From Microbotryum violaceum (Eukaryota), in contig CDLV01000012.1 in the NCBI GenBank assembly GCA_001244265.2, positions 1,116,001 through 1,180,000 on the forward strand: 64,000 nucleotides of DNA, written 5' to 3'. The notes below the pieces were generated by a model that saw nothing but the letters and a program-made list of their open reading frames with translations, was not told where the DNA came from and did not search any database. Each line of letters begins with the position of its first letter. Positions within the stretch are counted from its first letter, which is position 1. The position numbers and the translations under genes are program-made. Positions 1-64,000 of this stretch are shown one piece after another.

Positions 1-502
1 TCGATCGCAGTGTCTGAATCCTCAACGACACGGCCTGCAACTGCGTCTTCATGCCATAAAATTTGGAAATGTACTTCCTCGTCCGGACCAAATCCTTGGC
101 CATCACTTTGCACGCGTTCTGTTGAAAGGCCCGTTCCCCGAAGAAATTCAGTTTCAAAGGCTAGAGTTGCCCCGGCTGGGAGAGGGGCGTACGATTTGGC
201 CCTTGCGTGCGGAGGTTTTGATGTCATTGACGAGCTTCTTCTCTTGAGCTTCGAGTTTGGTGCGTTCTCGATCGAGTTCACGTTGCGCTTTTTGCAGGGA
301 ACGTTGATGTTGTCTACCGGGGCGCCGGGGCGGGGTTTGAGCGGGTCGTCAGTCAGCCTCGATGTGTGTGGTGTGGGTGTGGGGGGGGGGGGGGAAAGGG
401 GAGAAGGCCAAGACGGAGGCCAGGGCGGCTGATCGGGCGTACGTACCTTAGCCTTTCTGCGGGTGTCTTGGAGCGACCAAAGAGTGATTCCACGAGGTTC
501 AT
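1..502 (-). CDS. DID4: ESCRT-III subunit Vps2/Did4 (CHMP2A), 5' part; truncated by the window edge
   Basis: Spliced: MNLVESLFGRSKTPAERLR|QHQRSLQKAQRELDRERTKLEAQEKKLVNDIKTSARKGQI|NACKVMAKDLVRTRKYISKFYGMKTQLQAVSLRIQTLRS. This is the typical CHMP2A N-terminus; GT-AG introns keep the frame. Confidence 0.93.
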
Positions 503-757
503 ATTGGATGGGTGGGGTGGGTAATGAGGTGGGGAGGGAAGCGGAAAGGTAAACTGGGGCTATCCGGTGAGGGGCCGGGGCTGATACGATTGGCGATGAC
601 GAGCTGCTAGCACGAACGGGGCACGCCGATCCGAGCGGCGATTTGATGGCGGAGGGCAGCGGTCAACTGATAAGTGGTGACTGAGCAGACGAAGCGCTAG
701 GCGTGCGTTTTGGGTCACAAGCCAAGCCGGGCTCTCCTAGTACAGCGCAGTATAATT

Positions 758-829
758 ACTCGCGGGGACTCGCGGTACACTCGCGGTATAACTCTCGCGG
801 TATAACTCTCGCGGTATAACTCTCGCGGT
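758..829. repeat. Tandem 14-mer (ATAACTCTCGCGGT) x3 plus degenerate ACTCGCGG copies in the DID4/VPS29 divergent intergenic region
   Basis: Directly visible: actcgcggggactcgcggtacactcgcggtataactctcgcggtataactctcgcggtataactctcgcggt. Confidence 0.9.
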
Positions 830-1019
830 GACGCTCCACTCAGCTCCACTCGTCCGCCTCATCCTCGCGTCGACTCATCCCATCTTTGGCCTCCCCATCC
901 CATCTTTGACCTCAGTCATCCACCTCGCCTCCACGACCAAAAACACCCCACCAGTTCATATCCTCATTCAGACACGTAGTCGTCCCACTCGACCCACCCA
1001 CTCATCTCACTCGGTCATC

Positions 1020-2227
1020 ATGGTGCTCGTGCTCGTACTCGGTGACATTCACATCCCCATCCGTACCCACGACCTCCCCGCAAAGTTCAAGAAACTACTC
1101 GTGAGTAAGACACCTTCACGCCTGTGCTCAGCCTCGCACTGATGCATCGTCCCCTCTGCCTTTTACCGTCTCTGTTCCCTCCCCCACACGTGTGTGATCA
1201 ACCCTCTGCGCCTTCAATAACCATCCACTTGCCACCGCACCCAACAGGTCCCGGGCAAGATCCAACAGATTCTTTGTACAGGCAATGTGTGCGATAAAGA
1301 AACATGGGAATACCTCCGTAGCGTCGCACCTGACTTGCGAGGCGTACGCGGCGAATACGATGAGGTACGCTTCTCCCTTACCCTTATCCCCACCCTCTGA
1401 CCCATAGACTGATTGCCCCCTCCCTCGATGAACCCATTCAGAACCCTGCTCTCCCCCTTCAATGGTCCTCCAACACGGGCCCTTACGGATAGGCGTCTTG
1501 CACGGCCATCAAGTCGTCCCCCTCGGCGATACCGAAGCGCTCAGTGCGATCGCGAGGAAACTCGATGTTGATGTTCTCATCTCGGGTGCGACCCATCGGT
1601 AGGCTTTGATTCTCATCTGGCAGGCACACAGAAATTCCCGCAGAATCGTCGATCGGGCTAACTCGCTTTCTTCCGCACCTGACCTGCAGATTCGAAGCGT
1701 TCGAATATGATGGCCGGTTCTTCATCAACCCGGGATCGGCGACCGGCGCTTTTTCCCCTCATTGGACACCACCGGCTACGACACCACCGACGACGATCAA
1801 CCAGCCTTCTACCTCTTCGACAACCGGCGTCGAGTCTACTACCTCCTCGACCACCTCCACTTTGAGCACAGGAACCAAGACTGCGGAAGAAGGAAGACCC
1901 GGCTCCGAAGCAACTGCTGCAGGAACGACAGATCCCAAAGCAGAGGGGAAAAGGAACGGTGCAGGAGAAGAAGAAGAAGCAGAAACGGAGCAAGATCAAT
2001 TCGTGGAACCGCCTTCGCCGACACCTTCGTTCGCCTTGTTGGATATTCAAGGCAATGTCGTCGTCACGTTAGTTTCACGGGGCTCGGAGGAGAAAGTGTT
2101 CAAGGGTGGAGATACTAACGTTTTTGTTTGTTTTCTGTTTCGGTTGGGGCTCTTGGGGAACAGATACGTGTATCAGCTTGTGGAAGGTGAGGTCAGGGTC
2201 GAGAAGATTGAACATCGCAAGGCGTAG
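1020..2227 (+). CDS. VPS29: Retromer subunit Vps29 (metallophosphoesterase fold), 5 exons
   Basis: [44 protein letters not shown]|..[51 protein letters not shown]..|[20 protein letters not shown]. Confidence 0.96.
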
Positions 2228-2870
2228 GAAAGACGATCTGTGTTTCGAGATTGAACCTCCTTTTCGGACGACGAGGGATACCAGGCGCTCGGACTTGGAT
2301 TTGAGATGGGCAGGTTTTCTATGTAGACTTTGGGTTCTTTTGAGGTAGAGAGGGAATGAAAAATGTGTTCCTGGGCACCGGCAAATAAGGCGGACGCCTC
2401 GGCACGAATATTCTGAGCTCTTCGCAATCTCGGCCCGACGACCGCGGCCCACGGCGCTATCGGTCGGAAGCGAGATTCGGAAACTTCCCGGGAAGATCAT
2501 CAGGGTGCATACAGCGGTCAGACAGGTGTTTACTTTTGCGGAGAAATTTCCTGCATATCAGAGATCACCTCATCTCGGGGTCCGCTCTCCTGATTCTATT
2601 TGCTAGAGCGTCTTGAGAGGAAAAACCCGATCACTACTCGAAGGGGCGATCGATGACGAGCTTGGAGTCTGGGGAGTTTTTTTGACTCACTTTGCTCTTC
2701 GACGGACGGAGCCGACCGAGAGACGTTCCTCGTTCGCAGACGTTCCTCGTTCGCAGCGCCCCAAACCCAAGTCACCTGTACTAGGATCCGACACATCAAT
2801 ACTGCTTTCTACATCCCCCAGACCCTTCTTGGACCCCTGTGGCGCGGATTGAGTATCCCCCTTTTCTACA

Positions 2871-4843
2871 ATGGCGTCAACCTCGACTTTACCCCCTCCT
2901 CAGCCCTCATCGTCGTTACCCAAGCCCAAGCTGAGTAACCTCGTCGATAAGCCATGGGTCATTCAAAAGTATGGCGGTACCAGTTTGGGCAAGTTCATCG
3001 ATAACATCACGATGCAGATCATCCCGTAAGTGCTCGGACTGTCCCGGACCCGAGACTCCTCGTCCGTTCCGCGGGCTGATCGTGCTGAGCTCACCTCTGC
3101 GCCGTTTCGACGTTTTGCAGATCCTACATCGAATCCGGGAATCGAGTCGCCGTCGTCTGTTCTGCACGATCTGGCGAATCCAAATCAACGGGAACGACGA
3201 ATCTCCTCCTCCGAGCAGCGTTGGAAGCGCTTCGACCCCGAGCACCGGACATGTCTTCCTCGATCCCTTCTCTCCCTCCTACACCGGCACCGGGCACACC
3301 GGGCATCGCTTCCTCGGACCGTATCAACCCTTTGACGTCCCAGATCTTTCAAAGAAGTTCTTCGAACGCCAGTAGTCCCTCACCTGCTTCGAAAAACAAC
3401 ACCCATACCCGGTCGGGTGTCTCGACACCTCATTCGACACGGTCCAATTCCCTGGTCGCTTCGATCTCCTCTTTACGCGTTCGCGATATCGACGAAGGAC
3501 CCCAATTGTTCCACGGTACGGTCGACCAAATCAAAGAAGACCACCTCAAGGCCGCACGGAGTTTCATCAAGGATCCGCAAATCTTGGCCGAGCTCGAGGA
3601 TGATCTCGATTATGATTGCGAGAGGTTGAGGAGTTTCCTTCTTGCCGCTCAGATCATTGATGAGATTTCTTCAAGGAGCAAGGATATCATCATGGGCGTC
3701 GGGGAGAGGTTGTCGTGTCGCATTGTGGTGGCCGTGCTCAATGATCGAGGTGTAGAGGCCGAACTGGTTTCGTTGGAGAATATCGTTGAAGGTTCGGCAC
3801 AGGACGATGAAGAAGCCAAGGGGGAGTCGAAACAACTCAGTCAGCCGTTCTACGACCGCCTTTCGAAACGCCTGGGCGAACGACTGAACGAATGCGGTGA
3901 TCGAGTCCCCGTCGTCACCGGTTTCTTCGGTGTCGTCCCCGGTTCCTTGTTGGCCCAGGTCGGTCGAGGGTATTCCGATCTCTGTGCCGCGCTTTGCGCC
4001 GTCGGTGTCGGCGCGTCCGAACTTCAAGTATGGAAAGAAGTCGACGGCATCTTTACCGCAGATCCTAGGAAAGTACCCACGGCGCGACTACTCTCGACGA
4101 TTACGCCAGAAGAAGCCGCCGAATTGACCTACTATGGATCCGAAGTCATCCACCCCTTCACCATGGAACAAGTCATCCGAGCTTCGATTCCTATTCGAAT
4201 CAAGAACGTTGAAAACCCTTCGGGATCAGGGACGATCATCTTCCCCGATTTGAGCTCGACGAATTCGGATGAAGGGTCCGATTCGGAAGATCCTTCGACC
4301 GATTTCACCACCACGACGTCTACCTCACCTCTCGTGATCCCTCCTCGTAGGGGTCCTACGGCGATCACGATCAAGGATGACATTCTCGTTTTATCTATCC
4401 GATCGAATCGAAAAACGATCTCGCACGGTTTCTTCGCGAGGATCTTTGGGACCTTGGACAAGTACGGTGTGATTGTCGATTTGATTTCCACGTCCGAAGT
4501 GCACGTGTCTATGGCGATTAACGGATCGATCCGAGGACCGGTTTTGGATCGCATGACGAAAGAGTTAAAAGTCGTGGGGGAGGTCATCGTCAATCGGGAT
4601 ATGTGCATCCTCTCCCTTGTAGGAAAACATATGAAGAACATGGTCGGTATCGCAGGGAAAATGTTCTCTACTTTGGCGGAGGGGAATATCAATATCGAGA
4701 TGATCTCGCAGGGCGCGAGTGAGATCAATATTTCGAGTGTGATTGATGGCAGGGATGCGGTCAAGGCGTTGAATTTGGTGCATCACAAGTTGTTGAGTCA
4801 GGGCGCGACGTCGGTGAGGGCTATGGGACCTTGGATGGTATGA
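2871..4843 (+). CDS. HOM3: Aspartate kinase with C-terminal ACT domains
   Basis: Exon 1 has WVIQKYGGTSLGK; intron at about 3026-3120; then VVCSARS, GRGYSDLCAAL, WKEVDGIFTADPRKV, ELTYYGSEVIHP, INIEMISQGASEINIS. Confidence 0.96.
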
Positions 4844-5074
4844 AGGAGAGAAGAGAGGAAAAGCAATTCTGTTGATCGCATGTCTTCGGCGTTGGGTTGG
4901 TTTCTCCTTGCGCTCTAGACTTGCCATGTATACTCGAACATTCAGATCACCGCAGAAAAGTTGAGTCGGGAGAGAGTGGTTCAGCGAGGAAAGGAACGAC
5001 TGCCTCTCAAAAGTCCTCACGGCTTTGCGTATTACCTTCTGTCTTATGGTCTAGTTATGCGATGATTTGTCTAT

Positions 5075-7536
5075 CTACAACTCGCTTTTACCCGCCGACC
5101 TCCCCGTTTCCTCCTTCTCCAAAACCGGTTTGACCTCCTCCCTCTCCTCCAACTCTTTTCCTATCCGTACATCCTCCTTCCCTTCCTTAACCTGTCCCCT
5201 CGCTCTCCCCACCCCTTTCACCCCCGCTTTCACCGGCTTTTCCTCCTCCTGTTTCCCCTCCTCCGCCCTCTTCTCGACCCTTTCCCTCTCCTCGAAACTC
5301 CTCTCATTCCACAACCCTCTAAACTTCTCCACTACCGCCAAACTCTCACTCAACCGATGCAAAGTATTCACAAACGCTACGACCTCACTCCTCGAAAGAT
5401 CAACTTGGTTCGTTGTTGTTGTTGTTGGTTCTTGGGCTGAAAAGAGAAGTTTCAACGCCGTTCCCAAACCGGTGATTTGAAGTTTACCCCAGAGACGACA
5501 CTTGTCACAGCCTACGCAATCCATAATTCGGGAAACGTTACGGAAGTGAGCTTTGAATTCACTTTTGAGTACCTTGATGAGTTCGACGTGATCCAATCCC
5601 CAGCAACAAGAAAGAAAGAAAAAATCAAAGAAAAATCAGTCCGGTTCCGTGTTTCTGCGATCGATTCGAAAAAAACACCACTGCTCGTAAACTAACCTCC
5701 GCCTCTACGCCCGTAAACATTGAACCTTCATCGAACGTAGTCGGACAACCCGTCGCACTCTTGATTAAACCCTTCATCCTACCGATCGTAGCCGGTTCAG
5801 CCTCCGTATTCTTCAAAGTGTCCAAAAGCAAAGGTCCCGATTTAGAAAGGGCGCGTAGTAAGAGGACGTAGGTGAAGTAAACGTTTTGAAGTCGTTCGGG
5901 ATGTTGAGCGATGCGGGTGACGAAACATTGTAAATTGGGGGCCTGGGGAGGGGATTGGGAAGAAGTGAGTACGGGGTAGGGGGAAGGGAAGAGGAGAGGG
6001 GTTCAGTGCTTCGACTTACCCATTGGCCGGTTGATTTATCGAGATAATCATCGCAGATATGAATCGAAATCGAGGCATGAAGACCTGTAAGGAATCCGAA
6101 CAGATGAGTACGACGCAAGGATCGACAGTCAAAGGAAGGCACTTCAACGGCGGGTCAACTTACCTGAAATGACCCTATAAAATACCCTCTTCTCCAAACA
6201 TGTCTCATCACCGCCATCCCTGGGACCCGCCAACGACCCGAAGAACTTTTTCTCATTCTCTCCCCATCCACCACCGCCACTCGAACCCATCGACAGACTA
6301 GGTAAGCCCATCATTGCCCCTGCTTGTAAAGAAGTGGAGGGAAGAGAGGCAAAGCCCGACCCTCCTTCTGATTCGGGTCGGGAAGGGTCTATGAAAGTAA
6401 CGGGCGTGAAGCAATTTTCTTCGTAGATCGCTTTCCAAACGCGGGAAGAAGAAGGGCCGGCGTATCCTGTGAAACGCTCGGGATTGTCGAGTAGATCGAC
6501 GTAGACGCCTTCTGTAGGGTCCGAAAAAATAATAAGAAAATGTTGAGCTCGTCGGTCTCATTTTTGGGACCGATTCGGGGAACACACCTGAATCGAATCC
6601 ATCCTCGAGAACGCAGAAGTCGGATTCCTTGACGAGGGAACCTCCTTCGACCGAGGCCTGGGGGTTGAGCGGAAGCCGAGCGAACGTGGGGGTAAGAGAC
6701 GGTCAGGGGTACGATGGGGGACATATCGAACGATGGAAGGCGACGTACAGGAGATGATGCGTTCAATCTCAACGCGCCGAGTTTTGATGGTCTCCACTTT
6801 TCTGGAATGTTGGGCTGCAGAGGATCCTCGCATGGGGTCAGCTTGTTCTTGTTTGGAAAACGTCCCGAGCCGAGGGGTCGGCCACGACAACCGGAGTGCG
6901 ATGGTCACGTGGGCTGGTCGTTCCACGAGTGGGATGGGATGCCACGTACCTCGTCTGTTGTCTCTACACCGCAAGCTCTGTTTATACAACTGCCATCCTC
7001 TTGCCAAAACGGGCATTCCCGATAAAGATCGACCTATCGTCGTGGCCAAGACGGACGATGATCGACGTGGGAATAGGGGGAAGGGTCAGCGATCGTCACG
7101 AGCCGAGGGACGAGCTGACTAATCAGAGCAAGAGCTGGGAACGTACTTTGTGGTAGCGGAAATAAGGTGTGGATACGATATCGTGTAGACTGCTGTACAG
7201 GTCGTCGTTGACGGATTCGACCGTTTCGAAATCACAGCATGCATCGTCGATCAAGCCAGAAGGCTGCGAGAGGAAGCGAGGCGCGACGCGGCGCGTGTCA
7301 GCGCTTGACAGGTCGAAGAGCGGGGGAAACTTGGGGCATCACACTTAACCTACCTTGCAATACTTTTGATCGACGTCTTTTGATTCCAACACGTTCTCTA
7401 GGAAGCCGGAGCGAGGTCGATCGAGGGTCGAGAGCGCGTTGACGACCAGAATCACGGTCGAAGTGGCGAAAGTGCACCACAGTAACCGCGGCCACGACCA
7501 CCACGCAGCCCGTGACGAGGCTAGTAGACCGACCAT
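5075..7536 (-). CDS. ERO1: ER oxidoreductin Ero1, multi-exon
   Basis: Hydrophobic N-terminus, then [47 protein letters not shown], and [35 protein letters not shown] (CxxCxxC active-site motif). Confidence 0.95.
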
Positions 7537-8078
7537 CGTGGTCGTACGCCGTTCTGTGCGTCGACCTAGCTCGTCTATGTCGAAAGCCAGTAACGACAAG
7601 AGGTGCGCAACGGGCCGTCACACGAGATGACGTGTCGGAAACCAGCTCGCGCTCGAGTGGTCGGGGTCGTCGTCGTCGGTGATCAGGACAAAAAGTGCAC
7701 GGACGCGGGCGATCTAATCCGTAAATGCTGCGCTAATAGACGCGGGTCATATTTCATATTAGCGCATTATTATTAGCGATCGATGCGTCTCTCGCCGACA
7801 CAGGTGGCGCGGTTGCCAAAGGCGACCAACGGGCGCGCCGAGCAGATCGGCAGGTCCACACCCCAAAGGCGCCTCATACTACTAAGGCTGTTCTGCTGCT
7901 CCCCCCACCCAAAGGAAAGAGGCACCGCTGCTGCTCCCGCTCCATCTCCACGACGACGTCCTCGTTCCAGTTCGCCTCCACCGCGATACGCCGCACGCGC
8001 TGCCTTCTTGGATCATCGTCTCGTCTGTTGGGCTCGCGCTCTCCTTCACCTTACCTCGCCTTGCAGTCGTCGATCAGA

Positions 8079-11305
<3,227 letters not shown>

Positions 11306-11433
11306 TAGATGCGTGTGATCCGTAACAGACTCGGGGTTCTATATTTCTTCTTTGAATAATGCTACGCAATGCAATTGTGCCCGACGGCGAATACAAAGGA
11401 TACAACAAGCTACTGAGTTTAAAGCTATTCAGT

Positions 11434-14355
11434 CTATGATGCAGAGGACCAAACTTGCCACCCATCGGCATCGGTCGCGGCTTCCAACTCGTCATCATCC
11501 GGCTGCTCTCGCGAATAACCGACGGCCGGTTCAAGCTTGGGATCGTCGTCGTCGTCGTCATCTCCTTCTTCACCCTCTTCGTCCTCATCGTCGTCTTCTA
11601 GCTTTATCGTCTCGATCCCCGATTTCTTGAGCTTCTTCGCGGCCGCCGTCGATGATGGGCCTGATTTCCTCTTCCCGCCCTTACTGGTTAAAGTCCCCTT
11701 CTTGCCGTCTTTGCGCACGTCAAGAACGATGCTGATAGGCAAATCTTCACCTTGGGACTGCGAGATCTGCTGGGGCGTGAACCGTGTGAATCTCGTCGCC
11801 AAGGGTCGAGGACGCAGGTACGAAGTTGTGGTGTAACCAGCTGCAGTGGTGACGGTACATGAAAACGACAAAGTCAGCTCGTCTTCCCCTACGACCAGCT
11901 TTTGCGATACCACTCACTCGTATGAAAATGTTCCGACAAATACCCTTCGATCATCAACCTAACCAACAATTGTTCCGTCTGATCCTTGTTGAGCCCAACC
12001 TTTCCCCCCGCAACGCTATCGACATCGATATTAGTTTTGCCCTTGTTGACTTTACCCCTTGTATCGTTTGACGTCGTCGTGATCGCACCTTTCCCAAGAC
12101 CTCGGACAAGATCGCACGCCTGGGTAAGGGTCAGGGTCCCGCTTGCGGCATCGGCGGCGGACATGATTCGCAGTGCACGATAGGCTTCCAACGATACGTC
12201 GACGGATTCGACGGTAGATGGATCGCGGAGACACTGCGATGTTATGACAGAGTCATTGGTCATTTCGTACACTAACTGCAAGATTCGGCCTGACTCACGT
12301 TGTCACAATTGCCACACGGGCGATCGGCATCTGGACCTTCATCGAATCGAGCGGCCGTCTTGTTCGACGCCTGAGCACCACCATCAAAGCTTTTGGCGAA
12401 CGCGAGCTTGCGACAGGTCTTGAGGTCTTCCGCGTACTGAATCATCTCGTACAATCGCTCTTTGCCTCCACTTCGAAACTCGTCGACGATCAAGGTCGAC
12501 AACCTCGAAGCGTCCGCAGCTCGCCAAAACAAAATGCAATCTGCGGAATTCCCGTCCCTGCCTGCCCTCCCCGCTTCTTGCGATAACGAGCTCATCGACT
12601 TGGGTGGCGAATGATGAATGACGAAACGAACGGAAGGGTTATCGATTCCGAGACCAAAGGACGCACTCGTCGCGACGACTACTTTGATCTGGCCCTTGCG
12701 CCATCGATCATAGACCCTTAACTTTTCGCCATCGTCCAGGCCGGCATGGTAGATCGCGGCGCGGATCTGACCCTTGCTCAGCTCGTGGAGCGCCTTGGTC
12801 ACGTTCTCGGTGTCGTTGCGCGAGAGGCAGTAGACGATACCGATATCGTTGGAATGTGACGTCAGGATTTCGTCGACGATCGCTTGGGTCTGGGCCGCGG
12901 CCGATGGGGGCTTGGGCACCACACTGAAGCGCAGATTCGGTCGGAACAACGGCGATGTGAACATCACGGTCGTGTTCGGTTGAGCGGCATTACCGGGGCT
13001 GGTTCGGGAAGGAAGTGTGAGGGTCTTGATCATATCCGCAACGACATGTGGGGGAGCAGTCGCCGTCGTCGCTGTGATCGGGGTCGTAGGGAACAGGGCC
13101 TTGAGACGCTTGAGCGCCAAATACGACGGTCGATAGTCCATCCCCATCGTCGAGACACAATGCGCTTCGTCGATAACGAAGCGGACGATTAACCCAGCAT
13201 CGTACATCTTGGACAAAGTGTTGACGAACGTCTTGGACTTGTCGATGCGTTCGGGCGTGACGTAAACGAGCTTGATGAGGTCCTTATCCTCGAGCTCAGA
13301 ATCTTGAAGTTCCGCTTTAGCCTTGCCCTTCTTGTTAGTCGAGGCAGCCTGACTGTTGCCAACGAGTCGCTTCATGATCCATCGCTGATCTTCGCTCGTC
13401 GTCGAAGCGTTGAGCATCTCGGCGCTGACACCGAGCTCGCGCAAGTTGAAGCATTGGTCGTCCATGAGACTGATGAGAGGGGTGATGACGACCGTCGTTC
13501 CTCGACTGGCCATAATAGCCGGCAGCTGGTACGTCAACGACTTGCCCCCACCGGTCGGCATGATGCACACGATGTCGCGGCCCGCAAATCCAGCATTAAT
13601 GACGGCTTCTTGCGAATGTCGAAAACTCTCGATGCCAAAGACTTGTCTCGCGGTAGCGCGAACCCGCTTGGACCATTCGAAATCGGAATGCGTGTAGTCG
13701 GTCACGCCGGCTTCACGACCGAGTTGGCGATTTTGCAAGGTTTCGCCATTCGAGTACGACGAGATTTGGGTGTTCTTGGCGTCGAGTTTGCGTCTTAGAG
13801 CGTCGTGATCGCGTTGGATGACCCTACGTAGCTCCTTGAGCTTGCTCAACTGCGAATCGATCGATTCAAGTTCGCCTTCAAGCTGCGCCAGAGTGACGTA
13901 TCCGATGGTGAGCCACTGGGCACGCGCGGAACCTGATCCTATGAAGGGTGCATGAGGGTATAGCGTACCTTCTTTATAGCTTCTTCTTCGTCACCGTCAT
14001 CCTGGTCGTTCCCAATTGGATGCCCCTGTACTACCCCGATGCTCGAAGGGTCCAGCAAGGCGCGAGGTGGGGCGCCAATCTCCTCCATCTCCTCGTCTAG
14101 TGTATCCTCTTCGTCGTCATCGTCGTCATCCGACAGTATCGTGATCGCTTGTTGCTTTCGATGTCCATTTTGAGCTGCAGATGTTGATGTCGGAGGAAGA
14201 TCACGAAGCCTCTTCGCAGCGTTGCTCGAGGACCCGCTCGCTCGCCGGTTCGCAGCCTCGGTAGCTAATACAGCGGCAGCAGATCGAAAGGTCGTCGTTG
14301 GTCGCGCGCGCTGGGTATCAACGCTCGGAGCTGGAGCGTATCTAAAGTTGCTCAT
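11434..14355 (-). CDS. RecQ-family DNA helicase (RECQL1-like: helicase core + Zn-binding/RQC region, no HRDC seen)
   Basis: MPTGGGKSLTYQLPA, YVTPERI, IDEAHC, FRPNL, GIVYC, YHAGL, QEAGRAGRDG, CR..PCGNCDN; later exons at 11889-12235 and 11434-11840. The start codon is approximate. Confidence 0.92.
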
Positions 14356-15167
14356 GCCCACAGCGCCATGAGGACGGATGAGGCAGGAGACTGAATGCCG
14401 CGTCGAGGCGCGTCGAGCTTGGACCTACGACACCTGGCGCCGGGCGGTACTCCGACGGTGGCTCCGTCCGAGACTAGCGGCTCCCAGGAAATGATCGATC
14501 GGCTCACTTATGACTTCCCAATCTAGCGAAATTCCAGTCGTGAAAAGTTTTGGCGCGCGCGAATATGGTCAGTCACTTCATGAAGTGTACTGTGCTACTA
14601 CTGCGCTTCGACCCAGTCGCCGGACACTGACTCGGAGAATTGTGCTGGCACTACAAGCAGTCGACCCCCCACCCACTCGCGAAAAGAGCTCAGAGATATT
14701 GCATCTGTGCGCAGCCAAGTTGCCCCCGTGGGAAGTTTGTCTGCCATCAAATTGTTCGAGTGAAATGGCGTGCCGCTTTCAGCAATACCATTCCTTACGT
14801 CACCCTACATTCTCTACTCCCTTAACGGCAAGGAACCCCGCCGGACTCCCACGAGGAGGTCCGAGCGGCGACCAAGCTCCCCAACACACTTTGCACCTTT
14901 CCGGGGGGAAGGGGACCCACGCTCCTTCGACCTCGATAGTGAATATGAAAGGTGACCGAACTCTGCAGAAAATAGTAAGATCTTTCCATGCCTTGGTACA
15001 TGCAATGGGAAGACGGGCTCCGGGCGGCCGTCGTCGCACGTGAAAGTTCGCCGCGCGACGATCGGCTGTGAGCGTGACTTTAATGCGCGCTGCCCCAGCG
15101 CCTGCCTGGCTCTCGACCGTCGTCTCTCTGCCATCGGACCCCACCCACCACAAGAGCAGCCGCCAAG

Positions 15168-16612
<1,445 letters not shown>

Positions 16613-17127
16613 GCGAATGAGGATTGTCATCTACTCTCTACCTACCACCGAAATACTACCGACACCCACTACCCTCGCTACCTTGCCGACTCGTCTCTCT
16701 ACGCCATGGAATACCATCTTCTGAACCCCGCCCCGCCCCTTTTGGGCTCCATGCGTCGTCATCCGGGATCAAATCCCCATCTCATGAACCCCTCAACTCG
16801 ACCTTCTTGCACGAACCCATCCCCACCACTACCACCACCACCACCACCTTGTTTAGCCCCCCTCCCCCTAACTTTTCTTCCCGATCTTTTGTTTAGTATT
16901 TTGATGAAGAGAGAGAAAGAAAAATGCGATGATTACAATACACCCTTTACCCCAAAAGGCGAGGGAAGAACACCGACAAAAACAAACGTGGGAGCGGGGA
17001 AGTGAAGTAAAAAGCTAGGAACGACGTGCCGAATGGGATGGTCTAACCGGAGCGCGACGAGCTAGAGATGATGTACAAGATGGGACAATGAGGGATCAAA
17101 AGCTCCGATCGATGTCACGTTCGCAGT

Positions 17128-18403
17128 TTAGACGAGAAGCACGGCGTTGACGCAACCGTCCAATTCGGGGTTGTTGGTGATTTGTGCCTTTATTGAGCAA
17201 GGTGAATCGCTATTAGTGATGTTGCTTTCGAGAGCTACGGTTACTTGGAAAGTCTGAATAGGCTTACGTATTTACCCCAAACAACTTTACCGCCAGTACT
17301 GTTGAAAACGACCAAAGGACTCTCGTCAGATTCTTGGTTTAAGCCGAGCATTGCTGTAACTTACGTGACGAGACCCAATTCCGAGACGTTGACTTCGATG
17401 ACGGTACCTTTTGTCAGAACACCCAATTGCGTGTACTGTGAACGGAGAATACGACAAGGAAAGGGTCAGATACTTCCCAAAGACGTTTTGGAAATCTCTG
17501 CGTGTTTTGCGGCAGCACTAACCATCGGTGATTGGGGGTTCTTCTTGACGCCAATAATGGGCAGTTGGAACGTAGCTTTCAGTTCGGCTGTGAGAAGGGT
17601 GAGATGGAGGCGTAAGCAATGTGGGTTAGGATTGCCGAGTGTTTCTGCTTCCGAAGCAGAAACTGACGATGAGTGACGTTGGCCTTCTTGACTCGGAGCG
17701 CGGAAGGTCGGATGAAGCGTTCCAACTTGGGCGGTTTTCGGGTAAAGTCCTGTAAACAGAAGGCCAACCGATCAGCTCGAACACGACTTTTACTTTTGCT
17801 CGATTTGGCTTACCTCGCCCACAAAGGTGGCCTTGGTGACCATCCTCTTCCACCCCTTCCTCTTGGTCTTTCCCGTCTTGACGACCTTGAACATCTCATC
17901 CTCTGCAATACCCCTGACCTTGGGCAGCGGGACGGCGAATTTACCAGCTTTCTCCTTCCTCTTCTGCTTCACCGCCGAACTCAACGCCTTGGCATCATTC
18001 TGTCCTTCCCGATCCAACAAATAAGTCGGCAAAGCCCCTTCAGGCATGACGTCCTTGTCCTTCGTTTTAACGTCCCTCTCTTCGTGAGCTTTGATCGTCT
18101 TCTTCATTTGAACCTTTTCGGCGTAACGACGGGCATGGAGAAGTTTGGCCTTGTGGCCGTGTAAGGTTTGCGCCATTTGGGATTGCTTGTGCGCTTGACG
18201 AGCCGTCTTTTTACGAGTACGTTCTTCGTGATCCATTCGACGACCATTGCGCTGTTTGAACCGGCGGAGTGGGAGGTGGTTCGGCGATGGGAGTCGGGTG
18301 ACGAAGCAGCTAGAGGTGTCAGTACACGAACTATGACCATATGAATGCAACGGGAGCCGGGACTGACTCGAATGGACTCTTCAATATACTCGTTCTGAGG
18401 CAT
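17128..18403 (-). CDS. NSA2: Ribosome biogenesis protein Nsa2
   Basis: [71 protein letters not shown]. Confidence 0.97.
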
Positions 18404-18925
18404 GATGGAGGAGGGAACGAGTAGTGGTGGTAGTGGTGGTGGTGGTGGTGCTGATGACGGCTAGTGATCTCGAAGCGGAGGTGAAGATGTGCCGAACGAG
18501 GAGTGAGTGGCCAGCCAGGGGGTAGGGCGTGAACGGGTGGGTGACTTGTGATGAGCGCTGTCCGTAGAGCGAACGGGGTCTTGGTGGTCTAGTCCTCTTT
18601 GTTTGGTAGGTGAATGAGGCGAAGCGGGGGTGGTGAACGCAGGGATGTTGTGGATATGTTGAAAGGGATAAACGCGATCGGAGTCGCCGCAGCCGCCACT
18701 CGGTTCTCGCTTCGCAGCACAGCGCAAGACAGCGCAGCACACCCAGCGCCCACCCCGAAGCGGCAACGGGCCCGTGCGCCGGTCGCTGACTCGCGCCAAG
18801 AAAACAAGGGGCCCGTGCGCGGCGCGCGCGTATCGTTTCGAAACATTTCCAACTTGAAGCCGTGTGAAGCCGACCTCTACCGCTGTGATCCACTCCGTAC
18901 ACGCAACCCGCAACAGAGCACAGTC

Positions 18926-19342
18926 ATGGTACACATCCCCAAAGTAAGTCCCATCAACTACATCCAACATTCGAACGATCCCACTCACCCTTCCTTCTCC
19001 CCTCCTGCCGTTCCCCCACAGCTCAAAGTCAAACCGCGTCGAACGGCGCACATCCAACCGTGTGCGATCGAGCTCTCGGCGATGTTGACGTGTTGGGCCG
19101 CGTCGGGCGACTTGGCCAGCGTGGACAAGTGCAAGGAATCGGCCGCGAAATTGCACGAGTGCATGCAGAAACCTGTACGTTCCTGCCAAATTCTTCGACC
19201 GCAAGCGTTGGTGGTACGAGTTCGTTTTCCCCCCCTGCTGAGGATTCTGACCTCTTTACTTGATGTTGCTCGTCACATCACACAGAAAATCGGAGGAAAA
19301 GCACGAGCTCCTACCATCAACTATCATCTATCACGCTTGTGA
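18926..19342 (+). CDS. MRP10: Mitochondrial ribosomal small-subunit protein mS37/Mrp10 (CHCH twin-Cys)
   Basis: MVHIPK|LKVKPRR..QPCAIELSAMLTCWAA..KCKESAAKLHECM..|..TINYHLSRL*; introns 18944-19021 and 19175-19285. Confidence 0.88.
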   Translation: MVHIPKVSPINYIQHSNDPTHPSFSPPAVPPQLKVKPRRTAHIQPCAIELSAMLTCWAASGDLASVDKCKESAAKLHECMQKPVRSCQILRPQALVVRVRFPPLLRILTSLLDVARHITQKIGGKARAPTINYHLSRL

Positions 19343-19587
19343 ACATACCCGACACGCGTGACGGCGTACCACACGTCCCGGCCGCAGTCCTCTCGCAAGC
19401 TCGCAACACTCGTGGACGAGCCGGATCGGACCACTTCCGCGATGTATCACCACCCTCTTTCCCTCCAGGGTCCCCTCGAAATATGTACACATGTAATGTA
19501 TAGAACCACTCCCCACCACCACCATACTGCTCGCCCGGGACTAGTCAACCCTCGAGAATCAACGGCGCTCGTAAATACAACAGTGCA

Positions 19588-22500
19588 TCATCCTCCTTTC
19601 GAGATCACCTTCCCCACCACCGCCGCTCTAACCAACTCCAACACATCAACCAAACCCTCCAAAGACCTCGTCCCTATCCTCCCCTCCCTCCTCTGACGAT
19701 CCATCTCGATCACCCTCGTGGCATATTCCTCTTTCTGTTGATTGTACTTTGGATCGACGTGTTGCGAAAGGTTGTCGTAAACGTGGACGAGCAAGACGAG
19801 GACCCTTTTGATGCAAGAAGGTTGATTGAGGTTTTCGTAGACTGGTGAGAAGGTGGGAAGGGGTCAATCACCTCGGCGAACGGGATCAACTCGTCAACGG
19901 GACGAGAACTTACTTTGCAACGCCTGTTCCAAAGCTCTGATCGCTCTGAATAGCGACCTCTCAACTGAACAATGCGAAACAAAAGAAATCCCCCCTCAGT
20001 CATAATACCATGCCGCTCTTCCTCGAGCCAATAAACTCACTTTGATCTGTCTCCAACTTGCCACCCTCCCCATCCCCATCCCCCTCTTCCCTCCCCTTTC
20101 TCAACCCTTTCAAAACCTCCAACCTCCCCCTAGTCTCCCACCCCAATCCCAAAACATCCCCGTCCCCGTCCCCATCCTCATCCCCATTAAGCTCATGAAC
20201 CCCACATCTCAAAAAACCCTCCCACTCCTCTTCCAAATCCCTCAACCCTCTCTCCGCCTCTTCCCTACTCGGTGAAATCCTAATCCTCAATTCGACCAAC
20301 CTCAACAAACCGACCAGACTCAATTTAAAACGACTTTGTTTTCGTGATGAATAAAGTGCGTTGAGCGTTGGGTTGAGCGCTAGATAAGGGGCTGAACTTT
20401 CGATAAGGTTCGAGGAAGTTACAAGTGCTTCGTGGAGGAGGGGAAGGGAAAGCTCTTTAGTAGTGGTAGTAGTATTGAACTCGGTGTGGTTTGCTTCGTC
20501 CTTGGTTCGGAGTGGGGATTTAAAGGAACGAGGTTGGATTTTGGTTACTAGCTCGAGTGTGGAATGATCTTCGAGTCGTTCGGCTTCGATATGGATCAGT
20601 TCCCAGATTAGGTTCTCCCATTCGACCAGTTCGACCAAACCCATTGTAGAACGTTTAGAGCGCGTATCGACCGCGGCGAGAAGGACCATTAGCGCTTCAG
20701 CGGTTCGATTGGATCGGGCCAACTACAGTGATAAAAGCAGGTCAGTCAATCGTACCTATCGAAAGGACGATGAAGGGGGTTGGTCAAGGGACTTACCCTT
20801 TGAGATTGGCGACACAATATAGCGATTCTGAGATCCCATTCCGTCGTCGGGTCAATCCTTGAAAAAGTAGCATGTCGATCCAATGCTTCAAGGGCCAATT
20901 CTTCCCCCACCCGACTCAAATTCGTCGAACCTGAACGCCCAAGATCAATCCTTTTGAATCAACAATTCGTTCCTTCACAAAAAAGGTAAAATATTACGTT
21001 CGTTCCTTCCCCAACTCACCAATTTGTCTCCACAATTCACTTCCCACGATCCCCATCTGAGCCTCCCATAAGTCCCCCTCTTCCCCACCTTGCACTTCCT
21101 CGCACATTCCCAATAATTCACTCAGCGGTGAAGACTTTGGATTTGGTTGAGGTCCAGTTGGGGGTGGTTTCATACCGCTCAGGGAAAGTTTTGGTGGTGG
21201 GGGAATTTGATAGGCTGTTCGGGAGGCGTAGAGGAGTGTGAAGAGGGAGGGGAGAGGGGTGGTGGAGTTTAGGCAGAGTTTCATGAGGGTGTGTAGAAGA
21301 TCGGTGGGGGTGGGTTGGGAGGTTGTTAGAACTGTTGAGAGGTGGCGTGTGGAGGGGGAGGTGAAGTCGAGGCGGGCTTTGAGACTGATGGGGATTGGGG
21401 AGGAGTCGTATGAGTTTCTATCCGATGAAGGACGGCGTCACCGTACACGTATGACTGACCTGGCTGCTGTGGCAAGACATTGTGAATCGCCGACATTCCG
21501 AGCAACTTGAATCGCTTCGTTCAATGCCTGTCGAGTTGGAAGTCATATAAAGGTCAGTTCAGAAAGAACCCTCCACGATGGGCTGAAGGTCTCTTACTTC
21601 ACGCGCAGCGATATAACCTTGATGCGTGTATTCGAGGAACGCCAAGTTGAGTAAAGCGGTTTGAGGTCTTCCTTTCCTATTTTCTCGGATTACAACCGTT
21701 GTGCAAGGATGATCTCGTCAGCGCCTCAGGAACCAAGCACGCAGCCACTTTGTCCGAAACTCACATAAGGCCACCGGATCCATCGTCCAAATCGTAATAG
21801 GCAAGTGCATCCTTCATCCCTTGATAATCTGCGCAAGCTCTTGCATCTCGATAGCTGCAATCGTGCGACCGAGGGGGAACCAGGTCAAGTTCCCTTTTCG
21901 AAGCGACCGATCGCATTCTCCTAAAAAAAGCCAAGCTGTCAAAGTTTTGCTCACCTCTGAGCGACAAGTTCCCTCGTCGTACTCTCCCTGCCTGTTACAC
22001 CTTTCTTTCCTCTCAAGGTCGTAGGTAGTGAAATCCCACACCATTTGTTTACGTCTTCCCACCATTTCACGGCTTGGTCGAACGACAATTGTGAAAAAGT
22101 GAGTCGGAATCGACGGATAAAGAGTGCCAAAGGGGATAAACGATGAAGCACGGTGTTGGTTAGAGAGGCCTGTGGATGGGAACATAAACTTTTAAATGCG
22201 CCGTACGTTAATTTGGCATGTAAATGTAACCTACCTCATCTTCCTCCGTCGACGGATATAGCCGTTTTAATTCTGTAAAAGCCAGGTGACTCGAAGAGTG
22301 GGGGGCGAATCAGCAACGTTTCTTGCTAGAGCGATTCGAGTAGGCAAAGAGTCGTCTTTACCTTGTAACCAAGAATGAAACATATCCAATCCATTCCTTG
22401 CCAAAGCCAAAGTCTATCAAACCCCAAAGCAACGGTCATGTGAGTCATTCTCTGTATCACTCCGCCCCTGGCCATTCGCGCGCGCGCCGCGACGCGTTCG

Positions 22501-22815
22501 AAACCCAACTAAACTACTCATCCTCTCCAACATGAGATCGCCAACCTTAGGAAAACTCACCGATTCCAATATGACCGTTTTCAATTCCGTTCTTAAAACC
22601 TTACACTGGTCCCCTCCAACACTATCATCTTGATCGATCCTTCGCACCCATTCGTTCACTCCTTTGGGAGGATCGACTTCATAGAGACAGCCTAGACAGA
22701 GTTCGAGGATCGAGTCTTGGATCGGGGATGTGGAGAGGACACTCGTAGGTAGGAGGGTTATGAGTATCAAGGTGGGTATTTGGGAAGGGTGTAGTGCGGG
22801 TGTGGTCGGGGGCAT
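19588..22815 (-). CDS. APC5: Anaphase-promoting complex subunit 5-like TPR protein, many exons
   Basis: N-terminus MPPTTPALHPSQI; central ADYQGMKDALAYYD..PQTALLNLAFLEY..ALNEAIQVARNVGDSQCL resembles the ANAPC5 domain. Exon boundaries are only partly resolved. Confidence 0.72.
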
Positions 22816-23244
22816 GGGGTTTTGCTGGACGGGTTGCAGTGGTGGAGCAGAAGCGGGAGCAGAGTAACGCGCGAGGAAGGTTGTCGGTCGACTTGGGCTG
22901 AGATGAGCTTTGACGCCGAGGAAAACGGCTGAGAGGTTCGTGATGGCATAAAGCTCGATTCTTTGAAAGTAAACAATCCAAACGGTCTGCCAGTGTTGAA
23001 GTTTTCAGACCACCTTCCATCGTTTCAACTTGGACTCTTTTCGAACTTTGGGGGCTGTTCCAAGTGTGCATCCGACTTGTAACCCCACTTGGGCCTTGCC
23101 CCAAGTTTGCGCCAATGATCCTCATCTTGCTTATGATTACATTTTTTTTTTTGCACAAGGACAAAAGGCAACAGGGGATTTGCGCTCGTCCCATCTCGGC
23201 GTCTAACTAGCTCCGATTCGTCTCTCGCTGAGCGATTGCTCGTT

Positions 23245-24165
23245 TCAGGCAAACTGTAAAGAAGGAGAACAGATTCAGCAATTCTGACCTTGTCCAAGAC
23301 AATCGTTTCGTCGACTGACTGTGGACAGAAAGGACTCTGCGACGATACGTGCCCGAGCGTTCAGCGATAGTTTTGCTTCCGAGATTTCCTTGTCGACGGC
23401 TGCGTAGTCGGTGCAGTGGTGGGGGCAGGAGGTCAGTATACAGTATTCGGCATTCGTTGTTTAATGATAATCGCACCTTCCATGAATCTATGGACGAAAA
23501 CAGAGAGTGTGTGTCAGTCGATCTGTTCTTATACCGCGCCCCTCGTGCTGGATCGGACCGCACTCACTCGATGACGAAATCGACCAACTTGTGCTTCATC
23601 ATCTCGTCGACGTTCTTGTTCGTAATCAAGAAACTGATATCGTAACCCTTGACGGGAACCCTCCTGAGCACGACGAACGCTTCGGCGCGCATCATGAGGA
23701 AGCGGGTGAATTTATGGGCTAGGATGCGTTCAATGTCGTCGGCTTGTTTGATGCGGATCGAGAGTCGGACCGAGTTGATGGAAGATTCGATGAGCACTTG
23801 TTCGGACGCGTTGCGGGAGATTACGAGGGGGGTGAGGAGGACTTCGGGAGTGGATCTGTTAGGTGGGTGGGGTGGGGGAGAGGGGAGGAGCGACGGGTCA
23901 GAGAGGGAGAGAGAGAGAGAGAGAGAGAGTACGTGTCAGCCGATCCGATAGAGTACAGTAATACAGGCTGACTGCTCACCTTGCTTCAATTTCGGCGACG
24001 TTGTGTCGTTCCGAGACTTGGGAAGGGAACGCTTCGAGCGTCAACGCGGCGGTCAACGTCGACCGAACACAGGCCAGGTAAGGTCGAAGTGTGTTGGACT
24101 GCAAGAGAAAAGTCTAGGGTCAGTTTGGGCTTCTGGAATTGCTGCTTTTTGTTGCGGCTAACCAT
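23245..24165 (-). CDS. ARC19: Arp2/3 complex subunit 4 (ARPC4)
   Basis: [24 protein letters not shown]..|..[76 protein letters not shown]. Confidence 0.96.
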
Positions 24166-24423
24166 GATCGGGTCCGTCTACGCGCAAGTCGTGGGGTGTT
24201 TCGCGCCAATGGGATGAACAAGGTCAAGGCTCGAGGGCACAAGCGCCGAGTGACGACGCCGAAGCACGCCGAAGCACGCCGAGAGTAGCACTAATGAGCA
24301 TTAAAGAAGCGACAGGAAGCGCTTCAATCGCGATTAGCTCAGCTCTTTCAAGCTCTTGCCTCTGCTCGCCTCGGTACATCCTGCATCATTTGCGCTTCCA
24401 TCAACGCAATAACATTTCTCAAA

Positions 24424-25375
24424 ATGCAGGTATGCCCCACCGACACCCCGTCTCATCCCACTTTACCTCTTCCACCTAACCCCCCCTTTCCTGCGCTCTT
24501 TATCTTTCTCATTCGCAGACGATCGATCCGCGAGCCGGTCTCTTGTGCAACCACGAAGTGCTCACCATCCTGCGTCAACAACGCGACGACCGAGCGAACC
24601 AAATCAAGAAATTGACCCAACAAAAGGCCAAAAGGGTCGCCGCGTTGAAGAGAAAGGCCTACCCTAACGAGGAAGAGGACGAAGAGCGGGATCGCCTTCA
24701 GCCGCAGGACTTGCATACCGTCACTTTTGAGGTGCGTGGGGGGAAGGTGAAGATCTTTGGGCAGAATTCTCATCTGGGACCCATCTTCATCCAGACGATC
24801 AAGTTCCTCCAAGACCCGACCCATCCTCACCTCCGTCAAACGACGAGCTCGGTGCAACAACTCTTGGACAAGTTGGAACAGTTGGATTTGACCAAGGCCG
24901 AGAGGTTGCAAATCGTCAATCTCGCGCCTACCAAACTCATCCACTTTGTATTGGTCAGTCGGGATGACCTTACCAATTCTCTCAACCGGCGGCTGATCTT
25001 TTGCTCTCTCCCGGGACTTGCAAGTCGGTCGATGAATTCGAAGAACGTTTTCCCGGTCAAGAAGAGCGGGATCATTTACTCGCGATCGTACGAGATCATC
25101 TCTCGGCCGAACCGGCGATAGAACCCATCTCGCGCAGCAACGATCATCATCCCCCTTCCACGACCAACAACAAAGTCTCCTCAGACGCCCGGGGAACTTT
25201 TCTTTCCTCTTCCCGCAAGCACACGACGACGCATGTGGTGGAGGAAGAGTATGAGGATGATATGGCTTTGGACGAAGCGACGAGGGACGAGTTGGACGCG
25301 GCGAACGAGTTGATGGATGAAGGGATGGGCGAAGGGGGGATGGAGGATGTGGGTAAGGAATTGGATGAGGATTAA
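24424..25375 (+). CDS. RPC17: RNA polymerase III subunit Rpc17/RPC9 (Rpb4-like fold)
   Basis: MQ|TIDPRAGLLCNHEVL..LTKAERLQIVNLAP..|VDEFEERF; acidic tail. Confidence 0.85.
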
Positions 25376-26276
25376 GGCGGGGTTTAGTGAGTGATGGAAG
25401 GGACACGACACTTTTCTTTGTTATATTGTTGTAGAACCATGCAGAAATGAACATCCCCTCTGGACGTGCACCCGAGGGAGACAAGAATGAACCTTCCGTT
25501 TAGCGCTTTGAACGACTGGTAATAACGAATTAGCCTCCACGCGCGCAAGGGCAGGGCCCGCTCCTCTTGGGGGTGCTCGCTTCGGGCTCACTGCTCAGCC
25601 CGCGCTCAGCCTCGAACTTTGATCGTGCGATTAGCTTGAAACGGACCGACTTTGACCCGTTCCGTCTCTCGAAGCCCGACCGCCCACGCTGTCTCGCCTG
25701 ACGTTTTCGAGAAGGAAGGACCCTCTCGACGGGGGTCCGTCGTCGTCATCGTCATCGTCATCGTCGCCTTCTACCACGACCAATGGCGCCGGCGGCACTT
25801 TGTCGAGCAGCGCTCATCACGGCTCACAGACGCAGCCACGACCCGCATGGAACACGAATACGAGAGCGAGTGGTACGGGTACGGGTGGTGGACTAGGAGG
25901 AGGAGCTGGTCATTCTGCACCACCCGCTGTATCGATCGCAGGCGGTTTGGCGACGTCGCAGTTCCCACCGCCTAGCTCGACCTTGCAGCCGACCACACGC
26001 CACGAACACCGCATCAACTCGCACCACCAACACCACCACCACCATCACCATCACAGCCCCAACAGCCCGCATCATTCGTCGCACCGTGGCCCTCTTTATT
26101 CGCGCGAGAATGACGACGACGGCAGCACGACGACGACGACGACGACGACGACGAGCAATAACCCCAATAACCCCGCCGCGGCTCAGGGCCACTCGAACGA
26201 TCGTCACCACCATTCTTCGTCCAGTCAGCACCATTATGACAAGGTCGCCAGTGCTTCCACCGCCGTCGATAGGGTC

Positions 26277-29200
26277 ATGGCCATGCTCGATGGATTCGAG
26301 GTGAGTATTCGGCTTGCGACTCTTGGCAGGCGCGCGACGCTCCCCATTGTCGAGCGAGAGCCGCGTGCCCGAATCACAGCGCTCGCAGCAGCATACACCG
26401 AGTCGATGGCCATCCCACGCGTCGTGTTCCGTGTGGCATCGCGCCTGCTTTGACCACGGCAGTGGCATCATCGCGTACATGGGTTGATGAGCCCTTTTTT
26501 TGGCTGACTTGAGCGAGCGAGCGTGTATTCTACGGACCCATAGGATGATATGGATTGTCCGCTCTGCCTCGAAGAAATGGATCTTTCCGATCTCAACTTC
26601 AAGCCGTGCCCTTGTGGATATCAGGTGCGTGACTTGCCCCCCCCCCCCCCCCCCCGTACACGCTGCCGCTCGTACTCTGCACGCGGCCCGAACTGCTCGG
26701 CGCATGCACTCACTCACGCGACACCCGTGCTTTTGCACGAGGCACAACATCTGACTCGTTACCTCGACCTTTTCGGCCCATCCGCATGCTTGGTCACAGA
26801 TTTGTCGATTCTGCTATCATCATATCAAGGAGAACCTCAACAATCGCTGCCCCGCCTGTCGTACACCGTACGATGACAAGACCGTCGAATTCAAGGCCGT
26901 CAAGCCCGAAGAGTAGGTGCTCGCAGCTTTCCTCGCCTTCAAAGACCCCGAGCAGCTCATTCTCTCACCCCCTCATCTTACCAGGCTGAAACGATTGCAA
27001 GCTGCCAAAAAGTTACGCGACAAGAGGCGCAAGGACGAGGAGCTGTCGGTCAAGAATCGCGCGAATGTGCGTGTGCGCCAACGCGCGCAGGTCCATGTCC
27101 AAGGCATGACGACAAAGATTGCCAACGAGGATGTGAGTACTTCATCTGTTATAACCCATCTTCGGCGCTGACGAGCCAAATTTGCCTCTCTTTCAGACTC
27201 TGGCGTATTTGAAGGGATCCGAGCAGTTCGGCCAGTACGGTAAAGTGGTCAAACTCTTCATGTCGAAACGAACGACGCCCGTCGCACCTTCGCAATCGTC
27301 GACTGCGCAACATGCCCACTTCCAACCCGTCAACGTCTACGTCAGCTATCGGACCCCGGCCGAAGCTTCGGCCTGCATCGCCGCGATCGATGGCACGACG
27401 ACTTCGGATGGGCACAAACTCAAGGCGATTTGGGGGACGACGAGATATTGCCCTACCTACCTCAAGGGTTTGAAATGCAACAACGATAGTTGTATGCAGG
27501 CGCATGAACCTGGGGAAGAGATTGAAGGTGCTGGACCGGCGAGTAGGGAAGAGATTTACGCCTAGTAAGTCTATTACAAGCGCGATCGAATTTGCAATTT
27601 CGAACGGAGGATCTGATCGTGATTCATGGCACATTTGTAGCCATGCCGTGTCGGACAGCGAACAGCCTCGGAAGAAGGACTCGTTGGGCACGATTCGAAC
27701 GAACACCGTCGATGCCAAGTTACCAGCAACTGCCTCTTGGGCCTCCAAGAATGGCGCACCGATACAACCCATCATACCGAACCCTTCGTTCTCGCTTCAA
27801 CAGACGACCTCTTCGACCTCGACTCCTCTCGCAGCCAAACCTAGCACCCCGTCTAGACAGAACAGCAGCGCCGCCACCACCTCTTTGACCCCCAAACCTC
27901 CGACGACCCATCCTCTCCCGTCCAAACCCGTTCTCGCTCGACCGAACTCGATCGATACGACGCGGAAAGAAGCCGCAGTGTCATCTTCGCCAGCGGCGGC
28001 TGTCGAAGCCCCTTTTTCAATCCTCCCTACCTCCTCGACTCCAGCTACTACTGCTTCCATTTCCGCCGACGCGACACCGCAGCTCGTTGATCCGATCGCT
28101 TCTTCCTCCTCGACATCCGCTCCCATCTTGAGCCCGGGCACGACGCAAGAGAACGGACATGCGCCGAACGGAATGCCGACGGCGCAGACGGTCACACCTC
28201 CGCGTCCTCGATCGCCGAGCCCGGTACCGCACGTTTTCCCCGAGCTCGAATTTGGCGATGGTGGATTCAGCTTTAGTTTCGACTTGGACACCAAGGGCAA
28301 GGGGAGAGCCTTTTCGGATGGCGTGTTCGATGATCGTGGGGGTGCGTTGCATCAACAGCAACTGCAGCAGCAACAACAACATCTATGGCAGCAGCAGAAG
28401 CGCGTGGCGTCGCCGTTCGGGTTCCAGTCCGAGTGGGAAGCAGGTGTGCGCCGAAGGGAACCGCTCGCGTTCGATACGACCAACATGTTCACCAGCATCC
28501 CATCCTACATGGGTTCGTTTGACCCATTCGCCGATACGAGCAATTCGTTCGAGGTCGCACCTTCTTCGCATTCACAGCACCACCATCCGCATGACGAGTT
28601 GCGTTCGGAAACGCCTTCGCCTACACCTTCGTTCGATGATCAGTCCCGTCGTGGGTCGAGGTTTGGTTTCGCCCGTCGTTCGAGTTCGAACTTTGGAGTC
28701 AAGAATGGGGAACTGGCTTCGGCGTTGGCTCGCTCGGCGTTCGCTGAGACGGGGGGTCGTCATTCACCGGCTTCGTTCACGCCTCCACCGCCTGGGATTG
28801 GGATGCCGATGCACTCGGGTGGGTTAGCGGCGCAGCAGCCGACCAGGTCGTTGTCGTCTTCGTCCTCGCTCGGATTCGGTTTCCGTTCCCACCTCGATGG
28901 GTCCCAACATCGTGCGACGATTCACAATGGGGAACTATGGCACACTTCAGCTTCCTCGGCTTTCCCACCCGGTGTCGTGCGATCATTGGCCACAGCGACG
29001 TCCTCTCCTTCCTCTTTATCGTCTCCACAACTCTCTCCTCGCGTAAGAGCAGGCATGATCTACGGAGGCAACAATGGAACAGGAGCGACGTCCACTCCAC
29101 CGGGTGTAGGCGTAGGAGGGATGAACATCGGTTCCGTCACTGCGAACGCTGCCTTACCCCCCGGTATCTCATTGAATCGATCTTCGGCCATCGCCGCGGC

Positions 29201-29672
29201 TTCGTTCCCTTTACCTCCTCCCGCACCGAGGACGGTCAGTGGTTCGACGGGGGAAAAGGTCGATTTGTTGGCGCTTATTGCGGCGGCTCAGGCTTCCTCG
29301 GGTGCCAAGGCGCATCAACAACAACAGCAGCAACAGCAGATGCAACAACAACAGCAGCAGCAGCAGCAGCAGAAAGCTGCGTTCCTCGCTCAGCTCGCCG
29401 CCGGTGGTGGAGGAGGAGGAGGAGGAGGGAACAACGACGGACACAAGTCGACGCCTTCATTCTCCGACCCTGCGATCCTCAACGCCCGTTTGGCAGCCAA
29501 CGCACCTCTTCCACCTCCCCCCAACGCACCTTACGGAACCAACGCCTCGACTGGCAAATACCTCGATAACGGAGGAGGTCTCTTCGGCTCCGCACCCGGT
29601 GGTGGTGGTGGTTCGACCTTGTTCGCTCCTCCCGGTGTGACGAGGGCTCAAGCTCAACCGAGGCGTGCTTGA
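26277..29672 (+). CDS. NOT4: CCR4-NOT E3 ligase Not4/Mot2 (C4C4 RING, RRM, CCCH-like region, long low-complexity tail)
   Basis: MAMLDGFE|DDMDCPLCLEEMDLSDLNFKPCPCGYQ|ICRFCYHHIKENLNNRCPACR; NVRVRQ; FGQYGKVVK; GTTRYCPTYLKGLKCNNDSCMQAHE. First in-frame ATG used; the true start may lie upstream. Confidence 0.93.
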
Positions 29673-30941
29673 TTTCGAGGGAGGAGCTCTGGGTGTGATT
29701 GATTCTGCGTGTGTGGCTCTATGTTCTTCGTTCCTGTTCCTGTTCGCGAATTCGCTCTCTCCCTTCCCCTCCTCTTTTTTCGAATGTCTCTTTTGCCCCT
29801 CCCGTCCCCGTGTTTACTGCCCCCTCCCTCACAACCTTTCCACTTGACCCCCCCCCCCCCATTTTCTCCTTCGTTTCCTTTGCTCTCAACTTCATCTCAT
29901 CCTCTGAAATCTCTCATCCCATTTTCTCACCCTTTTCCTTTCGTGAAAAAAATGGACACAGAAAAAAATCTCTTTTCCCCGAAAATGCCTGATCGTCCAT
30001 TTCCTTCGATGGCTTTGGCTTTTAAAAACCGTACAAGGTCGGAAGTGTTATGACATTGTCGATTCTGAGAAGGATCATCTGAACCTTGCCGTCTTTCGAT
30101 GCCCGATCGGTACTCCTTCACGAGCGCTCATCAACTCGTCGATCCTATACCTAGGTCCGGAGATCACCAGGGAATGAATCGATAGGGGGCCAACTTGAAC
30201 TGGTCTCGGGAACTGGATCTCACTGCATACGAGCCCGGCAGGGCCTGTGTTGGCGATCAAGGTGAAACGCGAGGAAAAAGTGGTACTTTACTTTCATTGT
30301 TCCTCGAAAAGAAGCTGTGCAAGCGATTTTGGGATCAAGTGAGGATGTGGAGGTTGACTTAAGTTATCGCTGTACGTTAGAAGTTAATGTTCAGAAATAG
30401 GCGAGTACGAGCTGAGTAAGCGACCGACCCAACTTTGCACGCCTCGACACCTCGCATGCGTATGTCCGCCGCCCGGCATCAAAGCCTTTCGTCGTTAGCT
30501 CATTTGCCAGTGGACGAGCTGCTGACTTCCGCATCATATGAATAGATTCGCCTTTTGCTCACAACCCGCTTGGGTCCCCCTCGCTTCCAGGACAGGCTTT
30601 GAACCCTCCTTCCCGTGAGTGCTGTTTGGCGGTCTCGCTGGGTTCGAGTCGTTGTCTGTTGTCGCGTGCAGCATCGCGCAAATCTGACCCCTTTGCCTCC
30701 ACACCCTGTACAGCCTCCACCTCCAACGCCCCAATCGCCTTTCCGAATGCCCCATTTTATAGCAATCAATCCTACCCGCACCGTCGGGACTCTGCCCCGC
30801 TAGGTCATCCACACTTCACTCCCGCGTACACCGCAAACATTGGACGCGACGAATCCCACTATCCGGCGGCCTCGCCAGCGGACCACGCGTACCCCTTGGC
30901 TGCCTTTTCCGACCAAGGGCCCCACAAATTTGTTATGGGCA

Positions 30942-31785
30942 TCACAGAAGACCCATCAAGTCTCCGGTGTCGCTCTCGAGTATTTGGACGGCGCAAAATT
31001 CGTCAATCGCCCGCTGCAATTGCTTCCGCAGTTCTTTGTCCTAACATCAACGGGAACGCAAGCTATAAGCGAGCATTCGCCCCATCACTATGAAACAGAC
31101 TCGATACTCACATATGGGTGCCGATGATTATGCTTAGTTCCCCACCTACACCGCATGAAGTACAATTCGAGGCCATCGGCGTAGCCGGTGACGGCGTGTG
31201 GACTAACTTTCCAACACGCTTCGGCGAACTCAATCAGTCGGAACGAAAAGGCGGACTCGGGTCTAGCAGCGGTCGATGCAATGAATCCGAGTTGGGCCAA
31301 GCGTTCGACGTCGGCAACACAAGATGGTTCGGAGGCGCAGAAGGTAACTGCCAGCGGGTAGACTGAGAATGTGGAGCAGAAGCAGTCACGTGCCAGAACG
31401 AGATACCCGGGTCAATGGCGTGTCAAAGGGCATCAAGCAAGCGACGAATGCGGTTCATATTAAACCTACATGCAGTCACGTCGTATAAGACCATCTCGCG
31501 AGTAATGGCATGTTCGTGTTGGCAGTTGCATGGTGAAGGAGCAGCTGAGTCGTCTTTGTCATCTTCCGAGACGAGTGGCCGAAGGCGGCCATGGGTGCGG
31601 GTTCGGCAGGCGAGATACCGCCCTATCATAGAAGCGCGCTGACTTTCGCGTAGTTTGGCCTCGGCCGTGATGAACTTGAGATAGCCGTCTCGTTTGGGGG
31701 GAAGAGGTGAATCCGATGCGCGTGGTGGGGGGAGAACTGCCTCTGCGAGTTCTTGGTGCGTAGTACCAGCCCTAGACCTACACAA
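30942..31785 (-). mobile_element. CxC1-like cysteine-cluster ORF (KDZ/Kyakuja-Dileera-Zisupton transposon-associated domain) lacking the catalytic transposase; relic or domesticated gene
   Basis: Exons 31629-31470, 31362-31112 and 31040-30942 join in phase: MIGRYLACR..CNC..REMVLYDV..VTFC..DVERLAQLGFIASTAARPESAFSFRLIEF..W..YADGLE..|DKELRKQLQRAID. The pattern was recognised by eye as CxC1. Confidence 0.62.
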
Positions 31786-32169
31786 GACAGTGGCCGACGG
31801 GGGGGCGACGACAACGTAAACCGTGCCATGAACAGTGGTGGTCGTTGGTCAGTCTGAAAGCTAGAAGCAATTTGTTTGAGTAGATCATCACCTTACCTGG
31901 TGCATTTCACCGACAGTTTCAATCACCCGAAAGACGACGACGTAAACGGCTTCTTGAACATGAAACAAAGGTCAGGTTGTTGCCCTTCGCGAAAGGGCAA
32001 TGCGCAGCAAGGCAGAAATAGGACCGCGCGTTGAACGTACTGTGCGATCAATTTTATTTCACCCAATAAGAGCCAAAAGCTTTACTAACAAACTAACTTC
32101 CCACCACAACTCCGACCAAAAAAAAAAAAAAAGCACCCTAAACTAACTCTCCTCCCTCAATACATTCTT

Positions 32170-35100
32170 TCATTTCAAAGGATCGAAATCACTCCAGGCG
32201 CCGAAATCGCCATTGCTTGGTTTCCTCGGTTGCGTAACAACTTTGGGTTGCAGAACGTCCCATTGTTTCGGAGCTGGTGTTGATGGTGGTGCAGGTGCGA
32301 CGTAGGACATTGACATGGAAGGTTGGGAAGGTGTTGAAGATGCCCACGGATTTGGATTGGGTGGGGAGAAGGAGGAAGAATTGGGGACGAGTGGGGGAAG
32401 GGTGTTGGTTGTTGTTGTTGTTGCGGTGAGGGAGTGGTAATTGGGTCGTGGGGAGGAGTAGGAGGATGTGGTCGAGTTGTTGGTTTGGTTTGGTAGGGAG
32501 GGTAGGGAAGATAAAGAGGATCGAGTAGGTTCCAAAGATGTGAAAGAGCTCATCGAGTTCGAGGATGAAGAAGCGAAAGCGGACGAAGCAGCGGGGGGAG
32601 GAGGAGGTGAAACCAGCGTCATCGAACTGAGACTTGACGTCGTCGGTGTCATACTGGCCGTCGGCGCCCCAAAGGCGGAAGAGATGAGCGTCGAAGCCGG
32701 AACGGGTTTGGCGCCCAAGGAGCTGTGTGAAAGACTGCTCCTTGGAGAAGGTCGAGAAGGAGCGAACGAAGCGACCCCATTCGGAGGGGGTGTGAACCCA
32801 TGTGAGGTCGTGACGGACTGTAGATCATCTCGAGACCCCAAATCAGCGCAAAGATACGATGACACATGACCCAACATCCGAGAGGACTTACTCCCGGACT
32901 ATCATCGCCAAAGATATCAGCCGCGACTTCAGTAGCTCTTCCCAATCCAGCTCCACCTCGAACCAGGGCCTCAAAGTCCATCGGTGTTGATCCCGCACCA
33001 CCACCGCCTCTCGAAAGCGATCCACCGGACGTCGATTCTTCCAAGCGCTTTTGTTCCTGCAAGGCCTTCGTGTGCTCGGTCTCTACGCGGTGTCCGATTC
33101 GTTTGATGACGGACATGAACTTGGCGAATTGGTCGGCCGAGAGCAAGGGACCCATTGACCACCTCCAAAGTTGGGGCAAAATTTGACTCGCCACTGTGCA
33201 CACCATTCACGTCTTAGTAAGCAACTTCCCTGTACGATATCACCCGCTCTGATATACAACTCACAAGCCTCTAGATCAACCTTGTCTCCGATCTTGGAGC
33301 ACACCTCGAGCGTCGCGAGCATCACCGCCGGTTCCTTGGTCTTGATCTTGGCCAGCAGTGGGACCAGTCGCTCGGTGATGGTGAACTTGTCCAGAGTCGA
33401 AGTCATCGAATGAAAGCAGATGAGCGTGTTGACTTTAACGCTCAGCATCGTCGTTTTGGTGAAGACCTGTAGGGCGAGGGCGTCAGTCAATTGGCGGATG
33501 TAGACAGGCAGCTGAGACAAGGGAGGGCTTACGGTGGTAATCTTGGGGAAGAGGGTTTGCTTGACCGTCTGCAAGTTCAAGGCGAGATCCGGCAATCAGC
33601 CTCCGCGTTTTCGACGCGACAAAAGTCATCACCACGCACCGTATAATCCAACGTCTCACACAACGAAGGCACCTCCTTGAGCGCCTTTTCCAACACGACC
33701 GGATTATCACTCTCCAACGAATAATAAACTAACGGCATGACCTCCTCCCTGAAAGACGTCGGTGTCGATTTCTCACTGAACAACGGCAACGAATCCAAGA
33801 GAGCTAGGATCGCTTGAGGTGGATCCTTGATTTTGAACAAGGGAATGAGATGGGGGAGGACTTGGGAGCGGAAGGCATCGACGTCCATGCGTTGACCGAT
33901 GTAGGCGATGTTGGGAAGGAGGAAAGGGATCAAATGGGTCTTGTTCGTCTCTTCCAGGAGGGAGGGCAGTACTTTGCGTCGGTTGACTTTGTCGCTGAAT
34001 TGCGGGAGGACCTGTAAGCGTTTCAAAACACCCGGAACGCATGAGTTTTTCTCTCCCCCACGACACCGGGAAGAACGCCTGACATCGCCTCACAATGAGC
34101 AAACCCTTGAGGAACCCCGTCTGCGCTTCAGTCGATTGACTCGCGAACGCATCCCTAGCGATAAAGTTGAGCGTCGAAACGAGCAAGCTGGAAAAGTAGC
34201 CATGGGCCAAAAAGGCCGCGGCGGAGATTCGTTGATTCGGATACCTCGTCACGAGTTGACCCAACGCCGATTGGGCCTCCTCCGTTAATCGTCGCCATTG
34301 TGGTCGGACCATGCCCCGTGAAAGGCCTTCTTCGATGTTGGTGCGCGCGTTGGATAGGGATTGTCGGTTTTGGAAGGGTGGTCCGGCGTGGGTGTGGATC
34401 GAGTGGAGGATGCAGCCGAGCGAGTACATGTCGTTCGCTGGGGTCGGGTTCGCCTCGTCGAGGATGTATTCCGGGGCTGTGCAGTGAGGTAGGCAGTAAT
34501 TCAGTGGTGTGCGTAATCATGATGAATCGGGAACAGAACGTACCGATATAGTCGTAATTCCTCTGGATCGTCGCCGGCAAGCCATGATCGTACGCCGGGA
34601 ATTCCCACTTTGTCGCAACCCCATCCGGGCCAAAGAGGGGTATCGACAAACCAAAGCCGGACAACTTCCAGTCCCCCTTGGCATTGATAACGACGGCTTC
34701 GGGGGTGAGATTGCCATGGATCGTCTTTGCGCTCTCATGAAGAAAGTGCAGGCCTTTAGCGAGTTGGGACAGGCCTTTTTGGATCTCGACCTCATCGAGC
34801 TCGAGGTCGCTCTGCTGCTGCACGGCGGCGGAGGAGGAAGAGGATCCGTTGCGTCGGTCCGAGCCTCGAGATATGGACCCTGCGGCGGACGAGGTCGAGG
34901 CGGATGCGGCGATCGCTTGTCGGAGCGAGGCGGTGACGGGCTCGGTAGCAAAGGTGATGACGGATCTGCGGACGGGGGACAAAGTGGGGGGAACACTCGA
35001 GCGCGTCAGTCGTGATCGTCGTGCACGGGCATCCGAGTCAGGCATGGGTCATCGGTTGATGGCGGTGTTGCCTACCTCGTCTCTTCAATCGGTTCTGCCA

Positions 35101-35654
35101 TTTCAAGGATGCAAGGGTGTCGTAGTCGGGACAAGGAGGCCGCCTAACTCGATGGGTGGGGGGTCGATTGTTCAACGTCCGAGTCAGCGCTCATAGGCCG
35201 CCAAGCCAACTAACACACCAAGAGCCAGTGCGCACCTCTTTCTTGAGCGTCTCTACAGCCTTTTCAAGCGTTCTCGCAGCATTGGGGTCTCGTTTGAGTG
35301 CTCCGGTCGGTGCTACAAGGGACGACTTGTCGCAGGACCATATCGAGACTTGCTTGCCCGAGCTGTTGTGCGATGCGCGTTCGACCTTCCACGGGCCGAT
35401 CTGCAGGGTCCGGATGGGGGCCGAGGAAGAGGAGGAAGAGATGGCTCCTGCTGCGGTGGCCGACGACGACGACGACGACGATGGCGAGGTGGCGGTCGCA
35501 AGGGTGTAGTTGGACGAGAGCGCGGACCTCGCGCCGAGTGAGGAGGCGGCCGATAGGAATGCGCTGGCGTACTCCCTGTGAATGAATACAGGCAAGTCAA
35601 ATTCGGTGTGACGGTTCTGAACGGAAGCCCGCATTTCTGCGCGCACACGCACAT
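32170..35654 (-). CDS. SCY1: SCY1-like pseudokinase (SCYL2 type) with HEAT repeats
   Basis: IGPWKV..VSIW..LKKE, LRHPCILE..EP.EETR, FATEPV, LDEVEIQKG..LHFLH..IHGNLTPEAVVINAKGDWKLSGFG; HEAT region; C-terminal DFDPLK. Confidence 0.93.
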
Positions 35655-36105
35655 TGTTGCAAAAGCAGCTTGATCGCTGCGTCGCTGCTCGAATACGGTT
35701 GTCGCGTGACACGCGGCGACGTGAACACCGACAGAGAGAAAGAGACTCGGCGAGAGCCAGCTGATCATGAGTAGCATATTTTTCCCATGCCATTTTGCGC
35801 TAAACTGCATGTACCCCCGCCAGATCTAAACGGGGAAATTGAGGGATACCATATCGTCGGGGAGGTTGTTATTGGGGTGTGGTGAACATTCCTGTGATTG
35901 AATATCCATAAAAAATTGCTGGCGGGGCGTCGGCCCGGGCGCCACGTGAAGAGCTCAGTCAGCTTGACCAGTCAGAGTCGGAGTGGACTTGTGATCCGCT
36001 GCTGTCTGCTGTGATTGATTACCTCGCGACTGCCACAAGAAAGTTGAGCTCGCGGACGTCTCTGGTACTCCCCACCACGCCCCACGCCCACTCGTCCCGT
36101 CCACC

Positions 36106-37256
36106 GTGGCTTCTCGACATCTTCTCAACCCATTGGCGCCATTGAATGCAGCTACCCCCTCCGCACTCGATGGCGTGCCATCTCGCCTCGAGCGGGACCT
36201 CCGAGCTTGCGAGTTGGCCTTTCAGCGACTCGCGTTCTCCTTCCATCCTGCAGTGCAGCTGACCCCGACTGGTGCGTTATCCCAACAGATGGTGCGATCT
36301 TGATCCAACAAGTCGGACTGATGCTCAAAGCGCAAGTCGACCCCTTGAGTTCCCCCTAATCGCAAAGGTCGACCTGGACAGTCCCTAATCCTCTCCAATG
36401 ACATCCCCCTACAGTCCTCAAGTCGTCATGGCCACAGCTCAAATCCTCTTTCAACGTTTCTGGTTCGTCACATCGCTCAAGCATTTCGGCATCCGGGTAC
36501 GTCACCCCATCCCTCAAAACCCAACTCAACCTCCGCGCCCTGCAGCTCACCTGACCTGGACGATCTCACTTGCGCTCTCAGGACATTGGCCTCGGCGCCC
36601 TCTTCCTCGCTTCCAAACTCGAAGAGTCCCCCATTCGTATCCGCGACTTGATCAACTGCTATGCCTACCTCCTCGAATTCATAGCCCACCAAGGCCGCCA
36701 ACCCACCACCACCTCCACCCCTCTTCCGTCCGACTACGTCCCGATGGATTATTTCGCCTCCTCCTTCTACGACACCAAAGATGCCCTCGTTGTCGCCGAG
36801 ATGCAACTCCTCAAACGACTCGGTTTCCAAACCCAATCCAATCTCCCCTACGGTCATCTCGTCAACTACCTCAAAGTGCTCGAATTGACCTCTTACCCCG
36901 AATTGGTCAAACAATCGTGGGGTTACGCCAACGACATGCTCCAAACGCCTTCCCCCGCTCTTTACCCCCCTTCGACCTTGGCAGTCGCGGCCATCTACCT
37001 AGCGACGAGGAAACATGATCCTCCGATCGCTTTACCTTTGGTTCCCGAACCGTGGTGGGTTTTGTTCGACGCAACGGAGGAGGACGTCGTCGATGTCTGT
37101 ACGCGACTGTTGGATCTGTATAGGCAGTGGAAATTGGATGCGTTTGGGGACGCCGATCAGGCTGGGATCTGGAAGGTGTGTGCAAAGTTGCCACATGACA
37201 AACAAGGGGTCAGGGATTTGATCGAACTAGCTACAGCTAGGAACAACAACGCATAG
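36106..37256 (+). CDS. Cyclin L-type transcription/splicing cyclin; putative GUG start and two GC-AG introns
   Basis: Spliced: (V)ASRHLLNPLA..TPSALDGVPSRLERDLRAY|GAILIQQVGLMLKA|PQVVMATAQILFQRFWFVTS..|ALFLASKLEESPIRIRDLIN..AEMQLLKRLGF..PYGHLVNYL..WGYAND..PWW.LFD. Confidence 0.88.
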
Positions 37257-37314
37257 CAGTGCAAGAATTCCCAAAAGTACATTTTGACGGAACACCTTCG
37301 GCACCCCCTTGCGT

Positions 37315-38519
37315 TTAAAACTTTTCCTTGGCGGGTCTCAAATCCATTTCCAGCGTCCATTCGCTCGGATCCTGTTCGTTCAAATACTTGTACGCTTTCG
37401 CGATCGAGCCAGGTTGTAAAGCCAACGTCTCATCGTCCAACCAACTCTTTCCATCTTGAGATCGTTCATGACGATTGGAGAATAGGCGGGCCGTGGCTTT
37501 GGTTTTGATCGTACCGTCGACGATGACGAAGGCGACGTGCACACCTTGAGGTCCGAACTCGCGTGCGATCGATTGACTTAGGGCTCGTAGACTGGAGAAG
37601 ATGATCGCGGTGGTTAACTATTAAGTTGATGGGGTGCGTATTGCTTATCCGAGCTCAATGGCTCCGAAAACGAGAGGAAAAGGAAAAACCCACCCTGATT
37701 TGCCCGCAGCGAAAGCTCCGAAACCCAACGCCCCTCTCGTCGCACTCGTCGCACCCGTAATAATTAGCGTACCTATCGAACTCGAAAAGCCAAATGCACA
37801 TATCAGCAAAGCTCATCAGCCCCCCCATCCTCCCAAATTCACCTCCTACAGCATCCTCCTTCGCCTCCGAAGCCGGTTTTTCAAGAAACATCCTGACCGC
37901 ATGCTGAGCGAACGCGGTGGCGGAGATGATGTTAATCTGGGTGCTAGCGCGGATGTCGGATTCTTTAATATCGAGGAAGGGGATGTTGGACCTTAAGGGC
38001 AAAGATGGTTTTTTTGGATTTGTTAGGAAGTCGGTCATTGGAGCTTTCCCTCCAGACCCAAGTGGGGCGGCTGTGAGGAACTTGTCCTTTCAACCTCGAT
38101 CGTCCTCCGACTGCTCTGTTCGGAAAAAGCCCTCCCCACCCCCACCCCCCCCTCCCCCCGCCCCTTCTTCATCCCTCTCAATTTCCCCACTACCACCGAT
38201 CAGAGTTAAAATAAATAAACTAACTCACCACTGACTCGTATTCCAAACCGCCGTTCTCAACCTACTCCCGGGCCACTCCTTACGAACCTCTTTAAAAACC
38301 CTTTCCAAATTCTCATAATCATAAACCTGTACCGAAAAAAACTTTTACCTCCCCTCCCTTTCTATTCAACTCTGTACAAAGGTCATGAATGTCTTGACGC
38401 GGTCGGGAGATTAATCCGATGCGATAACCTTCGAAGGAGAATAAGCGTGCACAGGCGCCTCCGATCCCAACGCCGGTACCTAGGCCTGAGACGAGGAGGA
38501 TAGGCTTCAAGGTGGGCAT
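37315..38519 (-). CDS. Short-chain dehydrogenase/reductase (NAD(P)-binding Rossmann fold); apparent 1-nt frameshift at 38335-38341
   Basis: SGLGTGVGIGGACARLF; GTLIITGATSATRG..FGAFAAGK; LRALSQSIAREFGPQGVHVAFVIVDG; W..EMDLRP.KEKF*. Confidence 0.88.
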
Positions 38520-39023
38520 GGACCTTGGGGGTGGTTGGAAGGGTGTTGGTTTTTGGGAGGGTGTTGGTGCGGTCTTGAGGGGTCTGTGGTGTGGGAGGTG
38601 GGAAGGTTCGGAACGAGGTGAGATGAGAGGTGAGAAGGGAGAGGGGAAAAACAGGACCCAGGCTACTCGGAGCCCGCTCTCAATGTGGGGTAAAGCCTTG
38701 TCGGACCTCGCTTACCCCTCGTCCAGCACAACTCCGGGCCGAAATGAGACCCGGGAACTCCACTTGAACCAATGATTGATGTATCTGATTGCACACACAA
38801 AAAACACGCCCAAAAACTCACAACAAAAACACGAAAGCAACCTAATCATAAAGACATGACTATTTTACGAGATAAGCAACACACAAACACACGCACATGC
38901 CGAAAAATGAATCTAGTCCGTGCCACAACCACTCCAATCCTAGAAAGCATGATACAAAATGCCCGAAACCCCGACCTCAATCACCTCATCACCCACACAG
39001 CGACCCCTACCTCCCCTATCCAG

Positions 39024-40146
39024 CTACTTCTCCTCCGTACCAAGCGACGTGAAACTCAGACTCGGAGTCCCCCTCCTCGGCCCGACCCTTCGTCTCGCGC
39101 CACCGGTACCCGACCCTTCATTATCCGACCCATCACTCATCCCCATCTGCGTCACCGGTCCCTCCTCCATTTCAGGTAAAGGTTCATCATCGCTCCTTCC
39201 CGGACTGGCGAGTTCCTCCCCTACGGCGAAAAGAGGTCCATCGAACCCGACCGAACGAGCTCTGAAATGATTCAAGCGACTCGTGCCTGAAGAAGAGTAA
39301 GAATCCTCTCGGTCTGCCAAAGTGAGATGATGAGGTAATTGAGGTGAACGAGAAGGTGATCGAGTTTCGTCTTGCGCGTCCGAGGAGGAGGAAGTGTCCC
39401 CTTCGGCTGTGGATTCGTTGGAAGGTTTGGAGTGACCGCTCCGCTCGGAATCACCGTCGATGGTGGCGTCGATGTAGTCCGAGTCGGTTGGACTGATGCG
39501 GGGTCGACTGGAGGAACGTTGTTTCGAAGTAGAGCGAGATCGTCGGTTCGTCAACTTGATCGCAGCTTCAGGCCTGACGTGAGGAAAGCGAGGAGTGTTT
39601 AGTAGGGCTGGTCGGCATGTGGGGGAGGGAGCCTTCTCATAGCGAGCTGAGGCTATGGTATCCAAATGATAGGAATCAAAAAGTGGGCTTACTCTGGATC
39701 CTTGAACCTGGTCGTACTTGCGTATCCCAAAGGTCTCAAAACCAATTTGAAGATGACCCACCCAAAGACGTCGGTCTGATGGAGGCGGTGACGCACGAGC
39801 GCACGGTTCGAGGTCAGAGATGCGTGTCGTGTCAGAAAGGGCCACCGATGGGTTCGGGGGAGCCATTCCCGGTCGTCGTCGGGGAAGCGAGATGAGTGCC
39901 GAATTGTGTTGAGAGGGTTATGAAAAGCACAGCGTCAGTCGACTAGAATACGAACATCCTACACAAGAGATCTGATTGACTGACCAAAGCCAAAGCAATG
40001 ACGGGCAAGAAGAGCAAGAACGCGATGAAGCGACAGATGCTAGGCACGAGCGCCAATTGGACGGGCAGCGGAGGGTCGAATGACAACCACTGCAATAGAT
40101 CGTCGCTCTTGGACGGTACGGGCGAGGGAGAGGCAAAGATTCCCAT
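39024..40146 (-). CDS. Hypothetical membrane-anchored protein (N-terminal TM region, disordered Ser/Asp-rich tail)
   Basis: Three exons join in frame: MGIFASP..FIAFLLFLPVIALAL|TDVFGWVIFKLVLRPLGYAS..FKDP|..disordered tail. No family recognised. Confidence 0.7.
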
Positions 40147-40747
40147 CTTGGAGTTGTGCTTCAGGAGTGGCTACGGAGGTGAGATTGCGTCGCGAGAGTC
40201 GGGTGCACTGGAGCTCCCCGGGGTCGTCGTCGAGAATGAGTTTCAGGCACCAACGGCCGGGGTGAGGCGAGAAGTGGCGTAGGGAGCGGGGAGGTTGTGA
40301 GAGAGGCCGTTGTCCAGTTTCAGCATTCGCGAGTGGTACAGGCTGATGCACGACGAGGAGTGGTAGCAGTACAGAATTAGATGCCAGACGGTCTCGTCGA
40401 TTTGTCGGGTGAAAAAGATCAAAGTCGGGCTGGACGGCGATGCGATGCAATGTGAGCTGCGGAGAGGCCAAGGACTAGTTAGTACTGCCGAAGCGAGAAT
40501 CGGCGGTCGCTTGAGCGATTCACCCTCGCCGAAGTCCGAGCCCGGAGCAATGCGGGAACTAAACCCGAAAATTGATCGTACCTCCTTTCACCGCATCTTG
40601 CAATTAGATCCCATCCCATCTTCGTATAAGAAGTTACATATAAGCGTTCAAGAATTGCATTCATAACTAGACTTCCCCCAACAACGACCTCTTGATGCTC
40701 CTCTCGTTCCCTCCCTCTAGCAGCATCTCATTCGGGCTCTATGCTCC

Positions 40748-42289
40748 TCAAGCCGTCGACATCTCCTGCTTCAAGGCGGCAATCGCCTTGGCCGGGTTGA
40801 GACCCTTGGGGCAAGTCTTGGTGCACTGTTGAACCGCAAACGGAACCAGGTGATCAGCTTCAACGCCCCCGCCTACCCTTGCCGGCTCTCAAGAAACTCA
40901 CGTTGAAGATGGTGTGGCAACGGTAAAGCGAGAACGGGTTCTGCAGCTGCTCGAGGCGCTTGCTCGTCATTTGATCTCGAGAGTCGGCGATCCAGCGGTA
41001 CGCTTGCATAAGCACTGTGAGCGTCACGCGCAGACCTCCTTCGTTCAGCGCGCAGTTCGCATATGATTCCTTTTGCTTCTGCTCCACTCACCAGCAGGGC
41101 CGAGGTAGCCGGCATCCTGGTTCCACCAGTACGAAGGGCAAGATGTGCTGCAGCATGCGCAGAGAATGCACTAGGAGATGGGAGGACGATAATCGTGTCA
41201 GTATAGCCGGCCTGATCGGGATGTTAGTTCAGCATCGACTGACCTCGTACATGCCATCAAGCTTCTTGCGGTCCTCACGCGACTGAAGATGCTCCTTCCC
41301 ATCTGCGGGCTTCTCGGCTTGCAAAAAGGGCTGAGAAAGACGAGTGGACAGAGATGAGGGGCGTGAGTTCCGAGTTGGGCTGGACCCGCTGCGGCCAGCG
41401 AGGTGACATCGTCCCCAGACTGACCTCGATCGCCTTGTACTGCTTGTAGAACTGGGTCATATCGGGCACCAAATCCTTGATGATGTACACTGTCAGTCAG
41501 GGACCTCTGCGGAAGTTAGCGAAACGGCTCTCGCTCCGATCGCAAGCTCCCGGCTGAGTACTGACTGTGCGGCAAAGGGTAAATCTTCATATCCTTATTA
41601 TCCTTCTCGATCCTCTTCAAGCACGCCAACGTGTTGACGCCGTCGATGTTCATCGCACACGAGCCACAGATGCCTTCCCGGCACGACCTTCGGAACGTCA
41701 AAGTTGGGTCGAGCTCATTCTTGATCTTGAGGATCGCGTCGAGCACCATCGGCCCGCATTTGGCCATGTCGATTTGGTACGACTGCAAGTACGGCTTCTT
41801 GGTGGGTTGGTCGGGGTTCTGAATGGGCGGTAAAAAAAGTGATTAGTCATCTTGTGCGGAGAGAGACGTTGTGGGTAAATATCGAGGGATGTATTGCCGC
41901 GGTGACCTGGTTGACGATCCCCAGAGGCGCGCGCCGGCCAAGGCCTGTTGCGCTGAGCCGCGGCGCACCTCGTCTCGCGCCACAAAGTAACCCAATCCGA
42001 TCCGAGCAGGTATTGAACCAGGCGACCACCCATGCTTCTCCAGCAGACTAAAGTGCTCCAACTTACCCATCGGTAGATCTGGAACGTTTTGAGTTGCGCC
42101 GGCTTGTCACTGGACGAAGCCGCGGTGGCGAGCGTTCGGGTCGCCTGCTTTGGGCGCGGAACGGGACGGGACGGAACCGAGGTCAGCAGGTCTCTTAACA
42201 CCTCCCTCCTCACATCGCAGCTGGGTACTCACTCGTGATGTCGACTGGAAAGAGCGCTTGGCGACGGAGGAGAACATGGACATGGACAT
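40748..42289 (-). CDS. SDH2: Succinate dehydrogenase iron-sulfur subunit
   Basis: Mitochondrial presequence; [65 protein letters not shown]. Confidence 0.98.
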
Positions 42290-42829
42290 GTTTGGATGGC
42301 CTAGCTGTGCGAGTGGGTGCGTGGAGTTCAAGTGCGGTTGCGGTCGGGCGGGAAAGCGAACAAGCCGTCAGCGCGGGCAGGCCTCCTCGATGCCTCGCGC
42401 TTCCTTTCTGGCTTTCTATTTCGGCCAATCAGAAATTCACGAAAAGCGATTGCTTGCCAGCGAATCCGATCGCCTCACTTGAAAATGGTTACAAGTGCAG
42501 GTTTCGTGTGCATCCTTTTGGTCAGTTCTTTCTCGGATTATTTTACCTTAAAATGGTCCAGTAGAGTGAGTGGGTGTCTGATGGGGTTGAGCAGGTCGGC
42601 TCGAAAAGGTTCGATCGTCGACGTCCGAAGTGGGCGCGCGGACCGAAAGGGGCCAACCGGGCAGGTTGGCGGAGGCACAATCTTCATGAAGCTTAGTCAT
42701 GCACATCCCGACTTTGAAAATCTCAGAACCTCTTTCGAAGGGCGATGTACATTCTTGAGGGACTCTCACTCCAACTTTCGGCCCAGTTCGAAAGACCATC
42801 GGGGGTGCATTGCTTTGCGATTGCATAAT

Positions 42830-43796
42830 CTACATCTCACCACATTCTGATCGGACACAAAAATCCAGGACTCCCAGCATTAGGTTCTCGAAGACCATCA
42901 CAAAGCTTTGCAGAAAGACGTGGTGCGTTCGACTAACCTGTAATCGTGACCGGTAGCTTCGGTCGATTGTTAGGACCGGTTGCGACGTTCTCGATTTTCC
43001 TGACGACCAACATCGAGTCTTGGCCCAGCACTTTGCCGAACACGGTGTGTTTGCCGTCGAGGAAGGGGGCCGGGGCGGTGGTGATGAAGAACTGTGGGGG
43101 GTGGATTGAACGATCGTCATCAACATGTGGGGCAAAGAAGGAAATATCTGTCGTCTCGTCGATCGTCGAGAGTACGACGGTGGGGGGCGTACTTGACAAC
43201 CATTTGTCCCGGGTCCAGAGTTGGCCTGTACACAAAGATGGGGTCAGCGACACCCTTGGAGTACCAAGGATGATGCTCCCACAGCATCGTCCCTGCCTTG
43301 AGACTCACCATACTCAGCAACCCGGCCGCATCATGCTTGACCTCGAAATTCTCGTCATCAAACTGAGGCCCATAAATCGACGTCGAACCGGTTCCATCAC
43401 CGTTGATAAAATCACCCCCCTGTATAAGATCCACGAGTGGGATCGCCCCCCATGATCAGCTGAAGCTGAAGCTCCGTTGATGTCTCCTTGGGCATCTCAC
43501 GTACCTGACACATAAAGTTGGGGATCACGCGATGGAATATGCTGTTCTTGTAACCGATCGGCATGTGATTGACGCGGTGTTCGCCCGTGCAGAGTTGGCG
43601 AAAGTTCTCGGCCGTTCTGGAGGGAGGGGAAATGGAAGGGCTCGCTTAGCCTCCACGTAGGTGCTTAATAAACGTGGTGGGATTTGGCTTACTTTGGTAC
43701 GACGTCGCTGAAGAGTTCCATCTTGATCCTGCCTGCGGGTGTGTTGCCGATCGAGACGTCAAAGAAGGCGATCGGTCGAGTGGGTGCTTTGGACAT
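42830..43796 (-). CDS. Cyclophilin H-type peptidyl-prolyl isomerase (spliceosomal)
   Basis: [59 protein letters not shown]..|[43 protein letters not shown]. Confidence 0.93.
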
Positions 43797-44007
43797 GGTG
43801 TAGGGTGTTGGGATGCTCAGGGGGTCTGCCGAGTGGAGAGGGTAGTTTGTCTGGGTAGAGGTGCTTGCTGTGCGCGGTGTAGGGGTGGAGAGTGGAAGGC
43901 AAGAGACGCAGGACGAGGCAAGGTCGTCGCGCTCCGTGACTGTGCGCTTGCTCTCTTCCTCCTTCCAGTCTCTACACCTTTGAATCCACCCTACCAACCT
44001 CCCAGCG

Positions 44008-45493
44008 ATGAGCCCACCCCATCCCGATCCAAGCTCGCGCCCACCGCAGCCCATGCAAGACGATGCGTCCCAAGTCGGCTACTACGACACCGACGAACTC
44101 GTCCAACAGCGCGACGAATCGAGCGACATGCTCTCCCAAATAGAACCCCTCTCGGACGAATCGTTGCAAGCTTTGGGGAGGTTGGCGAGGTACAAGCCGC
44201 CTTTTGATACGTGTGAGTTCACGGAGGAACTTGTGTTGATGTCCCGCACCCGGGGTGGACTTGTGCGCTCAGTGGTCAATAATATGTGGCGCTTGAACCA
44301 GCTCAGCTCGGCTGATCACGAACGCCGGTCCGCGCTTTCTTCAACCACGTAGACCCGGTCCCAGCAGGTCGAGCCGCTGTTCTCGTCGCCCTCTTTGGCT
44401 CACGAACGGGGAAAAACCTCAACGTACTGCTCTCGACTCGCTCAAAGACTCTACGCACTTTTGTGAGTGGGGCCCACCCAAGCAGCAAAGATCGCCGGAG
44501 CACGAGCTGACTCAAAAAAGTGGGGCCCGGGTGATGCCCGAATTCATTAGCCGGGTCATGTCGCTTTGCCCGGGGGCAAGATGGAGGCCGGTGGTGAGTG
44601 GTCCGGTCAGGCGGACTCTTTTGCAAGATAGAGATCAATGTCTGAGGCTGACTCCATGAACCTCCCATCTCATAGACATGAATCTCGAAGCTACTGCCAG
44701 GCGGGAAGGTCAGTGTTTGAAAAGCCGGAGAATTCTTCGGCAAAGCCCGTAGAAAGGACGGTCCTGACGCACGTCTATGTTGCACAGCGTTTGAGGAAGT
44801 TGGTCTTCCGTATAATACAGAGAAAATTCGTTACTTGACCACTTTACCTCCATACCTGGCGAGGAACCTGTTGCTCGTGACACCCGTCGTGGTTTTCGTG
44901 ATTGATTATTCGCTCAAGGTGCGCGCGAACTTTCAGGGAGCATCACGGAGGCATCACCAACGAGAACCGACCTGAATTATTCGTACAGCCCGAACTAAAT
45001 GCAGACGAAGTCGACACCGTATTCTCCTTCCCGCTCTCCGGTTTCCTCTCCGACACCGGCTCGGACCCCTCTCTGACCAATGCCGTACCCAAGGACGTCG
45101 TCACCGGCCAAAAACCTTACCACACCTACGCCGATTACGAATGGTTCGGTAGCGCGCCTTCACGGTTCCATTCGTTTGAAACGAATCATAAACCTGTCAC
45201 GGGCTTGACCGCGGGCATTTTGATCCAAGTGGCGGAGATTGCTTATGGGCGGAAACCAGCTTTTGGCAAGGAAGCTCCGGGGGAGAAGAGTCGCGAGGAG
45301 GTGAGTGAACAGATTCAGGGGATAGTATACTAAACATGTGCTCAAGCGCTGACTGCCGGCTTTCAAAACCCTCTAGCTCTTTCAGGCGGCTTCCCAGGAT
45401 CCTCGGTGGAAAGTTGCGAGGGCACAACCCAGCATCGATGATACACCCCGAGCGGTAAATTGTGATGATGGAAAGTTCTGGTCGTTTTTGTAG
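44008..45493 (+). CDS. Nudix CoA diphosphatase (Pcd1/NUDT7-like)
   Basis: RAAVLVAL..VLLSTRSKTLRT|PGHVALPGGK..ATARRE|AFEEVGL (Nudix box preceded by the CoA-family motif); LVTPVV; EVD.VFSFPL; GLTAGILI. The 3' end is uncertain. Confidence 0.88.
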
Positions 45494-45698
45494 CCTGATC
45501 GTATTTTTTCTTCGTTGTTGTAATGCGTACCTGATTTATGAACGTCGTCTCGTGCATACGAAGAGGAGCTAGGCAAGTGTCACGTTCGGCCGCACCCTGC
45601 CCGTCCAAATTGGGATAAGCGCTCGCGCTCGCCGGTCTGTCCGAAGCGCGTACGGGACCTTTGCCTCCTTCTTACCACATCAACACCTCGACACCAGC

Positions 45699-46163
45699 AT
45701 GGGTCTCCTGAGCTGCTTCACCGGCTCCTCCAGTCAATCCAGTCGCTCGACCTCAGCCGACTCGTTGCTAGATGAGAAACGATATCTCGACTTTGAGGCT
45801 GACGAGTCGTCGCACACGACCACGCGGTGCGCCGATCCGCCCCACATGGTCGATGCTGCTCGATTGCAGCGCCAGCTTCAAGGAATGCAGCGCTTGGAGC
45901 GATTGAGGGAGTTGATGAAAGAGCAGGAAATTGATGCCTAGTGAGTTCATGGAGGAGCGGGATCGTGAGGGTGGTCGTATCAGAACTGACGGACAGGAGC
46001 TTGGCTTTCTCTCTTCCTCTGCCCGGTGTTTTCAGTATCGTCTTATCCTCTGACGCTCATGGGTCCGAATACCCCGGTGAATGCGATAAACAAAGGCAGT
46101 TCATCTCTGGGTAAGTGCTGCAGCCTTCCCATATAGAACCAAAAATCCCACCTGAAACCAACC

Positions 46164-46196
<33 letters not shown>

Positions 46197-48197
46197 TCCC
46201 CCCCACAGTTTCACCGGTTCCGCAGGAACAGCCATCATCACCTCGTCCGAAGCGCACCTCTTCACCGATAGTCGTTACTATGTTCAAGCGGCTCGTCAAC
46301 TCGATTTGGAACAGTGGACCTTGGAGAAAGTGGGCATGTCTGACGTCAAGGATTGGTCGGCTTGGTTGTTGGATTTGCCGCAGGGGAGCGTGATTGGGGT
46401 CGACTCGAATACGATCGCATATAGTCAGTTTTAACCCTCCCATCTTAACGACCGCGCATAACCCAGCTGACCTGAAAACCTGGTCGTTCCTTCCCTCAGG
46501 TGCGGCCAAACGCCTCCTGGACTCGTTCAAGTCGACCAAGCTCACCCTCAACGCCTCGCCCTACAACCTCGTCGACCAAATCTGGGATTCGGACCGTCCC
46601 GCGCGTCTGTCCAGCAAGATCCAACTCCACCCTTTTCAATTCACCGGTGAACTCGCCTGCTCCAAACTGGCCCGACTCCGAACCTGGCTTCAACAGAACC
46701 AGAACGGAGGCGGTCGAGACGCATCCTTCTTTGTTTCGACCTTACCTCAAATCGCTTGGTTGTTGAACTTGCGCGCCAAGGATATTGCGTTCAACCCTTT
46801 CTTTTATGCGGTCCTACTCGTTCCGGCTTTGGAGGAGGACAAGTTCACGGTGTGGATTCAGGAAGGGAGTGTGACGGATCAATTGAGGGAATATATTCAT
46901 GATTTGGGGGGTCAGATTCGATCGTACGCTCAAGCTTTGAAAGAGATTCAAGGCAGTATCAAAGTCGTCTCGGATGGATCGTTGAGTTGGGCCGCTGCTC
47001 AAGCGGTTCAAAATGACAACCTCACCGTCGTTCCTCTTTCACCCATCGTCGAATGGGAAGCCGTCAAGAACCCGATCGAGATTCAAGGTTTTCGTAACGC
47101 CTATATACGCGATGGACTCGCCTGGGCCAAATGGGCATCTTGGCTCGAACACACCGTCTCAAAAAAAGGTCTCCCCATCACTGAATTCGAAGCGGCGGAG
47201 GAGTTTACGAGGATTAGAAGTAGGGGCGAGTTTTATGAGGGTTTGGGGTATGATAATATTTCGGCGACGGGGGCGAATGCGGCGCTGCCTCACTATGCTC
47301 CGACGAAGAAGGAGAGTAGCGTGATTGAATTGGGGACACCTTATTTGAATGATAGTGGGCCGCAATATCTGTACGTATATTCTCTGGTCCTATCTGACTC
47401 CAGGAAGGAAGACTGACTCTGTCGTCTCAACCCCGCCAGCGACGCGACCATTGACTGCACGCGGACGTCCTTCCTAGGATGTCATCCAACCCCTGAACAG
47501 AAAAGGGCCTTTACACGTGTGCTTCAGGGACATATCGCGATCGATCAAGCGATTTTCCCTAAAGGTACTACGGGGGGTGATTTGGACGTGTTGGCGAGGA
47601 TCAAGTTGTGGAAAGAAGGGATGCAATATTCGCATGGGACCGGGCATGGGATTGGGCAGTATTTGGGCGTGCAGTACGTCCTCTTCCTCTTCCTCACCAT
47701 TCAGTTCAGTTTGTACGTCAATAAAGTGATCATTGTTGACTCGTCTTTTATTTCGTATTCACAGTGAAGGACCTCATGGCCTTGGATACAAATCGACTTA
47801 CCCCCTCAAGGTCGGTCACGTCCTCTCCAACGAACCGGGCTTTTACGAAGAAGGAAGTTACGGGATCCGGATCGAGAGCGTTTTGGTCGTCAAAGAGGTC
47901 AAGACGAGGCGCGATTTTGGGGATAAGAAATGGTTAGGGTTCGAGAGGGTCACGATGGTCAGTCCTTCTCGAGCAGTAATCTCCGTCGGATCCTCTGGGC
48001 CCAAAGATTACTGATACTGTTTGCTTTCTTGGTTACCTCAATAGGTCCCCATCCAATCCACTAAACTTGTCAACTTTGACCTCCTGACGCACGATGAGAA
48101 GACATGGCTCAAGAAGCACAATGATCATATTCGAGCGACGTTGATCCCTTTGCTCAAGGGGGATCAGAGGGCGATCGAGTGGCTCAAGAGGCAGTAG
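45699..48197 (+). CDS. Xaa-Pro aminopeptidase P (M24B)
   Basis: [85 protein letters not shown]. Confidence 0.95.
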
Positions 48198-48482
48198 ATG
48201 GTTTGGTGATGAATTGGTGATGTATTGCAGATGTGATCACTTGATTTCCGGAGAAGAGATAGACTACAGTCTTAAAGAGAGCAAGAGAGGGAGAGAGCAT
48301 TCGGGGTTTTTAGGACAACCGATCCAACAAGGATCGACCCCCTCGACCCCCTCGGGCAGGAGAGGCCGAACCCCTTGATTTCGAATCGACTCGATCGAGT
48401 AGAGGCTTTTCACGCTGCTTAGCGGCCGGAGAACCCTGCACAAATTTCAGACTTCAGCTTCAGACCCCTTCCAAGGAGCCTT

Positions 48483-51400
48483 CTAGAAGTTGCTCACCCT
48501 ATTCGCCACTGCCTCCTTGCCGCCCCTAGCGCCAAGCCGATCCGACAAAGACCTCCCCTCCAGTCTCCCGACCAAACTATCCGAACCCCTTCCTCCAAAA
48601 GTCCCTTCCTCCCTATCTCCATTGAAGGGAGGTGAGATCGAAGGATCACTAGTTTTAATCCCACTTCCCCGTTTCTGATTCTGATTTTCCTGGCGTGTGA
48701 GGGGCGGAGAAGGACCGTTGAACCGATCGGCTGGATGAGAATGTGGGTCGCCGGAGCGTCGATGCTCGGTGGGGGGTGGTTGGAAAGACCGCCCGTCACC
48801 TTTGCCTTTCAATACCAAGCCCTGTGCTTGGACGGGGAGGTTGGGTTCTTTGAAGCGATCCGATAATGTCCGATCGTCCCCTCTTTCAAGTCGGTCGTCC
48901 CTTCGCTCCCTGTTATCGGCCCACTCGTCTGCACGCGTTGCGGAAGGTTGTTCCTTCGTTTCCCACCCATTCACCTCCGACAGGGAGGAGCTCTTCGTTT
49001 CCCAACCTTGTCCGACCGCGCGAGGAGGAGGAACGGGCTCCCTCGGTGCTTGAACCCTCTCCTCGACTCGATCTTCGTACCTCCTCTCATCCCTTCGATC
49101 CCGATCCCGATCCTCATTCGGTCGAACCTCCCTCCGTTCGTACTTTCCCTCATTACTACTCCCATTCACACCTGCGCTTGAATCCCACCCACCCGTACCC
49201 CACTCCTTCTCAACCCTTTCATCCCAACCCGTCCCTCTGTTCCTCTCTTCAGCCCCCTCAACCTTCCTCCGTTTCGTCTCCACCTCCACCTCCCTCCCCT
49301 CATTACCACTCCCATTCGCACTCGCGCTTGAATCCCACCCACCCGTCCCCCACTCCCTCTCAACCTTTTCATCCCAACCCTTCCCTCTGTTCCTCTCTTC
49401 AGCCCCCTCAACCCTCCTCCGTTTCGTCTCCATCTCCACCTCATTCCTCTCCCCTCGGGGTCTTCTCAAATCCTCCCTCTCCCTCTCCCCACCACCAACG
49501 TGCTCTTGAACCCTATCTTGAACGACTTGCGCCTGAGGTTTTCCCCAAATCCTCATCGGTTTCGAACCCTCAGATTCCGCATTACCACCACCATTCTTCA
49601 CTCCCTTCGGTACTCCTCTAACCCCGATCGACCCGGACCGTTCCGCACCACCACCACTCGATTGAACATCATTCGTTAACCAACCTTGCGCTGGCGACGA
49701 CCTATTCATTCCCCCCGCGCTACCTCCTCCTACCAATGCTTGACGATCAGGATGGGTCCATTCGTTCATCCTCGTCGGAGTCGGAGCGGAAACAGATGAT
49801 GGAGGAGGTGGTGGTGGTGGGGATCGGGATCTTCTCCTTGAAGAAGAAGAAGAGGGAGGAGGTAGAGACGTACGATTCATGAGATGAGGTGCGGAGTCAC
49901 GCTCTCGGTCTTGGTCTCGGTGAAGGTCTGGTGTCGTTCGAGGAGGTTCGTGAGGCGCGAGATGGGGAGGTAGTTCGTGATCGGGTTTCGTTGGTCGTGT
50001 TGATGCTTGCGGTGCGGAAAGAGGATATACGTTCGAATTCGACACGAGTCTACGGGACGGTGATGAACGACGAGGAGGTGGCGAAGCTCGACGAGGTGGA
50101 GGGGAAGGACGTCGATCACGACCCAAGTTCGAACGATTATGCGGTGGAACGTCCCTGTTTGATGCAAAACGAGTCTCCTCCTTGACCATTCTTCGCGGTG
50201 GAGAGGTAATGGGTCGTGCAGGAGGAGAAGGTGAGCGTCTTCTAGGTGGCACACTCGCAGCCACAGACAAGGCCGGCGAAGCGAATTTGGTCGAAGGGTC
50301 CAACGTCATCGGGTTCGGCCGTTTGTTCCCTAATGGGACGCGATTCGCACCTCCTGCGGTAGGAGGGACCGAACTGACACTCCTTTGAACCGGCGGTGCA
50401 GGTTGAGCCCATCGTGAATTGTCATCTATTCGGTTGGGACGAGCCTCCGTCGCGGGCCGAGGTGCATCTGCAGCGAACCGAGGCCCCACATTCGCGATCG
50501 GTGCTTCACGAAATCGAAGGGCGACGTCTCGCCCACTCGAAGGTGAGGCGTATCGCGTAGTCTCCATCGACGATGGTCTACTCGGTCCATCGACGGGCGC
50601 CGCGGTTACGGGAGTCGTCGACGTCGATCGCCCGATTACGGCTTGCTGCGGTGGCAAGGGTGTTCGACCTGTAGAGTCGCGTAGAACACGATCGAAGGTA
50701 CACGAGGGAAACAGAACGAGAGAGTATCAGATCTGAGAGCGATGATGCGCGCAAAGCGACGACGAAGAAGCGGTGGGATGAGGCTGACTTTTGGGTGCGA
50801 CCGTTCGAGCCGGTTCGGAGGGTAGAGGACCCCGTTCGTCTTGCGTCACGACAGTATTATGAGCAGCTACATTGCGCGAAGAGTCGGATCCTGTATCGTA
50901 GAAGAGCACGAGCGATGGAGATCGATCGAGTGTGAGAATGAGCGATTGGCTTCCGAAGACAAGAGTTGTTCGTAATCCCGGGGGGGGGGGGGGGCGAGGC
51001 TCCGATAAAGCCGAGCTTTCCGACCTTCACACGATCGGCAATGTAGATCGCAACGCGGTGTACGCGATGTAACAATCATGCAACTCGTACGAGCGACGTG
51101 GCGAGATGCGCTCGATCGACGGCATGGATCGCGGAGATGTGATGGGATCGCTCACCCGATGGACCCTGTCGAGAAGGAGCGGCAGTGTTGCTATTGTTGG
51201 TGGGAAGGTGCCAGCCACCGCCTTGCGCAAATTCCGAGATGCCTTCGCTGTGCTTCGAAGATGGCTGCTTCTGTGTAGTCCGACCCGACTGAGCCTCCGT
51301 CTCGGTCTTGGAAGCGGTTGGCAGGGGCAAAGGCTGCTTCTCGGCTGCTGCACGTGTCACGGAAGTGGTCGATGCGGGACGAGCAGTCTCCTTCGCTTTG

Positions 51401-51933
51401 CGTTCTTCGTCAGCTTTCCACTCGGCAGATCCAGGAATGTACCACGAGGACCGGGTCGGACTGTTTGGGGTGGCGGGCTTGCGATAGTAAATGTCGCCGG
51501 TCGAAGTGGACAAGCGCGAGACCCAACCTTTGAGCATGGGTTGACCGTTCGCATCTTTGCTCGAGTCGTGTTTCGGTTGGCTGGTGGTGGTGGTGGTGGT
51601 AGTGGAGGGTTTGGGTGGGGATGGTACGGATGCCTTTGGTTTGATCAAAGTGCGGCCGTTGTTACTGCTGGTGGTCTTGGCCTCGCTCGAACTGCGATCA
51701 CCACTAGCTTGACCAGGTAAAGGGACTGGGGGAATAGAGAAAGGTGTCGAGCCCGAAGTCGAAGTTGAAGTCGAAGTTGAAGTCGAGGGTACTACCGGCA
51801 CCGGAGGAGCAGCTTTGATTGGGAGGGATGAACGTGCGAGGCGCACCAACGGTTCGACAGTGGTGGTGGTCGTGGAGGTGGCCACGTCGAGTTCGTCCTC
51901 GCCGAAATCGAGTTCGAATTCATCATCCTCCAT
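48483..51933 (-). CDS. Large low-complexity protein with N-terminal WW domain, Pro/Arg-Ser-rich middle and GW/WG-rich C-terminal region
   Basis: MEDDEFELDFGEDE..; WW-like LKGWVSRLSTSTGDIYY..SSWYIP; exons at about 51933-51156, 50891-50788 and 50668-48483 join in phase. Confidence 0.75.
49148..49442. repeat. 150-nt (50-aa) tandem duplication within the coding exon
   Basis: cctcattactactcccattc.. at 49148 recurs as cctcattaccactcccattc.. at 49298; peptide EVE.ETKRR.VEGAEERNRG.GWDE.VE.EWGTGGWDSSA..NGS.NEG x2. Confidence 0.95.
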
Positions 51934-52438
51934 CGTGTGGTGTACGTAGTGGGGGCCCAAGTGAGGTGGGAGGTTGAAGCTTTACTGCACGTGTACGGCC
52001 GAGCGGGAGGAAGGACCGGTGGTGGGTACGAAAGGAGGGAAAGAAGCGCCCGCCACGGTGCAAAGACCCAGACGCGCTAACGCTCGCTAATCGACAGTAA
52101 CCGACTCGCTCTCGAATCGCCTTCCCTTGCGGCCCGCCTCAGCTAGCCTCAGCTCGTGCGACCGACGTGCTAACCCCCACGCCGATCACAGCCAACACCC
52201 CCTATCCCACACCCCTAGCCAAACCCGGCGCAGGGCCTTGCAGACAGCTCATCCCTCTCAGTCAGTTGGCGAGTCTGACTCACCAAACGAGCTCGTCACC
52301 GCACTCTCACCCTCACTCGTGTCCATCTCCCTTCCGTCCACCACGACCACCCCAAACGCTTTTGGAGCAGTACACCCCACCGCATCACCCTTCATAGCTT
52401 CATAGGCTCGCTGGCGCACGCTTACCACTCACCCGCCT

Positions 52439-53926
52439 ATGCTCCCAACCTCGACCGGCGGCTCCCTCCACACCCCCTCCGCTGGTCCACGCTTCCGTCT
52501 CCCCTCCACGCTCAACAAGTCGTCCTCGTCCTCGTCCTCGGCGGCCAACTCGACCCGTTCATTTCACTTTCACTCTGCTGGGACTACACCTTCTTCCAGT
52601 TCTTCTTCCTCTTTGGACGATATGAAGACCCTCTTGCGAAGATTGTCGCGCTATCCCCAGATGGTCAGTTCGAGTTCGTCGACTCGGTTGCGCGACCCCC
52701 GAGCGCTGAGCTGACTCCACCTCGACTTGGGCCGACCATGCTCGTTCGACCAGGACTTTGAAATGGCGGGATGGACATTAGTTCATGTGTGCATAGCACC
52801 ACGGAGGGTGTGAGTACGGCCCACCGAGAACCGAGAAAGAGATGACGTAACGAACCCTCTAAACTCGATCTCGATACCATCTTGCAGCTACCGCAACGTG
52901 TACTATCACAAGCGTACGTACGTCACCGCCATTCTTCATCTCATCGGCTTCTAACGTTCACGTGGCCCTTCACAGAGACCAAAAATACCTGGGCGCGCGA
53001 CGACCCCGCCGTACCCCTCCTCATCTCGGCCTGTCTCTTCCTCGCCGCGATTCTATGGTCCGTGCTCTACGCCCGCTACGACTTCCTCACCACCCTGCGT
53101 ACAATATTCTCCATGGTCGTAATCCATTTCTTCCTCGTCGGGGTGGCGATTAGCACAGTGTTGTGGTCAGTTGCAAGCAGTTGGGGCTGGGTAGGTCTTC
53201 CAGAGGAGAACTCATCAAGATCGTGTCACATTTTCCCAGGGCCGCCTCCAACAAGTTCCTCACGCATACATCCCATACCCATGCAACGGACCAACATGTA
53301 GAATGGTACGAGGACACTCATACTTTCATCTTCAAAGTCCTAACCCGTTTCTCTTCCACAGGCCCTACGCCTTTGACGTGCACGCCAACGCCTTCTTCCC
53401 CCTCTTCCTCCAACTCTACGTCGCGCAATTGCTGCTTGCGCCTGTGGTCACACGGAGTAATTGGGTCTGTCTCTGGGTCGGCAATACGTTGTACCTTTCT
53501 GCTGTTAGTATTCCGAGGGAGAGGGACTGTGCTGCGGTGGGGTGTGCCTGACATTCGTTCGCTTTGACTTGGACAGCTCACTCAATATGCCTATGTGACA
53601 TGTGAGCAAAGACTTGGTAATGTTCTCACCTCTGAATCGACTGCTGACTCTTTTGAATGTGTTTCCCTCCTCCAGATCTCGGCTACAACGGTACGTCTCC
53701 CCTCTTTCTCCACACCAACGCCAAGTCTCTTTAAAAAACTAACTCTTTGCTAATCCCCACAGCCCTTCCCTTCCTCATTCGCTCCGAACTCCTTCTTTTC
53801 CCCGTCGCCATCTTCTTCGCCTTCTACGTCGTCTCCCTTTTAGGTTTCAACATCGCCAAAACAGTACTAGGGGCCATGTTTGGGAAAGTGGTCGTCGTTG
53901 CTGCGGGGGCGGGAACGATTCCGTAG
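52439..53926 (+). CDS. GMH1: UNC-50 family Golgi membrane protein
   Basis: RRL..PQM|DFE.A.W..CIAPRRV|YRNVYYHK|QTKNTWARDDP; VEW|.YAFDVHANAFFP; YLGYN|ALPFL. Confidence 0.93.
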
Positions 53927-54194
53927 AGGAGGTTGGTTGTATAATGGGATTTTGTTGGGAGTGCATGGTCTGGTTTTTTCGGTGTGATGTTTTGCAATTT
54001 TGAGTTTTATTTTTGTATTGCTATCTCTCGGGGAGGAATACCCTGGCGTGATATAATAAACGGAGAGAGATGGATAAAACCGTTGAATTATGATGGGCCT
54101 CGACCTCAGTCGCGCTCGCTTTCCCCGCACTCCCGCGCTGATTCCTTCTCACAATCCACAAACCCTCCACCCAGCCCATCGAACCACAATCACC

Positions 54195-55389
54195 ATGCCG
54201 ACCATCGAGGAATACGATTCCGATCCCGACGACATGCCCTTGGAACCCGTCGCACCTACGCCAACATTCGCCGCCAAGAAAGCCAAAGGCAACCTCGGAT
54301 CCTCGTCGCGACCTCCTCCCTCTACTGCTGCCTCTAGTACAGCTACTGCGGCTGGTGTACCGGGTTTCTCACCGATGGGCCCAAAGAAGAGTTATATTGC
54401 CGGTATCGAAGGTTTACCGACCCAGAATCATTACCAGGTTTTGAAGAAGGAGGATTATACGGGGTACGTTTTCGATCTCTGCCCGTTCGGAATTGCGTGG
54501 TGGGCTATGAACTGACAGTTTCCCTCTTTCTTTTGGTGGTGTACGGGGTGGGTTTCTTTCGAACGAAAGTTGGGAAACGATTTACCCCATCTACATCGAT
54601 CGGAAACGACGCCAGGGTCGGGGGGGAAGGAGAGTTTCAAAGAAGATCGCTTTGGAGGTCAGTCGAGGATGCGAAGTGGGGTGTGGGAAGGGAATGTTGC
54701 TTGGACCGAATTTTGACGACAATGTTTGTTTGCAGTACCCGTTGGCGGAAATTATGGCGCAGGCCTGTGGGTTCTTGGGGGTTGAAAACGTTTATGAGGT
54801 ACGTGGGGACTGGCCCCGGCCCCCAGACGCACGACGAACGACGAGCGAACATGTTCAAGACCGTCTCACCTGTCCAATCCAGTGCTGATTTTTATTATTA
54901 CTCACCCACTCTTTCATTCTCCTCCTTCCTCACTACAGCCACTCCGCGTCCACCCACAAGATTGGGAGAACCCCGGTCGAGTCAAGGTGTTGCTCAAAAA
55001 AGATGGCAAGGTGTTGAACCCACAAATTCCTACAAGTCAGTTGCTCCCATCCATAATACATCATCCCAAAACTTAACCTGGATCATCACACACCAGAACG
55101 ACTGCTCCTGCAACACCTCTGCTCGTTTCTCTCTGTACATCTGCCCAAATCAAAATTTTCCACCACCTCTCCCGGCGAGAAACCACCTTTAGAACGTCGA
55201 CTGCCAGCCTTATCACCGGCGATCTCCCACGGCGTCTTGGATGCTGCGCTGAAAGGGAACGGTCCTATGGGTGCTTTCACGGGCGGTGGTGCGATGGAGG
55301 AAGGGAAGGAAGTGGAGGAGGCGCCAGTGGTGGCGAAGAAGGTGCCGCCTAAGATGCCGAAACAGAGGAGGGTTGTCAAGAGACGATGA
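54195..55389 (+). CDS. SEC65: Signal recognition particle subunit Sec65/SRP19
   Basis: WETIYPIYID..GRRVSK; YPLA..AC..LG; HPQDWENPGRVKV; KRLLL; basic C-terminus. Confidence 0.92.
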
Positions 55390-55694
55390 GGTGCGGTCCG
55401 GTCAAGTGGGTCGTGTGCTTTTCTCTTCTTCTTCTACTTTTTTAAAATATTATTGTTGATCGAGTTGTATTGGATGCGTTACGGAACGAAGGCGCACACG
55501 CGAATATGACTGGCTGTCGAGTCGATCCGTTTTGATTTGATGAAGCCAAGCCAATCGGGACGGCGCGTCCGATCACCTCTAAAAGAGTCGTCCATCTTAG
55601 CTTTCCACCGTCCTCCTCAGTCCTCACCCACCAGCACTTTAATCGGAATCGATATACTTCAAGGACGAGCTCGATAGCTACAAGACCTTTTAAT

Positions 55695-56940
55695 ATGCCA
55701 CGATTACGGCGAACGTCCTCAGCCTCGTGGTCACCAGATGTCACGACAACAAACATGCCCGCTTCCGGTTCGGATACGTCGAGCACGGAATGCGCTGGCT
55801 CATCTCGGCGGCGGGTTCACCCAACGAAGAGACGGACAACACGGTCCCGAAGCAAGAACGAGACCCTTCACACCGACTACATCTCCCGGAACGAATCGGA
55901 ACGCACACCCCACCTGCCAAGTAACGGGTTAGCACCCCTGCCCATTCAACGACGGCCGTGCTCGCCACGTAGTTCCTCGTCCCCCTGCGTGCCTCCAACA
56001 TTCACAAATCCCAAACTACTCCTCCTCCTCGCCCTCACGACTCTCCTAAGTATCACTCCACCACCCGTCGTCCAAGCCCTCGTCCCCCAACCTCGAGCCG
56101 TGATCCCAGGCTTTTCCGAATCCAGTCCACCGTTCCCACATGGTTCAACCCGAGTAGGGAACTACATCTGTCGTTCTCATGGCGAATGCGAACCTTGTCC
56201 CGCCGATGAGGTCAGTGGACCAAGAACCAATCCAGGAGGTAGCTTAATGAAGTACATTATTTCGAAGCTGAATACCGCGATCTCCTCTCAACTCACAGAT
56301 CTTCAGTTCGGTCTGCTCCCTCTACGGCAATCGTAAGAAATTGATCTGCGAACGATTCCTCTCCCCTTCCGAGTCTTCCTCCTCCCCGGAAAACAATCTC
56401 AACAAACTTTCGAACCCATCTCATACAACACCCCAAGAAAAAAAATCGTACGACGAGCTGAATTCAGCTATGGCATCCGAATCGAATTCAGGAGATAAGT
56501 CAAGAGGTGTGGGCGTCGCGGTGGTGGATAAGTTGATCGGGGAGGAGGATAGCGATCCTAGTACGTTTTCAGGGTTCGATACCACCGATTCGGACCCTGA
56601 GGCTTTGGATCAAGGTAGGAAGAGGACGAGGGACTTTATGGATGATCAGGATGGTCCGGATGAGATTATGACCTGGGAGGCTTGTCAGAGGGTCGTCAAG
56701 AAGGAGAAGGAGGATTATTATGAATTCGTCGTAAGTTCAATTCCCACCTTTCTATACCCCTCTGTTTTCGTCAGAAAGCTAAAAATCTCCTAACCGCATT
56801 TTTCGCTCCTCCCCCCAAAGTTGTGCAACCTCTTCTTCGCCACGGGTTCGATCGCGCTGCTCATGTACCGACATCGCGTTCTCGCATCACGGCAATACGG
56901 GAGGTTGGCCGCGAGGATCGGGCTTTCCGTGACGAGGTAG
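55695..56940 (+). CDS. Membrane protein with a JTB-like six-cysteine ectodomain and C-terminal TM plus basic tail
   Basis: Hydrophobic LLLLLALTTLLSI; YICRSHGECEPCPADE|IFSSVCSLYGNRKKLICE..TWEACQRVVKKEKEDYYEFV|LCNLFFATGSIALLMYRHRVLASRQYGRLAARIG; introns in phase. Confidence 0.7.
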
Positions 56941-57215
56941 TTCAAGTGGGAAATTCTTTTTTGAACTGCATTTCTTCTGCCCCGTTGGTCTTTTCTTGGA
57001 ACCCCGAAAATCCAAAGATGTACCGCAACAAAAACTTCAACATCTTTTGCCGCTATATCCTGCGATTGCACATCCCTTGGCACCTTGTTTTTTTGAGACC
57101 TGAGTAGTGATACACACACACCTTGCAGAACGAAGGAGAATTGGGAGATCGACGAATGCATGATTACAGAGCACAAAACCCTGAAACATATGTCATCGAG
57201 AAATCACCTCCGGTA

Positions 57216-59115
57216 TCATCTATAATCGACCCGATAGCCCAACTTGGACAATTCTTCGCACCTCGGTAACTGTCAGGAAAGAGGGTGTGCTTTACGGTTA
57301 GCTCTCGGAGCTAAGGGCTTCTCAGGCTTTAAAAAAAGAGGAAAAGGGGGGCAACGTACCTTTTCATTGGTGATTTCGCGTACTTTATCCCAATCGGCTC
57401 CGAAACCTACGCCAAAGAGAGGATCAGAACGTTAGGGAAAGCTTTCGTTGGCAAAGAGGGGAGATCAGGAAACGAGCACACCCAAGAAACCCCTTGCTCG
57501 ATCGAGCCGTTCGTCGCGGTATTGCAACTATATCAGTACCGTACTCCCAAACGTCAGTATATTCACCTCATATAAACGCTCGATCATCCCTCAAGGTCGA
57601 CTAACCTCTTGCCTACAAGTATGCTGCAACCTCGCCACATAAGTCTGTTCGACCGTTCTCTCAAACGTCGCCAAACTCTTGGGGATCCTCAACTTTTGCA
57701 CCTGATCGGTCATCTTCTCCTCCGAAGCCAGGAACCTCGTCAAATCCGCTTTATAGGCCGTCGTCCCTGACTCGTGGGAGGATTTGAATTCTAGGGATGG
57801 GTTGGTAGATAGGTAGGTTTCGTATATCGGGTGGGAGGCGAATTGGACTGGGTTGACGTAATAGTTGATGTGCATGTTGGACGTTGTGCGTTCAACCTAT
57901 AAAAAGACGAGGGAAAATCATCAGCGATCTTTCTTGAAGGTAAAAGTTCAAGAACAAAGGCCCAACGCACCGAATACCTCGTCGATGGTTCGAACGTGAA
58001 TTCCGGATCGGCCGGTGTCGAACTGCCAAACAAGCTCGGCAAGTGGGACAACAACGAGAAACCAAACAACAACAACAAGGGTGCGATCTGAATCCAAATC
58101 GAACCTTGTTCCCTCTGTCCTCCCTGACCACCTGCACCGCCACCTCTTCTCGGCATTCCACCACCGGTTTGCATTCGTATCCCTCCCGGACCGTAGAATT
58201 GGAATCCACCTCCACCGAATTGAGAGCCGAAAGGTCCTCCTCCACCTCCTCCCCCGCCGGAAAAGAAGAAACGGAACAGATCCTCGGGGGACATTTCCTC
58301 GGCTCCTCCACCCATTCCACCTCCCCGAGCAAAGGGATGCATTCCTCCTCCTCCTCCTCCTCCTCCTCCGCCTCCACCCGCACCTCCTCCGCCTCGTGAG
58401 TCGGGGTCGGATCCGGTTTGGTCGAATATGGCGCGTTTGTTGCGGTCGCTGAGCACTTGGAACGCTTTCGAGACCACTGTGGGACGACGAAGACTACAAT
58501 CAGCTCGGGTGTGCAAGCGCGAGGATAGTAAATCCCGTGGACGACCCACTCTTGAACGCCTCTTCAGTCCCCGGTGCACCACACTTGTCCGGATGAAGAC
58601 CTGTCCATTGACCGCTCCAAAAATGCATAAGTACATCCCCACTATCCTTCTGCGCTGGTCTCGTGAAAACACTGACCGAGGGCCAGTTTTCTATAGGCCT
58701 TTTTAATGTCCGAATCCGAACAGGTTTTGTCCAAGCCCAAGATCGCATAATACTCGGTCACCTTGCACGCCTTTACTTTTTTCACCAATGCGATTTGGGC
58801 CGGTGTGTAGTCTCTAGCTTTTGGAGGTTCGGCCTGCGAAGACGACGATGAGGCGGTCGAAGTAGAAGTAGAAGCGGTAGGTTTTCGGGAAGTAGGTCGA
58901 GTCGTCCGCTGGGAGGAGGAAGCAGCGGTGGAAGTTGCGCTCGTGCTTGCTGCACTAGATTGTGCGGATTCGATCTTTTCCAAGAGAGCTTTCGCTTCGG
59001 CTGTAGGATGGAGAGATACGGATTTCTTGACGAATCGTAAGGCCGAGTCGAGATTGGCGGAATTGTAGTGTCGGCGTGCGAGGTCGAGCGCTTGTTGCGC
59101 CGCTTCGGAATTCAT
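57216..59115 (-). CDS. HLJ1: ER-membrane DnaJ co-chaperone (Hlj1/DNAJB12-like)
   Basis: N-terminal helical segment; J domain YYAILG..IKKAYRKLAL|.LHPDK..EAFK|.VSKAFQVLSD; G/F-rich linker SPEDLF..FF; TM QIAPLLLLFGFSLL; C-terminal INYYVN..C..C. Confidence 0.9.
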
Positions 59116-59592
59116 AGTCGAGGTGGGAAAGGCCTAGTCGAGTTGGGGTAGGTTTACGGTGTCACACAAGGCGTCGTCGCTGGTGTGTTTGTATGTGTGT
59201 GTGTGTGGGAGCGAGTTGATAGGCCCGTCGTGGTCGTTGTCGTCGTCGTCGTCAAATCGCACGACGAACCCAACGGGAGCAAGCTCGTGGTCTGTACTAG
59301 TCAATCTCACACTAGTTCACCCTGGGGATAGACTGCTCAAAAAGGTCCGATGGTCCTCGAAGAGCGTGGTAAGCCCGGAGTGAGGTTGAACGTGGCCAAC
59401 CACAACCGCACAACGACGACGAACGATCAACCCAACCCAATCGAATTTTGGACCCACTTACTAATCGGCATTACCAACCCAAGCTAACCCGCTCCTCCTA
59501 ATACGCCTCCGACCGCTCTCTGAACTCTTGCCGGTTAAACCAACTTCCTTCGCTGACCGAGCACATCGTCGCTGACCTTACACAGAGGAGCC

Positions 59593-59675
59593 ATGGACAC
59601 AGAAGGTGGGGCGTTGCATACCTAAAGCCATGTTTTTGAATTCCGCACTGACTCCCCCCTCCTTTCTCATCCAAC

Positions 59676-59708
<33 letters not shown>

Positions 59709-60916
59709 ACCCAGCCGCGACTCAACTCGCCAAGACCCGTGTTCAAGACGATACAAAGATACTCAAGTCCGTTCATCTTACTTTGAGGGCAACTACACGA
59801 TCTTACGCTAATAGCTTTGATGCATGAACTGAACCTAAAGGAAATCCATTCGGGAATTTTACCGACTCTCGCAACCTGATCTCACACCCGATCAACTGTA
59901 CGCTCCCCACCCCGCACCTTGCCAAATACACCAACTGACGATACAACCCCCCATTAACATCCTCAGTGAAGCAGCCCACGCCAGTTTTTTAATCGGCCTC
60001 GATCAACTCTCTCAACAACTCGTCAAACCTAAACGAATACGAAAGGTCACTCAAATCGAAGTTTCGGGTTATCAGGATGATGCTTTGGTATTAGGTCAGT
60101 AGTCGAGATCATCCCACCAGAAAAGGGCGATTTTCGCTCTTTGGAGTGCACGCTACTGATCCCTTTTCGAGGGAGCCGCTTTCAGAACGAACGGCACGGG
60201 AAACGATTCAAAGTATCGAAGCGTTGAGGACGAGGTTGGCATTGGCGCAACAAGAACGAGCGAGGAGGATCGTGAGTACTCTGCTTATCTTGGGGGGTGA
60301 TCACTCATGAGAGACACTGTTAGAGAACCCTTCTAAACATTCCCTCCTCGTTGCTCCTTGTTTAGGAATATGACGCCATCGCGCGAACGATCAAGAAACT
60401 TCCCGACCGAGCCAAAGGTAGCGAGTACGTTAACCCTATCATCCCTTCGAACCCACCAATCCCCCCCCTCCTCTAAAACTCCACAACTCACTCTCTCACA
60501 CACACACACACACACCTCTCCCTCTCAGAGCCATCGCGAAACTACACCAAGATATCGCCCTGCTCGAATCCGAAGAAGCGACCTATTCTTCCACCTGGGC
60601 CCACCGACAAGTCAGTTTCGATTCGATCGTGCAATCTTTAGAAACCATGTCCGAGGCGATCAGGTTGGAGAAATTGGATCAGGATAGGAGGAAGGCTTTG
60701 GAGGAGAATGATGAGGATGATCAGGTGCAGAATGCAGGCGGGAATCTTGCAGGCGGAGGGGGGGACGATTCGATTGGCAAGAGTGGGGTATTGAATCCGA
60801 ATGCGACCAGTTTCGAACCGGGTGGGGAAATCGATCGAGAGCCGCAAGACGGAGATCTGGAGGAGGGGGAGGAAGGGGAGGAAGGGGAGATGGGTGATGC
60901 GGGGACAACTCCTTGA
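59593..60916 (+). CDS. THO complex subunit 7 (Thoc7/Mft1-like)
   Basis: MDTE|..KTRVQDD.KILK; L..AQQER.RRI|EYDAIARTIKKLPDR; W..R...FD.IV..L; acidic tail. Confidence 0.78.
59677..59706. repeat. (CA)n microsatellite inside a THOC7 intron
   Basis: About 15 AC units directly visible. Confidence 0.9.
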
Positions 60917-62849
60917 TTTGGCTTGGTCTCTCTCTCAAAAACAGGCTGTACGGGCGGAACATGATGTAACAACAGAAAGCACATTGCAGGAATACTCGAG
61001 GTGATGGTGACTACAAGAGACGAGTGAAGCGTAAAAGACACGTACCGGTGGATAAACGGGAAGCGAGAGCGACCTGGAAAGAGAAACCTACACCTTCCCG
61101 TCGAGAATGTCAGCGTCCAAGCCAAACAGAGCAAGCGTGAATGTGCGTCAAAAAGAAGAGGGTATAGATTTTTCAGTCGCCGTTGTCTTTTTCAAAGAGG
61201 CGATCGAACATCGACGAAGCATCATGATACGAAGACCACAAAGGACTCATGCGCCGTGACCCACTTCCCAATGCGCTCGCACACATCCAAACCCCAATGA
61301 CGCTCGAGACGATTTGTTCAATTCCCCTTTCAGCCATCGAAGGCATCCACTTCTCCGCCATTCTTTCTCCCAAGCTCATCGCAAAGGCCAGATGGGATGA
61401 GCGTCTTCGGTGAATCGATGGTGGTCTTTCGGTCGAGGAGCGACGTCAGCGAGACGGCAGGCCCAGCAGACCTCAATGTCAAAGCACTGGGTAAGTGGTG
61501 CAGTAGTCGGGTGTAAGCCTTTTCCTGCACTACTTTGACCAACACTCCTTAACATCGAAGAAAGCCGCCGGGCCAGCCCTCAAGCCAATAATGACTGATC
61601 TCGCACGAACCAAAAGTCGCTTAAAACCCATCGGTATCTAGCTTCTTTCCAACAATTGGCCCGAGCGAGCGGCAGGATAGTCGAACGTGCCGCAAAGAGA
61701 TGTCAGACGAAAGTATCAGGGAACGAGAACGCGTCGAACAAGTACGTCGTGGATCCAGATGTTTTGGTATATGCGCACGCATTGGAAAGAGGGCCGTGTG
61801 GGCGGAAGAATCTTTGAAGGCTTCGCGAGTACTTCGCCGCAGCGTGATGCCTTTCAAGGAATGGATTATCGATTGGTTTCATCCGCTATTGTCGAGGGAG
61901 TGGGGGTAAAGGGGGGTTTGCTCTGGTGGGAGACACTTACGCATGATGTCGAATGGTCCAGCGGTATCTATGTCAGGTCCGAGGTAGACGAGTCAGCCTC
62001 AAGTCGCGTGAAGGTGTACAAAAACCCGGACGACGACAACAGAAAAGAGACGGATTTGTCCTCAGAATGAGGTAAAGCAGATATGGTTGAGTCTCGGCAT
62101 CATTTAATACGAAGCAGAACTGGAAAATAGTAACCAATCATCGTAGGACGGGGTCTTTTGTCTGTTGTCGTCGTCGTTGGGGTGGGGTCAGAGGAAAAGA
62201 TGGAAGACTGACCTTTTGGTTGGGACGGCCGACAGGGGAGCAAGCGACCGAGGCCTTGGCTAATGCAGAATGAACGAATGGTCAGTCCTCTTTGCGATTC
62301 CGACTTTGACCCCCACGAGATAAAAAGAGTGGATGGGAGTGGGAAAGTACGCCTCATTTGGTAGTGCATAACACAAAGTCCGCATGGTAGTGTCAATCAA
62401 GACGGTTGGCGAGTATAAAATGATTTATTGTGTAGAGTTAAATCACAGGCGTGTTGTTGTGTGTGCAGTGAGGGAAGGTGAAGAGCAGGGCGTGGTGCCA
62501 ACTAGCTAGGTCGCACCCGACCGCGTCGCACCCGACCGCGTCGCACCGGTGGAGAGGAGAGCAAAAAGGAAAAAACGAGGGAGAGCGCGTGAAGGTGTAC
62601 TCACGAGGGTTAGAGTGGTGGTGGAGGTTGTACAGAGTCGGTCATGGTCGAGAGCGCAGCGGGTGCTGATGATGAACCATGGTCAGTAGCCGAATGGGAG
62701 AAGAGGGGGAAAAAGCAAAGGTGAGGTGGGTGGTGGGTGGTGGGTGGTGGGTGGGGAGAGAGCAAGCCAGGCTCGCACCGAAAACACGAACAAGAACAAG
62801 CTTCGTTTAGCTTCGTGCGACGCCAATTTTGAGCTTGGACCCATTTCAA

Positions 62850-62894
62850 CCCATTTCGGCGCCCATTTCGGCGCCCATTTCGGCGCCCATTTCG
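62850..62894. repeat. Tandem 12-mer (CCCATTTCGGCG) x3+ upstream of MTR3
   Basis: cccatttcggcgcccatttcggcgcccatttcggcgcccatttcg. Confidence 0.9.
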
Positions 62895-63027
62895 AGCGTG
62901 GAGCTGAGCCAGTCGTCTCCTTTCGAGCAGTCAGCGCGCTTTACGCTCATCTCACAACAACACGAGCCTCTCCTTACCCAGCCCGCTCTTTCTTCTTCAC
63001 TCGGCCTAGGCATTGCTCTCCACCAAC

Positions 63028-64000
63028 ATGCAGACCGCAGACCGACGTCGATTCAATGGACCCGAGGGAGCTCGACCTCCTCGGTTCAACAAGACAGCAT
63101 CACTGGTAAGTGTACTCTTCCTTACACAATCGAGCCCCTACAAGTTGACTTGACCTCACGAGTATATCTTCCCTACCACACGGGATCAGGCCAACGATGC
63201 TGCTTCGACTTGGCGCCAGGACGGTCGCACGCCCTCGCAGATCCGACCCATCTGTGAGTCTACATATCCAGGAGCACCAATGTGGCTGCCCCGTCCAGAA
63301 CTCCTGATTGAACATTGGATTCATAGTCATGCAAACCGGCCTTGTCAGCGATGCATCAGGATCAGTCTACATCGAAACCGGTCGGACCAAGGTCATCTGC
63401 GCAGTGTCAGTTCTCTCATCTAGGCCCCCGGCCTCTCCCAGCTTGCATTCCAGACCCGAATTTGACGAGTAAAACCTCGTATAGACACGGACCAAAACCC
63501 ACAGCCCCCTCGGTCGCCTTTAGTCCGAGAGCCCGCCTCAACGTCGAAGTCAAATTCGCCCCATTTTCCTCGGGCATTCGGCGATTCGCTCCTGGCAAGG
63601 TACGCACCGAGCTCGTCGATGCCGAGCAAATACTATCCACCCGAGCTAATATCGAGACCCTCCCTTCCCTCACCCAGGATACGGAATCATTGACCCTATC
63701 CAGCGCAGTGCATCAAGCGATTATCCCTTCGCTCTTGCTCGAGGCGTTGCCGAAATCCCAGATCGACCTGTTCCTCACCATCCTAGAGTCCGATGGCAAT
63801 GACGATGATATCGCAGCGCAAGTTTCCAAGAAAAGGTTTTCTAGGCGTTGAGGTTACCTGATGCTAACCTGCTCTCAGCAAGTCCTCGCAGTGGAATCAC
63901 AGCAGCCTCCGTGGCACTCGCCAAAGCCGGGATCCCGATGCGAGGTCTCGTCGTCGCCACATCAGCCGTAAGCAAACCTCCATCATCATCTCAGCCTATC
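63028..64000 (+). CDS. MTR3: Exosome RNase PH-ring subunit Mtr3/EXOSC6; truncated at the window end
   Basis: MQTADRRRFNGP; RQDGR..IRPI|FMQTGLVS.ASGS.YIE..KVICAV|HGP; VKFAPF; PKSQIDL..ILESDG; ITAASVALA.AGI. Confidence 0.85.

Follow-up and report, generated by a model that had tools for sequence, protein, structure and literature searches.

A cyclin L gene of Microbotryum with GTG at the ancestral start-codon position and two consecutive GC-AG introns

Results

Structure of the locus

The stretch of DNA analyzed here (the window, 64,000 nt in length) carries one copy of a cyclin L gene. The gene lies on the + strand and comprises four exons and 300 codons, ending with a TAG stop at 37254-37256. 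Two of its three introns have GC donors, and the ancestral position of the start codon is occupied by GTG. The features are listed below, together with the splice joints observed in contigs from sequencing run X19.

36016-36018, + strand: in-frame TGA stop, which closes the cyclin frame 30 codons 5' of the GTG
36106-36108, + strand: GTG, proposed GUG initiation codon, in the context ccaccGTGg, at the ancestral start-codon position
36106-36208, + strand: exon 1, 103 nt, ending in phase 1; joint at 36208 in run X19
36146-36303, + strand: span of the out-of-frame (+1) AUGs at 36146, 36170, and 36289, which form one 25-codon ORF in the spliced mRNA, with its stop at 36301-36303
36209-36288, + strand: intron 1, 80 nt, GC-AG (GCGAGT...ctgac...cag); X19 record 7 joins 36208 to 36289
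36289-36331, + strand: exon 2, 43 nt
36321-36323, + strand: first in-frame ATG (residue 46), the start in public models MVLG_03523 and BQ2448_1425
36332-36414, + strand: intron 2, 83 nt, GC-AG (GCAAGT...ctaat...cag); X19 record 7 joins 36331 to 36415
36415-36496, + strand: exon 3, 82 nt; X19 record 7 stops at 36495
36497-36581, + strand: intron 3, 85 nt, ordinary GT-AG (GTACGT...cag), placed without a direct joint; X19 record 8 begins exactly at 36582
36582-37256, + strand: exon 4, the remainder of both cyclin box folds and the TAG stop; identical to P0122

Identity as cyclin L

A search with exon 4 gave 447 matches among 880 candidates, the best being proteins of Microbotryum saponariae (95% identity) and M. 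intermedium (84%), and several of the matches are named cyclin-L1 by their sources. The cluster that contains the M. saponariae match also includes proteins of M. silenes-dioicae and M. lychnidis-dioicae. Residues 46 to 300 of the window translation are the same as those of M. lychnidis-dioicae MVLG_03523 (P0122) at 255 of 255 positions, which places the window in this species or in a strain nearly identical to it. The Pfam Cyclin_N profile, for which the cut-off is 23 bits, is matched by full-length orthologues at 32.4 and 28.8 bits and by P0122 at 28 bits; exon 4 alone scores 18.6 bits, which is under the cut-off.

Comparison with solved structures, scored on the full-length orthologue P0004 in place of the window's own spliced protein, gave cyclin L2 (E = 1.1e-42) and cyclin L1 (E = 1.6e-41) as the best matches, with far weaker similarity to cyclin K (E = 1.5e-20) and cyclin T1 (E of about 4e-18). 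From the TPS motif on, the matches to the human proteins (CCNL1 and CCNL2, partners of CDK11) take in the two cyclin box folds, and the alignment to solved human cyclin L2 begins at P0004 residue 17.

Animal cyclin L has a C-terminal arginine/serine-rich domain. In contrast to human cyclin L, the window protein ends at 300 residues, about 40 residues past the second cyclin fold, and its translation contains no visible RS tract. The fungal orthologues among the exon 4 matches are likewise short (280 to 340 aa), and the arginine/serine-rich domain is a feature of the animal proteins that does not define the fungal orthologue group. By the tests on exon 4 and on full-length orthologues, the gene is a cyclin L gene, and partnership of its product with CDK11 is predicted from this homology.

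GTG in place of ATG

A preliminary description of this DNA placed the cyclin L N terminus at a GTG that follows the in-frame TGA at 36016, in a stretch devoid of ATG, and both the sequence and the alignment of orthologues bear this out; no ATG occurs for about 295 nt upstream. The GTG is flanked by A at -3 and by G at +4. The + strand ATGs nearest to it are at 35809 upstream and at 36146 downstream, with none from 35812 to 36145, and AAG at 36037 is the sole in-frame near-cognate codon between the TGA and the GTG. Conserved coding sequence thus lies 5' of the first in-frame AUG and is bounded by an in-frame stop with no intervening AUG.

V(GTG)-ASRHLLNPLAPL of the window aligns to M-ASRHLLNPLAPL of orthologues, and exon 1 (36106-36207) and the N terminus of orthologue P0008 share 85% identity across 34 residues, with V opposite Met. 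Among the 120 matches listed, 29 orthologues bear the NP[LI][AS] motif, and 28 of these have a Met start 6 to 10 residues ahead of it; the lone exception, Leucosporidium creatinivorum model P0003, is flagged as partial. Ten more sequences, of the Agaricomycete type, have a Met start a few residues ahead of the equivalent PLA motif. The start-codon count leaves aside 80 of the 120 matches, in which neither N-terminal motif occurs within the limits. A short-ORF search of relatives with window positions 36019-36207 recovered six proteins, all of them from other Microbotryomycetes and all starting with M. The "RAC" read-through of these six proteins is equally compatible with a GT and a GC donor, Cys being encoded by TGT or TGC.

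A contig from run X2 (organism A, from another study; 6089 letters, depth 224.7) is identical to the window over all 1801 bases aligned. This match argues against an error of the present assembly as the origin of the GTG, with the caveat that X2 may be related to the source of the window. In the piece from run X19 (organism C), position 36106 falls in the end zone of about 30 letters within which differences are not itemized, as is the case for 6 of the 10 differences of that piece. Folding of 36095-36208 revealed no RNA structure downstream of the GUG that could make scanning ribosomes pause (z = -0.95; 34 of 200 shuffles fold as well).

Most substitutions in this region leave the cyclin translation unchanged. 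In exon 1, four X19 differences are listed, three of them at synonymous third positions; for exons 1 to 3 together the figure is four of five, and the fifth is N14D. Across the gene as a whole, organism C differs from the window by 30 synonymous and 9 non-synonymous changes. The three residue differences of the mis-framed M. saponariae model appear to map to silent third positions of the cyclin frame, and one of these changes, 36177 G>C, is directly visible in the aligned run. If the A>G change in the start codon were very recent, conservation of the N terminus would say little, as there would have been no time yet for it to decay.

Downstream of the GTG, the out-of-frame AUGs at 36146, 36170, and 36289 all have a pyrimidine at -3, and the stop of their +1 ORF sits 18 nt before AUG 36321. 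The position of this first in-frame ATG inside the cyclin box, which had also been described, holds: full-length orthologues match Cyclin_N from profile position 21 or 24, and the product that starts at AUG 36321 matches it only from position 49.

GC-AG introns

Two consecutive GC-AG introns had been proposed from the sequence, and both joints are present in a single 266-letter X19 contig (record 7), which skips the 80 nt of intron 1 and the 83 nt of intron 2; the contig comes from the related organism C, 90 to 95% alike, rather than from the window's own organism, and its classification as RNA is the tool's guess, none of the runs listed for this locus being on record as RNA. The intron 2 junction is also that of P0122. 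Record 2 of run X16 spans 36128-36292 unspliced at a depth of 2.9 and represents either DNA or a retained intron. That run yielded five short pieces with depths of 2 to 4, and run X17 yielded one 215-letter piece inside exon 4.

The donors GCGAGT and GCAAGT have the consensus at +3 to +6, the acceptors are cag, and both introns contain a CTRAY branch-like motif. The gene models of M. silenes-dioicae and M. saponariae read Ala (GCN) over donor 1 and Gln (CAR) over donor 2, and therefore both donors have C at +2 in these two species as well. Because this C is common to them, the GC donors predate the split of these Microbotryum species. They are seen in at least three species of the genus.

The preliminary description also held that the reading frame is restored only with GC donors. 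The GC introns are the ones used, but enumeration of all nearby GT and GC donors with AG acceptors revealed three GT combinations that likewise keep the frame open (36213 to 36253, 36234 to 36253, and 36349 to 36422), one of which is exactly that of the M. silenes-dioicae gene model. These combinations were rejected; they insert or replace residues absent from every orthologue and are unused by the spliced X19 contig. With this one qualification regarding GT donors, the earlier observation on the start codon and introns is confirmed. As a measure of the local GC-AG rate, the window was also scanned for frame-restoring introns, and this approach was abandoned: the counts (GT, 12; GC, 6; GA, 6; GG, 8) were no better than those for the control dinucleotides.

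Relatives and direction of change

A scan of metagenome contigs recovered 12 orthologous loci (L001 to L012). Ten of these (L001 to L010) represent roughly six different Sporobolomyces-, Rhodotorula-, and Leucosporidium-like yeasts, which are other Microbotryomycetes, and have the same three intron positions as the window. The start codon is ATG in all ten. Donor 1 is GT throughout (GTACGT, GTGCGT, GTAAGT, or GTAAGC), as is donor 2 (GTTGGT, GTGAGT, GTGCGT, GTACGC, or GTGAGA). The remaining two loci, L011 and L012, are more distant; they are colinear, have no introns in this region, and stand outside the start-codon count. Because L001 to L010 keep ATG and GT, the change of ATG to GTG and both changes of GT to GC are derived in the Microbotryum lineage. 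Conservation of the GUG and of both GC donors among orthologues, which the preliminary description raised, is not seen outside the genus, where all ten loci have ATG and GT.

Public gene models

The locus is represented by four public models (MVLG_03523, BQ5605_C034g11281, BZ3500_MvSof-1268-A1-R1_Chr9g10768, and BQ2448_1425). Two of them, MVLG_03523 and BQ2448_1425, begin at the internal Met at 36321; the other two begin at an out-of-frame ATG (the equivalent of 36170), force GT donors, and give non-homologous N termini. None of the four encodes the conserved N terminus, each being either truncated or mis-framed. All four miss the true N terminus because gene finders demand ATG and mostly GT. 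Neither MVLG_03523 nor cyclin is mentioned in the main text of the paper that describes the M. lychnidis-dioicae annotation (PMC4469406).

Discussion

Choice of start codon

Near-cognate GUG is usually an inefficient start codon in eukaryotes. Even so, it seems likely from the sequence that GUG 36106 is the only productive start of the cyclin L mRNA. An ancestral ATG would have become GTG in the Microbotryum lineage, and Met-tRNAi would read the GUG by near-cognate initiation, aided by the purine at -3 and the G at +4. Ribosomes scanning past the GUG would come to three AUGs in the wrong frame ahead of the first one in the cyclin frame. Introns 1 and 2 would be removed as U2-type GC-AG introns where relatives splice with GT donors, and the net effect may be a low, possibly condition-sensitive output of full-length cyclin L. 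The sequence, the homology, the splice joints, and the derived state relative to the outgroups are what the analysis shows directly. That the GUG is read, that output is lowered, and that there is any regulatory use are what we infer from this arrangement.

We take GUG 36106 as the productive start because the arrangement of out-of-frame AUGs is that described for EIF4G2, the example given by Ivanov et al. of such AUGs making a non-AUG codon the sole start of a main ORF (PMC3105428). As proposed for the window, the GUG of vertebrate EIF4G2 (DAP5/NAT1) lies in good context and starts a conserved protein whose main ORF is solely GUG initiated. However, the EIF4G2 GUG is conserved across vertebrates and experimentally proven, whereas that of the window is predicted, is known from a single species, and replaces the AUG of all outgroups. 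An enhancer described in mammals is GCC-rich (PMC13754004); the tract upstream of the GTG is simply C-rich.

Closer to Microbotryum, near-cognate codons are read, as proposed here, in fungal N-terminal extensions (aminoacyl-tRNA synthetases, cpc-1, and 6-phosphogluconate dehydrogenase), and AUG and near-cognate starts are described as having been exchanged several times in fungal evolution (PMC7049704, PMC5487733, PMC7214817). In those cases, however, the extended protein is an extra isoform beside a functional AUG-initiated one. The AUG-initiated product of cyclin L lacks part of the cyclin box, and for that reason the non-AUG product would be the sole complete cyclin L. The literature searched contained no relevant paper on cyclin L and non-AUG starts.

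Alternatively, the public annotation could be right, in which case translation starts at AUG 36321 (or 36428), exons 1 and 2 are 5' leader, and the protein is an N-terminally shortened cyclin L. Both MVLG_03523 (P0122) and the M. intermedium model P0002 begin at Met 36321, AUG is in general far more efficient than GUG, and with a +1 ORF of only 25 codons some re-initiation at 36321 or 36428 may occur. Yet annotation pipelines accept only ATG starts, so their choice is no evidence, and a ribosome bound for 36321 would face three out-of-frame AUGs 5' of it and a distance of just 18 nt from the +1 ORF stop. Starting there would also drop Cyclin_N profile positions 21 to 48, homology to the solved human cyclin L2 extends from orthologue residue 17 on, and the mostly silent substitutions in exon 1 argue that this exon is translated in the cyclin frame. 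We consider the shortened protein unlikely to be the real one. An unseen upstream exon or an alternative transcript start that provides an in-frame AUG is highly improbable. The contigs are short, and the 5' mRNA end of the window's own organism falls outside them, which leaves room for such an exon, but several observations go against it. The in-frame TGA closes the frame, no ATG occurs between 35809 and 36146, and the X19 contig is colinear with the window upstream to 36082, beyond which it has 14 letters rich in C and A, similar to the C/A-rich tract of the window itself. Window positions 36080-36081 are cc, so there is no AG acceptor at this point, and no joint 5' of 36208 was reported in the four runs aligned. 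Furthermore, orthologues start at the position equivalent to the GTG (28 of the 29 that bear the motif), and MVLG_03523, whose annotation is described as giving RNA-seq-based ORFs the highest weight (PMC4469406), holds no longer ATG-initiated ORF. Initiation at GUG 36106 remains the reading that we prefer.

Origin of the three changes

Introns 1 and 2 have the anatomy of known U2-type GC-AG introns, with GC at +1 and +2, consensus at +3 to +6, a CTRAY motif, a YAG acceptor, and precise splicing; about 1% of introns are reported to be GC-AG in three other fungi (PMC4084796). They differ from the usual cases in that two of them are consecutive in one gene and both are derived from GT donors that relatives still have at the same positions. 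The literature searched held no paper linking Microbotryum with GC-AG introns.

The preliminary description went on to suggest that the three weak signals may form a circuit, attenuating or autoregulatory, through which splicing and start-codon stringency are sensed. Its anatomy stands (a cyclin L gene with GTG, two GC-AG introns, and an AUG inside the cyclin box), but the functional circuit finds no support here, and the arrangement is not conserved outside the genus. Because the outgroups use ATG and GT and 28 of 29 motif-bearing orthologues start with Met, the three signals represent a state that is young and specific to this lineage, rather than a circuit under conservation. The idea of a selected attenuator or autoregulatory sensor of cyclin L/CDK11 output has some attractions. 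According to literature abstracts, cyclin L-CDK11 activates the spliceosome via phosphorylation of SF3B1, at least three species of Microbotryum retain both GC donors, and three rare signals within 310 nt would be improbable if independent. At a GC-AG frequency of about 1%, a rate taken from the three other fungi rather than from Microbotryum (PMC4084796), about 3 in 10,000 genes would be expected to have GC donors in two of their three introns. Against this, if a spliceosome activator has weak donors in its own pre-mRNA, the feedback to be expected is positive and not homeostatic, and the case was chosen from a very large scan, in which a rare coincidence is to be expected somewhere. A selected sensor is, in our estimation, quite unlikely.

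The changes may also be degenerative, that is, slightly deleterious A/T-to-G/C substitutions fixed by drift or by GC-biased gene conversion, with lower output of a tolerant gene or the first steps of decay as the result; this would be compatible with the GUG being read. All three (A>G, T>C, and T>C) run from A/T to G/C within 230 nt, compared with ATG and GT in 10 of 10 outgroup loci, and all are confined to one genus. Biased gene conversion is raised in the genome paper as one possible explanation of the GC patterns of the genome (PMC4469406). However, the ORF is intact, and the 30 synonymous versus 9 non-synonymous differences from organism C rule out a pseudogene. Positions +4 to +6 of the two GC donors match the consensus (A, G, and T, respectively), whereas some of the GT donors in the outgroups depart from it at one of these three bases (GTACGT, GTGCGT, GTACGC, GTAAGC, GTTGGT, and GTGAGA), and the GUG is in a strong context with the best possible flanks. 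With its consensus GC donors and strong GUG context, the gene looks compensated rather than decayed. Degeneration is a tentative reading, although one to be taken seriously. Given the shared A/T-to-G/C direction of the three changes, we consider a non-adaptive origin, by drift or by GC-biased gene conversion, no less likely than a circuit favored by selection.

Significance

Taken as a whole, our best explanation, which we hold to be probable, is that the locus holds the single cyclin L gene (one copy in the window) of an anther-smut fungus of the genus Microbotryum and that this gene is functional, with a GUG in place of the ancestral AUG and two GC-AG introns in place of GT-AG ones. The novelty lies in this instance, as GUG-only starts of the EIF4G2 type and GC-AG introns are already known kinds. 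A bolder reading, and in our view a long shot, is that cyclin L output has been rewired in Microbotryum, such that it depends jointly on start-codon stringency, through the GUG and the out-of-frame AUG trap, and on two donors with C at +2. If so, the spliceosome-activating CDK11 kinase would be responsive both to the fidelity of translation and to the capacity for splicing, and it might act as a bistable switch at the yeast-to-infection transition.

For this conserved regulator of the cell cycle and of splicing, the results correct the gene models in four published annotations of Microbotryum, representing four species. Partial or truncated models elsewhere, such as that of the Leucosporidium creatinivorum orthologue, may conceal similar cases. 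If use of the GUG is confirmed, cyclin L of Microbotryum would be a rare fungal example of a conserved core protein with no AUG-initiated complete form, and the replacement of AUG by GUG could be dated against close outgroups. The gene would then offer a natural experiment on how a gene survives the loss of its start codon, with a strong initiation context, a downstream AUG trap, and GC donors strengthened by their consensus.

Genomic neighborhood of the cyclin L gene

The following features flank the cyclin L gene (36106 to 37256, + strand).

33773 to 35800, − strand, gene with a protein kinase domain (Pfam Pkinase on two open reading frame pieces)
37315 to 37617, − strand, open reading frame (ORF) within the interval 37257 to 37620, without a Pfam match at an E value of 0.001
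38140 to 38170, long C-rich tract (ccccaccccca cccccccctcccccc...), read from the sequence

Upstream, cyclin L forms a divergent, head-to-head pair with the kinase gene, in which the two pieces match Pkinase with E values of 3.4e-10 and 2.4e-05. The conserved N-terminal reading frame of the kinase, near 35560 to 35590, is preceded on the − strand by ttcattcacag. This motif resembles a 3′ splice site, so the first exon and start codon of the kinase gene may be located within 35600 to 35800, a stretch that the kinase gene shares with the promoter of cyclin L.

Downstream, the − strand ORF and cyclin L are arranged convergently, tail-to-tail, with approximately 60 nt separating the end of the ORF from the stop codon of cyclin L, and the 3′ UTRs of the two genes probably overlap. 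The C-rich tract is positioned downstream of the neighboring − strand ORFs.

Variation among cyclin L orthologues

The orthologue from Leucosporidium creatinivorum (P0003) lacks a Met; its first residue is L, one residue ahead of the NPLAPL motif. This model carries a “partial” flag. It might conceal another lineage in which the ancestral start position has no ATG, or it might simply reflect a modeling gap.

Length variation is found in exon 4, where the related organism C (sequencing run X19) has a 9-base insertion, CCACCACCA, behind position 36702, within the Thr/Pro-rich linker of the protein. A Ser-rich expansion occurs at the same place in M. intermedium. The linker here is a loop of variable length between the conserved helices.
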